Source of the DNA: Thecamonas trahens ATCC 50062
Lineage: Eukaryota; Protista; Apusomonadida
Length of the DNA: 64,000 nucleotides
NCBI RefSeq assembly: GCF_000142905.1
Contig: NW_013657665.1
Coordinates: 436,039-500,038, forward strand
Direction of reading: 5' to 3'
The translations under genes were made by a program, and so were the position numbers. Positions 1 to 64,000 of this stretch are shown here, in pieces; the stretch's first letter is position 1, and each line of letters begins with the position of its first letter. The notes under the pieces are model-generated. The model had not been told where the DNA came from, made no database searches, and saw nothing but the letters and a program-made list of their open reading frames with translations.

Positions 1-3000
1 CATCGTCGGCGCTGCATAGTGCCGATCCTCACGCAGCGCGCACTGCGCTCGATGCCGCCACCAAGTCGATGAGCGACTTTACTGCCGAGACCCAGCTGCC
101 GCCATCACCAGACAAGGTTGTGGCGCGCGCACAAACTCGAGTGGACAACGAGCAGGCCCGACTCATCGACGCGCTCGCACAGTTGAAGCTGCTTGCAGTC
201 TCGTCGCGCTCATCTTCGCGCGCATCATCGCCTGTTCCGTCAGCCGACATCGAACACGGCGAGAGTGGCACCGAGTCGCTGGCCATGCCAACGTCTGAGT
301 TGGAAAGACTGCGGAGCGAACTGGACGCCGCTCGGGCAGGCAACGCTCGCCTGGAGGCGCAGGTCGAGGTGCTCTCGGCTAACATGGACCTTGCACACTT
401 TGCCGACGCCCACGCTTCGGCCGAGGCGGCGGCCGCCTCGGCAAAGGGCATCATGACCAGCGCTGGCGCCGACGATGAAGCCTTGCTTCGCGTCCGCGCC
501 CTTCAGGCGCAGGTCAAACGCCTCGAGTCTGTCGTCTCCATTGCAGCTGCACTCGTGGGTCATGAGGTTCTTGGCTCAGCAGCCGACGCTAGCGAGGTCA
601 AGGATACTGGCGGCTATAATGCTAGCTCTGCTTCAGGCTCGGACTCGTCATCGGACGACGGCAGTCGCGACACTCCACTAGACGCGCTGGCGGAGCGATT
701 GGGGCCGCAGCTAGAGCGCCTGGCCGAGGCCGCGTATCAGGCGTTCGAGTCCGAAGCAGTGGCTCAGCTGGAGACCGCGCTGGAAGCACGCCAGCGCGAG
801 TTGCACACGCTACTTGTGGAGCGCGGCGAGCTCGAGCTTGCAGAGGCTACCTCGGCGCGCGACGTGGCCGAAGTCGCGCTCATCCACGCCTCTGCCCACA
901 ACGCAAGCTTGCAGGGGCAAGTCGAGGGCCTGTACGCTACGTTTGGATTTATGGAGCTCCTCAACTTGTCGTCCCGGGTTGAGGCCGCGCGTGCGCTGGG
1001 CGTCGATGCGCTGATGAGTCGACTGGAGAGCGGCGAGACGTCTGCGGCACAGAGCGAGCTTGCCAAAGAGCTGTCGGAGCTCAAGAGTGGGGTGAAGCTG
1101 GCAACGTACGTGGCGCAGCAGCAAGATGCAGTGCACGCGGCCCAGGCGAAACTTGTCGCCGTGGTGTCCAAGCTTGAGGCTGAAAGTCCAGATGTTCTCT
1201 CTGATGAGCTCCGTTTGGAGCTTGCTGAAGCGCTGGACGTGCCTGCGCCACCAGCTGCCCTGCCTTCTGTGGCGGCTATGGCGAAGCGAGCAGCGCCCAT
1301 GCTGGATGCCGAAGTGGACGAGTTGAATGCGCTGCGTGAGTCTTCGGGGCGGGTTCGGGCTGGGGTCGAGCAGCTGGTTGACCACCTTGAAGCTGAGCTC
1401 CTGGGCCCGCAAGCGCGTGGTGCGCTCGACGAGCTTGTGGTGCTAACCGGCCTCTCACCGCTTGAAGGCCGCTCGTTGGCGGGCAGGCGGCTGACACGGG
1501 AGCGGTCTGCGTCATTTACCACCGAGGATCCTCACCTGGAGATTGCGGTGCTACGTCGTCAGCTGGCGTCGACCAAGGCACAGCTCGAGGGTGCACGGAG
1601 CATGGTCTCGCTGGGACGGTTTGCCGCCATTGAGCTCGACAAGATGGAGCACCGGGCACCGATTTCTGTGTCTGAGCTGGCCAAGCTGCAGTCAGAGCAT
1701 GTGGCAATCAAGGAGCGCAACGCGGCGCTATTGAAGGCGCGCAAAACCCTCGAATCGAAGACGTCTGTGCTTGCAGAGAAGCTGCAGGTGACACAAGAGA
1801 TGCTTGCCGGATACCTGGGCACCGACGGCGCGTCAGGAGCCCGACAAGTCGAGGCCCGGCTCGACGAGCTGGCAGCGGAAAAGGTGGAGTTGGCGGGCCA
1901 GCTGGACGCGGCGACCAAGTCGCTCGAGGCGATGACGCTCAAGGCCGCTGAGGCCCAGATGGCGTTGGAGCAGGCTCAATCGAGCGAGGCAGTCGTGTCG
2001 GCGACGACTGTCAGCAGCGGCCAGAGCGCCGAGCTCAGATCGCAAGTGGCAAGCCTTGAGGCTCAGGCCGAGACCGACGAGGCGGAGCGGCGGCGTCTGG
2101 CGAATCGGGTCGAGTCACTGTCATCGAGGCATGCGCAGATGGAGTCCATCCTGAAGGCATACCTAGAGAACGAGTCTCAGGGCTCGCAGGCACTCGCCAA
2201 TGAGTTTGACCGCATCCTGCAGGAAAAGTCCGATGTGGAGGCGGCGCTGGCGCAGCAACGGGCCGAGTCGTCCGCAGCACTGGCAGAAATGACAGAGCAG
2301 CTCGAGGTGCTCCGTCAGGCACAGGGCAACGTGCTTGATCGGGGCAGCCATCGCCGGGCGGTGTCGATGGGCGGCAGCGCTTCTGCGCACTCGTCCATCC
2401 AAGCACTGCATGAGCAGCTTGCGTCAGAGCGGGCGTCGGCGAGTGCAACCGAGGCCGAGCTCCGCGACACGATTGACGAGCTCAACAGACGCCTGGGTGC
2501 AGCGAATGCGATGTTGGGACAGTTTGTCGAGAGCGACTCGGCGTCCAAAACGGAGCTGAAGGGACACATTCAGGCTGTGGCAATGGAGAAGGAGGCGATG
2601 GAGGAGAAGATCCACGCTGCAGAGCAGGCGGTGTCGGTGGCCGAGCACGAGAGCCAGGTGGCTCAGCTGGAGATTGTCCGGCTGACCAACGAGAATCTGG
2701 TGCTCTCTTCAAAGATCAAGTCGCTGCAGTTCCAGGTAGAGCAGGCCGAGACATCGTCGCCGCGCAAGCAGGAGGCGCTTCTCCGACGGCAGCTATCGAC
2801 GTCGCTGGCGCGGCTTGACGCGGCTGACGGCAACGAGTCTGCGGCAGATTTGTCGGCAAGTGCGTTCGATCTGGATTTGGGTGACGAGACGCTGCGTCCA
2901 CGGGTTCGCGCGATAGCCGATAAGCACGATCTGTTGCGTGAGCTGCTTGGCACGTATGTGGCCGACGAAGAGCAGGGCGGTGGTAAGCTCCTGGACCAGC

Positions 3001-6000
3001 TTGACGCGCTTGTGGAAGAGCGCGCGGAGCTGGAAATGCAACTTGTGAAGGCGAATGCTGTGAAGGACGCACTGCTGACGTCGCAGGACCAGCTGCGTGC
3101 GCAGCTCGCTCAGGCTAAGCGGCGATCAGGCTCTGCGCTAGGCTCGCCAGCGGACTATGAGTCGGACATGGCGAGCGTGTTCTCCGGACCCGGCTCGGCA
3201 ACGGGCTCGCTTCCGGCGGACAACTCGGGCTCTCTGCTTGCGCAGCTGCGCGAGCGTAACACCGAGCTGGAAGCCGCCAACGAGGCACTTGGCGATCAGC
3301 TGGACATGTGGGACGCGCGGTTCAATGCGCTCATGAGCAAGTATGCAGTCATGCAGTCGACGCTCTCCGAGTACTTGCGAGACGAGCAGTCGGGCTCGCG
3401 AAACCTCGCCGTCGAACTAGGTGAGTTGCTCGATCAGCGCAATGCAGCAGAGCTCCGCATTCACGAGCTTACCAAAGAGCTCGATGCTGCACGAGCAGAT
3501 GCTCAGATGCTCAAGTCGACCGGGAGCGTGGGGCTACAGTCGGGTGGTGTGCACAACAGCCGGAGTCGGCGTGGCGATGCTGAGGCGGCGCAAACGCGCG
3601 ACCAGATGGCGTCGTTGCAGTCGTCGCTGGCAGCGGCGAACACGCGCGCGGCCGAGTTGGCGGCGCAACTTGAGGCGGTCGATGCCGCTCTGGGGCGCGC
3701 ATCGTCAACAGTGGACGCCGAAGGCGACTGCGGGCGGGCCGAGATTGTGGATGCACTTGTTGCCAAGGTCGGTGAGACCGAAGGTCAGCTCCGTGAGTCG
3801 CGACGACAGCTGATCGACGCCAATCTGCGGCGGCGGGCCAAGGCCGAGAGCGCCAGCAGTGCTATGAGTAGAGACGACGACGGATCTGACGGGCCGCGGG
3901 TGCACGCTCTCGAACGACGGGTCCAGGTGCTCACTGAGAAGTTGACAACGGTCCACGGCATGCTGGCAGGGTACATGGACGGCGAGGACGAGGCAAGCAA
4001 GCTGGAGCGTATCGACACTGTGGTGGACGAGCTGGCTGAGAAAAAGGCGTCTGCCGAGGCGCAGCTGCGCGAGACCGAGGCGGCGCTGCGAACTGAGTCA
4101 GAGGCTCTGTCGGAAGCGCGCCGCGAGCTGGAGCGTGCGCTGGCCAGTGGAGGAGGGAATGGCGAGGAAAGCCCAGATATGGAGGCGCTGCGAAAGGCTA
4201 AGGAAGATGTAGAGCGGAAGCTGGAGGCTCAGCTGCGGGTGGTGGACTCGCTGCGGTTCTCGGTGCGGGAGTACGAGCGCGACTATGAAGTTGCCGACTC
4301 TGAGCGGGCGTTGTACTCGTCGGAGCACGAATACGTGCTGAAGGCTCTCAATGCTGAGCGCAAGTTGCATGATTTGGTGCCACTGCGTGATGCAAAGCAA
4401 GCGGTCGAGTCAATGCTAGCTGTCTCACGGGCCAACGAAGACATGCTGGCCAAGGCGCAGCGCAAGGTGGCGCGGGCCGAGGAGCGATACGAGGAGCTGG
4501 AGTTGGAGTCGCAAGAGGCGATGGACGCGCTGGAAGAGCGCATGTCGCTACTCTCGGCCAAGCATGAAAAGCTTCACGGAATGCTGTCGGCGGTGATGAC
4601 CAACTCGCAGATGGAGGACTCTGACCGGAACGCGTTGGACGTGGTGGTGTCTCGACTCGACGAGATGGTGGACGAAAACGCCAAGCTGGTGACCCAGCGC
4701 GATGTGCTTGCGAACCAGGTGACCGAGCTGGAAAATGCTGTCGAGCGTAGCAAGGTCGATGCTCCTCCAGGTGGCGCGAGCGATGCCGAGATCGAGGCAC
4801 TCGAGGCCGAGCACGAGGCCGAGATGGAGGCTCTCAACGGTCGTGTCGTACGACTGGCAGACAAGCTGCAGTACGTAGAGACGATGCTGACCCGTGCGCT
4901 CGAGACCGAGGGCGAGGGGACCGCTGACGCCGTCTATGCTGCGCTTGACGAGGTCCTTGCTGCCAAGCGCGCTCTGGAGCTGGAGAATACGCGGTTAGCG
5001 GCGGAGGTGGAGGCTGCTCGCGAGGCTGCAGACGATGTGGAGACGGAGGCGAGTACGGATGCTGAGGCAGAAGCCAGGTTTGAGGTTCTCAACAAGCGGG
5101 TGGCCAAGCTTTCGGACCGGCTGGTGTACGTCCAGGACATGCTGCGGGCTGCGCTAGAGGCCGAGGATGCCAGTGCAGTGGATGCCGTGTACGCGCGGCT
5201 TGATGAGCTGGCCAACGAGAACGCCGAGCTGAAGGCCAGGGCGCAGGACTCGACTGGAGACGAGGTTGGGGCGGATGCGGCGGCAGCAGCAGAGGCAGAA
5301 GCCAAGCTCGAGGTTCTCAACAAGCGGGTGACCAAGCTTTCGGACCGGCTGGTGTACGTCCAGGACATGCTGCGGGCTGCGCTGGAGGCCGAGGATGCCA
5401 GTGCAGTGGATGCCGTGTACGCGCGGCTTGATGAGCTGGCCAACGAGAACGCCGAGCTGAAGGCCAAGGCGCAGGACTCGACTGGAGACGAGGTTGGGGC
5501 GGATGCGGCGGCAGCAGCAGAGGCAGAAGCCAAGCTCGAGGTTCTCAACAAGCGGGTGACCAAGCTTTCGGACCGGCTGGTGTACGTCCAGGACATGCTG
5601 CGGGCTGCGCTGGAGGCCGAGGATGCCAGTGCAGTGGATGCCGTGTACGCGCGGCTTGATGAGCTGGCCAACGAGAACGCCGAGTTGTCAGAGCAACTAC
5701 AGACAGTGACGAGAGAAAGTGAGATGGAAGTCGGAAGCAACAAGAGCGGTGCGACAGTCGAAGCCGACGTCGATGCCGAGACGATCAAGGCTAATGTGCG
5801 CCAGGCGTTGGAAGTGACAGACGAGGCCGAAAGAGCCGAGGCTGTGATGTCAGCTGTGGAAGAGCTTTCGTCGGCCAAGGACGCAGCCGAGGCCGAGTCT
5901 CTGACGCTGCGGCGCAAGATGGTCCTGCTTGGTGCCAATGAGGAAGATGTGGGCACAAAGCCAGTCGGAACGCTGTACGAGCAGCTGCGGGCGAGCGAGG

Positions 6001-9000
6001 CTGCACGGCGTGAGCTCGAAGTGAGAGTGTCCCAGCTGGAATCTGGCGATGTCGGACCGCTTGCACATGATGTGATGTGCAAGACGGCGACAAGCGAGTC
6101 AAGCGGCGAGTCCCTGGAGGCACTGAAGCACAAACTTGCAGGTATGCAGGAAACGCTGTCGCGGTACATCCACGAGTCATCGCGCGACCGGGACGCGGAC
6201 GCGGTGACCGCGACGATTGAGGAGCTCATTGCGCGGCGGATCGAGCTGGCTCGCGAGAACAATGCGCTTCGGCGCGCTGCAGAGCTGAGCCCCGAAGCAC
6301 TCGCCGCGCTGACATCTCCTGGGCCATGGATCCGTAGGGTGTGGCGGCTGGCACGACAGGCCGCCACGCCGCGTGCACCGGCTTCTGCGCTCGCGGCGAT
6401 GCGGTCGGTGGTACGCGATGCGCGCGAACAATCAGCCCGTTTGGAAGAGTCACTCGAGCAGGCTGTGCGCCGGCACGGAGAAAGTGAGGAGGCTTTGGAG
6501 CAAGCGACGATGGAACTTGCGCATGTTCGCGGTGAGCTTCTGTCTTCTGTTGCGAATGTGGAGAAGATGACTGCTGCTGCCGAGGCCGCCAGGCTTGCAG
6601 AGTCCAAGGCTGTCGAAGCCGCTGGGGTGCGCACGAGGGAAGTCGAAGCTGCCAAGGCCGAGGTCGAGGCTGCTGCCGAGGCCGCCAGGATTGAGGTAGA
6701 GGCTGCCGAGGTGCGCGTGCAGGAGGCTATTGCAGCGAAGGAGGATGCCGAGGCACGGGCCGAGGCGGCCGAGACAGCCAAGGTTGAAGCTGCTGATGCT
6801 GCCCAGGTGCGCGTGCAGGAGGCTGTGGTGGCAAGGACGGATGCCGAGGCGCGGGCCAAGGCTGCTGTCGAGACCGCCAGGATTGAGGTTGAGGCTGCCC
6901 AGTTGCGCGTGCAGGAGGCTGTCGCAGCAAAGGAGGATGCTGAGGCGCGAGCCGAGGCGGCCGAGGCAGCCAAGGGTGAAGCCGAATCGGCGGCCGAAGC
7001 GGCCAAGGCCGATGCTCAAGCTGCCGACGCGCGAGCCAGGGAGGCTCAAGCTATGGTCGAGTCCGCGGTGGCTGCCAAGTCCAAAGCAACAGAGCTTGTT
7101 GGCGAGCAGCAGCGAGCTGCGGCGCAGGCCGATGCAGATGTTGCTGCTGCCAAAGCACAGGCTGCGGCTGCCCAGAACGCAGCTTCTGAGGCCGAGGCTG
7201 CGGCTGCAACTGCCAAGGCCGAGACCGAGGCTGCCAAGAGTGAGGCCGAGGCTGCCAAGGCCGAGGCCGAGGCTGCCAAGGCCGAGGCCGAGGCTGCCAA
7301 GAGTGAGGCCGAGGCTGCCAAGAGTGAGGCCGAGGCTGCCAAGAGTGAGGCTGAGGCTGCTCGCGCCAAGACGGACAAGGCCGAAGACGAGGCTGTGGCT
7401 GCCAAGGCCGACGCCGAGGCTGCTGTCGCCAGGCTAGCCGAGGCCGAAGACGAGGCTGCGGCTGCCAAGGCCGAAGCCGAGGCTGCTGTCGCCAGGCTAG
7501 CCGAGGCCGAAGACGAGGCTGCGGCTGCCAAGGCCGAAGCCGAGGCTGCTGTCGCCAGGCTAGCCGAGGCCGAAGACGAGGCTGCGGCTGCCAAGGCCGA
7601 GGCCGAGACTGCTGTCGCCAGGGTAGCCAAGGCCGAAGACGAGGCTGCGGCTGCCAAGGCCGAGGCCGAGACTGCCCACGCCAAGACGGGCGAGGCCGAG
7701 ACTGCCGCGGCGGCAGCACGTGCTGAAGCTCGACAGAGCATTGCTGACGCCAAGTCAAAGCACAAGGCGTACGCCAAGTCGTTGCAGCGCCAGATCCTGG
7801 AGCTCAACAACGAGGTTTCGTCGCTGCAGGAGCAGCTGGAGCTGGCTCGCGGTGCGGTGGTGGGGTGGGAACGTGCGCAGCGATCGGCCATGTCGGACGC
7901 GCTGTCAGCAGACGCGACTGCGGCCAATCACGAGCTGGAGCAGGCCAAGGCGCGGGTGGCTGTAGTCGAGGCGCGGAACCACGCGCTGGAGGCCCGACTG
8001 CATGAGGTCGAGCGCGAGAACACAGTGCTCACCCATTCGATGTCTGTGGGTGGTACCGGCGGTGGTGGCGGTGCTGGGAACACGTCTGGCATCTCCGTCT
8101 CACACTTTTTCAACGAGTCGTCCATCTCCATCCTCGACGCCGGCCGACTTGAGCGCGAGATGGCAGACTTGAAGCAAGCCAAGCTCGAGGCTCAAGTTGT
8201 CGCTAACGACCTGCGCCGGGAAGTTGCGGAGCTCACCGAGAAGCTCGCCAACACCTCGACTGACGCAGAGCTGGCCGTCAGAGTTGAGCAGCTGGAGGCC
8301 TCGCTCGCGGGAGCCGACGCCGATGTCGCCGCTGCCCGCAACGAACTCCGCAGCGAGTCTGAAGTCGCGCAGCGCCGTATCGCTCACCTTGAAGAGGCAC
8401 TCGCCCGGCTCAAGCTCTCGCTGGCCGACGCAGACTCCAAGTTCCTCGCCAAGGAGTCAGAGGCAGTTATGCTGGCCGAGGCCAAGGGCCAGGCCGAACT
8501 CTCTGCCAGCAGCGCGCTTAGCAAGCTCGAGACCGAGGCTCACGATCGGCGCGCTGCCCTCGCTCGCGTAGCGGCTCTGGAGGGCGAGCTGGAGGCAACC
8601 CAGGCCGCACTCGTCGAGGCCCAGGACGAGCTGTCGCGCATTTACGAGGACATGGTGCCCAAGGCCGCGTACTCGGAAAAGGTGGCTCAGGTTCGCATCC
8701 TCTCCGATGAGCGTGCCGTTCTCCGTGGCGAAGTCGAGGAGATGCGCATCGCCAAGAGCGATCTCGAGTACGAGGTCTCTGTTCTCCAGACCAAGTACGC
8801 CCACCTCGCCACCCTCCGTTCTCCCAAGCCGCTGGCGCACCCATCCGGGGATCCCGCATCGGTCCGCGGCGCCGACGCCTCACCGCGCCTCACTCGTTCA
8901 TCGTACCTCACCGAAGCTCTGGCCATGGACGAGGCCTCACTTCGGTCATCACACACTGTCCGCGAGTCACTCAGCACCAGCGAGGACTCCTCTCTTGCCC

Positions 9001-9260
9001 ACTCCATCTCCTCGCGTCGCGCTGTCCACGACGTGCTCTCGCAGCAAGCCGCTGCTGTCCTCGCCGCCCAGCCGGCCAACGGTCAGCCCTCGCCGCTACC
9101 GCGCCGACTCGTGTATGCCTCGGACGGCTCGCTTGCCATCTCGGATTCGGAGTACTCGATCGTACCGAGCCAGTTTGCCGCTTCGCAGTCACTTCGCCAT
9201 GTCGACTCGGCATCAAGCGATGTCTTGGCTGCAGACGACAATGCACACGCAGCCGAGTAA
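1..9260 (+). CDS. Giant coiled-coil protein (>3000 aa), probably 5'-truncated by the window
   Basis: 3063-aa ORF rich in A/E/L/R with heptad character. The frame is open from base 3 to the ATG at 69, so the true start may lie upstream. Contains internal repeats. Confidence 0.85.
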   Translation, partial: SSALHSADPHAARTALDAATKSMSDFTAETQLPPSPDKVVARAQTRVDNEQARLIDALAQLKLLAVSSRSSSRASSPVPSADIEHGESGTESLAMPTSELERLRSELDAARAGNARLEAQVEVLSANMDLAHFADAHASAEAAAASAKGIMTSAGADDEALLRVRALQAQVKRLESVVSIAAALVGHEVLGSAADASEVKDTGGYNASSASGSDSSSDDGSRDTPLDALAERLGPQLERLAEAAYQAFESEAVAQLETALEARQRELHTLLVERGELELAEATSARDVAEVALIHASAHNASLQGQVEGLYATFGFMELLNLSSRVEAARALGVDALMSRLESGETSAAQSELAKELSELKSGVKLATYVAQQQDAVHAAQAKLVAVVSKLEAESPDVLSDELRLELAEALDVPAPPAALPSVAAMAKRAAPMLDAEVDELNALRESSGRVRAGVEQLVDHLEAELLGPQARGALDELVVLTGLSPLEGRSLAGRRLTRERSASFTTEDPHLEIAVLRRQLASTKAQLEGARSMVSLGRFAAIELDKMEHRAPISVSELAKLQSEHVAIKERNAALLKARKTLESKTSVLAEKLQVTQEMLAGYLGTDGASGARQVEARLDELAAEKVELAGQLDAATKSLEAMTLKAAEAQMALEQAQSSEAVVSATTVSSGQSAELRSQVASLEAQAETDEAERRRLANRVESLSSRHAQMESILKAYLENESQGSQALANEFDRILQEKSDVEAALAQQRAESSAALAEMTEQLEVLRQAQGNVLDRGSHRRAVSMGGSASAHSSIQALHEQLASERASASATEAELRDTIDELNRRLGAANAMLGQFVESDSASKTELKGHIQAVAMEKEAMEEKIHAAEQAVSVAEHESQVAQLEIVRLTNENLVLSSKIKSLQFQVEQAETSSPRKQEALLRRQLSTSLARLDAADGNESAADLSASAFDLDLGDETLRPRVRAIADKHDLLRELLGTYVADEEQGGGKLLDQLDALVEERAELEMQLVKANAVKDALLTSQDQLRAQLAQAKRRSGSALGSPADYESDMASVFSGPGSATGSLPADNSGSLLAQLRERNTELEAANEALGDQLDMWDARFNALMSKYAVMQSTLSEYLRDEQSGSRNLAVELGELLDQRNAAELRIHELTKELDAARADAQMLKSTGSVGLQSGGVHNSRSRRGDAEAAQTRDQMASLQSSLAAANTRAAELAAQLEAVDAALGRASSTVDAEGDCGRAEIVDALVAKVGETEGQLRESRRQLIDANLRRRAKAESASSAMSRDDDGSDGPRVHALERRVQVLTEKLTTVHGMLAGYMDGEDEASKLERIDTVVDELAEKKASAEAQLRETEAALRTESEALSEARRELERALASGGGNGEESPDMEALRKAKEDVERKLEAQLRVVDSLRFSVREYERDYEVADSERALYSSEHEYVLKALNAERKLHDLVPLRDAKQAVESMLAVSRANEDMLAKAQRKVARAEERYEELELESQEAMDALEERMSLLSAKHEKLHGMLSAVMTNSQMEDSDRNALDVVVSRLDEMVDENAKLVTQRDVLANQVTELENAVERSKVDAPPGGASDAEIEALEAEHEAEMEALNGRVVRLADKLQYVETMLTRALETEGEGTADAVYAALDEVLAAKRALELENTRLAAEVEAAREAADDVETEASTDAEAEARFEVLNKRVAKLSDRLVYVQDMLRAALEAEDASAVDAVYARLDELANENAELKARAQDSTGDEVGADAAAAAEAEAKLEVLNKRVTKLSDRLVYVQDMLRAALEAEDASAVDAVYARLDELANENAELKAKAQDSTGDEVGADAAAAAEAEAKLEVLNKRVTKLSDRLVYVQDMLRAALEAEDASAVDAVYARLDELANENAELSEQLQTVTRESEMEVGSNKSGATVEADVDAETIKANVRQALEVTDEAERAEAVMSAVEELSSAKDAAEAESLTLRRKMVLLGANEEDVGTKPVGTLYEQLRASEAARRELEVRVSQLESGDVGPLAHDVMCKTATSESSGESLEALKHKLAGMQETLSRYIHESSRDRDADAVTATIEELIARRIELARENNALRRAAELSPEALAALTSPGPWIRRVWRLARQAATPRAPASALAAMRSVVRDAREQSARLEESLEQAVRRHGESEEALEQATMELAHVRGELLSSVANVEKMTAAAEAARLAESKAVEAAGVRTREVEAAKAEVEAAAEAARIEVEAAEVRVQEAIAAKEDAEARAEAAETAKVEAADAAQVRVQEAVVARTDAEARAKAAVETARIEVEAAQLRVQEAVAAKEDAEARAEAAEAAKGEAESAAEAAKADAQAADARAREAQAMVESAVAAKSKATELVGEQQRAAAQADADVAAAKAQAAAAQNAASEAEAAAATAKAETEAAKSEAEAAKAEAEAAKAEAEAAKSEAEAAKSEAEAAKSEAEAARAKTDKAEDEAVAAKADAEAAVARLAEAEDEAAAAKAEAEAAVARLAEAEDEAAAAKAEAEAAVARLAEAEDEAAAAKAEAETAVARVAKAEDEAAAAKAEAETAHAKTGEAETAAAAARAEARQSIADAKSKHKAYAKSLQRQILELNNEVSSLQEQLELARGAVVGWERAQRSAMSDALSADATAANHELEQAKARVAVVEARNHALEARLHEVERENTVLTHSMSVGGTGGGGGAGNTSGISVSHFFNESSISILDAGRLEREMADLKQAKLEAQVVANDLRREVAELTEKLANTSTDAELAVRVEQLEASLAGADADVAAARNELRSESEVAQRRIAHLEEALARLKLSLADADSKFLAKESEAVMLAEAKGQAELSASSALSKLETEAHDRRAALARVAALEGELEATQAALVEAQDELSRIYEDMVPKAAYSEKVAQVRILSDERAVLRGEVEEMRIAKSDLEYEVSVLQTKYAHLATLRSPKPLAHPSGDPASVRGADASPRLTRSSYLTEALAMDEASLRSSHTVRESLSTSEDSSLAHSISSRRAVHDVLSQQAAAVLAAQPANGQPSPLPRRLVYASDGSLAISDSEYSIVPSQFAASQSLRHVDSASSDVLAADDNAHAAE
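5066..5684 (+). repeat. About 2.7 near-identical 228-bp (76-aa) coding tandem repeats
   Basis: GAGGTTCTCAACAAGCGGG recurs at 5082, 5310 and 5538; peptide EVLNKRV.KLSDRLVYVQDMLRAALEAEDASAVDAVYARLDELANENAEL. Confidence 0.95.
7190..7700 (+). repeat. Coding 21-bp (AEAEAAK/SEAEAAK) and 63-bp (AEDEAAAAKAEAEAAVARLAE) tandem repeats
   Basis: Visible directly in the DNA and the translation. Confidence 0.9.
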
Positions 9261-9398
9261 CCGCTAGCCGAGTAACACAGCTTATTATCAGCCTGACAAG
9301 CACTCAACTCAACCCCACTCACCCACCACCGCAGTCACCACCACCTCCACCACCACCACTTTCACTGCCACTCCACCTAGCAAAGTCTGCTGTTCTGC

Positions 9399-10638
9399 AT
9401 GACAACGTCTACTCTCCACAACGGAATCCGCATCGGCAGCCGTGTACGCACCGCCTCTCGCCATGCCCTCCCCCACGCCAAAGAGGGAGATCAGTCCGTT
9501 GGCCACAACTGCATTCAAACTTTTGCACTCACTCTCCCCCCCCCCCCCTCCCCCCCCCCCCCACCCACACACACCCACCCACCCAACCCCTTCCCCTTGC
9601 CGCTTCTTCTCACAGGTCGCCGTCCATGGCCTCGACACAACTCCCGTGCCCGGAATTGTGCGGTATGTGGGTGAGGTCCAATTCGCGTCCGGCATGCATG
9701 TCGGGGTCGAGCTGGCAAGCCCCATCGGGTCCTGCGACGGCTCGGTCGACGGCGTGTTCTACTTTGAGGCACGGGCCGATCACGGCGCTATCGTCCGCGC
9801 GCACCACGTCGAGCCGCTAAAGCGAGCCCGGCCGGCTTCGGCAGATGTGGCTCGAAGCAAGGTGCGTGGAGCTCGGGCGAGTCGCAAGCCGCGGCCAGGT
9901 TCGGCCCAGATGCGTGGAACCATTGCCGACGCCAACTGCCATGAGACGCAGACAGCATTGAGGGAGGCCAAGGCGCGGCTCTCGCTTGGAGACAGGGTGC
10001 GATCGCACGGCCTCGATGGAGTCATTCGCTACATTGGTGTTCCACAGTTTGCCACAGACGAGCACCCGGTGTGGATCGGGATCGAGCTCGACAAGCCGGC
10101 CGAGCTGACTGCCGGATACGCGCTCAAGCACAAAGGCTTCTTCTACTCGATCGGGCGCAACGACGGGACAGTGATGGGCGAAGAGTACTTTTGCACCGCC
10201 GAGCGGCACGCGCTGTTTGCGGCCCCAAGTGAAGTGCGCCGGCTCCTCCCTTCTGGTGAGATCCTCCCGACGCTTGAGGACGCGGCTGCAACCGCGACGG
10301 CATCCAACGAGGCCCACGTTGTCCGCTACCGCCGGCCGCCGGTCAAAGGCAAGACCAGGACTCGGCTGCGCCGTGAGCGCCTGAAGCGCAAGCTGGAAGC
10401 TGCGCAAGAGACCAAGGACAACATTGATGATGCGTTCATTCGGCTCAAGGCCAAAGAGCTGCAGGCACGTGCCATGGCAAACGACGAGAACGTCCGCCTT
10501 CCCACCGACGTCACCGACCGCTCTCTGGCGGCGCGCAAGCGAATGGAGTCGTCGCGGAGCCAGATCAAGCGGGCGGCCATGCGGGAGCGTCGGCTGATGG
10601 CGCAGCAGGCTGCAGTGCTAAAGCACCGCAAGGCATGA
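9399..10638 (+). CDS. Protein with two CAP-Gly domains and a basic C-terminal coiled coil; exons 9399-9443 and 9616-10638
   Basis: Intron GTACGC(9444)..TCACAG(9615) joins MTTSTLHNGIRIGSR to VAVHG...GIVRYVGEVQFASGMHVGVEL...GSCDGSVDGVFYF. Second domain LGDRV..HGLDGVIRYIG...WIGIELDKP...GRNDGTVMGEEYF. Confidence 0.9.
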
Positions 10639-10644
10639 CGACGA

Positions 10645-13600
10645 TCACTCGCCGCGGAGAAAGGCGAGATCGTCGACCTGGCGCATGACCCACGCAGTGT
10701 ATGCCTCTCGGGCTTTGTAGTACTCGGAGAGGAGCGCCTGTGCCATGTGATTGCGGAGAAAGGCTTTTCTGTCCACTGACGGCGCCGAGAGCGCGCCGGT
10801 AACAAACGCAACCAATCCTTCGAGCGAAAGCGGCGCCGGCCTCATACCCGCAGCATTCGTCGGGACCAGCGTCTCGTACGTCCCGGGCTGTAGGCCGTCG
10901 TTCCACGCACAAGCTCCGGGCGTGATCATGTCGCCGATGGCAGACTCGAGATGATTGCGGACGGCCGGCGGGACGCGCCCGGCGCGCAAAGCGCGCTCCA
11001 GCCGATCAAGGGTGGCGGCAGACGCGTCCGCCGAGCAGAACGCTGGATGCTTGACAACAGCAGCGAGGCTCGGTCGCTTGCTCGGTTCGGCGTCGAGCAT
11101 CCACACCACCAAGTCACGGAGGAAGAGATCGGTAATGCCTGCGAGGTCGGGCGCAACTGGCTTGCCTGAGTTGAGCATGGCAATGAGCGCAAGGTCGTGG
11201 TCTCTGGCGTCTGGGCCAAACGGATACTGGCCACCAGAGCCGACAAATGCGAGGGCGACGCCAAGGGTAAAGACGATAGCCGACTCGCGGAGACGGAGGA
11301 GGCCTGCGCTGGCGGTGGCAGCGGCGGCGTCCAAGCCGGTGGGCAGCTCAAAGGCTGCGAGCAAGTCGGCACCCGGCTTACGGGCGAGGACCGCGAGGAC
11401 CTCGGGCGCCTGGAAGCGAAAGCCGGCGTGGGAAAACTTGGGCGGCTCGGTGAGACCGAGGTTCTCGGCGGCAGACGGCAGATCGACGACCCGCAAGTAG
11501 CCGTAGTCCGAGAGGACAACTCGGCCGTCACGGAGAACTAAGAAGTTGGACGGGCGGATGTCGCCAAAGCGCACACCGGCGGTAAAGAGCGCGTGGGTGG
11601 CGTGAGCCATCGACGCCGCCACAAAGACAAGCTCGTCGGTGCCGAGCTGGGCGCCGTCGACATACGAACCGTCGGCGAGGAGCTTGCCGGTCACCAGCGA
11701 CTCAACTGAGCAGAGCGCGAGCGGCATGGCGGTGATGACGCCAGTCTCGCTGGTCGTAGCTCCGGAGAGGGAGTATGCCGCGCCTTGGTGCTGGATGTGG
11801 TACGGCATGAAGAGCGCCTGCTGCGAGTGCGACAGAGTCGTCAGCGCCGCCTGTACCGACGGATCGGGGCAGATGATGCCAGAGAGGACCTCGCCAGGGA
11901 TTGTGGTTTCGTTGACAACCTTGACAGCGACAACCTTGGGCTGCGGCTCGCCAGGCAGTGTGAGTAGACCATACACGGTCTTCGAGTCGATGCCGACTCC
12001 AAGCTCGGCGGCCGGGGTGTCGAGGACGTGGACCGCTACACCATTGGCAACGGCTGCGACTTGCCGGACGACAGAGGGCGTTTCAACGGGCGTCAACCTC
12101 ACGCGGATCTCCATTGTGTCGGAGTACTCGCACCAGCGGTGGAATGAGGCGTTGTCCGTGAGTGGGGCGGCAGAGGTCGATGGTGGGTTGGCAGGAGCGA
12201 CAAAGCCCGGTGGAGTAGCAGGCGCCGTCGCCGCGGTAGGCGGGACGGAGACAGGCGCGGCAGCGGCGGCCCAGCTCGACGGGGCCTGGGCTGGGGTGGG
12301 GGCTGGAGACAACGCTGGGCTTGGCGCGGATTCTGGGGCGGGGGCCAGTGTCGGAGTTGGGGTCGCAGTCGGGGCCGGGGCCGGGGTCGCGGTCGCGGCC
12401 GTGGCCGAGGTTGTTGCCGCCTCGTCGGCTGCAATGCATGCTCGAAGCCAGATGACCGGCCATGGCTCCTTGCTGCTGTCGTTACGGGCAGATCGAAAGA
12501 GGTCGGTGTAGTTGGACGGTGCGCAGTGCTGGTGGCGGATGGCAAGAGTGGCCTCGACCTTGGCCTTGCCGACACGGACCGACATGTGCGGGTGCGCCTC
12601 GACGAGGGCGACGACAGCGTCACGGAGCTCGCGGGTCTCGCGGGCGAAAAAGTAGCCAATGATGTCGTTTGTGGCGGCATCGTCGCGGACATAGAGAGTA
12701 AACTCGCCCTGAAAGATGTCGAGGTGAGCGGCAAAAGCCTTCTTGGGATCAACCGAGCCGGTGTGTAGGCCGCCGATGCAGACGGTACGGGCGACCGACT
12801 CTACAATAAACTCGGCGATGGTTTCTGTCGGCGACCAGTCGAGCTTGCGGCCGAGTGCGACAAGCTTTGCAATGACCAAAAAGTTGTCGGACGAGATGTC
12901 GATGGCCTCGTCAACGACGCGTTCAGCGTAGTGCCACACGCGGTGCTGCATGCCGTCGGGCAAGTTGCGGAAGGTGTCAAAATCGAGAAGAACGTCCTCG
13001 ACAGCGTCGAGGTGTTCGTTGCGGGTTCGCCACACACCGAACAGCTCCTCGACGGCCTCGGATGTGGAGCGCTCGCGCGGAGCGGCATCGACGCCATTCT
13101 CGGTGGTGGCGGCGTGCGATGCCAACGTTTTCTTGGCCTTGGTCTTCGTCTTTGTCCCGGACGCAGAGTCTGCAAAGATCTTGGCGATAGAGTTGAGATG
13201 CGGGACGAGTCTAATGACGTTCCACAGCTTGCGCTCCTGAGGCGAGTGGGCCCACTTGCACTTGAGCCCGCTAGTGCAGTCTGGGCCATCGCGGGCCACA
13301 AAGTCGCACATGGCATACACCTTGTTGGCTTTCATGTACAGCGGCGGGACGACGGGGATGATACGCTTGGCGTCGATCTTCTTCCAGCCCTTCTTTCCGA
13401 GCTTGACGGCATACTGAATGGCGTCAGCGGAGAGGACACTAGCGGACGAGGACGATGCGGAAGTGGACGATGATGCGGATGACGATGTAGATGCCATTGC
13501 ATGCTCGCAGCGCGATGCGTGTGTGTGACTGGAGCAGAGCTCGCAGCGGACACCAGTTGATCTTCGGACGTGCTTGCAGCGGACGACGACCTTGAGCGAG

Positions 13601-13668
13601 GGCTGGCTGTCCCAGCACGGCTTGCAAAAGCCAGCGAGGATGTCCAGCGGGTGTACGGAGGATGCCAT
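10645..13668 (-). CDS. CCCH zinc-finger + IRE1/RNase L-like divergent kinase + degenerate KEN-like domain
   Basis: CDF..DGPDCTSGLKCKWAHSPQERKLW finger; VAVKVV, FGDIRPSNFL, SDYG, QAPE, SGGQYPFG, ML..EPSKRPSLAAVVKHPAF match IRE1-family kinase C-lobe motifs. Start taken as ATG 13668. Confidence 0.75.
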   Translation of the reverse strand: MASSVHPLDILAGFCKPCWDSQPSLKVVVRCKHVRRSTGVRCELCSSHTHASRCEHAMASTSSSASSSTSASSSSASVLSADAIQYAVKLGKKGWKKIDAKRIIPVVPPLYMKANKVYAMCDFVARDGPDCTSGLKCKWAHSPQERKLWNVIRLVPHLNSIAKIFADSASGTKTKTKAKKTLASHAATTENGVDAAPRERSTSEAVEELFGVWRTRNEHLDAVEDVLLDFDTFRNLPDGMQHRVWHYAERVVDEAIDISSDNFLVIAKLVALGRKLDWSPTETIAEFIVESVARTVCIGGLHTGSVDPKKAFAAHLDIFQGEFTLYVRDDAATNDIIGYFFARETRELRDAVVALVEAHPHMSVRVGKAKVEATLAIRHQHCAPSNYTDLFRSARNDSSKEPWPVIWLRACIAADEAATTSATAATATPAPAPTATPTPTLAPAPESAPSPALSPAPTPAQAPSSWAAAAAPVSVPPTAATAPATPPGFVAPANPPSTSAAPLTDNASFHRWCEYSDTMEIRVRLTPVETPSVVRQVAAVANGVAVHVLDTPAAELGVGIDSKTVYGLLTLPGEPQPKVVAVKVVNETTIPGEVLSGIICPDPSVQAALTTLSHSQQALFMPYHIQHQGAAYSLSGATTSETGVITAMPLALCSVESLVTGKLLADGSYVDGAQLGTDELVFVAASMAHATHALFTAGVRFGDIRPSNFLVLRDGRVVLSDYGYLRVVDLPSAAENLGLTEPPKFSHAGFRFQAPEVLAVLARKPGADLLAAFELPTGLDAAAATASAGLLRLRESAIVFTLGVALAFVGSGGQYPFGPDARDHDLALIAMLNSGKPVAPDLAGITDLFLRDLVVWMLDAEPSKRPSLAAVVKHPAFCSADASAATLDRLERALRAGRVPPAVRNHLESAIGDMITPGACAWNDGLQPGTYETLVPTNAAGMRPAPLSLEGLVAFVTGALSAPSVDRKAFLRNHMAQALLSEYYKAREAYTAWVMRQVDDLAFLRGE

Positions 13669-14546
13669 AGTGCGTGCGGGTGTGGGTGGGGGGTGGGGGT
13701 GTGGGGGTGGGTGCGGGATGGGGTGGGTGGGTGGGGTGGGTGGGGTGGGAGAGTGGCGTGCGGTGTGTGTTGTGTAGTGTGTGTGGAATGAGGTGGTGGT
13801 GGTGGTGGCCGGCGTCTGGGTTTGGGTCGGCTGGTGGCTATGGCCGGTGGTGGAGTGGGTGGGTGGCGGAGGAGGGGAAGGGGGGGGGGGGGGGNNNNNN
13901 NNNNNNNNNNNNNNNNNNNNNNNNNNNNNNNNNNNNNNNNNNNNNNNNNNNNNNNNNNNNNNNNNNNNNNNNNNNNNNNNNNNNNNNNNNNNNNNNNNNN
14001 NNNNNNNNNNNNNNNNNNNNNNNNNNNNNNNNNNNNNNNNNNNNNNNNNNNNNNNNNNNNNNNNNNNNNNNNNNNNNNNNNNNNNNNNNNNNNNNNNNNN
14101 NNNNNNNNNNNNNNNNNNNNNNNNNNNNNNNNNNNNNNNNNNNNNNNNNNNNNNNNNNNNNNNNNNNNNNNNNNNNNNNNNNNNNNNNNNNNNNNNNNNN
14201 NNNNNNNNNNNNNNNNNNNNNNNNNNNNNNNNNNNNNNNNNNNNNNNNNNNNNNNNNNNNNNNNNNNNNNNNNNNNNNNNNNNNNNNNNNNNNNNNNNNN
14301 NNNNNNNNNNNNNNNNNNNNNNNNNNNNNNNNNNNNNNNNNNNCGGCAGGCGTCCGAACCCCCCCCCCCCCCTCCCCCTCCTCCGCCTCCCCCCCCCCCT
14401 TCCCCCCTTCCCCCACCACCACCAGAGCACGGATAGAGGACATCGCCACCCAACTCACACTCAACTCACACCCATTTCCTCTCTTCCCTCCCTCCGTTCC
14501 TCCCTCCTCTCCCTTCCTCCTCTACCACACGCTCGGCACCGTCGCC

Positions 14547-15386
14547 ATGGATCGGCTACATGGCGCCCTGGCCCGTGCGGGGGCGCAGACGCAGCGGGCG
14601 CACGCCCGGAAGCCCGCACGCCCGGGCCGCTACCATTGCAAGGCGTGCAACGTGTGGCTCGCTGGCGACAAGCGGGCTCGTGCTGTCCATGAGGCTGGTG
14701 CCAAGCACCGCGAGGCTGTCGATGCCCTGCTGCTGCGCCAGCGCATGGCCGCAAAGGCGAACGCCAAGGCGGCCAAGGCCGACGCCGACATGCTAGCCGC
14801 CATCGACGCAGAGGCCCGCGCCGCACTCGCCCGCGATCTCGGCGCTGCTGCCGGACCGGGCCTCGCCGTGCCAATCGCCCTTTCTGAGCCAGCCGGAGAG
14901 CCTACTGCGTGTTCTGAAGGTGTCGATGCCGGCGCTGATACCGATGCTAATGCCGATGCCGTGGCCAGTCTTGGAGCGGTAGCCGATGACGATACCACCC
15001 TGGGATCGACACAGTGGCTCTCGGTCGAAGAAGGCGAGGCCCGGGTGCTAGCCGGGCGGGCGTGGGACGAGGCGCGTGCTGCTGAAAAGGCCGAGACAGA
15101 CATTGCCGCCATCGAGGCCAACCGCGATCGGGCGGCCATGGCCGGTAAGGTCACTGTCGACTCGATCCGCGCCGCGCAGGCGTCTGTGGACCAGCTTTTG
15201 GCCGCCGATCTTCCGGCACCAGCACCAGCCGCTGCCCCGGTCGTCTTTAAGAAGAAGAAGCGCAAGCGAAAGGCCGCAGCCTCTGTCATGGGCCCGCCAG
15301 CTGCCGCTCCAACCCCGCCAGCTGCCGCTCCAACCCCGCCGCCCGCCACCGTCCTGCCTCCCTCCAAACGTCCCAAGCACGAGTAA
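14547..15386 (+). CDS. U1/matrin-type zinc-finger protein, WBP4/FBP21-like (splicing associated)
   Basis: RYHCKACNVWLAGDKRARAVHEAGAKH finger and C-terminal VVFKKKKRKRK basic motif. Confidence 0.7.
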   Translation: MDRLHGALARAGAQTQRAHARKPARPGRYHCKACNVWLAGDKRARAVHEAGAKHREAVDALLLRQRMAAKANAKAAKADADMLAAIDAEARAALARDLGAAAGPGLAVPIALSEPAGEPTACSEGVDAGADTDANADAVASLGAVADDDTTLGSTQWLSVEEGEARVLAGRAWDEARAAEKAETDIAAIEANRDRAAMAGKVTVDSIRAAQASVDQLLAADLPAPAPAAAPVVFKKKKRKRKAAASVMGPPAAAPTPPAAAPTPPPATVLPPSKRPKHE

Positions 15387-15516
15387 GCCGAGCTTCGGCC
15401 CTTCGGAATCAATTCCACATACCGATCCGTCAGGCCCAGCATCCGGCCATGCCGAGCCCAGCCCGCCGAGTCCGCCCGCCGGTCGAGTCCGGCCCGCGCG
15501 CCTGTCCCCTGGCACC

Positions 15517-15630
15517 CACCGCTCCCACCGCTCCCACCGCTCCCACCGCTCCCACTCCGCCTCCAGCCAGTGAAGCCACCCCACCCCACCCCACCACACC
15601 ACACCACACCACACCACACCACACCACACG
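15517..15630 (+). repeat. Intergenic short tandem repeats (CCACCGCTC)x4 and (CACAC)n
   Basis: Seen directly upstream of the PGM start. Confidence 0.85.
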
Positions 15631-15638
15631 CTCCAAAC

Positions 15639-16511
15639 ATGCTTGCCGCCACCATGCGGGCTGCCTCGGCCGCCACCACTTCCGCCGCTACCGCCACCGC
15701 CGCCACCGCCGCCACCGCCTCCGCCCGGTGGGCCCACACCCTCGTCCTCCTCCGGCACGGCCAGTCGCAGTGGAACCTGGAGAACAGGTTCACTGGCTGG
15801 GTCGACGTTGCCCTCACCGACGACGGGCGCAAGGAGGCCGCCACCGCAGGCGCAGCTATGGCTGCCGCAGGCCTCGAGTTTGATGCCGCCTACACCTCGG
15901 TCCTCAAGCGGGCCATCTCCACCCTCAACATCGCCCTCGAGGTCATGGGCTCCGAGTGGCTCCCGGTCTCCCGCTCGTGGCGCCTCAACGAGCGCCACTA
16001 CGGCGCGCTGTCGGGCCTCAACAAGGCCGAGACCGCCGACAAGTTCGGCGAGGACCAGGTCCTTGTCTGGCGCCGCTCGTACGATGTCCCGCCGCCGCTG
16101 CTCGACACAGACTCGCCGTACTGGCCTGGCCACGACCGCCGCTACGCTGGCCTCGACAGCGACATCCTACCGCGTGGCGAGTGTCTCAAGGACACTGTCG
16201 AGCGCATCATGCCGTTGTGGGAGGGTGAGATGGGCCCGGCTATCGCCGCCGGCCAGCGCCTCGTCGTCGCTGCACACGGCAACTCCATTCGCGCTCTCGT
16301 CAAGCACCTCGACAACATCGACGACAACGACATCCTCGGTATCAACATTCCCACGGGCGTCCCGCTCGTCTACACTCTCGACGACTCGCTCCGCCCCATC
16401 CGCCAAGAAAACTCGGCTGGTCTCCTCTCTGGCGTCTACCTCGGCGACCCCGACGAGGTCGCCGCCGCCGCCGAGGCCGTCCGCAACCAGTCCGCCGCCA
16501 CCGCCCACTAG
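15639..16511 (+). CDS. gpmA: 2,3-bisphosphoglycerate-dependent phosphoglycerate mutase with N-terminal extension
   Basis: [64 protein letters not shown]. Confidence 0.96.
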
Positions 16512-16715
16512 CCCCACGCCCCATCCCACACACCCACACACAACAGCAAACACATGCTCATGCCCGTGCACGCTCGTAGACTGCTGCACTCAGGCCGCCG
16601 TCCACCCCGATCACCTTCGACGAGCGCGGCTCCATTCGCCGCCGCCACCCCGCAACCACAAAACCGAGCCACCTCGCGTGGCTTGACGCCCATCACGTTT
16701 CCGGTCACATCCTGC

Positions 16716-17420
16716 ATGGCTGCTACACCCAGCCTGCAAACCACAACTCCCGATGCTTGCACTTCCTCTTTGGCGCCTGCGGGCGCGCATGCCGACGATC
16801 TCCCCCCGGAGCTCCTGCTCATCATCTTTGGCTTTCTCGATCCGGTGACGCTCAACCGCGTCGCCGGTGTGTCGAGGAGTTGGCGGCAATGGGCCCGCGA
16901 TCCGGTGCTGTGGAAGACGCTCTCCGCCCGCCACTTTCCGGCCACGCGCGGCTCAAGGCCATCAACCGACTGGTACAAGCTCTACCGCGGCATGTTCCTC
17001 GCTCAAGTGCCGCGGAAGCGGGCGGCCATTCTGCGGGCAACCGACTCGACCGTCGACGTCCCGCCGCTCCCGCGGGCTCGGCCGCGGCCTTCGACCCGTG
17101 GCCGGCTCGCCACGCTCGTTTTTCCGCGCCTGCCGTTTGCGGTTGACCTCGACGAGATTCGGGGTCTCGCTTCTGCGCACGGCTTTGTGCTACAGGCCAT
17201 CATCCGGAGGCGGCGGGCGTGGCGCGGGACAGATCGCGTGTGGTCCCACCCACGGCCTGCGCGTTCTGCCACCAGCTCGGCCACCGGCCTCGACGCGTGG
17301 GCAGAGGTCTTTATCAGGTTCCATCGTCCTGTCGACGCCCTTGCTGCTGCCGCGCATCTAGCCGACCTCACCTTTAACGGCATCCGCGTCGGCGTCGCCT
17401 GCCGCGACATGCATCTGTGA
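16716..17420 (+). CDS. F-box protein with C-terminal RRM-like domain
   Basis: DDLPPELLLIIFGFLDPVTLNRVAGVSRSWRQWARDPVLW (F-box); LVFPRLPFAVDLDEIRGL...VFIRFHRPVDALAAAAHLADLTFNGIRVGV (RRM-like). Start could be 16554. Confidence 0.8.
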   Translation: MAATPSLQTTTPDACTSSLAPAGAHADDLPPELLLIIFGFLDPVTLNRVAGVSRSWRQWARDPVLWKTLSARHFPATRGSRPSTDWYKLYRGMFLAQVPRKRAAILRATDSTVDVPPLPRARPRPSTRGRLATLVFPRLPFAVDLDEIRGLASAHGFVLQAIIRRRRAWRGTDRVWSHPRPARSATSSATGLDAWAEVFIRFHRPVDALAAAAHLADLTFNGIRVGVACRDMHL

Positions 17421-17428
17421 GGATGGCA

Positions 17429-20400
17429 CTACACGTGCGACGGTGGCGGCGGAGCCGATGGGCGACGTGCCGGTCGAGGTGGCCGCGGAGGCGACGACGA
17501 CGAGAATGAGCTCGTAGTAAACGACGGCTTGGGGAGGAGGGGGGCGCTTGGAGTCCGCCCGGTGAAGATAATGGCCGCGACCGAGTCGGTGGCTTGGGTG
17601 CTAGCCGCGGCGGGAGCGCCGGCGCCGGCTTTTTCGGTGGGAGTGCCGGCGGCGGACCCTTGGCTCTCTTGGGTGGCGGCGGCGGCGGCGGACCCTTGGC
17701 TCTCTTGGGCGGCAGGGCTGGAGGCGGGCCTGTTGTCGGTGCATCGTCCGGATTGTACGGCAGTGGATAGAGCCGGCCGCCGTCGACGTTGAGCTGGTCG
17801 GCTTCGGGAGCCTCGCCGAGCTTGGCGACAAGATTGACAAACCAGGCGTCTTCGGCGGCAGCGAGGCTGGCGAGCGCGTCGTCGACAGTCGCCTCGAGGT
17901 CGCTCGCCAGAAGTTCGGAGACTAGCTTGGGCCATGGCGTTGGGCCGTATCGCGCTGCACGCGCAGCCTCGAGCTCGTACAGGATGTTGGCCATGGACGG
18001 CCGCGCGTCGGCATCGGGCGCGGTCGCGGCAATGGCCAGCTCCAGCAGTGCTGGCGGGACCGAGGCCGGAACGTAGGCCCGGAGGAGCGAGTAGTCGAGG
18101 GTATACTCGGAGCCGCGGTCGCGGGCGAGTGGCGGGTCGTCGGCCTGCAGGCCGGTGAGGATCTCAAAGAGAACAATGCCAAACGAAAAGACGTCAGCCG
18201 TCGAGTCGTAGGCCTTGCCCATCCGCAGCTCGGGCGCCATAAAGTCCTCAGTCCCGCAAATGGTCATGCGCGAGCGGTCGATGCGGGAGCGCGAGCGGCG
18301 TGAGCGAGAGCGCGAGCGCGAGCGCGAGCGATCCGGAGCTGCAGGCTCGGGCGCGGCGGTGACTTCTTTGGTGGTGGCGGCAACGCGAGCAAAGCCAAAA
18401 TCGCCGAGCTTGGTCCGCCACTCTTGCGAGATAAACAGGTTCTCCGACTTGAGGTCGCGGTGGAGAATGTTCTGGGTGTGGAGGTAGGCCATACCGCGGG
18501 CCGAGTCGGCCGCCATCCGGAGCCGGATGTGCCAGCCGAGGCTGTGGCCGTAGTCGTCGAGCTGCTTGCGAACCGTGTCACGGGCCATAAACTCGGTGAC
18601 TAGCCGGAACGAGAGCCCGCCGTCGTCGGGAAAGACAGCGCCGACAAAGCTCAGCACGTTCGGGTGGCGCAGCTCCTGCAGGAGCCGCACCTCGCGGACA
18701 ATAAGCTTGAGGAAGGCCTTGATGACAAACGGCGGGAGCTCGGCATCGTTGACGGTGATCTCCTTGACCGCGGTCACGCTGCCCTCGTAGACGGCGGCGT
18801 AGACCTGGCCGAATGCGCCCTCGCCGAGCTCGTGGCCCATTTCGAGCTTGGCTGGATCCAGAAAGTAGCGAGGCTCGAGCCAGCTCCGCGCCATGACTGC
18901 CATTGAGTCGCCGTCGAGCGTCACAGCAGCCTCCGAGTGCGAGAGCCGGAGAAAGGCCGAGGCTGCATCAGCGTCCGAGACCCAAGCCTCGTCAAGTTCT
19001 CCCACCGGTCCGCCACGCTCAGCAGCGAGCAGCGCCTCGCGGTGGGCCCAGTACACAAGCAGGGCCTGCTCAGCCTGGTACGGATAAGTGGGCGGCGGAG
19101 CAGCAAAGAGCGGCTCCTCCAGCAGCTTGCCGAGCGTGCGGAGAGTGGCGAGCACGCCCGGCACGTCGCGCCGTTCCAGCAACGCTACAGGCTCAAACAC
19201 CAGCTGCTTGGGCAGCTCGAGCACCTCCATCAGCTGCGAGTAGAATGCGAGGGTCTCGTCGGGCGTGAGAAGGCCAATTTGAGAGTTGCCCTCGGCATCG
19301 CCGTCCTGCGGTGACATCCACGAGGTCAGCGCCTCAAGCGGAGCCGCTAAACACAGCCACTGGCCATCATAGATGCCGTCGTACAGACCGAGGTGCTTGG
19401 CCCGTGCCTTGGCGTCAATCGCGACCTCGTTGCCTGCAGACGCCAGGTTGGCCTCTAGCACCCGGTGCGACCACTCGAGGACGGCGACGGCGTCGGCAAG
19501 TGTCTGCGCCACTGTGGCCGGGTCGCGGAGCTCGCGCACAATGCCGAGCTCTTGGCCAACCAGCGACGACTCGTCATCAAAACTCGACAGAGTCGGGGTA
19601 GCCAAGTCTGGGAGCATTGGCGACTGTGGCGACGGCGGCGGGGTCGGAAGCCGTGGCTCTACTGGTTGCTCCGGTGAGTTTGTGGCCGATGCGGTGGCGC
19701 GACGCTCCCGCCGCGCGTTGGAGTCGAGGCGGGCCCGCGGCTTGGCGACTCGTCTGCGGGACGAGCGCGGTGAGTTGAGTCGGCGGGCGACCGGCGGCGC
19801 GGCCTTGGTCAGGTTGCGCCCAGCAATGATGTTGGAGGCGTGCGCGACCGAGACTGGACGCGGCCGCGACCGCGGGCGGGCCGGCGGTAGCTGCGGCTTG
19901 GGCTTGCGCTCCGGCTTGGGCGCGGGGCTTGCCGGCGGCGCCGATCCCGGGCGCGGCTTCTCCGGCAGTGCCGGCAGCGCGAACGAGGCCGGCCGCGGCG
20001 GCCGAGTGACCGATGCGCCTGGAAGCGCCGCGACCGACGACCGACGGGTTGGTGTAAAGTGGATGGCGGCGGCGGCCGTGAGCAGGGCATCGAGGGCGTA
20101 GTGATCTCTCCGCGAGGCGCGGACAAAGCCATGAGGGGCGGGGGTAGACGGAATGACCGCGTTGATGGAGGCCTTGTGGGCGGCCATGGACGCGCGAGCA
20201 ACGACCGAAGCCCGCGGGCCGGACCACGCCACCAGCAGATGGCGATGCGGCTGCGGGTCTGGGAGCGGGCGGAGGGCGAGAAAGACCCAGGCGCAAACGC
20301 CCGGTAGCAGCACCTCATCCAGCGGCGGTACGGTCTCGGAGCCCTCGGCCAGGACATGCAGCACCTTCTTCTTGTGATAGCCCAGGACGACGTAGCCCGA

Positions 20401-20460
20401 AAGAGCGTCAGCCACCCGTTGCAGGGCAGGCGCAATTTCCGGGTGGCTCGCGTCGCACAT
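17429..20460 (-). CDS. TKL kinase of LIMK/TESK (LISK) type with N-terminal ADF-H and CH-like domains and Pro-rich tail; probable frameshift error near 17540
   Basis: GEGAFGQV, AVK, HRDLKSENL, DFGFAR, RMTICGTEDFMAPE, DVFSFG; ADF-H-like YVVLGY...LLVAWSGPRASVVARASMAAHK; CH-like VFEPVALLERRDVPGVLATL. Confidence 0.85.
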
Positions 20461-20995
20461 GGCGGGGACGGATAGGGGCGGAGACGGAGAAGACGGGGAG
20501 TGGGGGAGCAGAGGTGGGTGTGGAGGGGGAGAACGGGGACACGGTGATGGGGTGTGGGAGAGGTGAGTGGTTGAGCGGATGCCAATGTCGTTTGACGAGC
20601 GAGCGGAGAGTGGCAAGTGGAGCTTGCCGGGGCAGGCCCACGGCAGGCCCGACGCGCAAGCCGGCAAATTAGACCGATTACCGCGATGAGGTCATGAGAC
20701 GGTAAAGGTGGTCCCTATGTTGTGTGGGTGTGGTCGTGGAGGGATCACATCTGCTCATTTGCGCCAAAGCTATGGAACATGTGTGAGGGATTGTGCAAAG
20801 AGAAAATGCTGTTGGTCGCTGATCAAGCTCGTGAGAGCTCTTTGTCGGTGGCAAGGAGAAATGCAGACAGAAGGACGGGAGAAATGAGTGTGCGATGGTG
20901 TTTACACACACTGCGGTCTATGTGTAGTGTGGGCGCATGCGCAGGTAGCAGTGGATGGCGGTGGGCTGATTCACGACCTTTTCCTGGGATGCGGT

Positions 20996-21049
20996 TGATG
21001 AGCCAGCTGATCATCAAGCTGATCAAGGCTTTGATCAAGACATTGATCA
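20996..21049. promoter_or_regulatory. Array of TGATCA palindromes at 12-bp period in a divergent intergenic region
   Basis: TGATGA at 20996; TGATCA at 21008, 21020, 21032, 21044. The regulatory role is inferred. Confidence 0.4.
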
Positions 21050-21171
21050 GCACGCCCGAGTCGGTTTGCCGTTGGGAGGCAGGCGCGGGTCTCACCCCCA
21101 CCGCCCCTCCTTCTCACCCTGAGCTACACTCGACTCCACAACGTGTGGGACAGTGCTAGCGGTGCCGAGCC

Positions 21172-23769
21172 ATGCCGTCGTCGACCACCAAGCGCAGGTC
21201 GCACTCGCGGCAGAAGCGGTCGCGGACCAATGAAGACGGAGGCGGAGGCGGCGGAGGCGGCGGGGCGAGCGGCGGAGCTGGTGACCACAGACGCGAAGGG
21301 CTAGGCAACTCGCCAGGCGGTCATGACGAGCGCGGCGGACGGTCGGGGCGGCGTAAGCAGCGTGGTGGCGGCAGCAGCGGCGGCGGCGGAGGCGGTGGCG
21401 GTGTGAGCGGCGGGAACGGTGGCGAGGGCGGCGGGCCCGGGGGCGGCGGCGGTGCGGGAATGGCCGGGTATGGCGGGCTGGAGGTTGCCGATGACGCATC
21501 TCTCAAGGTGCCGGGCGTGCCACGGGGCGAGCGGACGCTGATGCCGGTCTCGATTTCAGTTTCTGATCCGATGACGCTCATTCTGCTCCTCTCGTCACCG
21601 GAGGACTACGTGTTTCACATGGCTGCGCTTGCGCTGGGAGCGTACGCCGAGCTAGCGGCGGAGAATCGCAAGTTTGTGGTTACGCACGGCGGGCTGGCGC
21701 CAACGGTGGCGCGGCTAAAGGCGACGCTTGCGCTGCCTGCCGAGGCACAGATGGCTGCGGTGCTGCAGTCTGCGTCGTTTCTGCTCTGCGTGACGGCGCG
21801 TGACGGGAGCGCGCGGCGGGCGATGGTCAAACTGGACGTGGTCGAGCCGCTGGCGACTCTGCTCAAGGCCGATGACATTGCAACGCTGGAGAACGCGACG
21901 CTTGCGCTGACCGCGCTCTCGCGCGACTACGCGACGGCGGCGGCGATTGTGAGCGTGGGCGGCATTCCGGCGCTGCTCAACCTTGCGCAGCTGCCTGATC
22001 AGGAGCTTGCGTACTACGCGACAGTTGCGCTTGGCAACTGCGCGGCCGAGTACAACTCGCGGCGGGCCATCATGTCTGTTGGCGGCATCCCGATTCTGCT
22101 CTCGCTGCTGGCGTCAGAGACACCCAACCTGCGGCTCGCGGCGGCTCGCGCCATCGCACGACTGACCAAAGAGTTTTCGAACCGGGTTGCGCTGCGTACG
22201 GCTGACGGCCTCCCGCTCGTGTTGCAGTTTTTGGGCGACCCGAGCCTCTCGTTCCTCGCGCCGTATCTTGCGGCAACCATGGCGGCGTGCCTGGAAGAGC
22301 AGGGCACGCTCGAGGCGCATGCCGAGCTCGGGTACGTGCAGGTACTGCTGACGGTGCTGGCAACGTCAACGGCGGCTGGCACGTTGGCGCAGGCGTCGCT
22401 TGCGCTTGCGCGGGTGTGCAACCACGAGCCGGCGCGGAGCGTGGTGCTCCACCACGACGCGTTTGGCTCTGTGGTGGTCAACCTGCTCAACGAGTCGACC
22501 GACACAACGGTACTGGCGCACCTTGCGCAGCTCATACTCAACTGCGCGACGACGTCGGCCAACTGCACGCTCCTCCGGGAGCTGGGCGCGATTCCGGGCC
22601 TTGTGGCGCTGCTGCGGCACTTTAATCCTGTGGTCCATGCCACAGCGCTGGCGGCGATCGCAGCGTTTGCGCTCCACTACGAGAACCGCAGCGCACTGCG
22701 ACACGCCGACGGACTGCAGGCGCTGGTGGCCATTCTGGACGGCGGGCGGCAGGAGCCGAGTGTGATCCGCAACGCGGCTGACGCGCTGACCTCGATGTGC
22801 CAGGAGCACGAGTCGCGGTCGATTCTACAGGCGCTCAAGATTATGCCGATCCTGCTAGCTTCGCTGAAGGCGGCAGCGGAGGACGCAGAGCTTGTGGCTG
22901 CGCTCACGCGGGCGATTGCCGGAATGGCACATGAAGAGACGGCGCGCGACGAGCTGACGACGCTTTCGGGTGTCGACCTCCTTGTGCCGCTGCTCTCGTC
23001 CGAGTCGGCTCCGGTTCGGCGCGATGCGGCATGGGCGATTTCGGTCTGCTGCGCACAGGAGATGTTTGCGCAGCAGGTGTGCAACCGCGGCGGCATCGAC
23101 CAGCTTCAGAACTTGATCCATGGGCAGGGTTCGGATCGTGAGCGGGCGCACGACACGCTTGCGCAGTTGCTCAAGAAGAACTTTTCGGCCAAGTACGCAC
23201 TGACAAGCAAGCTCGGATGGGAGGATGTCATCCCGGCAGGCTTCTACGACATGGGCCGGTCGCGGCGGTTCCAGCCGCTGGCAGAGCTTCGCGAGACCAA
23301 GCTCAACTCGAAGCGCGAGGTGCTTCTTGTCAATCCGCTCAAGGACAAGGTGCTTGGCGAGCTCATCACGCGGGCGATTGCGCTGGTGGAGGAGGTGCCG
23401 GAGCGGACGGACCGGATTGCGGCACTGGCGGCCATGGTGGCGGACGCCATGGGCGGGCCCAAGGACTGGCTCTCGTACAACGAGTTTGGCGAGTACGAGT
23501 ACGAGCTCTCTGCGCTCAAGGTGGCGTGCAAGTCCAACGTCATTCCGCTCGGCGCAGTGACCAAGGGCGTCTTTTACCACCGCGCGCTACTGTTTAAGAT
23601 CCTGGCCGACAACGCCAAGATCTCTGCCACGCTCGAACGCGGTGAGTATACGCGGGCATGGAATGTGGTGCGGGTCCGGTCCAAGCCGCGCATTGTCGAC
23701 CTTACCTTTGACGTCGGCGCGCTGTATGTGGTCGGAACGGAAAAGGCCGAGCGGTATGCCAAGATCTAG
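21172..23769 (+). CDS. ARMC3: Armadillo-repeat protein with C-terminal EDR1-like domain (ARMC3 orthologue)
   Basis: Tandem ARM repeats followed by SAKYAL...GFYDMG...KREVLLVN...ADAMGG...SNVIPLG...GVFYHRALLFKILAD...LERGEYTRAWN. Confidence 0.88.
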   Translation: MPSSTTKRRSHSRQKRSRTNEDGGGGGGGGGASGGAGDHRREGLGNSPGGHDERGGRSGRRKQRGGGSSGGGGGGGGVSGGNGGEGGGPGGGGGAGMAGYGGLEVADDASLKVPGVPRGERTLMPVSISVSDPMTLILLLSSPEDYVFHMAALALGAYAELAAENRKFVVTHGGLAPTVARLKATLALPAEAQMAAVLQSASFLLCVTARDGSARRAMVKLDVVEPLATLLKADDIATLENATLALTALSRDYATAAAIVSVGGIPALLNLAQLPDQELAYYATVALGNCAAEYNSRRAIMSVGGIPILLSLLASETPNLRLAAARAIARLTKEFSNRVALRTADGLPLVLQFLGDPSLSFLAPYLAATMAACLEEQGTLEAHAELGYVQVLLTVLATSTAAGTLAQASLALARVCNHEPARSVVLHHDAFGSVVVNLLNESTDTTVLAHLAQLILNCATTSANCTLLRELGAIPGLVALLRHFNPVVHATALAAIAAFALHYENRSALRHADGLQALVAILDGGRQEPSVIRNAADALTSMCQEHESRSILQALKIMPILLASLKAAAEDAELVAALTRAIAGMAHEETARDELTTLSGVDLLVPLLSSESAPVRRDAAWAISVCCAQEMFAQQVCNRGGIDQLQNLIHGQGSDRERAHDTLAQLLKKNFSAKYALTSKLGWEDVIPAGFYDMGRSRRFQPLAELRETKLNSKREVLLVNPLKDKVLGELITRAIALVEEVPERTDRIAALAAMVADAMGGPKDWLSYNEFGEYEYELSALKVACKSNVIPLGAVTKGVFYHRALLFKILADNAKISATLERGEYTRAWNVVRVRSKPRIVDLTFDVGALYVVGTEKAERYAKI

Positions 23770-23797
23770 TTTTGAAGCGGTAGGTGCGAGCAAACGA

Positions 23798-23800
<3 letters not shown>

Positions 23801-23830
<30 letters not shown>
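23801..23830 (+). repeat. (GT)n microsatellite
   Basis: Seen directly. Confidence 0.95.
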
Positions 23831-23833
<3 letters not shown>

Positions 23834-23890
23834 CGGTGGTGTGCGCGTGCGTGGCATGGAGGGGAGAGGTACGTATTACTCGCGTAGTCG

Positions 23891-24631
23891 TTACGACGAC
23901 GACGACGCGGACTCCGACTCGCTGGCGTACTCGTCCTCGTCGTCCGAGGTCTCGTAGGCATATTCGTAGAGGCCCGACTCGTTAGAGGCGTCGGCGTACT
24001 CGTACTCGTACTCGGCGTCTGCGGCGGCGGCGGAGCAGAAGCAGAAGGCCGAGAGATGGAGGGCAAAGGCGATGAGCGAGCATGCGCCGGCAAAGGCGCC
24101 GAGGGCAAAGGCCTGTCCGTACGAGGCCTTGCCGATGCAGGGGTCGTTGTTGAAGCACAGGATCTTGTCGCGGGCGTCTGAGGTCTGGGCGTAGTACACG
24201 ATAAAGCCGAGGAAGCCAAAGAAGAAAGTGATGAGGTCAAAGATCATCATGGTGATCATCTCGCACCGGCCACGGGCCGAGACGCAGTCGCACTTGTAGG
24301 CGGGCGGCATGGCGAGCGAGGCGGCACCGACGAGCGAGGCCACGCCCGAGACGACAGCGATAAAGATGAGGGCAAAGGCAGCGCGGCCGGCGCCCTTGAT
24401 GTCGTCCAACGCCGAGGTGTTCGGGTTGGTCGACATGGGGAACGAGCAGCAGTCCGACCACAGCTCACGGACCTCGGTGGTGATGTTCGGGTGGGCGATG
24501 GTGTAGCCAAGGAGCGAGGCCTTGAAGTCGACTGCGTTAGCATCGACGTTGTACACCAGCCAGGCCTTCCACATGAGAATGAACACTCCGCACAGCAGAC
24601 CGAGCGCAAGGACCAGCGCAGACGCCTGCAT
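23891..24631 (-). CDS. Four-TM membrane protein (claudin/amastin-like topology) with acidic Tyr-rich tail; possible upstream exon near 25098-25141
   Basis: Four hydrophobic segments, Cys-containing loops, YGQAFAL before the last TM, tail EYEYEYADASNESGLYEYAYE. Confidence 0.65.
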   Translation of the reverse strand: MQASALVLALGLLCGVFILMWKAWLVYNVDANAVDFKASLLGYTIAHPNITTEVRELWSDCCSFPMSTNPNTSALDDIKGAGRAAFALIFIAVVSGVASLVGAASLAMPPAYKCDCVSARGRCEMITMMIFDLITFFFGFLGFIVYYAQTSDARDKILCFNNDPCIGKASYGQAFALGAFAGACSLIAFALHLSAFCFCSAAAADAEYEYEYADASNESGLYEYAYETSDDEDEYASESESASSSS

Positions 24632-25936
24632 GGTCAGGAACCGCGGCTGGCACCACGAGTCAGAGAGCCTGTCTCCACCATATTGTTGTCGTCGACACCG
24701 TCGCCACCGTTGTCGTCGTCGCCGTCGCCGTCGTATCCCGCCAGGTCACCCCCGCAGCCACCGCAGTGAGTGCCCCTCCGCCCACGCCTGTGCCTTTGCC
24801 CGCCGGCGGCCACACTACCTACTCACCCACCACAGCCCCAAACTGCACCATATGCGCGCGCGGGGGGGGGGGGGGGGGGCAAGGGTAGGGGTGGGTGGGT
24901 GGTTTGGCCTTCCCCCCCCCGCCCCCCCCCCCCCCTCCCCTCCTCTCGCCCCCACGCTGGCGCAAAAAACCGCATTGCTTCCTTCGCCGCACCGCAGCCA
25001 AGCAGGACGGTGCTGGGAGGAGCTTCTGGGCTACTTATGTGGGGAGGAAAGAGGTGCGGGAAGGGAAGGGAGGTGGGGAAGTTCATGGGCAACGTACCCT
25101 GCAGGCTCCTGCTCACTCTGCTTGGACGTCGACGAGCTCATCCTTCTTTCCGCAGTAACGTGTGGCGTGTTGGCGGGTGGACGGTGGTGGGAAGGGACTG
25201 TGTGGCTGGGGCCAAAGGCGTTGTTCGGCGGGGTCCGATTGATAGCGGGCGAATGACCGGTGGCGGAAGGGGGAGGGGGGGGGGAGGGGGGGGAGGGGGG
25301 GGGGGCGAATGCGAACGACTGCCAATTCGTTTGTCGGTGGTGCTCTGCTCTCGCCATCCTGGACGGGCTTCGGCCTTGACAGAACGCGTAAGGCAAGGCC
25401 ACCGCGGCAGCGGTGAGGCAACAGCCCGCCAGCCACAGGATCCAGCCAGAGACAGACCGCACCGGTGGAGAGACCTGTCACGCCTTCCCCCCAGGCGCCC
25501 GCCAGGAACTCCTGCGGAGGAGCCACGGGCGTGGACTGAGGCAAGGCAGCCGCCGCAGGGATGAACACCGCCGGCGACGACGGCGACGGGGGCAAGCCGT
25601 GTCCGCCGCAGCAGCGCCCGGGAGTACCACCGCCAGCTGCGGATGGGAAAGAGGTTGCTGTTGCTGCGGCAACTTGCGTGGACAGTCCTGCCCACCGTCG
25701 CCGCCATGCCCGTCTTTGCTCCCCGGGACCGCCTCCCGTTGCGTCCTGCCGTACTCTCGCGCCCGTGTCCCCGGCAATGCCTCGGGACTACAGGCGTGGC
25801 GCATCGTCTCGCCTGCCACTAACTAGCAGTCTGTTTCACGGCAGCCTGGCTGCCAATGGCTGGATCTTGTCGGAGTCTGACGGGCTGCCGCCTCGACCCT
25901 CTTTTCCCGCTTTCCCTCCTCTCATCTACCACGACC

Positions 25937-27952
25937 ATGGACGCAGGCTGTCCCTCCCCCCCCCCCCCCCCCCTCCCCCTCCCCATTGCGCACGACGGGA
26001 CTGTGCCAATGGCGGCCTGCGATCCCACGATGCCTTCTNNNNNNNNNNNNNNNNNNNNNNNNNNNNNNNNNNNNNNNNNNNNNNNNNNNNNNNNNNNNNN
26101 NNNNNNNNNNNNNNNNNNNNNNNNNNNNNNNNNNNNNNACGCCCACCTCACCCTCCCTACCCCCCCCCCCCCCCCCCCTCCCCTACACCCTTTGCTCATG
26201 CGCCGCACCGACTCGGGCTCAACAGCCATGCGCGAGCTGCTGTGCCCGGGCAAGCCGCAGCCACCACGCCCACCGCCAACGGACCAGGCTGCACGCCGTG
26301 AGCTGGCCCATCCATACCCATACGCCACAGACGCAGCACTGCCGTTGCCAGAGCCGACATCGCGTGCCCCGCCGCCGCGTCTGGAGCCGCATCACCAGCG
26401 GCGATCATCGCACGGGCCGCTCTCCAAGGACTTTGACGGGCGGCTGCGGGCAGCGTCGATGCTGCGCAACTCGGCGTACGAGACCGCGGTGGCGGCAGGC
26501 GCCGAGCCGGTGGCAGCGATGGCCACCGAGCCGCCGCCGATGCGCCGCGCCCGACTGCAGCGTGCGGCGTGGAAGCGGGCCGATCGCGTCCGTGCCGCCC
26601 GCGCTGTTCGCGCCCCGCACGGCCTAATGCCGCACTGCTTTGATCCGCACGCAGAGGTTGCCGAGTCGTCGCTGGTGGCGCTCCGCTCCCGCATTCGCGC
26701 CTCGGGCCGTCTTGACGACGTCCTGCACTCTCGCAGGCTCGAGCGCGCCATGGCGCATGTCTCTTTTGCCTCGTCGCCGAACCAGTCGTTGGACAACATC
26801 GAGCCGCCGCTCTCGCCGCGATCGGTGGCAGCGTCCGATTCGGCGGCGTCGACGTCGCCGGACCACATCGCCGCGCCGGGCCCGCGCTCGCGCTCCTCGT
26901 CCAAGCTCATCAACACCCGCAAGCAGGCCCAGGAGCGCGACCGCGCCGCCATCCGCTTTGTCTCGCTCGCTCGCAAAGCCAAGGACGCCGCCCGCCGCGC
27001 CGGCATCCCGCTCGATCCCGACCTCGACCTCGACAACATTGCCGCCATCGACATCACCTTTGCCGCCGACGACGCCTCGTCTGAAGCCATCCTCTCCTCC
27101 AACCTCTCACCACCTCGCCGCACCAGTCACGCACGCCGGATCTCGATCTCACGGCCTGCCACATCCGGCCTCGCCTCGTCCCAGCCAGCACCATCAGCGC
27201 TCGCTCCCCACGAGACAACGCCGCCGCCGTCGCCTCCACCCGAGCCGACAGCCCGAGCCACTCCAGACCCATCAGTTGGGCCCGAACCGGAGCCCAAGCC
27301 GTCGCCACAAGCCGAGCCAGCAGATCCAGCTACCCTCCCTCCAGAGGCCTCGCCGCGGCACTACAACCAGCGGCGCAAGAGCTACACACCCTCGTCCCCG
27401 GCGCGTAGCTCGTCGCCAGCTCCGGGCACGACCGGTCGATCGATTGTCCGGCGCCGTCGGGCCAACTCGAGCCTCGCTGCTCCATCGCCGCGCGCGCTGG
27501 CTGCTCCACCACCAGCGAGACCGGTGGCGGTCATCGACCGGTCCATTCCTGTTGTCCGGCGCAACGCGCCGCGGGCTCCGCTCACACCCGAGCCGCAGCC
27601 GTACGTCGTCCCGGCCGTCCACCGCGTCTCCGCCGTCCCACAGCTTGAACTTTCGCCGGCTACCGCCGCCTCGATGCACGTCTCGGTAGACTCGACCGGC
27701 CGTCGCGGGCCCGACTACGTCCGAGCGCTCAAGATCTCAGCACCGACCTCGTCGTCCGCCGACACCACCGCTGGCGACGCTCTCCCAGCCACCAGCGCTG
27801 GCCCGGCGCGGATGGACACCGGGTTCTCCGTCCGCGACTCGATCGCTCTCGACCTCCCCACCACTCCCAACGGTGCACCCACCGTCCACGCCTCGCCCGA
27901 TGGCTTCTTTCATACCGCCATTCACCAGCCCGCTTCCCCGCCTGGTCCGTAG
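25937..27952 (+). CDS. Hypothetical Pro/Ser/Arg-rich protein; 5' part interrupted by a gap
   Basis: About 1.8 kb open frame after the gap with coding-like GC3; no recognisable domain. Confidence 0.55.
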   Translation: MDAGCPSPPPPPLPLPIAHDGTVPMAACDPTMPSXXXXXXXXXXXXXXXXXXXXXXXXXXXXXXXXXXAHLTLPTPPPPPPPLHPLLMRRTDSGSTAMRELLCPGKPQPPRPPPTDQAARRELAHPYPYATDAALPLPEPTSRAPPPRLEPHHQRRSSHGPLSKDFDGRLRAASMLRNSAYETAVAAGAEPVAAMATEPPPMRRARLQRAAWKRADRVRAARAVRAPHGLMPHCFDPHAEVAESSLVALRSRIRASGRLDDVLHSRRLERAMAHVSFASSPNQSLDNIEPPLSPRSVAASDSAASTSPDHIAAPGPRSRSSSKLINTRKQAQERDRAAIRFVSLARKAKDAARRAGIPLDPDLDLDNIAAIDITFAADDASSEAILSSNLSPPRRTSHARRISISRPATSGLASSQPAPSALAPHETTPPPSPPPEPTARATPDPSVGPEPEPKPSPQAEPADPATLPPEASPRHYNQRRKSYTPSSPARSSSPAPGTTGRSIVRRRRANSSLAAPSPRALAAPPPARPVAVIDRSIPVVRRNAPRAPLTPEPQPYVVPAVHRVSAVPQLELSPATAASMHVSVDSTGRRGPDYVRALKISAPTSSSADTTAGDALPATSAGPARMDTGFSVRDSIALDLPTTPNGAPTVHASPDGFFHTAIHQPASPPGP

Positions 27953-27983
27953 CTGCTGTTGAAGCTGACCCACCTCACTCCCC

Positions 27984-29468
27984 ATGCGCCCCCTCGTCAC
28001 ACCCGCGCTACGCAAGGCGGTGTTCTCGCTTGGTCCGGCATGTGACACGCCTGCGGCGCTCCGTTCCCTCTTCCGTGCCCCTCCCGCTGCCCTCGCCCCC
28101 GTCGTTCGCCTCGACCTGGCCCGTGGCGGGTGGCGGGCGACGTCGCCGCCGCCGATCCCGCGCAAAGCGGCTGCTGCTGCGCACCCGGCACCGCGGGCTC
28201 TACTTGCGCTCTACGCGCAATTGCGGTATCACGCCCGGCTCGCCGATCGCGCACGTGCTGCCGCCGATGGCATGGCCGCCGGCCGGACCACCCCGCTCTG
28301 GATTGACCTGCCGGACTCGGCGCCGCGATCAGCCTGCCATGCCCGGCTTGAGCTCTTGCCGCCCGGCTCGGAGCTGCGGCTCGCTGCCGGCCGCAACAAC
28401 GAGGCACTGTTCATTAGAGGTCAGTGCGCGCAAGCGACGTTGGCAGCAGCACGACCCAAGGACGTGGTTGTGTTTGATGGCGGCGCGCTGACTGCACGGG
28501 TGACCGGTACCTCGCCTCTCGGCGTCGTCTCCGCCAGAGTGCTCCCGGCGCCCGGCGCTACGAGCCCGGCACTGCCGCTGCATGCTGAGATGGGCCTCGT
28601 CCGGCATCTCAAAGGCGGACAGGTGATGGACCTCTGCCCGCCGCCGTCGCTCCTGTGGGACACCGTCCCGTTTGCCAAGCGCCTCAAGCCGGAGTTTGTC
28701 AGCGTCTCGGCTGCGGTCCTCGCCGCCGAGCCGGAGACGCTGCCTCGGCTGCGCGAGGCGCTGGCAGCGCCCACACTTGCCGCTGAGCACGAGTGGGTTG
28801 AGCATGCTCGCGGCGCCGGGACGGCGAAGCGCGGGCTGGCCCAGCTCCCCCACGTCCGCCTTGCGTTGAGGCTCGACTCGCTCGCCGGTCTTAACGCGCT
28901 ACGCCATGCCCCACAGCTCCTTGAGGCTGCCGACGTGCTGATCTTTGACACACGAGCTGTACTCGCGCCGCTCATCCACCCGTCACAGCCGAACAAGCCC
29001 CCTCGTCCGGCGGCGGTCGCCGACGCTGCTGCTTACGTCGAGCACCTCGCTGACCGCGCCCGCGCTTCCGCGATGCCCGTCGTTCGGGTCTCCCACGCGC
29101 TCGACAGCCTCATCCATCCGCAGGCTACCGTGCCGGCACCCGCTGATCTCACCTTGCTGCTCGATGAGCTCTCACGTGACGGCGCACGTGGATGTGACGC
29201 ACTTGCGTTTACGTCTGTGGCGAGCTTTGGCTCTCACGCCGAGGTTGCGGCCGCTACCTGGGGTGCCCTGGCCGCACACACAGCATCGCATACGCGGCCG
29301 GCCGGCGAGCCTGTCCACATGCACATCGAGTCTTGGGCGCAAGTACCCGAGCTTCTGCACGCGACAGCTGGTGGCGCCGTTGTCCACGCCACTACGCCGC
29401 ACAAGACGCTCGCGCGGCAGCTACAGCTATTGTCGTTTGTTGTGCCTGAGCATGTGCGGTCAGTTTGA
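27984..29468 (+). CDS. Highly divergent pyruvate kinase-like protein (probable pseudoenzyme)
   Basis: Collinear degenerate PK motifs: RKAVFSLGPA, VVRLDLARG, WIDLPDSAPR, DVVVFDGGAL, LALRLDSLAG, LEAADVLIFDTRAV, PVVRVSHALDSL, GCDALAFT, TLARQLQLLSFVVP. Confidence 0.75.
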   Translation: MRPLVTPALRKAVFSLGPACDTPAALRSLFRAPPAALAPVVRLDLARGGWRATSPPPIPRKAAAAAHPAPRALLALYAQLRYHARLADRARAAADGMAAGRTTPLWIDLPDSAPRSACHARLELLPPGSELRLAAGRNNEALFIRGQCAQATLAAARPKDVVVFDGGALTARVTGTSPLGVVSARVLPAPGATSPALPLHAEMGLVRHLKGGQVMDLCPPPSLLWDTVPFAKRLKPEFVSVSAAVLAAEPETLPRLREALAAPTLAAEHEWVEHARGAGTAKRGLAQLPHVRLALRLDSLAGLNALRHAPQLLEAADVLIFDTRAVLAPLIHPSQPNKPPRPAAVADAAAYVEHLADRARASAMPVVRVSHALDSLIHPQATVPAPADLTLLLDELSRDGARGCDALAFTSVASFGSHAEVAAATWGALAAHTASHTRPAGEPVHMHIESWAQVPELLHATAGGAVVHATTPHKTLARQLQLLSFVVPEHVRSV

Positions 29469-29487
29469 GTGCGAGCGGTCTGTCCCG

Positions 29488-32400
29488 TCAGCAGCAGCCA
29501 AAAAGCTTGCTCAAGCCGGTAGGAGCCGGGCGATAAGGGACAGCCACGGTGAGGACAGGCTCCTCGGTGAGATAGACGAGCCGCTCAAAGCGCATGGCGG
29601 TGCCAACCTTGGGCGCGGTGACGTCCATGGGGATGATGCCTGCCGCCGATGCGCCGCCACCGCCACCACCACCGCCGCCAAATGCAACATTGCTGTCGTG
29701 CCTGACTTGGCTGTCCCAGTACATCACGTTGGAAGTCGGGCCCTGCATGACCATGTCTTCGAGCGGGGTGTACGACGGTTGATATGTCGAAGAGCCGGCG
29801 TGAAAGGTGTACGACGGAACGTGGAGCATGTCGCCATCGGGCTCCTGGTAGCTGAGAGTGTCAAGCTGCGGGACGTAGATGGTTGCCCGGAGGACCATCG
29901 CCGGAAGATCAAACTTGGGCAACGGGACACGGACGGTGCCACGGTCAGCAATGGGCTCGTCGGGAACGAGGAACGTGACCTTGACCATAAATGCATCGTT
30001 GGACTTGGGGATGGGGACAATGAGCCTCTGCTGCGCGTCCTCGGCCGGTTTGACCGGGGCCGAGCGAACGGCAGTCGTCCACACCTCGGCGCTGTCAGGC
30101 AGCTCCATCCGCAGGTACTGACGCGAGTTGTTGCGGACAGTACACACGGTCTCGTAGAGGAGCTTGCCCTCCTCGGTGACGGTGATGAGGACCTCGGCGT
30201 TCTCGATGATGGCAACAAGGACGGCAACGTCGGCGTGCTTGGTCACCCCGATCTGCAGGTCGTACTGAGTCGCGAGGAACTTGTAGGCGAGGAGGATCGG
30301 CTGTGACGCCGCCATGCTTTGAACCGCCGGTGGCGACTCGCGCGAATCGATCTTGGTGATGGCCCGCCCGGCCAAGTGCTGCTGCGAGAGCTCGACGTTG
30401 GAGCGGACGGTGACGCCGATGTAGCCCTTCTCGCGGACGACGCCGCGGCAGTGGAACGAGGGCACATTGACGACCTGCGAGCGACGCTTCATCTCGACCT
30501 CGGATTCGAATCGGAGCGTGAACGTCGACTCCTTGGGGTAGCGGAGGCTGACGATGAGCACAAACTTGTTGCTGTCGTCGTCGGCCTCAGCCTTGCCGCC
30601 CCGCCCGTCGGCGTCGTCGTCGGTTTCGGGCTCGAGCTCGGCCGCAGGCACCACCTCCCACTTGCGGACCGCGACCGAGCCCGAGACGGCGAGGACCCGA
30701 ACCTGCGACGGAATGTCGATGTGGAACGTGGAGACGCCGTTGTGCAGGATGGTGTACTCAAAGCTCGACGAGCAGAAGAGCACACCCTCGGTGACGGTGA
30801 GCAGGTGGTTTTGGTCGACCGTCACCACCGCCCGCCGCTCCTCACGCACCTCGGGCGCCACAAACAGCGAGTCGGACGGCACTGTTGGCTCCGAGTCGGA
30901 CTCGGAGCCCTCTGACCGCACTCCGCCGAGCGCCGACGAGAGGACCGACGACATCGGCGTCGAGGCCACGCCGGTCTCACTGGGCGTCCACTGGATGTTG
31001 AGCGTCGTCGACGCTGGAAACGCCGTCCGCACCGTCGTCGACGCCACGCTCGACTCGATGGTCGTCCGCAGGCTCGGCTGGATGGTGACATTGAGTCCGG
31101 CCTCCGGGTGCATAAACGTCAGCATGTTGCGCGTCGCCCGCGGCAGCCCACTGACCATCGTCGAGTTCTTGCGCTGACTGGTGAACGGGACAAGCATCTC
31201 CATGTGAACCGAGTACACGCCCGGCACGCATGTGAAGAGCACAAATCGCGAGCCACTCACACCCACAATCCCGTCCTCGTACACAATGTCGTCGTCGCCG
31301 TCGCCACCATTGGGCGCAGTCACTCCGGGCGCCCCGGGCACCCGATCGCCGTTCCGCTCAAACGTAGCCGAGAGCAGCGTCATCGTCGTCGGCAGCAGCG
31401 GCACCGTCGTCCACTTGCCCATCTCCGTCAGGACCTCGACCTCGAGATGCATCACAAATGTCACCGCTTCCTCACCGGCCTGACCCTCCATCTCAAGCGC
31501 GTTGACTGCAGCAAAATAGATGCGATAGCCGTGAGTGGATGCCGGCTGAGGAGGACGGCTGCGAAGGAATACGGGCATGGCTGCGAAGGAATGTGGGCAT
31601 GGCTGCGAAGGAATGCGGGCATGGCTGCGAAGGAATACGGGCATGGCTGCGAAGGAATGCGGTCATGGCAGCGAAGGAATGCGGGCATGGCTGCGAAGGA
31701 AAAGAAGAAATTCACTCTTCCCCCTCCCTGCCTCCCCCTCGNNNNNNNNNNNNNNNNNNNNNNNNNNNNNNNNNNNNNNNNNNNNNNNNNNNNNNNNNNN
31801 NNNNNNNNNNNNNNNNNNNNNNNNNNNNNNNNNNNNNNNNNNNNNNNNNNNNNNNNNNNNNNNNNNNNNNNNNNNNNNNNNNNNNNNNNNNNNNNNNNNN
31901 NNNNNNNNNNNNNNNNNNNNNNNNNNNNNNNNNNNNNNNNNNNNNNNNNNNNNNNNNNNNNNNNNNNNNNNNNNNNNNNNNNNNNNNNNNNNNNNNNNNN
32001 NNNNNNNNNNNNNNNNNNNNNNNNNNNNNNNNNNNNNNNNNNNNNNNNNNNNNNNNNNNNNNNNNNNNNNNNNNNNNNNNNNNNNNNNNNNNNNNNNNNN
32101 NNNNNNNNNNNNNNNNNNNNNNNNNNNNNNNNNNNNNNNNNNNNNNNNNNNNNNNNNNNNNNNNNNNNNNNNNNNNNNNNNNNNNNNNNNNNNNNNNNNN
32201 NNNNNNNNNNNNNNNNNNNNNNNNNNNNNNNNNNNNNNNNNNNNNNNNNNNNNNNNNNNNNNNNNNNNNNNNNNNNNNNNNNNNNNNNNNNNNNNNNNNN
32301 NNNNNNNNNNNNNNNNNNNNNNNNNNNNNNNNNNNNNNNNNNNNNNNNNNNNNNNNNNNNNNNNNNNNNNNNNNNNNNNNNNNNNNNNNNNNNNNNNNNN

Positions 32401-32857
32401 NNNNNNNNNNNNNNNNNNNNNNNNNNNNNNNNNNNNNNNNNNNNNNNNNNNNNNNNNNNNNNNNNNNNNNNNNNNNNNNNNNNNNNNNNNNNAGTAGTTT
32501 CCCCATCCGTCCCCCTCCCCCTCCCCCCCCCCCCCCCCTACCCACACATCACATACCAACAAACGCATGCGGAGGCTCCTGGCGAATGACCTGCTGCTGC
32601 TTTTCCAAGAGGGCAAGGTAGTCCTTGACCGGGAGCTCGACCATGGACGCAGCCGAGTCGGCAGGTGCGGCGGTGGGCGCTGGCGGCGGCATGGACGAGA
32701 GAGCGACGCTCTTGGCGCTCGTCTTGCTCTTGGCTACCTTGCGCATCTGCAGGGGCGCTGTCGCCTCGACCTGGTGGTAGTGTTGCATGTACGATGCCGG
32801 TGGCCGCCTCGACCCGCCGCGGACCATCGACCGGATGTTGTGACGCTTGCTCTTCAT
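29488..32857 (-). CDS. Uncharacterised beta-rich protein; exon 1 about 32557-32857, exon 2 29488-31505; ends FGCC
   Basis: Donor GTATGT at 32556 and acceptor TTTTGCTGCAG at 31506 are phase-compatible and give EPPHAFVVNALEMEG. The intron spans the gap, so further exons are possible. Confidence 0.7.
31557..31700 (+). repeat. Intronic 22-bp minisatellite GGCTGCGAAGGAATRCGGGCAT, about 6.5 copies
   Basis: Contiguous copies with few substitutions and no spacers. Confidence 0.92.
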
Positions 32858-33389
32858 GCTGATTCCTTCTGTTCCCACCTGGCGGTTGCGACGAGTGTCC
32901 GCCGCCCGCCGCCCGCCGCCCGCCGCCCGCCGACCCCACCCACTCCCCCCTCTCCACCGACACCGACATCGACACCGACTGACGATGACCCAGCCATGAC
33001 CATGGCCTGGCCCGAGTTTTCCCTTGCTCTACCTGGCCCCGCAGCCCACAACTGCCTCGGCCCACGCCATCAGCTACGGCCGCCCGCCTGCGTCGCTGCT
33101 GATCAAGACAGGGCCCAAGTCTGGCTGGCCAAGGACAAGGCTCTCCCGCTATGAGTGACTAGGTCCAAGTGCGATCGAGTTGCCGATGGGGCGCCGATGC
33201 CGACGACGACGGGCACGGCGAGATGGACGACGAGGAGCGCGATGAGAGGGAGGGTGAGAGCAAAAAGGGGCGAGAGCTGGACGGCAACGACCATGGCCAC
33301 TGTTGCCGGCTGGCTTGTGGCGACTGCGTCGACGGCGGGTACGAGGCGATCTTCACTGCATTGGCGAACAGACACCCTATCACTGACAG

Positions 33390-36300
33390 TTACGACGATG
33401 ACCGCTTGAGGAGAGCCTGAGCAAACTTGGCCACCTGCTCTTCGACGCTATCGGTCTCGTTGACGCTTGCAAGAAAGTCTGTCGTGCTGCCCGAGAGGAC
33501 CACCACTGACGAGCTGGAGGCCGAGCTAGCCGAGCCGGCCGAATCCGAGTGAGAGCCGGAGGCTACGCCCGAAGCCACTGAGCTGGCGTCGAGCTCGCCG
33601 GGATCAGTAAACTCGACCGACGAGTCGGACGACGACGAGCTCGGCAGTGCAAACTGCGACTCGACGTCGTCACTAATGTCGGAAAAGGCAGAGAGGCCCA
33701 TGACACTGCTGCCGCGTGAGTCGCTCTCGTCGACAAGGTCCATGACCTCGTTGGCGGCCGCGAGGGCGGCAGCAGCCTCAGCAGTCGCCTCTTCGGGTGA
33801 GCCTGACGCAAAACGCGGCGGTGACGACCCGGCTGTCGACGAGAATGAAGCCGAGAGCGCGCTGGTGACCGCCGGTGAGAGCCGGATCGCCGAATGTGGC
33901 GACGAGAGGGCCGAGGTGGCTGGGGCCGCACGCGCGTGCGCGACAGCCGGGGGAGCAGCGAGCGCGGCGGCGGTCGCAGTGTCGTCGGCAGGATTGTCAT
34001 CATCGGCGTAGTCGACCCACAGCGAGGCCTGGGTCGCGGTGGTGTTGTAGTCGGTGTCGATGGCCTGGCAGTTGACAATGGCAAACCGCAGCCGCTGCTC
34101 GAGCACCTCCTTGCAGCTGTACTGCGGGAGGTAGATGGAAAAGTTGCACGTGTTGGCGCGCGGGAAGCCGTCGGGCGCCTTGCTCGTCTCGACAGTAATC
34201 ATAAACTGCTGGTTCCAGTCGGTGTCGCGGAGCGGGAGCCGGTTCCGACCCCAAACAAAGCGGAGGAAGAGCTGGCGCTCCGCCGGCGAAAACTCGCTCA
34301 GCACCTCCCACAGGTACTCGACAGTGGTCGACTCGCGACACTGTCCGTTGAACACCGTATGCCGCTTGAGCGTCTCCAGATTGACGTCTGGTGCGCCGCA
34401 GACAAGATACTCGAGGTCAGCTCCGGTGCAGAGAGAGAGCGACGAGAGCGGGACGACCGCACCCAGCCCGCGCCGCAGTGCCCGGATCTGACTCGCGCCG
34501 GTGGCGAGGTGCGCCTCCACCTGAAGCCGGGCAAACTCGACCCGCCGCTCGTACGTCACCTGTTCTTCGCGCCCGCCAGGCACAAGCTCGACTTCCTCGC
34601 CACTCGCCAGCACCGCGACAAACCGCTCGTCGAGCCATTCTTCAAACACATCGCGCTTCATCGCCACCATCTCCCGCAGCGAGTTGACCAGCATCCGGTC
34701 TTGCGCCTCCAGGTCGGCCACGTCGACCCTTGCGCCCAGCATCCGCTTCCACACCGTCGGCGCCAGTGCCACAGGCATGTTCACATTTGTCCGCAGGCCC
34801 ATGCCGAGCAGCGCGCCGGCAAACTCAAACATCGCCAGCTGAAGATCGCTTGTCGCTCCCGAGTTGACCACGTACCTATCGCGGTTGATGCCGACACCGT
34901 TGACGCCGTTGGGCGAGAGCTCGAAGAGCGGTGTCACGTCTGACATCAGGTCCGCGCACGCGAGCATCAGCGCCTCGCGGTACGGCCCGCCGCCGTCCAT
35001 CGAGCCCTCACCGAGAAAGCCGATCTGGAACATGTTGTCATTCTTGCCGCCGCGCAGCGCGCTGTAGTCGAGGTGCCGCAGCTGCGAAAAGAGCTGGCCA
35101 AAGATCGAGTTGAGCCCGTCGCTATCTTCGGCCCGCGCCTTTTCGACCGTGCCACAACCCGCGCCTTAGCCCGATTGACGTTGACCCGCAAGTACGTCGC
35201 CGGCGCCGCCGCCCCCATCGTTCGCACCAGAAGCGCGAGCTTGATCTCGGCAAAGATAACGCCTCGCAGGTAGTCCACTACCTGCGGCGCATCCACCTCG
35301 CTCACACACGCCGCAAGCACGTTCCACTCGGCCGGCTCGTCGCGACTACCGCGCCGCGACGGGATGACTGCCGCCCCAACTTGGTTGAACAGCCGCACGA
35401 GTACAAACCGCGCCCGGAGAACCTCACTGGAAATCCCACTCAGCGCTGGCAGCTGCGCAGTCTCTTCGGCGCTCAGCTCGAGAGCCGCCGCGTCCAGCGC
35501 TGCCGTCGGCACGCCCCACCGCCGCGCCTGCGCAGACGCAAGCTCAACGAGCTCCTCGTCGGCGCGCAGTGACCAGGCTACCGGATCGGCAGCGCCCGGC
35601 GCACCGCTTCCGATGCGGAACGCGCTCCACAGCACGTCCCGCATTTGCTCCCGCACCTCGAGTGCCGCCACGCTCCAATTGTCGGCAGAGCCCACGCGCG
35701 CGAACGGGTGCTTGGGGTGTGCGCTCGCCAGGCTACCGCCCATCTCGAGCAACAGCGCATGGTCGAGTACAGTCTCTGGGAGCAGACCCGGCGCCGCCTG
35801 CGCCAGCACCTCGGCCTCCTTCCGGCTCATCATGTCGGCAAACGGCGAGGCGTACGGCGGCGCAGAGACCACAAGATATCGCCCGAGTGCGAGCGCGGCA
35901 TCCGAGTCGGGCGCGACCGAGAACCCGAGCTCGGAGCGCGGGATCGAGCTCACCGCTCTTCCGTGAGAAGAAGAGACCGATGAACCCATGCCATAGTAGC
36001 CACCACCATTCCCGCCGCTCGGGCCCCCACCGCCAAAGTATGCAGAGTACGGGCCGGGCCCGGAGCTATACGGCGAGCTCGACGAACCAAAGGCCGACCG
36101 CATCCCGCCGCGCATCATGCTCGACGGCGATGGCTCGGACGAGCCGGGCTGAAACGCCACAACAGGGTGCGACGGTGGGTGTGCCCCCGATGAAAAGCAC
36201 ATCTCGCACAGCACCATGCCGCGACAAAGAGAGCACCGATACGCCGGCATCCCGGTCCGACACACGCGGCACCCACCGCTCCCCCGCGCCGAGCTCGATC

Positions 36301-36522
36301 CGCCCCCACCGTACATTCCGCTTCCGCTCCGCCGCCCACTCAGCGCACCGCCACTTCCGAACGCCGCCGCCGCAGAGCCAGCTGCCGTCGGCGTCGGCAT
36401 CGGCGATGAGTACGCACCGGCGGAACTCCCAGGCACTGATCCGAAAAATTGCCGCTGCTCGGCCCAGCCCGCGACCGCCCGCCGCCACCAAAGCCTCCGT
36501 GCGGCCCATACCCGGGATACAT
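33390..36522 (-). CDS. HECT E3 ubiquitin ligase (HERC/HECTD-like HECT) with ZZ-type zinc finger; frameshifts near 35140 and 36445
   Basis: FLGEGSMDGGGPYRE, FLRFVWGRNRLP, PRANTCNFSIYLPQYS (catalytic Cys); CRVC...YRCSLCRGMVLCEMCF...H..SH; start uncertain. Confidence 0.85.
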
Positions 36523-36958
36523 ATCCCAGAGCCGGTCCTGTACCTCCCGTCACCAAAGCAAGCCCCCCCCACCCCCCCACCAGACCGTGTCCGCATGAGT
36601 CGCCCTGCACCCTCTCGCCCAACAGTGCATGCCCACCCACCCGCCTGCCCACACTCTGCGCATGTCCCCGCTGATCTCGCCCCAAACAGAAGCTACGGCT
36701 CTGCACAGCAGGCACCCACCACAGGCAGCCGCTAGCAGGGTACATTCAGCAGAATGCACGTGCAGGAGCAGTGGGCTGGCGCTGGTGCAATGGCCATGCT
36801 TCACCCGAGCCGTACCTGTCGCGGCGGAGTGAGCTGGTTTGGTCGGCCAACTGGCGTGTTGCTCCGCGCGCCTGGCCCCGGACTTGCCTTGCCCGCCTTC
36901 GACCAGCAACCCAGCCCATTATATGATCCATTTATCGCGAACCACACCACGCAAAACT

Positions 36959-38860
36959 TTATATAGACGATGATCCCGAGCCGCTGCTACTGCCATCAGT
37001 GGAAGAGCTTTCGCTCGAGCCTGAGCCCGAGTCCGAGCCCGAGCCCGAGCCTGAGCCCGAGTCCGAGCCCGACGAGCCGCTTGACGCCGAGTCGGCGCTT
37101 CGCAGCGAACTCTGCTCATCAGCCTCGGTGATGGGAGAAGCAGCGAGCGAAGAGGGGCGGCTTCCGGCGTAGTGCTCGGAGGGAGCCTCGACATCGGACT
37201 TGACCGACGACATGTACGGATGGTTGAGCGCTTGGGAGGCGGTGAGGCGCTCGGCCGGGTCGATGCGGAGGAGCTTGGCGATGAGGTCAAGAGCGCGCGG
37301 GTCGACGTTGGCGGCATGGGGCGAAAAGTCGCGGAGCGGAATGGCACTCCGCGGGAGCGTAGCGTCTGATTTGAGGCGCGAGGCCTTGAGTCCGTGGTTC
37401 GCGGATGCCGACTTGAGCGAGTACTTTTTGACAAAGGCGGCGTAGGCGTCGGTGCCGAGGAGCGAGATGATGGCGCGGAGATTTGCGGGGTGGGTGAGGT
37501 CGGGCGCCGACTTGCTCTTGAGCGGCATGATAAAGTGCTTGTGGATGAGGGCACGGGCGAGCATGACGCCTGCAGCCCACATGTCGACGGCGTAGTCGAA
37601 GCGCGGGTAGTGGAGGAGAACTTCGGGCGCCTTGTACGTGGGTGTCCCCATCCAGCGCCGCTTGGGGCGAGTCAAGCGATGGTGGATAGCGTGGCCAAAG
37701 TCGATGAGCCGCAGCGACTTGGTGCTTGCATTGAAAATGACGTTGCCATTCTTGACGTCACCGTGGATGATGTTCCGCGAGTGGCAGTACTCGAGAGCAA
37801 TGAGGAGCTTGCAAAAGTAGAATTGGGCCTGGCATGCTGTGAGGCGCGAGAAAGAGCGTCCGACCTGTGATGGCGAGCCGATCGACTCGAGGATGAGGAT
37901 GTGCTCGTCGTCGGTCTTGATCATGTCAAGCAGCGAAATGACGTTGGGTCCCGAGTGGACCCGCTGAAGGATGGCGGCTTCGCGGGCATCGGCCGCGGTT
38001 TTGGTCACCTTGACCACCACCGGCTCGCCAGTCTCTTTGTCGGTGCCACGAAAGACAAACGACTGCCCACCCTCGCCCATCGATTGCGACCGGTCGATGC
38101 GGTACCGCTTGAGGCTCCGCGTCCAGCGGAACGGGGTAAGCCTGCGCTGGTGAAGCCGATCCGAGAAGAGCTGGCAGTGGGAGCCACGCGAGCTGCGCCG
38201 CGAGTCGCGAGCCAGCGGCGACGGCGATCCAACGCGCCGATGCACAGACTCGGACCGGGCGCGGCGAGAAGCCCGGCCTCCACCGATGGCACTTTTGGGC
38301 CTGGACCTTGCCTTGGACTTGGACTTGGATTTGTCTTTGTCTTTGTCCTTGTCTTTGTCCTTGGCCTTTGCCTTTGCCTCCCGGCGGCGGGATGACGAGG
38401 TCAGAGCCAACCTGTCCATCGCCATCGCGGCTGCAACCAGGTTATGCGGGCCGTCGGGCTCGGTGGTCGAGGCGGCTGTTGCCGTGGTCGCGGTCACCGA
38501 GTCGGACGAAAACGAGCCCGAGTACGACGACGCCGAGCCTGAGACGTCTGATGAGTCCGACGAGTCGGAGGTCGAGTCCGGGTGCGAGCTCGAGCTCGAC
38601 GAGCCGGCCGACTCATCCGAGACGGTCTCTAGGCAGCGGACATGCGAGGCACCAGCATTCCATGACGTGCTTCCTGTGTGCGATCGGACGCGCCGATGCC
38701 TGTCCACCCGCCGCCTAGTTTTGGCGACGGACCGCGGCTGCGGCGCGCCCCACTCCATTGAGCCGCCAAAGCCCGACCTCGACATGGTCCTCTTGGACGA
38801 CCGCGAGGTCGAGAGCGACCTTCTCCCACCCACGACCGGACTGTACCTCACATCATCCAC
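36959..38860 (-). CDS. Divergent casein kinase 2 alpha-like protein kinase with long Ser/Arg-rich N-terminus
   Basis: GPNVISLLD, LLIALEYCHSRNIIHGDVK, LRLIDFG, YKAPEVLL..FDYAVDMW, ALDLIAKLLRIDPAERLTA.QALNHPY. Confidence 0.85.
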   Translation of the reverse strand: MDDVRYSPVVGGRRSLSTSRSSKRTMSRSGFGGSMEWGAPQPRSVAKTRRRVDRHRRVRSHTGSTSWNAGASHVRCLETVSDESAGSSSSSSHPDSTSDSSDSSDVSGSASSYSGSFSSDSVTATTATAASTTEPDGPHNLVAAAMAMDRLALTSSSRRREAKAKAKDKDKDKDKDKSKSKSKARSRPKSAIGGGRASRRARSESVHRRVGSPSPLARDSRRSSRGSHCQLFSDRLHQRRLTPFRWTRSLKRYRIDRSQSMGEGGQSFVFRGTDKETGEPVVVKVTKTAADAREAAILQRVHSGPNVISLLDMIKTDDEHILILESIGSPSQVGRSFSRLTACQAQFYFCKLLIALEYCHSRNIIHGDVKNGNVIFNASTKSLRLIDFGHAIHHRLTRPKRRWMGTPTYKAPEVLLHYPRFDYAVDMWAAGVMLARALIHKHFIMPLKSKSAPDLTHPANLRAIISLLGTDAYAAFVKKYSLKSASANHGLKASRLKSDATLPRSAIPLRDFSPHAANVDPRALDLIAKLLRIDPAERLTASQALNHPYMSSVKSDVEAPSEHYAGSRPSSLAASPITEADEQSSLRSADSASSGSSGSDSGSGSGSGSDSGSGSSESSSTDGSSSGSGSSSI

Positions 38861-39305
38861 CCCATGTGATCCTTAGTGAGTTTGTGGTGGTCTGGACAGG
38901 CAGCCATGCAGGAGCCCGCAGCGGTGCGGGAGGCGGCAGCCGCAGGTACGTACCTCTGCTCGTCGGACGAGTACGACTCATGCGACGAGGGAAAGGCGCC
39001 CCAGAGGAAGGAGCCCTGTTTATAGGCGGCCATAGCGATGTCTGGGGATGGGCTGGACAGGCGAGTGGATGACTGGCGGTGTGTGGCCGATTGCTGGGAT
39101 TCCCTATCGCCCTACACGACTAGTGCGGTGTGGCTGCAGTGTGGTGACGGTGAGTGGTGAGTGACGGTGAGTGGCGAGTGACGACTCGCCTTGGCCAGCC
39201 AGCCTGCCCGCCGGCCAACTGTGGTGACCTTCAGGTGGCTCCGAGCCAAGGCGACACAGCCATAGCCATAGCCATTGCCGCACACCTCACCCCAACCCGG
39301 CTTCC

Positions 39306-41186
39306 ATGGCTGCACCTCCACCACCGCCATCAAGCACACTCACCGCAGCGTACGCCCATCCGCCGCTGCCGCCACTACCGGTCCCACCGCTGGAAAAGAC
39401 GCTGGCACGGTGGCTGGACTCGCTGGCGCCGCCGCTCTCTGACGCTGCCATCGCCGAGGCCAAAGACGCTGTGGAGGCATGTCTCGCATGCGAGGACGTG
39501 CGCGCAGCGCAGGCACGGCTGGAGGAGCGTGCGGTGAGCGAGCCGTCGTGGCTCGATGACTGGTGGCTGACCGGGGCATACACCAGCTGGCCGAGTCCGA
39601 CTCCGTACCTCTCCAACTACTTTATCGGCTACCCGGCCGAGGCGCTGCCGGAGGCGTTGCGCGGATCGCAAGCGGCAGCAAGTGCATACATGGCCGCCGG
39701 CTTTGTAGCATTTTTCGCCAAGCTCGCTGCAGGCCGGATCCCGCGCGAGTACATGGGCCGCAAGCCGCGCATCCCACTCTCGATGCACCAGTACGCCGCG
39801 CTGTGGGGCACTACCCGGATCCCAGGCGAGGCTGGTGACTCGCTACTGGCATCACGCCATGCTGGTGATCTTCAGCTCCCGGTCAAGGCACTGGTCATCT
39901 CTCCGGCCGGCTACTTTATTGTCACCCTTGCTCCGGCGCTGTCGGAGGACTGCCCGGTCGACATGGCAGCGCTGGCAGCGACGCTAGAGGCCCTTGCGCG
40001 TCTACCCCCAGTTGACGAGCTCGATGCGTCAGCACGGATCCTGGGTGAGCTCTCTGCCGGCGAGCGGCCGAACTGGGCACAAGCGCGGACGCTCCTGCTC
40101 GAGCACGAGCCCGCAATCAACGGGCCAGCTCTCGACGCCATCGCCGACACAGCGCTCGCCATTGTTCTCGACCCACACGAGCCGGACAGCACTCTCGACG
40201 CGACACGGACCGCGGCCGGAGGCGATGCGTCGCTTCGCATGTTTGACAAGACCATTCAGATCATCGCGTACGGCAACGGCATCATCGGCGTCAACGGCGA
40301 GCACTCCCCGGCCGATGCCATCTCGACCGTCTACGTCTTTAACGACATCCACACCGCCGAGCCGCCACCAGCGCTGCTGCACTGGCTTGCTACGCCGTCC
40401 CACGCGCCGCGCAAGACAAACGTGACCCTCGCCGTGGCGCCCGTCCGGCTCGCGGTCCCGCGGCAGGCGCTCGCGCCTGTACTCGTCGCGGCACGGACCT
40501 CGTTTGCCACCGCCTCGGAGGACTTTGACGAGGATTTGCTCTTCTACAACACCTTTGGTCACGACGCACTCAAAGCCGGGCGGACATCGCCAGACGCGTT
40601 TATTCAGATGGCCATTGGCCTGGCGTACTTCCGGCTCCATGGCAAGCACGCGGTGACGTACGAGACCGGACAGACGCGGCAGTTTGCGCTCGGGCGGACC
40701 GAGACGGTTCGAGCAGCAAGCTCGGAGCGGGCGGCGTTCATCGAGGCCATGGGCGCGCCCGACGCCACCGTGACCGAAAAGCGAGCTGCACTCGACGCCG
40801 CCATCAAACGGCACCTTGCGCTGCTGAAAGACGCGTGCTTTGGTGCAGGTGTCGATCGGCACTTGCTGGGCCTGCGGATGGCGTGCTCTGAGCTCGGACT
40901 CCCGCTCCCGGAGCTTTTCTCCACCGAGGCCTTTATCACCTCGTCGCAGTGGGTCATCTCGTCGTCGAACACCAACCCTGCACCGTTTCCGCGCATCGGC
41001 GGCTTTGGTCCTGTCGTCCACCCGCACGGCTACGGCATCTGCTACTCGACACTCCCGGACATGATTTGCGTCAACATCACGTCGTGGCGGTCGAGCGAAG
41101 AGACATCGTCGGCAGCCATGCGCAAGGCGCTTGCGGGAGCCTTTACCGATGTCGGTGCGTTGGTGGTCAACGTGCCTAAGCTGTAA
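39306..41186 (+). CDS. Carnitine O-acyltransferase (CRAT/CROT family), probably peroxisomal
   Basis: LPPLPVPPLEKTL, SWLDDWW, RMFDK, GEHSPADA (catalytic His), SPDAFIQMA, TYETGQTRQFALGRTETVR, GVDRHL, GYGICY; C-terminal PKL (PTS1-like). Confidence 0.93.
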   Translation: MAAPPPPPSSTLTAAYAHPPLPPLPVPPLEKTLARWLDSLAPPLSDAAIAEAKDAVEACLACEDVRAAQARLEERAVSEPSWLDDWWLTGAYTSWPSPTPYLSNYFIGYPAEALPEALRGSQAAASAYMAAGFVAFFAKLAAGRIPREYMGRKPRIPLSMHQYAALWGTTRIPGEAGDSLLASRHAGDLQLPVKALVISPAGYFIVTLAPALSEDCPVDMAALAATLEALARLPPVDELDASARILGELSAGERPNWAQARTLLLEHEPAINGPALDAIADTALAIVLDPHEPDSTLDATRTAAGGDASLRMFDKTIQIIAYGNGIIGVNGEHSPADAISTVYVFNDIHTAEPPPALLHWLATPSHAPRKTNVTLAVAPVRLAVPRQALAPVLVAARTSFATASEDFDEDLLFYNTFGHDALKAGRTSPDAFIQMAIGLAYFRLHGKHAVTYETGQTRQFALGRTETVRAASSERAAFIEAMGAPDATVTEKRAALDAAIKRHLALLKDACFGAGVDRHLLGLRMACSELGLPLPELFSTEAFITSSQWVISSSNTNPAPFPRIGGFGPVVHPHGYGICYSTLPDMICVNITSWRSSEETSSAAMRKALAGAFTDVGALVVNVPKL

Positions 41187-41285
41187 ACTCACCATGGTCG
41201 CGGCTAGGGGAGCCGGCGGCCGCCGACGTCGGGCCAAAGCCGACGACAAGGGGCCACACTCGAGGCAGCAAGGAGCACTTCTTCC

Positions 41286-43352
41286 ATGGCTGCCCCCCTC
41301 CACAGAGCTATATTCGAGGGCCGACCGGAGCAGGTGCGGCTGCTGGTGGCCCGCAGCGGGCCGGGCCTGCGCCTGGGCTTGTCCCGGACACCGGCGCTGT
41401 ATGCGGCAGCGGTGGCGGGCGACATGAACTGCGTCATGACGCTGCTGGCAAGCGCCCAGGAGGCCGATGACGCGTCGGTGCTCTCGCTCCCGCGCGGCGA
41501 CGGCGAGACTGCCCTACATGCGGCAGCTGCCCGTGGCCACAACGAGGTTGTCGGCCTCCTCCTTGCCATGGACGCCGCACCCGACACACCCGGCGGGGTC
41601 CTGGCCGCCACTCCGCTGTGGCTCGCTGCCCGCGCCGGACACACCGCCGTTGCCGAGATGCTGCTCAACGCTGGCGCGAATCCGTCAGCATGTGCTGCAG
41701 GCCGCGTCTCGGTCATGGGTGCCGCCGCCCGTTCCGGCGAGCCTGGCCTGGTCTCGCTGCTGCTGCGGTACGACGCCGACGTGGCGACTCCGGACGACCT
41801 TGGCTTTGCTCCGGTCCACGCCGCAGTCATGTCGCACGCACGTGGCGCCATTGGCGTCCTTAGCGTGCTGCTCGAGGCGCTGAGTGGCGTTTTGCATGTT
41901 CCGCGAGCCGCAGATCGCGCAAGAAGCTCGCTAATGCATCTGGCGGCCCGATACCGGCGATGGGAAAACGTGGCGCACTTGGTAGCAGTGGCAGGCGATG
42001 GCGCTTTCGGCGTACTGTCTGCCTGTGACGCGGATGGGTGCCGCCCAGTCGACCTGCTCACCGCGCCCGAGCCAGCCAGCAGCCTGCTGCACGCTCTCAT
42101 CCGCCAGCGGCTTGTTGCTGTGATACATGTCTGGCTTGCCGGCCTTGCCGAGGCGGGCGAGACCGAGGCACTGGACGCCGCGGTCTCCGTCCGTGAGAGC
42201 CGAAGCGGAAACACACCGCTTCACGCGGTGGCGAGCCTCGATGACGCCCGCGGGGCGGACGTGGCTTCTTCCATCCTGGCTCATGCTCCTGGTGTCGACA
42301 TTGACACCGCCAACCACAACGGCGACGCTGCGCTGGCGCTGGCGGCGCTGTTCCGGCGGCAGGCAACGGTGGAGACGCTTCTTGAGGCCGGTGCTGATCC
42401 GGACGCCACGAATGTGCGCGGATGGACCGCGCTCGACTATGCCGTCTCCAACTCGGACCTGGACATTATGCGGCTGCTGCTTGCAAAGCGCGATGCGAGC
42501 AAGCCGCTCGCGGCACGGTACATGGTCAAGGCCATCCAACGCAACGCCGCCAATGTTATGAGAGTCTTGATTGGTGCTGGCGCACCCAAAGATGCTGCGG
42601 TGTCGTGGACAGGCGCCGGGAATGGCTCCGACGTGGCGCAGGTCTCGCTCGTCGGCTTGGCTGCGGTCGAGCGGGCGTACGCTGCTCTGCGGCTGCTGCT
42701 CTCCACAGGCGCGAGCGTCGATCTGGCTGGCACAATCCACCCGCTTGTGGCACTCCTCCGAGCGCGGCCGGTGGTGGAGGGCGGCAGCATTGCGGTCCGA
42801 GGCAGCGGAGGCGGCGCGAGTGCGAGCAAGAGCGTGAGTTTGTCCGGCGACAGCCAGCTCAAGCGCTCGCTCTCGGGATCGACTTCGTTCGACTCCCCAC
42901 ACGCGCTGGCAGAGGGGAGGCGTCGCGGGTCCAGCGGCGGGCGGCGTGGCGGCGCCGGCGGCGAGCGGTCGGCGACGCTGCCGCGAGCCTCCGAGGGCCG
43001 GGCGCCGATTGCCGAGCTGAACACTATGGCAGCGCTCATCCTCCGCAACACACTCCCGCACCGCAAGCGTAAGTCGAACAAGAGCGCTGCGCTGTCGGAT
43101 GCAACGCTTGCGGTGCTCTCGAACGCGCTCGGCGCGGCGCTGGAGGCCGGCTACGACCAGATTGTCGCCGACTTGCTCAAGGCTGGCGCGCCGTACGATG
43201 AGCCGCTTGCGGCGCACGGAGGTCGAACCGGGCTAGAGCTGGCACGGACGCCGTACGCGCAACACAGCGTCAACGCGCGCCAGGCGTCAGATCTTCTACT
43301 TGGGCGCGATTTCAGGCAAGGGCGCGATGAGAGCTCGACGAGCAAGAAGTGA
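41286..43352 (+). CDS. Ankyrin-repeat protein
   Basis: Multiple GETALHAAA, TPLWLAA, GNTPLHAVA, GWTALDYAV motifs. Confidence 0.9.
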   Translation: MAAPLHRAIFEGRPEQVRLLVARSGPGLRLGLSRTPALYAAAVAGDMNCVMTLLASAQEADDASVLSLPRGDGETALHAAAARGHNEVVGLLLAMDAAPDTPGGVLAATPLWLAARAGHTAVAEMLLNAGANPSACAAGRVSVMGAAARSGEPGLVSLLLRYDADVATPDDLGFAPVHAAVMSHARGAIGVLSVLLEALSGVLHVPRAADRARSSLMHLAARYRRWENVAHLVAVAGDGAFGVLSACDADGCRPVDLLTAPEPASSLLHALIRQRLVAVIHVWLAGLAEAGETEALDAAVSVRESRSGNTPLHAVASLDDARGADVASSILAHAPGVDIDTANHNGDAALALAALFRRQATVETLLEAGADPDATNVRGWTALDYAVSNSDLDIMRLLLAKRDASKPLAARYMVKAIQRNAANVMRVLIGAGAPKDAAVSWTGAGNGSDVAQVSLVGLAAVERAYAALRLLLSTGASVDLAGTIHPLVALLRARPVVEGGSIAVRGSGGGASASKSVSLSGDSQLKRSLSGSTSFDSPHALAEGRRRGSSGGRRGGAGGERSATLPRASEGRAPIAELNTMAALILRNTLPHRKRKSNKSAALSDATLAVLSNALGAALEAGYDQIVADLLKAGAPYDEPLAAHGGRTGLELARTPYAQHSVNARQASDLLLGRDFRQGRDESSTSKK

Positions 43353-43458
43353 CCAAGTGTCGTGGTCAGGTCAGATCGGGTGCCTCGAGGGAGTAGGCCG
43401 GGACTGGGTTTGGCGCGAGACAGGAGGATGCGGACCAGACTGCTCCCTCGAGACGCCA

Positions 43459-43509
43459 ATGGGTGAGAAAGCAGAGGCGTTGCGGCGCGGGTTTTCATTG
43501 TATGTTAAC

Positions 43510-43578
<69 letters not shown>

Positions 43579-44124
43579 TGGGGAGCAGGAGGAGGGGCAG
43601 GGGGACGGGGGAGGTGGGCGGCGGAACACGCGGAGACTTGCCCCTCCTCCCCGGCTGAAGGGTCGCCCATGGCCGAGGCTCACTCACACTCGCACCACTT
43701 CCACGCGGACAGAGGGAGCCTGGAGCTGAAGGACGCCGAGAGTGGCGAGGTGTACTGGCAGTCGCAGTGGGATGTCGATCGGGTGTTTGATGAGGAGCAG
43801 GTTGCGCGGGTGCCAGCGCGGCTGCTGGCGGCCAAAGCGGTGTCGCGCGAGATTGTGTTCTCGTCTGTGGAGATGATGCAGGCCTTTCGGGTGGAGCAAG
43901 AAGTCTCGCTACACGGATCGATCATCGAGGAGTTCCACTTTGAGTTTGGCTTTGTCATCCCCAACTCGACAAACACGTGGTCGACAACGCTCGTCGCCGC
44001 AGACGCGGCAGACATGCTCCCTGCTGACGTTCTCTCCGGCAATGTTGTCATCGAGACCCGCTTTTACGACGCGGAGCTTCTCATCGCCACCTCGCTCGTC
44101 CGAGTCTTCTATGATGCCGATTGA
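43459..44124 (+). CDS. PDE6D: Prenyl-binding protein PDE6 delta; exons 43459-43499 and 43713-44124
   Basis: Spliced MGEKAEALRRGFSLGSLELKDAESGEVYWQ...ARVP...AVSREIVFSS...FEFGFVIPNSTNTW...LSGNVVIETRFYD; intron GTATGT..CAG. Confidence 0.93.
43513..43576 (+). repeat. Intronic (GT)n microsatellite
   Basis: Seen directly inside the PDE6D intron. Confidence 0.95.
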
Positions 44125-44432
44125 GACGAGATGTGGCGACAAGGAAGGGTAGCTGCTTGGTGCAGCCCGATGGATGCGGCCTCATGTATGCATGGCGTCT
44201 CGACGGCCATGAAAAGCTAAAAATCAAGCGGTGTGGCCTGTGGTGTGGCGGCAAGTGAGGCCAGGAGAGTGGTTGGCAATTGGGAGCCTCTGCATCCGGT
44301 CGATGGGCGTGTCTGGCGGACGGGAGGCAGCGCGGGCGGCCAGGCCACGGGTGGCGAGCTAGTGGAGGCGCAACACGTGTCTTTAACGTCGAGGAGCAGG
44401 TGGGCAGGCAAATAGGGCCACGGCATACGAGC

Positions 44433-46850
44433 ATGAGTGGCTGGACATGGCGGGGGACATTGGGGCTGGTGGTGGTGGCGGTGGTGGTGATGTTGGTGGA
44501 GGCAGGCACGGGTGAGGCAACACGAGTCACAAGGCCTGGCGTCAGTGACGGGAGTATGCGCGAGGGCCTTGGCGGTGGCGCCGGCGGCAGTGGCACACAG
44601 CAGGAACATAGTGATCCGTCGATGTTGGCGTACAAGGTGCTGTCGCAATTGTTCCTCGATACGGGCGGACCCAGCTGGACGTCTTCGACCAACTGGCTGG
44701 CGAACCTGTTTGTGTGCTCATGGGAGGGCGTCCACTGCACGTCAGGCTTTGAGACGGTCGTCGGGCTTGATCTGAGCAACAACAACCTGGTGGGGAGAAT
44801 CCCGGCGTATCTGTTTAACATCACCACGCTGAGCTCGATTGACTTTTCCACCAACGTCCTCCGTGGCACGTTTCCAGACATCTCGGGCACTGCACTGACC
44901 ACAGTTGCGATCTCCAACAACCAGTTTGACAGCATCGACAACGTTTTCCTTGCGCCCGCGCTCAACGAGTTGCACGCAAACTACGCGCTTGCGCCACGGG
45001 TGGGGCCCCTTCGCCACGTCCCGCGCAACCCGGTCCAGGGCGGCAGCTCGACCGTGGCGTACCTCTCGCTCCGTGGCAACATGATCACAACCGGCTTTGA
45101 CCAGGCCTTTCTCAACAGCGTCCCCAGCTTGGAGTTCCTGGACCTATCGTTCAACGAGCTGGCGACTCGGATCGATAACCTGACTCTGCCGCAGTTCTTG
45201 GACTTTCTGGATTTGAAGTCCAACTCTCTCGTGGGTGGCCTCCCCAGCAACCTGCCCTTCGGTCAGTTTTATTTGGCGAACAACTCGCTGACGGGCATGA
45301 TCAGCTACGGCGACGCGCAGACACTGGATCTTTCATTCAATAACTTTGATGGGGCCCTCAGCGAGGACGTACCGGATACGCTCGTGACGTTTTCGGCCGA
45401 CCACAACCTGTTGACCGGTCAGATCCCCAACGGGCTGGCATGCTCGGATACGATCCGTTACTGCGACCTCGGTGGCCAGGAGGGGCCGGAGCCGCTCAAG
45501 TGTCCATCGAAGTGCATTAGGAACCATTGCCAAGTCTACCAGTGCTCGTCGTGTGGCTTGAGCGCGTGCTCGTCATCGGATGAGTGTCAAGAAGCGGGTG
45601 GACCGTGTAATCTGTGCATCAACCACAAGTGTCAGGCACCACCGCCTCCGCCGAGTCCGCCGGCACCGCCTCCGCCACCGGCACCGATTCCGCCGCCGAG
45701 TCCACCAAGCCCACCGCCGAGCGCGCATTCGCGCAGCCCGAGCGGACTCTCCAAGGGAAAGACGGTGGCTGTGGTTCTTGTGGTGGTTCTTGTGGTGGTT
45801 TGCGTCGCTGGGTTTGTGGTTCTCCAGCGAGTGCTCAAGCCTGGCGGGCGGGCGCGCGGTAGCAGGAGCGGAGGCGAGACGTCGACGCTGCTGCCCAAGC
45901 CATCTGTGCTCCAGCAGTACACGTCGAACCTTAACGCGTCGTACACGATTGACGAGGTGGATCCGGCAGTGTCGTCGCTATTCATTCCACTGGCGGACAT
46001 CTCGCTCGGCCCGGAGCTGGGGCGTGGGACGTACGGCTCGGTGTACTTTGCGACGTGGAACGGACGGCCGTGCGCGGTGAAGGACATGCGGCTCAACGGC
46101 GAGGACGTACAGGTGGCGCTGCACGAGATCGGGGTCATGGCGCAGCTTCAGCACCCCAACATTGTGGAGTTGTACGGGTTCTCGCGCGGCGACGTGTCGG
46201 TATACATTGTGATGGAGTTGGTGGAGGGTGGCTCGCTGCGAGAGTTTGTTTCGTACGCGGCACAGCATCTCGATCTGGTGATGGCGACCAAGATTGCGAT
46301 TCTGCAGGAGGTGGTGGCTGGACTGGAGTTTATGCACTCGCACGGCGTCCTTCACCGTGACATCAAGTCGGCCAACATCCTGCTTCAGATGGAGGGTGAC
46401 GAGGTGCTTGCCGCCAAACTCGCCGACTTTGGCTTTGCCAAGGTCCGCGCCGACTCGGGCTCGCTGGCCTCGATCCAGACCATCCGTGGCACGCCGGTGT
46501 ACATGGCGCCCGAACTGCTGCTGCAGTACTATCAGGGCGCGGCCGAAGCTTGCTACTCCAAGGCCGCAGACATCTTTTCACTCTCCATTGTCGCGTACGA
46601 GATGCTCACCGAGTCAATTCTCTTCCGCGCCAAGCGGTTCTCGGCGGCCATGACGGCGTCGGGTCGGCGGCCGCCGTTCAACGACGAGTTTGCCACTCGC
46701 TACCCGCAGCTTGTCGAGCTCATCTCGCACGCTTGGGCTGCAAATCCGGTCGACCGACCGTCAATCTCTGAGTTTGCCGCAGCCCTCGACCTCGTTGCCG
46801 AGCAGCTGCCAGCCGACGATGGGCCGCTTCTCCGGCGCGATGACGTGTGA
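44433..46850 (+). CDS. LRR receptor-like kinase (signal peptide, plant-type LRRs, Cys-rich and Pro-rich stalk, TM, TKL kinase)
   Basis: CSWEGVHC cap, LDLSNNNLVGRIP repeats, TM VAVVLVVVLVVVCVAGFVVL, GRGTYG, AVK, HRDIKSANIL, DFG, GTPVYMAPE. Confidence 0.92.
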   Translation: MSGWTWRGTLGLVVVAVVVMLVEAGTGEATRVTRPGVSDGSMREGLGGGAGGSGTQQEHSDPSMLAYKVLSQLFLDTGGPSWTSSTNWLANLFVCSWEGVHCTSGFETVVGLDLSNNNLVGRIPAYLFNITTLSSIDFSTNVLRGTFPDISGTALTTVAISNNQFDSIDNVFLAPALNELHANYALAPRVGPLRHVPRNPVQGGSSTVAYLSLRGNMITTGFDQAFLNSVPSLEFLDLSFNELATRIDNLTLPQFLDFLDLKSNSLVGGLPSNLPFGQFYLANNSLTGMISYGDAQTLDLSFNNFDGALSEDVPDTLVTFSADHNLLTGQIPNGLACSDTIRYCDLGGQEGPEPLKCPSKCIRNHCQVYQCSSCGLSACSSSDECQEAGGPCNLCINHKCQAPPPPPSPPAPPPPPAPIPPPSPPSPPPSAHSRSPSGLSKGKTVAVVLVVVLVVVCVAGFVVLQRVLKPGGRARGSRSGGETSTLLPKPSVLQQYTSNLNASYTIDEVDPAVSSLFIPLADISLGPELGRGTYGSVYFATWNGRPCAVKDMRLNGEDVQVALHEIGVMAQLQHPNIVELYGFSRGDVSVYIVMELVEGGSLREFVSYAAQHLDLVMATKIAILQEVVAGLEFMHSHGVLHRDIKSANILLQMEGDEVLAAKLADFGFAKVRADSGSLASIQTIRGTPVYMAPELLLQYYQGAAEACYSKAADIFSLSIVAYEMLTESILFRAKRFSAAMTASGRRPPFNDEFATRYPQLVELISHAWAANPVDRPSISEFAAALDLVAEQLPADDGPLLRRDDV

Positions 46851-47059
46851 GTGAAGAGTAGGCATGAAAAGGAGCCAAATGAGGGTGTGCCTCGAGTCAA
46901 GGCCGACATCATCTATCTCTGGGCGGGAGAGAGGGGAAGGGGTGATTGGAGGCACGCAGCCGACCGCCGCCACACAGCCGGCTCGGCACTCGGCACCAAG
47001 ACTGTGATGACGGTGTGTGCTACTCTCGTCTCCGGGGCCCGAGCCGAAGGCGCGCCGCC

Positions 47060-49037
47060 ATGTCCATAACCTCGGACGAGCTCAACTACCTTGTGTTCCG
47101 GTACTTGTCCGAGTCTGGTACGTAGCATGCGCGAGTGGGTGGAGATGGGCTGTTGTGGCTGGTGCAGGGCCGACCAGTGACCTGGTGGCCTGGTGGCCTG
47201 GTGGCCTGGAGGGGGGGGAGGATGGGGGGGTAGCAGCCATGGTCGTATTTTTTTTGAGCCTCTCCGCCTCCTACCGCCATGGCGCCACAGCCCGCAAGAC
47301 TCCATCCCCAGCATTATGTGCATGGGAGGGGGTGGCCGATGGCAGTATGCAGGTATGGTGTGCATGGGTATGTCTGAAGGGCGCGTGGCAAGCCGTACGG
47401 CCGGCGGCAGGACTCGCCAACGGCGGGCGGAGGAGGAGCGACGGGTGCAGGCGGAGTGGGGCCCAGCATGCGAGAAGCGGCGGCGCTTGTGGCAAAGGCC
47501 GGGCGCAGAGGACGGCGTGCGACTCACGAGACATGCGCTGCGATGTGGTGTGGTACTCGGCGGTGGGGGGGGGGGGGGTGCGACAGGCTTTGCACACACG
47601 GCATACACCTTTGGGCACGAGTCGCTGGTGGCGCGGAGCAACCTCGACGGGTCTGCGGTGCCGCCCGGGGCGCTGGTGTCATATGTGCAGAAGGGCTTGC
47701 AGTATCTGGAGGTGGAGACACACCTGCGGGAAGACGGGTCTGAGATCGAGTGCGACGAGCCGTTTGCACTGCTCATGCCGCACCAGTGCAAGGTGAAGAA
47801 GCGGCGTCGGCGGCGCAAAGCCGGCGAGGACGGCGGCAAGAGCGAGGGCGGGGCGGCTGAGGGCGGAGCAGGTGAAGGCGGTGCCGAGAGCAAGCCTGCG
47901 GTCAAGGTCGAGGTGGAGGAGGACGATGGCGTGGCAGCGATGGAACTGACATCCTCGCTGCCGCACTTTGACATTGCGGTGCGGCCGCCCGAGGCGGAGG
48001 AGGTGCTTGCGATGACCGGCCACAAGAAGGACGTGTTTTCGGTTGCGTTTTGCCCGAAAGACCCGTCGCTCCTGGCATCAGGCTCGGGCGACTCGACGGC
48101 GCGACTGTGGGTCCTGCCCGACGAGCTGTCGAGTGGCCTGGGCGACAACGCGCAGCGGGAGTTGCGACACGCAGAGAAGCTCAACGACGTTATGGCCATG
48201 GCATGGGCACCAGACGGCGGAGTGCTGGCGACAGGTGCGCTCGACGGCAACGCACGGCTATGGTCTGCGTCTGGCGAGCTGATGAAGACGCTGAGCGGCC
48301 ATACACAGCCGATCTTCTCCATCGAATGGTCGCCGTCGTCGTCGCTTGTGCTCACGGGCTCTGCTGACTGCCGCGCCATCGTGTGGGACGCGGCGTCGGG
48401 AGCGATGAAGCAAGAGTATGAGCTGCACTCTGCTCCAACGCTGTCTGTGGCGTGGCGCGACGAGAACGTGTTTGCCACGTGCTCGTCGGACCGGTCGATC
48501 TATCTGTGCGAGGTTGGCAACGCACGCCCGTTGGTTCAGTTCTACGGACACCACGACGAGGTCAACAACATTGCGTTTGACCCGACAGGTCAACTGCTTG
48601 CCAGTTGCTCGGACGACCACACCGCCAAGATCTGGACGGCGTCGTCAGAGACTTGCGTCCTTGACCTCAACGCGCACCGGATGGAGATCTTTACAGTTGC
48701 TTGGTCGCCGCTGGCCACGTCGGGCGCGCAGCTGCTTGCCACAGCCTCGCAGGACTCTACGGTCAAGATATGGGACATTACCGCCAAGCGGTGTCTCTAC
48801 GACCTCACCGACCACACAGACTCTGTGTACTCGGTCAAGTTCTCGCCCGACGGCCGCTACGTTGCCACCGGCTCGACCGACGCCACCGTCAAGATCTGGA
48901 GCGTGACTGACGGCTCGCTCGTCCGGTCGTACTCATCCGACGGTGGTATTTTTGAGGTCACCTGGGCGCCCGACGGCTCCCGCATTGCCTCTGCCCATGC
49001 CAACGGCTCGGTTGTTGTTTTGGATGTCCGCAAATAA
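47060..49037 (+). CDS. TBL1X: TBL1/TBL1XR1 (LisH + WD40) corepressor subunit; exons 47060-47117 and 47587-49037
   Basis: MSITSDELNYLVFRYLSES|GFAHTAYTF...VPPGALVSYVQKGLQY, then WD40 repeats; intron GTACGT..ACAG. Confidence 0.93.
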
Positions 49038-49177
49038 AAGGTGTTGTACTCGTTCCAGTGATCGGTGGCTGTGTGGGTGCGTGCCTTGCCAGCAGCCACT
49101 CCACTCCACTCCCGCGTCGGCACTCCCCCCCCCCCACCCCACCCCCATCCAGTCTCACGCATAACCTCCGCTGCGCC

Positions 49178-50326
49178 ATGAGCGAGAGTCTCAGCCCAAC
49201 ACAGGCGCGCAGTGTCGACGTGCTCGCGCGGGCCAAGCTGCTGCTCCAGACAACGGCAACGCCGCGCAACACGCCGCCGCCTTCGCACCTGCCGCCGTCG
49301 TCGCCGGCTGTGGCGGGTGCTCTGGCCTCGGCTGCCGCCGCCAGCGGCGCTCCGCTTGGCCGTCGCAACTCGGTCCTGGCTCGTATGGAGCTCGAGCCGC
49401 TGCCACAGGACGCGCTCAAGGCCTCGCGCTTCTTGGCCATGGCGACACTCTCGTCGCCGCCCGCCCGCCGCCACGCTGCTGCCGCCGCTGCTGCCGCTGC
49501 TACCACTGCTGCCGCACCCACTCCCGCATCCGTCACGTCCTCACCCGAGTCGGCCACCCCAGGCTTTGATCACGCACTGGATCTGTCGACAGACACGCCC
49601 GGCGCGCGGCTGGAGGAGACCCGGTCTGGCGGCGGCCCGCTGACGCCGGCCACCCAGGAGGTCCTGGCCCGCGCTACTCGCGCCATCCACGGCCCGCCGG
49701 CGTTGCCGGCAGCGCAGGATCAGCGCTGGGCAAAGTCATACTCGCCGCGCTCGCCGCGCTCGCCACGGTCGCCACGGACGTCGACGCCGCTGCGGTTTGG
49801 GGCAGCGTCGCCTATTCTGCCAGCTAGCACGAGCCCAAGTGGGCGGCGGACGGCGTCGCGGTCGCTGGCGATGATGACCTCAATCCGTGCTGGCGAGCGC
49901 GCAGCCAAGCACGGGCCCGAGTATGCTGAGCTTTCGCGGCGACTTGCGGCGGCCGAGAAGCAGCTGAGCATCAACAAGGAACAGTTCCACCAGGTCCAGG
50001 ACACGCTGCAGTCATCGATGGTCTCGCTCGGCAGTCTGCAGTCCAAGGCCGAGCTGCATGCCTCACGCCGGCGTGGGCTTGAGCTTGATTCGTCGGCCGG
50101 ACCGCTCACCGCCTCATCGCTTGAGCGCGACGCACCGGCAAGCATCGCTGCCGACACCGAGGCGGTCTCCGAACCGTCGCTTGCCGAAGTGCTCGCCGAG
50201 CTACAGGCGACGCAGGCGCTGGTTCTCGAGCAGCAGACCGCGCTGGCTGCAGCGCTGGCCAAGATCGATAAGCTCAGCTCGCGGGTGCAAGGAATGACAA
50301 GCAACGGATCCGCGAATGGGCAGTAA
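49178..50326 (+). CDS. Hypothetical Ser/Pro-rich protein with C-terminal coiled coils
   Basis: Open frame with SPR repeats and heptads; no known domain recognised. Confidence 0.6.
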   Translation: MSESLSPTQARSVDVLARAKLLLQTTATPRNTPPPSHLPPSSPAVAGALASAAAASGAPLGRRNSVLARMELEPLPQDALKASRFLAMATLSSPPARRHAAAAAAAAATTAAAPTPASVTSSPESATPGFDHALDLSTDTPGARLEETRSGGGPLTPATQEVLARATRAIHGPPALPAAQDQRWAKSYSPRSPRSPRSPRTSTPLRFGAASPILPASTSPSGRRTASRSLAMMTSIRAGERAAKHGPEYAELSRRLAAAEKQLSINKEQFHQVQDTLQSSMVSLGSLQSKAELHASRRRGLELDSSAGPLTASSLERDAPASIAADTEAVSEPSLAEVLAELQATQALVLEQQTALAAALAKIDKLSSRVQGMTSNGSANGQ

Positions 50327-50352
50327 AGCCAGCGTGGTTTGGTGGGGCATGT

Positions 50353-50838
50353 TCATTGTCTGGAGGAGTGGGCCCGCGAGTGAGAGCGGGAGCGGGCTCG
50401 GGCGCGTAGGCGGGCGTGGACAATGGGGGTAGCGGCGAGAGTGAGCGGGAGGCGGAGCGGGAGGGTGGCTTTGTACACGATGTAGGCAGCGGCAGCGGTC
50501 GAGGCCGCGCCGACGGTCTGGGCCGAGACAGGCGAGTCATCGCCGAGGAGGGCGTCGAGGGCGAGCCAGTCGGCCACGTCGCCTGGTGAGCAGCCGAGGC
50601 GCAGCAGCGAGTATACGGCCGAGTAGGAGACAACCGAGATGGCCAGATGGACCGCTACCCCGGTCGTGCCATACGTTTTGAGCATCCGCGTCAGCTGCGC
50701 CCGCTTGCTCTCGCCAGCTGCAGGCCCAGTCTCCGGTTCAGAGGCAGGCCGGGCAGCCGCAGCCATGGCACGGGCCATGTCGCGCACACTCGGGCCTGCT
50801 GCCAGTCGGCCTACAGCCAGTGTGGCGGACCGCAGCAT
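50353..50838 (-). CDS. FAM210/DUF1279 mitochondrial membrane protein
   Basis: Presequence-like MLRSATLAVGRL; LKTYGTTGVAVHLAIS, AYIVYKATLPLRLPLTLAATP. Confidence 0.85.
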   Translation of the reverse strand: MLRSATLAVGRLAAGPSVRDMARAMAAAARPASEPETGPAAGESKRAQLTRMLKTYGTTGVAVHLAISVVSYSAVYSLLRLGCSPGDVADWLALDALLGDDSPVSAQTVGAASTAAAAYIVYKATLPLRLPLTLAATPIVHARLRARARSRSHSRAHSSRQ

Positions 50839-50953
50839 GGTATCGAGTGTGATGGGGAGAGGAGTGGGGGCAGGGGCGGGGCGGGGCGGTGCCCTGCTGT
50901 GAACCCGCGTGACGTCTCGACGCACCCGCACAACACTGTAGGCGATTCAATGG

Positions 50954-53239
50954 TCAGGCGTCGGATGACTCCTCGTAGGTGTAGACTGAGGCACCGGAAG
51001 AGGAGGCGGAGCTCAGTGGAAGGTAATCATCATCGACGGCGAGATCATGGCCGACAAGGACCGAGATACTTGTGTTCGCCTTGGTGCCGCCGTGGCGGAG
51101 GAGGGTAGCAAACGAGGCAGTCGCAGACGGCGTGACGATGCGGTAGTCGGACGGAGCGTGCTCAAAGCGCTGCAGGATGAGCAGGATGTCACCAACCTGA
51201 GACGCAAGGTCTGGCTCGGCCTTGTCGCCGTGCCAGACAAGGACCATGCGACCGTCGCGGCCGAGAGCGGCGCGGCCGGTGTAGCGCGTGTCCCAGAACG
51301 CAATGTAGACAGCGCGGGGGTCGAGAACGATCGGAAGCTCCGGGCCGTGCGGCGAGCGGGCGGCGGCCCAGTAGTCGTCAAGATAGACAAACTTGGCGAC
51401 GATGTAGCCTGGGTCGTGACCACGGTCCTGCGGCGCGAGGCGGAAGAGCGCCGGCTGTGTCGGGGTCGGCGCCTCGGCAGTCGGCTGCCATGTCACTCGC
51501 GCCCGCCACTCGAGGAGCTGGAAGACAAAGCCGGCGTTGGGATCGGCGACCGGGCGAATGGCCTTGATCTTGGCGGCCGCAGGCTCGTAGTCCATGTCGA
51601 GAGTGTGCATGAGGTATGCGGTGGCGAGAGCTATCGACCGCGAGACGCCCTGCGAGCAGTGCAGGAAGCAAGCGCCGCCCTCGGCAGCGATCTCGTCGAC
51701 GTACTCGATGACGTCGTAAATGACTGACGTGATGTCCTGCGACGGATCGTCGAAGAGCGGGAGCGCCCAGTACTCAAACGGCGCGTCGTCGGCGTCTTCA
51801 AACACGTTGGCGCACACCATGGGCGCCACGTTGATGACGTTGGTCACGCCGGCAGCCTCCAACAGCTCGCGGTTACTGGAAGCCTCGGCCGAGCCGACAA
51901 AGAGGCCTGGCGCAACAGGCGCGACTTGCAGCGCAAACTCGACAAGCTCCTCCGACTTGCGGGCGGTGATTGAGACGCCGGCATCGCCGAGCGAGTGCCG
52001 TATGTTGGTAAGGTCGAGCCGAGGGAGGTCTCCATCGCCGCCAGCCTCCTCGGCTTGCCGGGCAGGCTCAAGCGGAGCCATGGCCTGCGGCGTTCCCATC
52101 CCGCCCGGTGATTCAGACGGAGTTGCCTGGTCATCCATGCCCAGGCGGGCTACGGGCAGGACCGAAAGCATGGGCAGAATCGCTCCGCGCGAAGAGGCAG
52201 TCGATGGTGACTTGGCAACGGCTTCGTGCGGCGCAGTCGCCGCCCGCACCGCCGACGCCGCCACAAACAGCGTAGCAGCAAGGAGGCAGGCGAGAGCAGC
52301 AATGTGGATGCCAATGGCGCACCATACAAGGATAAGCGATGCAAGCCGCGAAGGGAGCTCGCTCTCGCTTCGGGCGAGAAACACCACAAAGGTGAGCGCG
52401 GTTGCACGTGCACCCCAGCTAACGCATGCGAGGATGTTGTAGGCAGGCAGCGTGTACGGGCGAACGACGACGAGAGCAAGCGTAACCAGCCATGCCAGAA
52501 CCAGCAAGGTAATTGTCAGTGGCAGGGCGTGGTTGGCGCCTTGCAATCCGCACGCCAGCGCCAGCGAGAGCATATGAACGCCGAGTACACCCGCGCCAAA
52601 GCCGCGGGTCTCGGATCTCAGCGGAAGATCGGGAGCGTCGCCAAGATAGGCCAGCAAGGCAAGAGCAACGGCTGCAAAGAGAACAACCAGCATTGCAAAC
52701 ACACCGGGTACGCTGGCGAGAGCAAGGCCGCTGCCACGAGCGACAAGGCCGAGGACAAACGAGGCAGCGGCGAGGAGCCCGGCGGCGAGCAGGGCAAGCC
52801 AGCGCAGGGCGGCGGAGCGGAGGGCAGGCAAGCGGAGCGGCAACGGAGTCAGCGCAAACACGCCTGCCATGATGATGGCAACAAGGCATGTGAGGAGGGC
52901 GGCGTTGGCCAGCGCTGAGAGGAGAAAGTTCCCGTTGGGCGCCATGCCGGTGTCGAGGGCATACCAGGCGACGCCGCGGGGCGAGCCGGTCGATGGCGAG
53001 GTGTCTGTGTAGAAGAGCGGGAACCAGCTGAGCGACCAGCCGAGCGCCGAGGTAAACGACTTTACATGCCACCCGGCGTAGACAGCCCGCGACAGCGGAA
53101 GCATACCCACGCCCGCCGCGCCCTGTGCCGCCGCCACCAGGGCAGCAGCTGCTGCTGCCGCCGCACCCGCGCCTTGCCTTCCCAGCGTCTGCTGCCCAGA
53201 GTGCGCAGCACCGTATCCTTCCTCTGGCCCGTCCTCCAT
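50954..53239 (-). CDS. Multi-pass membrane domain fused to an MKP1-type dual-specificity phosphatase
   Basis: About 7 TM segments; LFVGS, HCSQGVSRS, IRPVADPNAGFVFQL, then LFRLAP...DPGYIVAK...LDPRAVY..VLVWHG. Confidence 0.85.
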   Translation of the reverse strand: MEDGPEEGYGAAHSGQQTLGRQGAGAAAAAAAALVAAAQGAAGVGMLPLSRAVYAGWHVKSFTSALGWSLSWFPLFYTDTSPSTGSPRGVAWYALDTGMAPNGNFLLSALANAALLTCLVAIIMAGVFALTPLPLRLPALRSAALRWLALLAAGLLAAASFVLGLVARGSGLALASVPGVFAMLVVLFAAVALALLAYLGDAPDLPLRSETRGFGAGVLGVHMLSLALACGLQGANHALPLTITLLVLAWLVTLALVVVRPYTLPAYNILACVSWGARATALTFVVFLARSESELPSRLASLILVWCAIGIHIAALACLLAATLFVAASAVRAATAPHEAVAKSPSTASSRGAILPMLSVLPVARLGMDDQATPSESPGGMGTPQAMAPLEPARQAEEAGGDGDLPRLDLTNIRHSLGDAGVSITARKSEELVEFALQVAPVAPGLFVGSAEASSNRELLEAAGVTNVINVAPMVCANVFEDADDAPFEYWALPLFDDPSQDITSVIYDVIEYVDEIAAEGGACFLHCSQGVSRSIALATAYLMHTLDMDYEPAAAKIKAIRPVADPNAGFVFQLLEWRARVTWQPTAEAPTPTQPALFRLAPQDRGHDPGYIVAKFVYLDDYWAAARSPHGPELPIVLDPRAVYIAFWDTRYTGRAALGRDGRMVLVWHGDKAEPDLASQVGDILLILQRFEHAPSDYRIVTPSATASFATLLRHGGTKANTSISVLVGHDLAVDDDYLPLSSASSSGASVYTYEESSDA

Positions 53240-53506
53240 GCCCGCTGCAGTGGGTGGGGTGGGTTGGGAGAGGGGTGAGGAGGTGGAGGCGGCGGGGTGG
53301 GCTTGTGTGTGGGCGGTGGGCGGCTGACGGGTTTGGCTGGGTGTTGGCGGGACCCGCCGCAGACCATTTGGCTCATTCGGCACTCCCGCTTTGATCGGTG
53401 GCGGTTGGATGGGGATGGCGATGGGGATGAGGGTGTATGTATGTGTGGGGAGGTGGTGGGGCGAGGTGGTGGGGAGTAGGCGAGGGCTAGGGCAGGGGAT
53501 GAGTGA

Positions 53507-53668
53507 TCATTGCTGCCGACGAAGATCAGTGGCGACGGCGATGACGTGGTCAAGGGCGCGTGCGTCGAGGTCGTGAAGGAGAGTGACGATGGCGTTGACC
53601 ACGTTGGCAGAGGGTGGAGGTGGCCCGGGTGGGCCACGGACGGTTGGACGGGCCACGGGCGGGCGCAG

Positions 53669-53701
<33 letters not shown>

Positions 53702-54416
53702 GCAGGTGCAAGCCCAGGCCCGGGGCCGGGGCAGATGGATGAGCCGTGCGTGGGCGGATGGTCGCCAGGCCGCGTGCAGCAGTGTGGGTTGTAGGCGAGG
53801 CTAGACCGGCGTTGTGGCGCGCGGCTTCGGCGCGGCGCTTCTGCTCCATGTACGCCGCGAGCGGCGAACTCATGCCAGAGGCTGATGATGGCGTGCCGGC
53901 CGAGGTCCGCGGCCGAGCTGGGGGGATGGCCAGCGGGGGGATAGGCGCCTGGCGAGGACGCGACGCGGTGGGCGCGGGTGCACGTGGGTGAGCGGGCGCG
54001 GAGGCCGAGCCTGCGAGGTGGGCGGCAACCTCATCGGGCGTCACCTCTGTGTTGTCGAGCCGGGTCAGATTCGGGAGAATGCGCAGGACGCGGGCACGGT
54101 AGTCGGGCGTGTCGGCGCATGGGTTGTCCCACAGCCAGAGGACTCGCAAGTGTGAGAGTGTGGCAAGATGCTCGACCTCGGCCAGATCAGCGACGTCGTT
54201 GTTGCGCAGGTAGAGCTCCTTGAGCTGCGGGCATTGGGCAAAGACCGCCAGCGACGAGATGTGGTTGACCGAGAGCGAGAGGACCTCGACCCGGGGACAC
54301 CGGGCAAGGATCGAGACATCGCTTAGGTCCGAGCCCCACAGGTTGATCTTGGTGACGTCTTTAAGGCTCTGGGCCCGCGTCTTCTGTAGGACCAGATGCT
54401 TGGAGAGCGTGGTCAT
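53507..54416 (-). CDS. CFAP410: Cilia- and flagella-associated protein 410 (C21orf2); frameshift(s) in the GC-rich linker
   Basis: KINLWGSDLSDVSIL...VEVLSLSVNHI...LKELYLRNN...LWLWDNPC..YR..V...LPNLTRLDN. The conserved C-terminus NVVNAIVTLLHDLD...* is in another frame ending at 53507. Confidence 0.88.
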
Positions 54417-55445
54417 GGTTGCCGGGTCAGGTGTGTGTGAGAGCGAGAGAGAGAGAGAGAGAGCGTGTGTGTGTGTGTGCAGAAAGGTGGTGTGTGGCAG
54501 ACTGGAGAAGGTTCAGAGGCCAAGTATAGCCGTGTAGGCGGGTGGTGTAGTCTGTGGCTGCCTCTCGCTGTCTCTCTGCCGCAGCTGCAGTGGGCAGCGT
54601 GAGTCGGGTTGGTGACGGCGTGGCATGACACAGTTCGGCCGACAAAAAGGCGCCAAAGTTGGCCATGCTTCGGACGTCGCGTCGGCGTGCTGCAACGGGC
54701 GGCCAAGCCTGCTCGGAAGCTGAAAGAAGAGATGTTGGACAGTTTGATGAGATGTATGCGCTCCTTACATTGCAGAAAACGCAAGGCGGTAAGTCTCGAG
54801 GGGATGTCAGTGGCCCTCACCGCATGTATATGCTCCTCGTCGTGCTGCGGCGCGTCGTGCCGTAAACGGGATTGCTTTGTCCACGCCGTGGAGAACAAGC
54901 TTCGCGCCGCCTGCTGCTGCGGCACCAAGAGAGGGGAAGAATTTGCAACACAAGATGCCAACCGACGGTGGGCGACCAAGGTGACGTACAGTGGCATACA
55001 CCTCTCGGAGAATGTAAGTTGAAGAGAAGGGGAGGAGGTACTTGAGCAGAAGAGTGAATGCACAGAGCGGAAGATGCATTCTTATGCACACGGCCTGTCC
55101 TGACAGACTTGATGCGCTCCAGGGACGGGGGTAGGGGAGCTTTCGTGTGACACGTGGGTTTGTCGACGGAGGCATGGAAGGAAGCTTTTTTTTTGGCCTC
55201 CGAGCCTTCCTCCTCCCGGCATTCCTCCTTGCTAGGACCACCCCATTTCAAGCACATAGCGTCGCTTGACGTGTGATAGTCCTCGGTTGGAGCAGGGCTT
55301 TCAGCTGAGACGTGAGCTTCTGTGGTAGGCCGAGGGTGTGACTTTGAGGGAGGTCACTTTTGGGTGGGTCACTTCCGGGCTGCCAGCAAGCTGTTTTTTT
55401 TTGCGTTGTCGAACAAACACCCCCCCCCCCATACACAGACACACA

Positions 55446-55447
<2 letters not shown>

Positions 55448-55514
<67 letters not shown>
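55448..55514 (+). repeat. (TC)n microsatellite ending in CACAG just before the ATG (possible 5'UTR intron acceptor)
   Basis: Seen directly. Confidence 0.9.
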
Positions 55515-55517
<3 letters not shown>

Positions 55518-55520
55518 GCC

Positions 55521-57434
55521 ATGCGGTTGCTTAGGTCGTCGTCATACACGTTTGCATCTGGGACTGTGTCGTCATCGGCGGCGTCGTCTTCGTCTGCCGA
55601 GGGCAAGTCTGCGCCGGACGGACTCGTCCTCGACCGGGATGCGCTCTCGCCTGAGCTGCAGGTGATTCTGGACAAGGTGGATCGCGATGGTGATGGTGAT
55701 GTGGACGTCAACGAGCTGCTTATGGCGTTCCAGGAGCTGCATCACACCAAGCAGTCGAACAAGCGTCTCGTGCGCATTCTCGCCATCGGTGCGGTGCTGT
55801 TCACGCTCACACTCGGAGTCATTTTCGCGCTCTCTGTGGCGGCGGCCGAGCTGGCCAAGGACACCAGCGTCAACTCTTCGGGCAACTCGCCGTCGGTGAT
55901 GCGGACCAAGTCTGGCGGTGGCGAGTACGCGTCGACGGTGCGGACGGCAAGCGTGACGCCGGCCGTCTCGGTCGGCGATGGTGAGGATCCGCCGGATCAC
56001 ACCGCAAGCGCACGTGCTCTGCGCGCGCGGTCGGCCGAGGGCATTGCTATCCGAGCCGCCGGCGGATTGGACAAGGCCGATCTCGACAACATGTGCGAGG
56101 CGGCCGAGACCGACACGTCGGACGAGTACTCGTACGACACTAGCCTCATCTTCGCGCGGGTTGACGCTGTGACGCAGATGCGGAACAACCCGACGGCGCC
56201 GTTTGCGCTTTCTCTTCCGTCGGCCGCCGGCGACGCCATCGTCGAGTTCAAGGTTGTCGGCATGGCGACGTTTGCCAACATCACCGTGCCCGGCGTTGAC
56301 GCCCAGGTCGAGCTCGAGGTCACCGACCTCGGACTCAAGTCGGATCCGGATGCTGTTGCCCGCCTCTGCTGCGACGCTGTCAACTGCGCGTACGCCATCG
56401 GCTCGCCGCAGGACAGCCTCATCAACGAGAACTTTGTCAACGGCACTGCAGTCGCCGAGCCGACGCCTGAGGACACCGAAACGACCTCGTCCCGGTTCAT
56501 CCTCAACCGCTTTGCCTCGTACGTCCCCATCGGCACTGAGCACGAGGCTCTCGCGGACCGCGACCTTTCGACCCGCGCCGCGCTCTCGGCTTCGCTCCTC
56601 GCGTTCCTGCGCGACGAGTGCGAGGGCTCGCAGTGCCATGTCCAGGGCCGCATGGAGGCCAACAACGTGCTCGACGACACCGGCGCATTTGTGACGGCCA
56701 AGAAGTTCTCGGCGATCGCCACTGGCACGACGATGGAGATTCCCGAGGGCACCCAGCTCGTCTGCCCGCACACCGACGTGGTTGACCAGGCTGGCACCGC
56801 CCTTGGGCGGCTCAACGATGGCCTTGCCACCAAGCTCCGCGACTCGATCAAGCGGTTTGCGAGCGTGTACCGGACCGCTGGCAACACGGCAAAGGCCGAC
56901 GAGTACGATGCGCTTGCCGATACGGTCCACGGCTACATGGAGACTGCACTGACGAGCTCGAAGATTGTGTGCGAGGGCGCCAACACGGTCATCGCCGGCA
57001 AGACCTTTACCGGCATGGACCTCATGATCTTTGGCGAGACCGAGGACGAGACCGCTGTCTTTACGCCTGCGACGTACGGCGACACGACGCCGATCACGTT
57101 CTGCACCTGTGCCCTGGTTGATGGTGAGGATGACGGTGAGCCCGAAGAGGAGGACGATGGGACGACGGCGCGCGGGCTTGTGGAGACCCGCCGGAGCCGG
57201 TTCCGCCGTCGCCGTCGCTTCCGCCGCCGCCGCCGTCGCCTCCGCCGCAAGCGCCGCCGTCGCCGTCGCACTCGTCGCACCCGCCGCCGCCGTCGCCGTC
57301 GCCGCCTCCGCCCCCGCCGCAGGTACCGTCGCAGGTACCGTCGCTTCCGTCGCCGCATCCGTCGCCGCTCGCCGCCGCCTCCCCCACGCAAGCCGCGCAA
57401 GCCGTCGCCGTCGTCGTCATGCTGCTGCAAGTAA
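55521..57434 (+). CDS. EF-hand, single-TM (type II) protein with Cys-containing ectodomain and protamine-like Arg-rich C-terminus
   Basis: DRDGDGDVDVNE loop, TM ILAIGAVLFTLTLGVIFALSV, N-glycosylation sequons, tail RRSRFRRRRRF...SSSCCCK. Confidence 0.8.
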   Translation: MRLLRSSSYTFASGTVSSSAASSSSAEGKSAPDGLVLDRDALSPELQVILDKVDRDGDGDVDVNELLMAFQELHHTKQSNKRLVRILAIGAVLFTLTLGVIFALSVAAAELAKDTSVNSSGNSPSVMRTKSGGGEYASTVRTASVTPAVSVGDGEDPPDHTASARALRARSAEGIAIRAAGGLDKADLDNMCEAAETDTSDEYSYDTSLIFARVDAVTQMRNNPTAPFALSLPSAAGDAIVEFKVVGMATFANITVPGVDAQVELEVTDLGLKSDPDAVARLCCDAVNCAYAIGSPQDSLINENFVNGTAVAEPTPEDTETTSSRFILNRFASYVPIGTEHEALADRDLSTRAALSASLLAFLRDECEGSQCHVQGRMEANNVLDDTGAFVTAKKFSAIATGTTMEIPEGTQLVCPHTDVVDQAGTALGRLNDGLATKLRDSIKRFASVYRTAGNTAKADEYDALADTVHGYMETALTSSKIVCEGANTVIAGKTFTGMDLMIFGETEDETAVFTPATYGDTTPITFCTCALVDGEDDGEPEEEDDGTTARGLVETRRSRFRRRRRFRRRRRRLRRKRRRRRRTRRTRRRRRRRRLRPRRRYRRRYRRFRRRIRRRSPPPPPRKPRKPSPSSSCCCK

Positions 57435-57738
57435 CTGTCGTCACTACGACCCCAGCCACAACGCAATGTAGCCTGCCCCGGACCCACCAACTGTGTGGGC
57501 ACTGGGCGGGATGCATTGGTTTCACTTTATCTTCCCTCCCTGCTTGCGCATGTAAACATTTTGAGCAGAGTACATCACCGTTGCAAGAAATCGCCGACCC
57601 AACCCCCAGCCTCCGTACCCCGACCCACCTCACACCCCACCCACCAACCCCGCACACACACACACACACACACACTCCCCCCGCACATTCACACGCACCA
57701 ACCCCTCCCCTCCCCCCCCCTCCCCTCCCGCACGCATC

Positions 57739-60456
57739 ATGGACACCGAGACGTACTGCGCCCGGTGCGGGCTCGAGTTTGGGCTAGAGGAGCTGCTGGC
57801 GACACACGTCGAGCAGCGTGGACACTCGGCAAGTATCTCGCCCGCCGAGGAGGCGTACACCGTCCGCCCGGCCTCGGTCACCTGCCTCGTGTGCTCGATC
57901 ACCATCCCCGCTGCTGAACATGCCGCCCATGTTCGCGGCGTCAACCACATTGCCCGCCTTCCGCTCCGCGAGTCGTCGCCGGGTCTCGACTCGGACGGCT
58001 CGCTGCTCTCGTCGCCGTCGGCGTCGTTCTCTGCCTCGCCCTCGCCCTCGCCCTCGCCACGTCGCCCGCAACATGCTCACTCAGCGTCGCCTTCTGTCTC
58101 GCCCTCGCCCTCGCCCTCGCCGGTCCGCCGCGTCTCGTTTGCCGAGACCACGCTCGACCTCACCGCCGACCACACCCCGCAGCCGTCGCCGCTCGCCACC
58201 GCCACCTTTTGCGGCATCTGCCGCATGGAGTTTGGCCTGCCCGAGCTGCTCGAGGCTCACAACGCTGCCGGTGAGCACTCGGATGAGGTCATGGTCCGAG
58301 AGGCCGCCGCCAACCACGACGGCCGCCAGACCGCACTCTGCCTCGTCTGTGACCAGGTTGTCGAGTCGTCGCGCCTCCTCGCCCACCGGCTCTCTGTTGG
58401 CCACCGCGACGGCCTCGCGCGCCTGCAGGACGAGCACGTCATCGATATTTCTTTCCACGAATCAGAGGACGACCCGTCGCTCCTCCTCGAGTCAGACGAC
58501 GACGATGGCGACGATGACGGCGATGGCGACAGCGCCACCGCCCATGCTGCTGCCCATGCTGCTGCCGCCGCCGCTGCCACTTCACTCGACGACTCGCTCG
58601 AGGAGCAGCGTCGCCAGCGCGAGGCCCTTCAGGCAATTCTGGCGCAGACGGCCGAGGCTGAGGCTACAGCCAAGGCGCAGCGCAAGGCTGAGGCCGAAGC
58701 CGAGGCCGAGGCCCAGCGTAAGGCAAAGGCCGAGGCCGAAGCCGAGGCCGAGGCCCAGCGTAAGGCAAAGGCCGAGGCCGAAGCCCAGCGCAGAGCCGAG
58801 GCTGCGGCCAAGCGCGAGGCTGACCGCAAGCGCCAGGCCGAGGCCGCTGCCAAGCGCCAGGCCGAGGCTGCGGCCAAGCGCGAGGCCGATGCCGCCAAGC
58901 GCCAGGCTGAAGCCGCCGCCAAGCGCGAGGCTGACCGCAAGCGTCAGGCCGAGGCCGCTGCCAAGCGCCAGGCCGAAGCTGACAAGGCCGAAGAAGAGGT
59001 CGAGGTTATCGCGCCCGATGCTCCCGACGCGTCCAACTCCTCCAACGCTCTGGACACTCCCGGCACTCCTGGTGCCTCTGCCACGGACACCAACACGTCC
59101 ATGGCCGAGCCAGCAGACGACGAGTCGGAGGCCAACACTTCGGCCATGTCTGCGGCGGCGTCTTACCACTCGCCAGCTCGGGCCAGCCCCTCCCGGTCGC
59201 GGAACATGACCCCGGTCATGCCGACCGAGACGCTCGCTGGACCGCCAGTCTATGAGTCGCCACTGATGCGAGCACGCGCCAAGCGCGAGGCTGCCAAGCG
59301 TGCGCGCAACTCGATGTCCGCCATTGCGGCCGCTGGCGGCAGCACGGCGCCGAGCCCGGCTACCAAGGCTGCGCGCGCCGAGACTGAGGCTGTGCGTGCG
59401 GTGATCGAGGCGGCGCGAAAGGCGGCGGCAGCGGCGCGCGAGGCCGGGTATGAGCCGCCCAAGGGTGAGCATGCCACCATTGTGGCGCTTGGCGAGAGCG
59501 AGACTGGCCGCAATAGCGGCATTGTCCTCAACTCGGCCGCACGCGGCGTGCTCAACGCTGTCCGCGTCAACAAGCCGGGTGTGACCAAGCGTGCGGCCGA
59601 GCTCTGCAAGCGCCGCTCCATCAAGACGGCGGCCCAGCTCGGGTGGCTGACCCGCGCCGTCACGCTTTGCGAGCTCACTACTCTCGCGGGCGACGACACC
59701 GATGAGCGGGTGCGCCGGCTGGCGGCCAAGGCGGCGTCGCCAGTCCGCTGCGACCTCCTCGCCGCGGTTGGCCTCGACGCCTCAAACGTCACCGCTGCCG
59801 CCGTCTGCGTCTACGTCAACCGCGTGCCGCAAGTGCTCAGGTCCGCGGGCCAGGCTGGCGTTGCCGTCGCCGCCGCCGCCGGTGGCTTCCCGGCTGCGCT
59901 CACAGACATGGACTCGCGGCTCGGCGAGGTGGCCGCCGCAGTCGCTCACGGCGCCACCGAGATCGACGTCGTCGTCGCCCGCGCCCACATCATCGCCCAC
60001 GCCTGGGACGCGCTCTATGAGGAGCTGCGCACTTTTGTGGCGGCGGCCGGGCCGGACGTCCGAGTCAAGGCTGTCCTCGCCATCCATCAGCTTCCCACGC
60101 TCCGTGACGTGTACAAGGCCACGCTCGTGGCTGCGTTTGCCGGCGTCGACATGGTGTGCTCGACCCCAACTGCCACCGCCACGCCCATGCCTGTCGGACT
60201 CACCATGCTCCGCGCCCTTCGCGAGTACCACGAGATTTCCGGCTTTACTGTAGGCCTCAAGATCGGTGGCGGCATCGCCGCACCCAAGGCCGCCCTCCAG
60301 TGGATGGCCATGGTCGTCGAGGAGATGGGCTTTGCCTGGCTCGCCGCCAACTTCCGCATCGGCGCCACGCCCGGTCTGCTTGTTGATATCGAGCGCCAGA
60401 TCGAGCACGGCGTGACCCGCAACTACGCCGCCTCGCACTACATGGCGCTGCCGTAA
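57739..60456 (+). CDS. Four C2H2 (matrin/U1-like) zinc fingers + charged coiled coil + DERA-like domain lacking the Schiff-base Lys
   Basis: Cx2Cx11-12Hx5H x4; LTTLAGDDT, AAVCVY, GGFPA, GATEIDVV, VYKA, GLKIGGG, FRIGA..LL.DIERQ; DFIKTSTG is replaced by DMVCSTPT. Confidence 0.88.
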   Translation: MDTETYCARCGLEFGLEELLATHVEQRGHSASISPAEEAYTVRPASVTCLVCSITIPAAEHAAHVRGVNHIARLPLRESSPGLDSDGSLLSSPSASFSASPSPSPSPRRPQHAHSASPSVSPSPSPSPVRRVSFAETTLDLTADHTPQPSPLATATFCGICRMEFGLPELLEAHNAAGEHSDEVMVREAAANHDGRQTALCLVCDQVVESSRLLAHRLSVGHRDGLARLQDEHVIDISFHESEDDPSLLLESDDDDGDDDGDGDSATAHAAAHAAAAAAATSLDDSLEEQRRQREALQAILAQTAEAEATAKAQRKAEAEAEAEAQRKAKAEAEAEAEAQRKAKAEAEAQRRAEAAAKREADRKRQAEAAAKRQAEAAAKREADAAKRQAEAAAKREADRKRQAEAAAKRQAEADKAEEEVEVIAPDAPDASNSSNALDTPGTPGASATDTNTSMAEPADDESEANTSAMSAAASYHSPARASPSRSRNMTPVMPTETLAGPPVYESPLMRARAKREAAKRARNSMSAIAAAGGSTAPSPATKAARAETEAVRAVIEAARKAAAAAREAGYEPPKGEHATIVALGESETGRNSGIVLNSAARGVLNAVRVNKPGVTKRAAELCKRRSIKTAAQLGWLTRAVTLCELTTLAGDDTDERVRRLAAKAASPVRCDLLAAVGLDASNVTAAAVCVYVNRVPQVLRSAGQAGVAVAAAAGGFPAALTDMDSRLGEVAAAVAHGATEIDVVVARAHIIAHAWDALYEELRTFVAAAGPDVRVKAVLAIHQLPTLRDVYKATLVAAFAGVDMVCSTPTATATPMPVGLTMLRALREYHEISGFTVGLKIGGGIAAPKAALQWMAMVVEEMGFAWLAANFRIGATPGLLVDIERQIEHGVTRNYAASHYMALP
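58655..58990 (+). repeat. Coding tandem repeats (AEAEAQRKAK / QAEAAAKR / EADRKR)
   Basis: Visible in the DNA and the translation. Confidence 0.85.
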
Positions 60457-60476
60457 GCGGTTCGTCCGCGCACGCC

Positions 60477-61409
60477 TCAGCCCGCTGCGTTGTGCTTGGC
60501 CTTAAACTCCATCGGCGAGACGTACGCCGCACCCAGCCGCCACATGCCGCGCTTGCGCTTGCGCGCAGTGTCGCGCGCAGACTCCAACGCCTCCAGCTGG
60601 CCGTCGTGCTCGGCCCCGCCCGAGGTGTAGACGTCGGCAAAGCCGGCGTCGACGAGTGCCATCGACACATCGCTCCACCACGCAAACGGGAAGAGCGCCG
60701 GGAGCGGAACCGGGCTCGCCCTGCTCAGCCGGTCCACCTTGACCGACGCCACGGCACGGCCGTACTGGTCGCGCTTCAGTAGCTTGACCTTGACCGCCTT
60801 GCCCAACGCATACGCCTCCAGCCATGCCCGCGCCTCCTCGGCGTACGGCTGGCCTGGTCGGCCAAAGTGTGGCGCCTCGGGCGCATCGATGCCGGCCAGG
60901 CGGATGTGGACGGTAGTCGCCCCGAGCTTGCGCGTCAGATCAGGCGTCCAGCCCGAGGTCAGCCACCGAAGCAGCGGCGGCTGGTGGTAAATCCGCAGGT
61001 TGTCGCCGTCAGCCACACCCACAACCCGCCCGCGGATGACCCGGTTCCGTGAAAACGCCCGCTCCGGCAGCGATCCGGCCGTCGGATAGCGCCGGACGAG
61101 CCGGGTGGCAAGGACCGCCAAGCCTGCAGCCGCCAGCGCCAGCACAGCCGCCGCTCCCGCATCTAACATAACGCTCCCGCCTTCGACGGTACCCGCCTGT
61201 GCGGCCAGAGCGTCGGCACTCTGCACCACCGGCCGTGGCAGCCTGGCCAGGCCGTACGCCGTCGAGCGCGCCAAGTCGCGGAGCCAAGTTGGGAGTGGCG
61301 CGTCGCGGGTGACAGCCACAGCATGCGCCGCACGCGCCGCCTTGCGGATCCCTTCTGCACAGGCGTGGGTTGTAGCCAGAAAGAGCGTCGGAGATGGCGC
61401 CTGTGCCAT
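60477..61409 (-). CDS. LCL3: Staphylococcal-nuclease-family endonuclease, LCL3-like, with TM anchor
   Basis: RRYPTA, GRVVGVADGDNLRIYH, IRLAGIDAPEAPHFGRPGQPY, DQYGRAVA, ARKRKRGMW, SPMEFK. Confidence 0.88.
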   Translation of the reverse strand: MAQAPSPTLFLATTHACAEGIRKAARAAHAVAVTRDAPLPTWLRDLARSTAYGLARLPRPVVQSADALAAQAGTVEGGSVMLDAGAAAVLALAAAGLAVLATRLVRRYPTAGSLPERAFSRNRVIRGRVVGVADGDNLRIYHQPPLLRWLTSGWTPDLTRKLGATTVHIRLAGIDAPEAPHFGRPGQPYAEEARAWLEAYALGKAVKVKLLKRDQYGRAVASVKVDRLSRASPVPLPALFPFAWWSDVSMALVDAGFADVYTSGGAEHDGQLEALESARDTARKRKRGMWRLGAAYVSPMEFKAKHNAAG

Positions 61410-61833
61410 CCCCCTATCCTCCCGTGCAAAGTTGAAGCCCGGTCGGTGTCCGGGAGAAGTGGGCGAGAGTGGGCGAGTTCCCCAACCGAAGGCCGAGTTC
61501 CACAACCACACAAAGATCTCCTGGGAACGGAGGGGGGGGGATGGTGGTTGGGTGTATTTGTTTGTGAGAAGGGGAAGACCTGGAAGGGAGGGGGTAGAGG
61601 TTGGAGGGGGGGGGAGGGGGGGGGGGGGGATGACTTGAGGATCGATGTCGAAGGTGTCTGGGTAGTGGTGGTGGCGCGGTAGTGGACGCGAGGGGGCAGC
61701 GGCGGAACAGCGGCGCGACAACAGTGACAAAGTCAGGAGCAGACGACAACGGGCGGCAACAGACGAGGCCGCCGCCGCAGATCATGCTCGGACATGGCAT
61801 GAAGGGCGAGAGGCTGTCGAGAGGCGGAGATGA

Positions 61834-62446
61834 CTAGCCAAAGACCGCGCGGTGCTTGAGGGTGTGGCCGACCACCTTGCTGTACAGCTCGAGGTTGAAG
61901 CTGTCGCCAAACGGAATGACCTTGGCCTCGCGGATGGAGAGCTCGGGCGAGACATGCCCGATGACCTCCACAAACTTGGTCGAGTACAGCATCGGCTGAA
62001 ATGGAGGGGATGGGGGTGAGTGAATGGTTGTGTGCCCTCGGCCGGTCGTCAATGCTCTACTCTCGGCCCTAAAAAGGTCGTGGAATGCAGGAATCTACGT
62101 CGCCACTATCCGCCACCTTGCCCCCTGCCCAAGCGCCGCCGACCACCTGTCAGAAGTGGTGGGAGAGGTAGGCGCAAGGTAGAAGGGAGGGGGGTACATG
62201 CTCTGGCGGTAGGGGGGGGGGGGGGGGGGGGGGAGGGAGGGGGGGGGGAGGAAACGGGGCACATACGTCCTGCGACTGGACGGTCACCGTATGGCCGTCA
62301 CACGTCCGAAGCGAAACAGCACCCGTCTTGTCGACAACCTCGCCGACAACACGGACAAGCGAGCCCACAAAGGCCGAGAGCGAAGCGCCGTTGATCCGCG
62401 GAGTTGCAACGCCTGTTGGTGCAGCAGCAGTCGTCGTGGTCGCCAT
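61834..62446 (-). CDS. RPA3: Replication protein A 14-kDa subunit; exons 62267-62446 and 61834-61995
   Basis: TPRINGASLSAFVGSLVRVVGEV...DGHTVTV|...STKFVEVIG...FGDSFNLELYSKVV; intron GTATGT..TTTCAG in phase 0. Confidence 0.92.
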
Positions 62447-62634
62447 CTGGGTCAAGTAGAGGGAGAAGAGTGGGGGAGAAGTGGTCGTCCCCCCACACCC
62501 GACGCGCCGTCGCGCGTCGCCCGTCGCCCCAACTCGGCTCGGCTTGGCTCCACCGCCTGGCCATGGTGTCGTGAGCACGATCGTGATCACCCCACCCCCC
62601 ACCCCCCCCCCCCCTCCCGTCCCACCTACCACAC

Positions 62635-64000
62635 ATGCTGGGTGGTCGAGAAGGCGAGTCTCTCCGCGGACGACGGGCGCTTGCCACCGGGGGAGCGGTG
62701 GCGCTGGCTGCCGTTGCGGCGGTTGTCTGTGCCGGCCTGCTCAACCGCGCCCGTGGTGGGTGGTACCCGTGCTCCGGCCCGACGGGCAGCCGCCATGCCA
62801 CGACCGCCGGAGGCGATTCCCAGACGCGAACGCGGGTAGTGGCCGACGCGCACGCTTGGTGGCGGTGGCTGGTGGGAGCATACACCGGCATCATTGGAGC
62901 AGCCGCAGCCGAGCCGACGCTGTCGTGGGAAGCCGCCAAGAAGCGTGCCATCTTTGGCCTCGTCCTTGGCGGCTACACCGCTGTGGCATTGTACCCTGAC
63001 TGGAACACGTACATGGGCATGGGCTCGGCGCCGGTGTCGTACAGCCCGGCGGTTGTCCGCCATGGTGTCTTTGACTGGCTGGTGGGCTATCCAGAGCCCG
63101 GGTGGTCGTTTTGGGCGCGGTACTACCGCGATCTGGTCGGCATGTCGCTGCGCGGGCTGATGATGACCGGGCCGGCCGGCCTCGTCATGTACTTTCATGG
63201 CTACGGGTGGGAGTTTCTGGCCTCGGGCGTTTTTATGGGCACAGCTTACGAGTTTGCCAAGGGCTCGTCGGCCGGCCCGTGTGCGCCGATGGCGCCTGGT
63301 CCGCCGTTTGGCGAAATGCTCTGGGGCTGCATCCACGTCGGCGTCCTCCTCTTTGCCACGCTCAACTTTTGGCGGCGCGGCGGTGCCCGTCGCCTTGATC
63401 CGTACCTTCGTCCCGGTGAGTACTGGCTTGTCTGTGCAGCCGGCTTTGTCCTCAGCCTCGTCTTTACGATCTCCGGCATTTGGTTTGCCGCCGCCGTCCC
63501 CGCCGACGATCGCGAGGATGCGTCTGGGGCGCGGTCGACCTACGCTGGCACCGTGTTTGGCACGCTAGCCATTGCGGCTGGCTCTGCAGCGGGCCTCGCG
63601 GCATGGTTCCTGCATCGGGCAGCGGTATGCACCTGGGTCTACCCGAACCCGCCCACGTCCGAGCAGCTGCTGAGGCTGCGGGCGGATCAGGCGCGGGTGG
63701 CGCTCTCGCCGAGCTCGATCAACGGCTCGGCGCTCGGCACCACGCCCACCGCCGCCGCTGCTGCTGCTGCGCTCTCGGGCCACATCGGCGTTGACGACTC
63801 GTTTGTCCGCGAGCGCGACCTGTTCGGCTCGGTCGACATCTCCGAGTCCGAGTACCACGACGACCTCCTCCACGGCTCGCCGTACGACTCGTTGACTTCA
63901 GTCAAGTCGGAGCTCGAGTCGCCGCTGTTGGTCGGCCCATACGCCACGCTCATTTCGTCATCGACGGCCGGTACCGCCGCCGTGGCGCAAACCGGCGTCA
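62635..64000 (+). CDS. Uncharacterised polytopic membrane protein, 3'-truncated by the window
   Basis: Own translation: open from ATG 62635 to the end; LLNRARGGW, DWNTYMGMG, FDWLVG, RDLVGMSLRG, GEMLWG and many hydrophobic segments. Absent from the ORF track because it has no stop. Confidence 0.75.
   Translation, partial: MLGGREGESLRGRRALATGGAVALAAVAAVVCAGLLNRARGGWYPCSGPTGSRHATTAGGDSQTRTRVVADAHAWWRWLVGAYTGIIGAAAAEPTLSWEAAKKRAIFGLVLGGYTAVALYPDWNTYMGMGSAPVSYSPAVVRHGVFDWLVGYPEPGWSFWARYYRDLVGMSLRGLMMTGPAGLVMYFHGYGWEFLASGVFMGTAYEFAKGSSAGPCAPMAPGPPFGEMLWGCIHVGVLLFATLNFWRRGGARRLDPYLRPGEYWLVCAAGFVLSLVFTISGIWFAAAVPADDREDASGARSTYAGTVFGTLAIAAGSAAGLAAWFLHRAAVCTWVYPNPPTSEQLLRLRADQARVALSPSSINGSALGTTPTAAAAAAALSGHIGVDDSFVRERDLFGSVDISESEYHDDLLHGSPYDSLTSVKSELESPLLVGPYATLISSSTAGTAAVAQTGV

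What the first reader, a model, noticed from the sequence alone, without database searches (positions are those of the whole stretch)
10645..13668. Soluble IRE1/RNase L-like kinase-KEN protein with CCCH zinc-finger input: candidate RNA-sensing module
Seen: an N-terminal CxxC and a CCCH finger (C..AHS..E...W, the ZC3H7/HELZ-type signature); no signal peptide or TM; a kinase with IRE1-type C-lobe motifs (SGGQYPFG, KRPS..AVVKHPAF) followed directly by a helical KEN-like tail. HRD is FGD, DFG is DYG, and the KEN RN..H segment appears as LVAFVTG. Known: IRE1 senses through an ER luminal domain and RNase L through ankyrin repeats binding 2-5A. Inference: a third architecture in which RNA binding gates a kinase/KEN effector, or a catalytically dead regulator, possibly in antiviral or stress RNA control.
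Basis: partly seen in the sequence, partly recalled or inferred. Interest (0 to 1): 0.8.

Follow-up and report, generated by a model that had tools for sequence, protein, structure and literature searches.

The report
Zinc-finger IRE1 relative, nuclease site lost
The marine flagellate Thecamonas trahens encodes a soluble, very diverged relative of the stress sensor IRE1 and the antiviral enzyme RNase L that carries an RNA-type zinc finger but has lost every RNA-cutting residue, so it is most likely a non-cutting RNA-binding regulator and not a new RNA-cutting sensor.

Summary
Window 10645-13668 (minus strand) is one unbroken 1007-codon ORF in Thecamonas trahens with no membrane segment.

- **Finger:** it carries a real CCCH zinc finger. 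A profile of five T. trahens copies best matches the solved ZC3H7A finger.
- **Tail:** the 130-residue helical tail overlays the whole KEN ribonuclease domain of IRE1 in an AlphaFold model (human IRE1 Z 25.2, 363 residues aligned). A language-model structure made without an alignment gives the same match.

- **Nuclease site gone:** all four KEN catalytic residues (Tyr, Arg, Asn, His) are replaced, here and (bar the Asn) in the only relative found, a 300-aa metagenome fragment. An RNA-gated nuclease is therefore unlikely.
- **Kinase not clearly dead:** it keeps the core Lys, Asp, Asn and Asp but has lost the helix-C Glu and the His and Arg of HRD.
- **Architecture not new:** a 2013 survey of the HEPN superfamily already lists kinase-KEN proteins with CCCH fingers, and this search found one with intact sites.

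I read it as a new, doubly degenerate variant of a known family. Moderate interest.

The parts
10645..13668 (-). Whole ORF, 1007 codons plus stop. One gene with no intron needed.
   Evidence: The public model P0001 equals residues 58-1007. GC3 stays at 0.64-0.88 along the whole frame.
13501..13626 (-). N-terminal Cys/His cluster, residues 15-56 (CxxC ... CxxC ... CxH). It lies upstream of the public start codon M58 (13495-13497).
   Evidence: VRCELC...CEH aligns with VRCGDC...CLH, which precedes the first finger module of the C65 paralogue. This suggests that translation starts at M1; that is an inference.
13201..13395 (-). CCCH finger module, residues 92-156. The finger proper is C121-H141 (13246-13308), with a conserved W.(P)ID..R.IP lead-in and an HS..E...W trailer.
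   Evidence: Five copies in three T. trahens proteins share invariant P108 C121 C131 C137 H141 E145 W149 P156. Their profile's best PDB hit is ZC3H7A 2d9m at E 1.7e-5. Pfam zf-CCCH_DUS3L scores only 17 bits, below its cut-off.
12433..13071 (-). Middle region, residues 200-412. It is predicted mostly helical with one beta hairpin. Its fold and function are unknown.
   Evidence: No Pfam hit. No homologue by word search. No paralogue in the genome. The AF2 model has pLDDT 47 and is unusable. Atlas neighbours are weak.
12160..12429 (-). Ala/Pro/Thr-rich low-complexity linker, residues 414-503.
   Evidence: Of its 90 residues, 30 are A, 23 P, 14 T and 9 S. The part that the model covers, from residue 500, has pLDDT about 30.
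11038..12066 (-). Degenerate protein-kinase domain, residues 535-877. Kept: GxGxxS, the VAVK Lys, D703, N708, D721 and APE. Changed: helix-C Glu to Gln615, HRD to FGD, DFG to DYG, helix-F Asp to Ile. The IRE1-family GxHPFG motif reads GQYPFG.
   Evidence: Pfam Pkinase scores 31.1 bits, just under the 31.7 cut-off. Motif mapping comes from alignment A2. The model aligns to kinases at Z 23-25.
10648..11037 (-). KEN-fold tail, residues 878-1007, without the ribonuclease residues.
   Evidence: AF2 pLDDT is mostly 85-95, with one dip to 63-76 near residues 910-929. VIA alignment to human IRE1 6urc_B gives Z 25.2, rmsd 3.5 and 363 aligned residues; model 32-496 matches chain 560-963, while plain kinases stop at model residue 383. 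The top Foldseek hits, about 35, are all IRE1. The ESM Atlas model aligns with KEN-bearing clusters over residues 520-1001. An in-session KEN HMM does not hit the tail.
10786..10836 (-). Former active-site helix, residues 945-961 (APLSLEGLVAFVTGALS), opposite (Y)D..S..DLLRxxRNxxxH of IRE1.
   Evidence: The segment is 43% identical to the relative P0002, against 31% for the whole tail.

Best explanation
This is one soluble protein and a highly diverged member of the IRE1/RNase L kinase-KEN lineage.

Its N-terminal part carries a zinc-binding module whose CCCH finger is of the ZC3H7/TTP RNA-binding type. A flexible Ala/Pro/Thr linker joins that part to a kinase-like domain, and a KEN-fold domain is packed directly behind the kinase.

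The KEN domain cannot cut RNA by the known mechanism, because the catalytic Tyr, Arg, Asn and His are all replaced. The kinase-like domain keeps the residues needed to hold nucleotide and metal but lacks the helix-C Glu and the His and Arg of HRD. It therefore most likely acts as a nucleotide-binding switch or dimerisation module, as in RNase L, and not as an efficient kinase.

My proposed mechanism is inferred, not shown. The finger brings the protein to RNA or to RNA-protein particles. The kinase-KEN body then serves as a non-catalytic scaffold or dimerising platform. Its conserved former active-site helix would be reused as a binding surface, possibly pairing with or competing against the two nuclease-competent kinase-KEN proteins of the same cell.
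For: **One ORF, soluble:**

**Real CCCH finger of an RNA-binding type:**

**Kinship with IRE1/RNase L:**
- The best PDB sequence hits are IRE1, and the alignment runs from the C-lobe into the first KEN helix.
- Six of the nine best non-orthologous hits in 1.84 billion proteins carry KEN, one of them weakly, as do 34 of about 150 hits overall.
- The nearest ESM Atlas feature cluster is IRE1-like, at 0.98.

**KEN fold of the tail:**
- The AF2 model has pTM 0.80, and the top Foldseek hits are all IRE1.
- VIA alignment gives Z 25.2 with about 100 more aligned residues than any plain kinase.
- The alignment-free Atlas model gives the same answer.
- An anchored profile comparison is colinear over 192 columns.

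**Loss of catalytic residues:** seen in both the target and P0002, against near-universal retention in recognisable KEN domains.

**Purifying selection on the tail:** it is 31% identical to P0002 overall and 43% at the former site.

**Paralogues in the same genome:** a live IRE1 and a dead-kinase/live-KEN protein.
Against: - No experiment and no transcript evidence is available.
- The AF2 alignment contained KEN-bearing proteins, so the model could lean towards that fold.
- The tail alone is not significantly KEN-like by sequence: the HMM gives no hit, and hhalign of the tail alone gives E 0.05 with probability 1%.
- A kinase-only tree does not place the protein securely. Its nearest neighbours are kinases without KEN. 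Kinase HMMs built from non-KEN hits score it higher than one built from KEN kinases. The AU test of KEN-bearing kinases plus the target as one exclusive clade gives p 0.04.
- The kinase keeps Lys, Asp, Asn and Asp, so real phosphotransfer is not excluded.
- RNA binding by the finger is inferred from family resemblance only.
Confidence: 0.6

Rival explanations
1. It is an atypical but active protein kinase. The finger recruits it to RNA-protein particles, whose components it phosphorylates. The KEN-fold tail is a purely structural appendage.
For: The beta-3 Lys (VAVK), the catalytic Asp703, Asn708, the metal-binding Asp721 and APE are all kept, and GxGxxS is an acceptable glycine loop. From general knowledge, non-RD kinases with Gly in place of the HRD Arg exist.
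Against: The helix-C Glu is Gln and the HRD His is Phe. The helix-F Asp is lost, and the helix-C region is poorly modelled with an insertion. Pfam Pkinase falls just below its cut-off.
Confidence: 0.22
2. This is the first reader's main reading: an RNA-gated kinase/KEN effector that cleaves RNA once the finger has bound its ligand.
For: The architecture parallels sensor plus kinase plus KEN in IRE1 and RNase L. Intact kinase-KEN-CCCH proteins exist elsewhere, such as P0065. An R967-x6-H974 spacing occurs in the tail.
Against: All four known catalytic positions are replaced in the target, and three of four in P0002. R967 and H974 are not conserved in P0002 and lie in a different helix.
Confidence: 0.05
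3. The tail is an unrelated helical extension. Its likeness to KEN comes from modelling with an alignment that held KEN proteins.
For: There is no significant sequence match of the tail alone to a KEN profile. The kinase-only phylogeny is unresolved.
Against: The ESM Atlas model, made without an alignment, also aligns with KEN-bearing clusters through residue 995-1001 at TM 0.61-0.63, against 0.50-0.52 for kinases without KEN. The tail has the right length (130 aa). It starts at the HP(A/F)F junction as in IRE1. The conserved Trp and the LL..(I/V) helix are colinear.
Confidence: 0.08
4. It is a gene-model artefact or a decaying gene: two neighbouring genes read as one ORF, or a pseudogene.
For: In 64% GC DNA long open frames arise easily, and many spurious ORFs overlap this locus. 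The linker is low-complexity. There is no transcript evidence.
Against: There is no in-frame stop anywhere between finger and kinase, so a separate upstream gene has no end. A relative from another organism conserves the C-lobe and tail at 31-42% identity without breaks. The codon-position GC pattern is typical of coding sequence in the folded domains.
Confidence: 0.05

Closest known systems
IRE1 (yeast Ire1, human IRE1alpha/ERN1), cytosolic kinase-KEN unit
   Same: The kinase fold is followed directly by a KEN-fold domain. The C-lobe signature G.(H/Y)PFG and the HP.F junction are shared. IRE1 gives the best sequence and structure matches in the PDB.
   Different: There is no signal peptide, luminal sensor or membrane segment. 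The KEN Tyr/Arg/Asn/His are all replaced. HRD and DFG are altered. A CCCH finger module sits at the N-terminus.
RNase L (ankyrin repeats, pseudokinase, KEN)
   Same: It is soluble. Its kinase-like domain probably binds nucleotide without being an efficient kinase. The order is sensor-like N-terminal part, then kinase, then KEN. RNase L-like clusters are among the nearest structures.
   Different: There are no ankyrin repeats and no 2-5A pocket. RNase L keeps an active KEN nuclease; this protein does not.
Kinase-KEN proteins with CCCH fingers (Anantharaman et al. 2013, PMC3710099, Table 1; example P0065 found here)
   Same: They combine a protein kinase, KEN and a CCCH finger in one soluble protein.
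   Different: P0065 has HRD, DLG and LLRIIRNKHQH intact, and carries two classical C-x8-C-x5-C-x3-H fingers at the C-terminus. Here the finger is N-terminal and of the ZC3H7 type, and both enzyme sites are degenerate.
T. trahens contig C11 protein (L002; earlier scan note s1-748576)
   Same: It is from the same genome, is soluble, has a diverged kinase-like domain plus KEN, and falls near the target in the kinase tree.
   Different: It has lost the kinase motifs altogether but keeps RAYD and VRNFEAH, that is, the nuclease site. It has no zinc finger. BLASTP similarity to the target is insignificant.
ZC3H7A CCCH zinc finger (PDB 2d9m)
   Same: The finger pattern C..C..C.FAH...E..EW is the best PDB match of the five-copy profile, at E 1.7e-5.
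   Different: ZC3H7A is a TPR and multi-finger protein with no kinase or KEN. The T. trahens module has its own W.PI..P lead-in and an upstream CxxC cluster.

Membership tests
IRE1/RNase L kinase-KEN family | A protein-kinase-fold domain | tested here: met
   Pfam Pkinase scores 31.1 bits (cut-off 31.7). The AF2 model aligns to kinases at Z 23-25 over model residues 38-383.
IRE1/RNase L kinase-KEN family | A KEN-fold domain fused directly to the kinase C-lobe | tested here: met
   The model superposes on human IRE1 residues 560-963 with 363 aligned residues. The top Foldseek hits are all IRE1. The Atlas model, made without an alignment, agrees. Caveat: the AF2 alignment held KEN proteins, and the tail alone does not reach significance by sequence.
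IRE1/RNase L kinase-KEN family | KEN ribonuclease residues (Tyr, Arg, Asn, His; the Rx4-6H motif of HEPN) | tested here: not met
   These positions read Pro, Thr, Gly and Ser in alignment A2. In P0002 they read Pro, Leu, Asn and Ser. In sequence-recognisable KEN domains among the hits, 28-32 of 37 rows keep each residue, and most other rows are gaps.
IRE1/RNase L kinase-KEN family | The kinase domain groups with those of KEN-bearing proteins | tested here: inconclusive
   The target lies inside an SH-aLRT 91 clade of 44 domains that holds all 30 KEN-bearing ones plus 13 others. Its nearest neighbours lack KEN. The AU test gives p 0.04 for an exclusive clade. The HMM score test is not in favour. 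The ranking of database hits is in favour.
IRE1 proper (unfolded-protein sensor) | Signal peptide, luminal sensor domain and one membrane span | tested here: not met
   No hydrophobic segment exceeds 1.52. The canonical IRE1 of this genome lies elsewhere, on contig C59.
RNase L proper | N-terminal ankyrin repeats that bind 2-5A | tested here: not met
   There is no ankyrin match in Pfam at E up to 1.
CCCH (C3H1) zinc fingers | C-x(4-15)-C-x(4-6)-C-x3-H spacing with conserved aromatic and Gly context | tested here: met
   The spacing is C121-x9-C131-x5-C137-x3-H141. The four ligands are invariant in five copies. The profile hits ZC3H7A, TTP and Roquin fingers at E 2e-5 to 2e-3. Single-sequence Pfam hits are below the cut-off.
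CCCH (C3H1) zinc fingers | Binding of zinc and RNA | not testable with these tools
   This needs metal analysis and EMSA or CLIP.
Active eukaryotic protein kinases | Full catalytic set: beta-3 Lys, helix-C Glu, HRD Asp, Asn, DFG Asp | tested here: inconclusive
   Lys (VAVK), D703, N708 and D721 are present. The helix-C Glu is Gln615, HRD is FGD and DFG is DYG. Activity cannot be decided from sequence.

The most novel reading that the evidence does not exclude
The kinase-KEN body has been converted into a non-catalytic RNA-guided switch. The ZC3H7-type finger docks on particular RNAs. Nucleotide-dependent back-to-back dimerisation, the IRE1/RNase L mode, then brings two dead KEN domains together. 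Their conserved former active-site helix (FV..ALS..AP) holds RNA without cutting it, or caps the live KEN of IRE1 or of the C11 paralogue as a built-in inhibitor. That would be the first pseudo-nuclease regulator in the IRE1/RNase L family.
Probability: 0.15. Interest if true: 0.65.

Novelty: new variant of a known kind. Interest (0 to 1): 0.4.

Why it matters
IRE1 and RNase L are the two studied uses of the kinase-KEN unit, and in both the output is RNA cleavage. This protein keeps the fold and a conserved surface at the old active site while dropping every cleavage residue, and it adds an RNA-type zinc finger.

If the protein is functional, the kinase-KEN unit would have a use that does not depend on cutting RNA, such as scaffold, decoy or RNA clamp.

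Thecamonas trahens also holds a graded series in one genome: IRE1 with a live kinase and live nuclease, the C11 protein with a dead kinase and live nuclease, and this protein with a degenerate kinase and dead nuclease. That is a convenient natural set for asking what each part of the unit contributes.

The reach is limited, because only one fragmentary relative was found in very large databases.

Tried and rejected
**Word-index protein searches.** I searched with the whole protein, with residues 690-1007 and with residues 100-412. Each returned only the protein itself. Two of the three were capped at 8000 candidates.

**Metagenome contig scans.** One scan used the target/P0002 alignment and one used P0002 alone. 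Neither found anything. The contig of P0002 is 916 bp and its DNA could not be fetched, so the architecture of the relative is unknown.

**Pfam KEN model on the whole genome.** PF06479 finds two other loci but not this one.

**In-session KEN HMM and hhalign of the tail alone.** Neither was significant.

**BLASTP against the two T. trahens paralogues.** The match to the C11 protein was insignificant; the only hit to IRE1 (E 1e-4) lies in the kinase core, not in the tail.

**Kinase-only phylogeny, AU test and HMM score comparison.** All were unresolved or slightly unfavourable. They are confounded by long branches and by the way the non-KEN hits were selected.

**AF2 of residues 1-415 with a five-row alignment.** The model had pLDDT 47 and I did not search with it. 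Atlas neighbours of the N-terminal part are weak; RRM/CCCH features score 0.82 and TM is under 0.4.

**Rfam on the window.** Nothing was found.

**An alternative Rx6H site (R967...H974).** I considered and rejected it because it is not conserved in P0002 and lies in the wrong helix.
Full report
**What is there.** Earlier notes of this scan say the window comes from Thecamonas trahens. It is 64% GC with closely packed genes on both strands. On the minus strand, 10645-13668 is an unbroken frame of 1007 codons. The public protein model P0001 is the same sequence from M58 on, at 950 aa. The frame stays open upstream of M1, through a C/A-rich tract into an assembly gap at 13895-14343, so the true start is not fixed.

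**Layout, in residues of the 1007-aa frame.**
- 15-56: a Cys/His cluster
- 58-78: a Ser-rich stretch
- 92-156: a CCCH finger module
- 200-412: a region of unknown fold
- 414-503: an Ala/Pro/Thr linker
- 535-877: a kinase-like domain
- 878-1007: a helical tail

The strongest hydropathy window scores 1.52 and lies in a kinase helix. The membrane span of T. trahens IRE1 scores 2.5. The protein therefore looks soluble.

**The finger.** The spacing is C121-x9-C131-x5-C137-x3-H141, followed by S..E...W. Single-sequence Pfam matches are sub-threshold (zf-CCCH_DUS3L at 16-17 bits).

Searching the genome with residues 84-415 picked up weak matches on contigs C65 and C73. Reading those frames showed four more copies of the same module in two long proteins of unknown function. 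The five copies align with invariant P108, C121, C131, C137, H141, E145, W149 and P156.

A profile of that alignment finds the solved ZC3H7A CCCH finger as its best PDB match (2d9m, E 1.7e-5). Hits to a C3H1-type domain protein and to TTP-type and Roquin fingers follow. The finger belongs to a class whose characterised members bind RNA; that last point rests on general knowledge of the family.

The CxxC cluster upstream of M58 resembles the cluster that precedes the first module of the C65 protein. This hints that the public model is 57 residues short.

**The kinase-like domain.** Pfam Pkinase scores 31.1 bits against a cut-off of 31.7. I mapped the motifs on a 47-row alignment (A2).
- Kept: the glycine loop (GVGIDS), the beta-3 Lys (VAVK), D703 within FGD, N708, D721 within DYG, APE and the C-lobe Arg.
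- Changed: the helix-C Glu is Gln615, the His and Arg of HRD are Phe and Gly, and the helix-F Asp is Ile.

The domain is therefore degenerate but not stripped. Nucleotide binding is plausible and weak catalysis is not excluded.

Several family-specific features point to IRE1/RNase L:
- GQYPFG lies opposite G.HPFG, and KHPAF sits at the junction.
- IRE1 gives the best matches among all PDB sequences (E 4.4e-5), and the alignment runs from the C-lobe into the first KEN helix.
- In a full HMMER scan of 1.84 billion representatives, six of the nine best non-orthologous hits carry a KEN domain, one of them weakly, as do 34 of about 150 hits overall.
- The nearest ESM Atlas feature cluster is IRE1-like, at 0.98.

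A tree of kinase domains alone does not settle the matter.
- The target sits inside a clade (SH-aLRT 91) that holds all 30 KEN-bearing domains plus 13 others.
- Its nearest neighbours are kinases without KEN, and long branches meet there.
- An AU test of KEN-bearing domains plus the target as one exclusive clade gave p 0.04. That test also forces the KEN-bearing domains to be monophyletic.
- Kinase HMMs built from the non-KEN hits score the target higher than an HMM built from the KEN-bearing ones.

The non-KEN hits were selected from an enormous pool for their likeness to the target, so I treat these tests as inconclusive.

**The tail.**
- *Sequence alone.* The tail is not recognisably KEN by sequence. 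PF06479 finds two other loci in the genome but not this one. An in-session KEN HMM misses it. hhalign of the tail alone gives E 0.05 at probability 1%, although the alignment is colinear.
- *AF2 model.* The structure evidence is much stronger. An AF2 model of residues 500-1007 has pTM 0.80 and tail pLDDT mostly 85-95. Its top Foldseek matches, about 35 of them, are all IRE1 kinase-RNase structures (E 4e-13, about 480 aligned columns).
- *VIA alignment.* VIA alignment to human IRE1 6urc_B gives Z 25.2, rmsd 3.5 Å and 363 aligned residues. Model residues 32-496 match chain residues 560-963, which is the kinase plus the whole KEN domain. Ordinary kinases stop at model residue 383 with about 265 aligned residues.
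- *Check against alignment bias.* The AF2 alignment contained KEN proteins, so a lean towards that fold is possible. The ESM Atlas's own model is made without an alignment, and it also aligns with KEN-bearing and ankyrin-kinase clusters over residues 520-1001. The TM-score is 0.61-0.63, against 0.50-0.52 for kinases without KEN.
- *Anchored profile comparison.* C-lobe plus tail against C-lobe plus KEN is colinear over 192 columns, with probability 99.2%. The significance comes mostly from the C-lobe.

**The nuclease site is gone.** In A2 the IRE1 string (R/K)(K/R)YD..S..DLLR..RN...H lies opposite MRPAPLSLEGLVAFVTGALS. The catalytic Tyr, Arg, Asn and His read Pro, Thr, Gly and Ser. In the KEN domains recognisable by sequence among the hits, each of these residues is kept in 28-32 of 37 rows, and most of the remaining rows are gaps. 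Anantharaman et al. 2013 put retention of the motif in KEN at about 95% (PMC3710099). An R967-x6-H974 spacing further on is not conserved in the relative and lies in another helix.

**Relatives.** The only true relative found is P0002, a 300-aa fragment on a 916-bp metagenome contig (E 5.9e-18, 37% identity).
- It covers the C-lobe and the whole tail colinearly, including the same insertion after APE.
- It reads Pro, Leu, Asn and Ser at the four catalytic positions.
- Identity to the target is 42% in the C-lobe, 31% in the tail and 43% over the former active-site helix. That argues for selection on a surface that is no longer catalytic.

Word searches and two metagenome scans added nothing.

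The same genome has two further kinase-KEN proteins.
- A canonical IRE1 lies on C59 with a membrane span, HRD, DFG, RNKGRH and a Ser/Pro insertion in KEN.
- A 628-aa protein on C11 has no kinase motifs but keeps RAYD and VRNFEAH.

Both had been noted earlier in this scan.

**Comparison with what is known.** The protein works like, or at least is built like, RNase L: soluble, with an N-terminal ligand-binding part, a nucleotide-binding pseudokinase and then KEN. It fails the defining catalytic test for the KEN nuclease. It has neither the luminal sensor of IRE1 nor the ankyrin repeats of RNase L.

The combination of kinase, KEN and CCCH is not new as an architecture. Table 1 of the 2013 HEPN survey lists it. 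My search turned up P0065, with intact HRD and RN...H plus two C-terminal CCCH fingers, and P0108, with a RanBP2-type finger. No paper in the library reports an experiment on such proteins, and none mentions IRE1 together with Thecamonas trahens.

What is new here is the doubly degenerate state combined with an N-terminal ZC3H7-type finger module.

**Mechanism, with its status.**
- *Shown from sequence and models:* one soluble chain, a real CCCH finger, a kinase fold, a KEN fold and loss of the nuclease residues.
- *Inferred:* the finger binds RNA; the kinase-like domain binds nucleotide and mediates dimerisation as in RNase L; the dead KEN acts as a binding surface, scaffold or decoy.

I put about 0.6 on this overall reading. 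The rivals get about 0.2 for an active atypical kinase with a structural tail, 0.05 for an active RNA-gated nuclease, 0.08 for a tail unrelated to KEN, and 0.05 for a gene-model artefact.

**Left open.**
- The 200-412 region has no match of any kind, and its AF2 model is unusable (pLDDT 47).
- The start codon is undecided.
- Whether the relative also carries a finger is unknown.

**Verdict.** This is a new variant of a known kind and of moderate interest.

Noticed in passing
L002 (G000:C11:341932-345105), ORF 46-1932 +: This is a 628-aa soluble protein with an N-terminus that looks like a mitochondrial presequence. Its kinase-like domain lacks HRD, DFG and the beta-3 Lys, while its KEN domain keeps RAYD and VRNFEAH. 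That is an RNase L-like design without ankyrin repeats. It is the same protein as earlier scan note s1-748576.
   Followed up: partly
L001 (G000:C59:147231-150518), ORF 31-1878 +: The canonical T. trahens IRE1 cytosolic part has an intact kinase and RNKGRH. It carries a Ser/Pro-rich insertion of about 70 residues inside the KEN domain. This matches earlier scan note s1-755078.
   Followed up: partly
L012 (G000:C65:36500-44500) ORF 2725-5628 +; L013 (G000:C73:78000-84000) ORF 3212-5137 +: Two long proteins of unknown function each carry two copies of the same finger module (CxxC...CPxC cluster, W.PIRP lead-in, CCCH, HS..E..EWNY trailer). They have no other Pfam domain. This looks like a lineage-specific zinc-finger family.
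   Followed up: partly
P0065 and P0108 (hits): P0065 (589 aa, on a 45-kb contig) is an intact kinase-KEN protein with two classical C-terminal CCCH fingers. P0108 (372 aa) is a kinase C-lobe plus KEN plus a RanBP2-type zinc finger. Soluble kinase-KEN proteins with RNA-type fingers and live nuclease sites therefore exist in uncultured eukaryotes.
   Followed up: partly
P0003, P0004, P0008 (hits): These proteins have two tandem kinase-KEN units each, and P0003 also has a Death domain. In one unit of P0004, P0008 and P0009 the catalytic Arg is Gln (FIQNV..H).
   Followed up: no
window 10636-10647: The stop codons of the convergent neighbour (ORF 9442-10638 +) and of this gene (10645-10647 on the minus strand) are only 6 bp apart, so the 3' untranslated regions must overlap.
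   Followed up: no
window 13669-14430: The frame stays open upstream of M1 through a C/A-rich tract that would read as Pro/Thr/His, into an assembly gap of 449 N at 13895-14343. The shared upstream region with the divergent neighbour on the plus strand is therefore incomplete.
   Followed up: no

What the first reader, a model, noticed from the sequence alone, without database searches (positions are those of the whole stretch)
57739..60456. Zinc-finger-DERA fusion in which the aldolase Schiff-base lysine is replaced by Cys
Seen: two pairs of Cx2Cx11-12Hx5H fingers, an acidic patch, a charged coiled coil, then a full eukaryotic-type DERA barrel in which DFIKTSTGK reads DMVCSTPTA (Cys codon 60157-60159) while flanking motifs are kept. 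Known: that Lys forms the DERA Schiff base; fingers with Hx5H spacing (matrin/JAZ type) often bind RNA; human DERA has been reported in stress granules. Inference: a pseudoenzyme acting as a deoxyribose-phosphate or nucleotide-status sensor, or as a scaffold tied to nucleic acid.
Basis: partly seen in the sequence, partly recalled or inferred. Interest (0 to 1): 0.8.

Follow-up and report, generated by a model that had tools for sequence, protein, structure and literature searches.

The report
Zinc-finger protein with dead DERA aldolase
A gene of the free-living flagellate Thecamonas trahens joins four zinc fingers and a long charged helix to a copy of the sugar-phosphate aldolase DERA that has lost its catalytic lysine; it is a species-restricted dead-enzyme paralogue, of modest interest, that databases name as an active enzyme.

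Summary
Window 57739-60456 (+) is one 905-codon ORF of Thecamonas trahens. It encodes four Cx2Cx11-12Hx5H fingers in two duplicated pairs, an acidic patch, a repeat-encoded Ala/Glu/Lys/Arg helix and a complete long-type DERA barrel (aa ~589-905; AF2 pLDDT 94.9).

The Schiff-base lysine (E. coli K167) is Cys807. Every other homologue inspected that covers the site (roughly 230) has Lys.
- the phosphate-binding G171-K172 pair is deleted;
- S238-S239 reads T-P with an inserted Gly;
- D16 is Glu.
C47, D102, K137 and K201 are kept.

An intact canonical DERA lies on another contig (52% identical) and is the sister of the fused copy in the tree. The fused copy has changed about three times faster. 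No orthologous fusion turned up in two protein libraries or a JGI metagenome scan, and the finger region has no detectable relatives.

Best reading: a lineage-specific dead DERA paralogue tethered to C2H2-type fingers and acting as an adaptor or binding module. A deoxyribose-phosphate sensor is unlikely because the phosphate site is remodelled. Expression, the fusion at RNA level and any function are untested.

The public model (858 aa, named an aldolase) removes a 100-nt "intron" that encodes conserved barrel sequence. The scan noted this same stretch before (s1-749578, s1-760760).

The parts
57739..60456 (+). Whole 905-codon ORF (stop included): zinc fingers, linker, helix, DERA-like barrel
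   Evidence: Codon-usage log-likelihood favours this frame in every 40-codon window. GC3 is 0.70-0.90 in all segments. Identical to public protein P0001 over aa 1-854.
57757..57948 (+). Finger pair 1: Cx2Cx12Hx5H (aa 7-29) and Cx2Cx11Hx5H (aa 49-70)
   Evidence: regex and shuffles. Weak Pfam hits zf-C2H2_2 E 0.005 and zf_UBZ E 0.005, both under cut-off.
58210..58404 (+). Finger pair 2: Cx2Cx12Hx5H (aa 158-180) and Cx2Cx11Hx5H (aa 201-222), a duplicate of pair 1
   Evidence: 36% identity, E 5e-10.
58459..58533 (+). Acidic patch (Asp/Glu/Gly-rich, aa ~241-265)
   Evidence: read directly from the translation.
58594..58998 (+). Ala/Glu/Lys/Arg/Gln-rich helical repeat (aa ~286-420), encoded by tandem-repeat DNA
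   Evidence: TRF periods 42, 66 and 87 over 58669-58976, with a 42-bp unit 98% identical. No L/I/V/M/F in aa 303-419.
59503..60453 (+). Complete long-type DERA/DeoC barrel including its N-terminal extension (aa ~589-905)
   Evidence: AF2 pLDDT 94.9, pTM 0.92. Foldseek TM 0.87-0.90 (target-normalised) to 5c6m and 1jcl.
60157..60159 (+). TGC codon = Cys807 in place of the Schiff-base Lys (E. coli K167)
   Evidence: TGC differs from AAA or AAG at all three bases, and the following loop also lacks two residues.
60259..60261 (+). Lys841 = E. coli K201, kept
   Evidence: invariant column.
60300..60399 (+). 100-nt GT..AG interval that the public gene model removes as an intron; it encodes conserved DERA sequence (the helix before the last strand and the R-I-G-A motif)
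   Evidence: The tail aligns to DERA as far as the natural stop. GC3 is 0.90 and the coding LLR is positive.

Best explanation
This is one Thecamonas trahens gene whose product joins, from N to C: two duplicated pairs of C2H2-type zinc fingers, a disordered Ser/Pro linker, an acidic patch, a ~135-residue charged helix that probably serves as a stiff spacer, a second disordered linker, and a full DERA TIM barrel. The barrel comes from a lineage-specific duplication of the organism's own DERA gene. It can no longer act as a class I aldolase because the Schiff-base lysine is Cys and the adjoining phosphate-binding loop is shortened and rewritten. The canonical copy elsewhere in the genome supplies the enzyme activity. 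The fused copy most likely works as a non-catalytic adaptor: the fingers bind a nucleic acid or protein target, and the preserved barrel serves as an interaction or ligand-binding module. One candidate partner is the active DERA paralogue, since DERAs dimerise. Shown here: the architecture, the loss of the lysine and of phosphate contacts, the presence of an intact paralogue, the sister relationship and faster evolution, and one continuous coding frame. Inferred only: catalytic inactivity, zinc binding, what the fingers bind, what the barrel binds, and that the gene is expressed as one protein.
For: The ORF and its continuous coding signal. The public protein shares aa 1-854, so the public annotation also fuses fingers and barrel. 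DERA homology and fold. Lys to Cys at a column where every other homologue covering the site has Lys: roughly 230 sequences; 66 of 67; the one exception looks misaligned. Active-site map: with residue roles from PMC8403123. Intact paralogue with the Lys motif at G000:C12:132806-133708. Tree: the fused domain is sister to the canonical copy (SH-aLRT 87) inside a 99%-supported clade, with branch 1.64 against 0.44. Relative rate: 62 against 20 lineage-specific changes, p 4e-6. Outside the active-site loops, changes avoid the most conserved columns: 4/38 against 41/122, Fisher p 0.0066, post-hoc partition. The fingers are not chance and are duplicated.
Against: There is no transcript or protein evidence; exact-sequence look-ups found no other contigs. 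No orthologue was found anywhere, so current purifying selection cannot be measured. Across all columns, changes on the fused branch are not significantly depleted at conserved sites (26% against 36-38%, p 0.23), which also fits a domain drifting toward decay. The finger subtype is unresolved: all Pfam hits are under cut-off and the single-sequence model was useless (pLDDT 36). Long open frames arise easily in this 70% GC sequence; a 463-aa ORF lies in another frame over the same DNA.
Confidence: 0.55

Rival explanations
1. A decaying relic. The duplicated DERA landed downstream of, or became fused to, a finger and low-complexity gene. The barrel, or the whole gene, is now drifting neutrally, and the frame stays open only because stop codons are rare in 70% GC sequence.
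For: The branch is about 3x faster. There is no overall depletion of changes at conserved columns (p 0.23). No orthologue was found. The helix is a recently expanded tandem repeat. Long alternative-frame ORFs lie over the same DNA.
Against: There is no frameshift or stop in 905 codons, and the frame-specific codon-usage signal is positive in every window. The barrel is predicted at pLDDT 94.9. Outside the active-site loops, the most conserved columns are spared. C47, D102, K137 and K201 are kept. The C-terminal tail is conserved up to the same natural stop as in the paralogue.
Confidence: 0.2
2. Two genes read as one. A finger and helix protein and a separate DERA-like protein, starting at an internal Met around aa 489-526, happen to share a frame without an intervening stop.
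For: About 170 residues of low-complexity linker separate the helix from the barrel, with no domain hit. Several in-frame Met codons precede the barrel. Open frames are cheap at this GC content.
Against: There is no in-frame stop between the two parts. The coding log-likelihood stays positive in frame 0 through aa 441-600. The public annotation also joins them.
Confidence: 0.12
3. Still an enzyme, with altered chemistry. Cys807, or the retained Lys841 (E. coli K201), takes over as nucleophile, so the barrel catalyses a different reaction on an unphosphorylated aldehyde.
For: Five invariant pocket residues are retained (T647, C690, D743, K777, K841). In E. coli DERA, C47 lies close enough to K167 to be cross-linked to it by crotonaldehyde (PMC8403123), so Cys807 would face Cys690 and Lys841.
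Against: Class I aldolase chemistry needs an amine for the enamine, and a thiol cannot provide one. At the observed rate of change, retention of five residues is not significant (0.66^5 is about 0.12). The substrate phosphate site is disrupted. TIGR00126 scores far below its equivalog cut-off.
Confidence: 0.07

Closest known systems
Canonical deoxyribose-phosphate aldolase (DERA/DeoC, EC 4.1.2.4), long ~320-aa form found in eukaryotes and many bacteria; the nearest is the T. trahens paralogue at G000:C12:132806-133708
   Same: The same TIM-barrel fold and N-terminal extension. 52% identity to the paralogue and 43-50% to other long DERAs. D102, K201, C47, K137 and T18 equivalents are kept.
   Different: Schiff-base Lys is Cys. 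G171-K172 are deleted. S238-S239 read T-P plus an inserted Gly. D16 is Glu and R207 is Ala. About 588 extra N-terminal residues carry the fingers and helix. The branch is about 3x longer.
Dead-enzyme paralogues (pseudoenzymes) that keep the fold of an active sister enzyme
   Same: Loss of the key catalytic residue with the fold preserved, an active paralogue in the same genome, and accelerated evolution after duplication.
   Different: No partner, ligand or phenotype is known. It is restricted to one sequenced species. A full-text search for 'deoxyribose phosphate aldolase' with 'pseudoenzyme' found no paper.
Toxoplasma gondii DERA-like protein TgDPA (PDB 3qyq)
   Same: A second DERA-fold protein in a protist beside the housekeeping enzyme. 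It appears among the fold matches (rank 50, TM 0.69-0.76, 20% identity).
   Different: It is a distant relative with no fingers or helix. Its reported non-enzymatic roles are recalled from memory (Ueno 2010; Tonkin 2015, the latter seen only as a citation) and could not be read here.
C2H2 zinc fingers with Hx5H spacing (U1-like, matrin, JAZ and zf-C2H2_2/Rei1-type)
   Same: Cx2Cx12Hx5H spacing. Fingers 1 and 3 also carry the classical Phe and Leu core positions. Language-model look-alikes are all C2H2 clusters (score 0.90 or less, leads only).
   Different: No Pfam model reaches its cut-off; the best are zf-C2H2_2 at 17.6 bits against 26.9 and zf_UBZ at 16.9 against 25.6. Fingers 2 and 4 have x11 spacing and weak cores. 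No sequence relatives were found.
Other natural DERA fusions seen in the representative library (DERA-aldehyde dehydrogenase P0128; PIP5K-DERA P0200)
   Same: A DERA barrel joined to another domain in one polypeptide.
   Different: Those keep the catalytic Lys, and their partners are enzymes, not zinc fingers.

Membership tests
DERA/DeoC class I aldolase (PF01791; TIGR00126 equivalog) | Significant sequence match to the family models | tested here: inconclusive
   PF01791 scores 25.1 bits, just over its 23.8 cut-off. TIGR00126 scores 66.3 bits, well under its 117.3 equivalog cut-off. phmmer to E. coli DeoC chains gives E 4.5e-19. Homology is clear; equivalog status is not met.
DERA/DeoC class I aldolase (PF01791; TIGR00126 equivalog) | (beta/alpha)8 barrel of the DERA type | tested here: met
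   AF2 pLDDT 94.9, pTM 0.92. Foldseek top hits are all DERA, with target-normalised TM 0.85-0.90 and rmsd 2.1-2.7 A.
DERA/DeoC class I aldolase (PF01791; TIGR00126 equivalog) | Schiff-base lysine (E. coli K167) | tested here: not met
   Cys807, codon TGC at 60157-60159. All other inspected homologues covering the site have Lys.
DERA/DeoC class I aldolase (PF01791; TIGR00126 equivalog) | Proton-relay residues (E. coli D102, K201) | tested here: met
   D743 and K841 are kept.
DERA/DeoC class I aldolase (PF01791; TIGR00126 equivalog) | Phosphate-binding residues (E. coli G171, K172, G205, V206, G236, S238, S239; PMC8403123) | tested here: not met
   G171-K172 are deleted, S238 is Thr, and S239 is Pro with an inserted Gly. 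G205, V206 (as Ile) and G236 are kept (roles).
DERA/DeoC class I aldolase (PF01791; TIGR00126 equivalog) | Aldolase activity on deoxyribose 5-phosphate | not testable with these tools
   Needs an enzyme assay.
Pseudoenzyme (dead paralogue of an active enzyme) | Catalytic residue lost while the fold is kept, with an active paralogue in the same genome | tested here: met
Pseudoenzyme (dead paralogue of an active enzyme) | Retained under selection or expressed, that is, functional and not a pseudogene | tested here: inconclusive
   In favour: an intact frame with coding signal and conserved core columns spared once the active-site loops are set aside. Against or missing: no overall depletion, no orthologues and no transcripts.
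Classical C2H2 zinc finger | Cx2-4Cx12Hx3-5H with conserved hydrophobic core, and a match to family models | tested here: inconclusive
   The motif and core are present in fingers 1 and 3; fingers 2 and 4 are degenerate with x11 spacing. Pfam hits are all below cut-off. The single-sequence model shows hairpin plus helix at fingers 1 and 3, but at pLDDT 36.
dsRNA-binding JAZ / matrin / U1-type fingers (PF12171, PF12874, PF06220) | Match to the family models | tested here: not met
   None of these models appeared at E up to 10. Only the Hx5H spacing agrees. zf-C2H2_jaz and zf-met appear only among language-model look-alikes at 0.89.

The most novel reading that the evidence does not exclude
The barrel is not merely dead but repurposed as a thiol-based sensor. 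Cys807 sits in the retained pocket facing the invariant Cys690 and Lys841. It could react reversibly with an aldehyde (acetaldehyde, or open-chain deoxyribose derivatives) or form a disulfide. That would couple nucleoside-catabolism or aldehyde/redox stress to whatever nucleic acid or protein the zinc fingers hold.
Probability: 0.05. Interest if true: 0.7.

Novelty: new variant of a known kind. Interest (0 to 1): 0.3.

Why it matters
If the gene is expressed and functional, it would be a clean natural case of the DERA barrel recruited for a non-catalytic role and wired to zinc fingers. It would add a family to the catalogue of pseudoenzymes, in a lineage (apusomonads) that sits close to animals and fungi. 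In practice, it corrects a database name: the protein is called deoxyribose-phosphate aldolase but lacks the Schiff-base lysine, and the public gene model cuts off conserved barrel sequence. Its weight is limited because it is known from one species only and nothing shows that it is expressed.

Tried and rejected
1. Orthologous fusions. A search of the barrel within full-length-sized proteins (498-1584 aa) found only the protein itself. A domain-alone search gave nothing closer than 50%. The 1.84-billion representative library held no close relative. A JGI metagenome scan with specific peptide patterns returned only canonical DERAs at 43-47%.

2. Finger-region relatives. There were no hits at E up to 0.1. 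In PDB sequences only E>1 noise to BCL11A fingers appeared.

3. A weak own-genome hit (E 0.022) lay 1.4 kb upstream of the canonical DERA and briefly suggested that the paralogue also carries a finger. Translation showed a poly-Asp, low-complexity match with a stop and no Cys/His motif, so it was rejected.

4. The structure of the finger region from a single sequence came out at pLDDT 36 and was unusable, so no fold search was run on it.

5. Transcript evidence by exact-protein look-up found nothing on record for either the 905-aa or the 858-aa product.

6. The Tonkin 2015 paper on the Toxoplasma DERA-like protein is not held.

7. Rfam and tRNA scans of the window were empty.

8. dN/dS was not attempted: the paralogues are about 50% identical, so synonymous sites are saturated, and there are no orthologues.
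Full report
**What is there.** The window comes from Thecamonas trahens ATCC 50062. The only database protein matching the region is named 'deoxyribose-phosphate aldolase [Thecamonas trahens ATCC 50062]' (P0001), and the window maps to G000:C15:436039-500038. At 57739-60456 (+) there is a single 905-codon ORF. P0001 (858 aa) is identical to it over aa 1-854 and then ends in four unrelated residues.

I located the public model's last intron. It has a GT donor at 60300 and an AG acceptor ending at 60399, so it is 100 nt long, shifts the frame and runs into a stop. The removed interval and the rest of the ORF encode sequence that aligns with the end of DERA, down to the same natural stop as in the paralogue. 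That stretch has GC3 of 0.90 and a positive coding score. The unspliced 905-aa reading is therefore the one homology supports.

**Is it one coding frame?** I trained a codon-usage log-likelihood on ten long ORFs of the window. It favours frame 0 over the two shifted frames in every 40-codon window along the whole ORF. It is weakest in the Ser-Pro repeat at aa 81-120 and clearly positive through the second linker at aa 441-600. GC3 exceeds GC2 in all eight segments. This matters because open frames are cheap at 70% GC: a 463-aa ORF overlaps in another frame.

**N-terminal half.** Four matches to C..C.{11,12}H.{5}H lie at aa 7, 49, 158 and 201.
- In 20,000 shuffles of aa 1-244 there was never more than one match, and only 31 shuffles had one.
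- In six frames of the 64-kb window there is only one other match, in a Pro/Arg-rich frame that does not look like a finger.
- All eight Cys of this region sit in the motifs.
- Pair 2 is a duplicate of pair 1 (36% identity, E 5e-10).
- Fingers 1 and 3 have the classical C2H2 Phe and Leu core positions. Fingers 2 and 4 have x11 spacing and weak cores.

No Pfam model reaches its cut-off; the best are zf-C2H2_2 at 17.6 bits and zf_UBZ at 16.9 bits. The JAZ, zf-met and U1 models do not appear at all. No protein relatives were found, nor any PDB relatives, and the single-sequence model failed (pLDDT 36). Language-model look-alikes are generic C2H2 clusters at 0.90 or less, which are leads only. I therefore call these C2H2-type fingers of unresolved subtype. 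An RNA-binding role rests on spacing alone.

The 'coiled coil' (aa ~286-420) has no L/I/V/M/F between aa 303 and 419. It is encoded by tandem repeats with periods of 42, 66 and 87 nt, including a 42-nt unit at 98% identity. A single charged (ER/K-like) helix that grew by recent repeat expansion is at least as likely as a coiled coil. That is my inference from composition.

**The barrel.** Residues ~589-905 form a complete long-type DERA.
- E. coli DeoC chains match at E 4.5e-19.
- PF01791 scores just over its cut-off.
- TIGR00126 scores far below its equivalog cut-off.
- With a 69-sequence alignment (A1), AlphaFold gives pLDDT 94.9 and pTM 0.92.
- Foldseek returns only DERA structures at the top, with target-normalised TM 0.85-0.90.

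**Active-site map.** I mapped the site through the printed E. coli alignment and alignment A1. Residue roles come from the DERA review PMC8403123.

| E. coli residue | Role | In the fused protein |
|---|---|---|
| K167 | Schiff base | Cys807 |
| G171, K172 | phosphate contacts | deleted (loop two residues shorter; most other positions from 808 to 818 also changed) |
| S238 | phosphate contact | Thr877 |
| S239 | phosphate contact | Pro878, followed by an inserted Gly879 |
| D16 | invariant column in A1 | Glu645 |
| R207 | Arg/Lys in most homologues | Ala847 |
| T18 | invariant column in A1 | kept (T647) |
| C47 | not essential for catalysis; its adducts inactivate the enzyme | kept (C690) |
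| D102 | proton relay | kept (D743) |
| K137 | invariant column in A1 | kept (K777) |
| K201 | proton relay | kept (K841) |
| G204, G205 | phosphate site | kept |

Among the homologues collected that cover the site (roughly 230), every one has Lys at the K167 column. The codon is TGC. It differs from either Lys codon at all three bases and the neighbouring loop carries a 6-nt deletion, so this is not a base-calling slip.

**Origin.** The same genome holds a second DERA at G000:C12:132806-133708 (+). It is 52% identical and has the Lys motif, the K201 motif and the G-A-S-S loop intact. Its 5' end abuts an assembly gap.

In a maximum-likelihood tree of 82 sequences, the fused domain is sister to this canonical copy (SH-aLRT 87). 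Both lie inside a 7-row clade with 99% support that includes a EukProt transcript. The terminal branches are 1.64 and 0.44. Using the five nearest outgroups, I counted 62 changes unique to the fused copy against 20 unique to the canonical copy (binomial p 4e-6). This is a lineage-specific duplicate that then evolved about three times faster.

**Is the barrel still under selection?** This is the weak point. I took the 175 columns where the ancestral state can be inferred. Across them the fused copy changed at 26% of the most conserved columns against 36-38% of the rest, which is not significant (p 0.23).

When the K167 loop and the phosphate-loop positions are set aside, the figures become 4/38 against 41/122 (Fisher p 0.0066). 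That partition was partly chosen after I had seen the data, so I treat it as suggestive only. The pattern fits 'fold kept, active site released', but a relic in early decay is not excluded.

**Distribution.** No orthologous fusion or close relative of the fused barrel turned up:
- among 498-1584-aa proteins;
- among 175-556-aa proteins, where the best hit was 50% identical;
- among 1.84 billion cluster representatives;
- in JGI metagenome contigs, where the patterns specific to this protein found nothing and only canonical DERAs at 43-47% came back.

Other natural DERA fusions exist (with aldehyde dehydrogenase, P0128; with a PIP5K fragment, P0200), but they keep the Lys.

**How it most likely works.** The canonical paralogue provides aldolase activity. 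The fused protein cannot form the enamine that class I aldolase chemistry requires (established DERA mechanism; Heine 2001, as summarised in PMC8403123).

The layout is finger array, flexible linker, long stiff helix, flexible linker, globular barrel. That is the layout of a tethered adaptor. The fingers would anchor it to a nucleic acid or a protein, and the barrel would serve as an interaction or ligand module. One candidate partner is the active DERA, because DERAs dimerise (PMC8403123). All of this is inference; nothing here shows expression.

My rough odds:
- dead as a DERA: 0.85;
- translated as one polypeptide: 0.8;
- functional and not decaying: 0.6.

**Known or new.** The protein is already in public databases under an enzyme name. 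A full-text search for 'deoxyribose phosphate aldolase' together with 'pseudoenzyme' found no paper. The paper on human DERA in the stress response (Salleron 2014) exists as a citation but says nothing about this protein.

I class the finding as a new variant of a known kind: a dead-enzyme paralogue, here of DERA, fused to zinc fingers. Interest is modest because it rests on one genome and has no expression data. Earlier notes of this scan on the same stretch reached the same basic reading (s1-749578). They also pointed out the neighbouring SNase and RPA3 genes (s1-760760), which I confirmed by Pfam. I give that adjacency no functional weight in a eukaryote.

Noticed in passing
window 60300-60399: The public gene model (P0001) removes this 100-nt GT..AG interval. 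That shifts the frame and truncates the conserved end of the barrel. Homology and codon usage favour the unspliced reading, so this is probably a mis-annotation, or at most a non-productive isoform.
   Followed up: yes
G000:C12:132806-133708 (L004 1507-2409): The canonical T. trahens DERA has intact catalytic motifs. Its 5' end runs into an assembly gap (a run of N), so its start codon and first ~25 residues are not visible.
   Followed up: partly
window 60477-61730 (-): A convergent neighbour encodes a staphylococcal-nuclease (SNase) domain protein (PF00565, E 1.6e-21). Only 20 nt separate its stop codon from that of the DERA-like gene, so their 3' UTRs must overlap.
   Followed up: partly
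window 61834-62052 (-), with a probable upstream exon near 62150-62400: RPA3 (Rep_fac-A_3, E 2.1e-7), apparently split by an intron.
   Followed up: no
window 55338-57434 (+): The upstream gene has a weak EF-hand match. Its tail has an acidic stretch followed by about 60 residues that are almost pure Arg, and it ends in Cys-Cys-Cys-Lys.
   Followed up: no
window 58669-58976: The charged helix is encoded by nested tandem repeats (periods 42, 66 and 87 nt, all multiples of three). One 42-nt unit is 98% identical between copies, which points to recent in-frame expansion.
   Followed up: partly
P0128 and P0200 (representative library): Other natural DERA fusions exist: DERA joined to a full aldehyde dehydrogenase (1142 aa), a plausible two-step deoxyribose-phosphate-to-acetate enzyme, and a PIP5K fragment joined to DERA (496 aa). 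Both keep the catalytic Lys.
   Followed up: partly
window ~57600-57700: A (CA)n-type microsatellite lies just upstream of the start codon. It reads as a Thr-His repeat in the open frame before the ATG.
   Followed up: no
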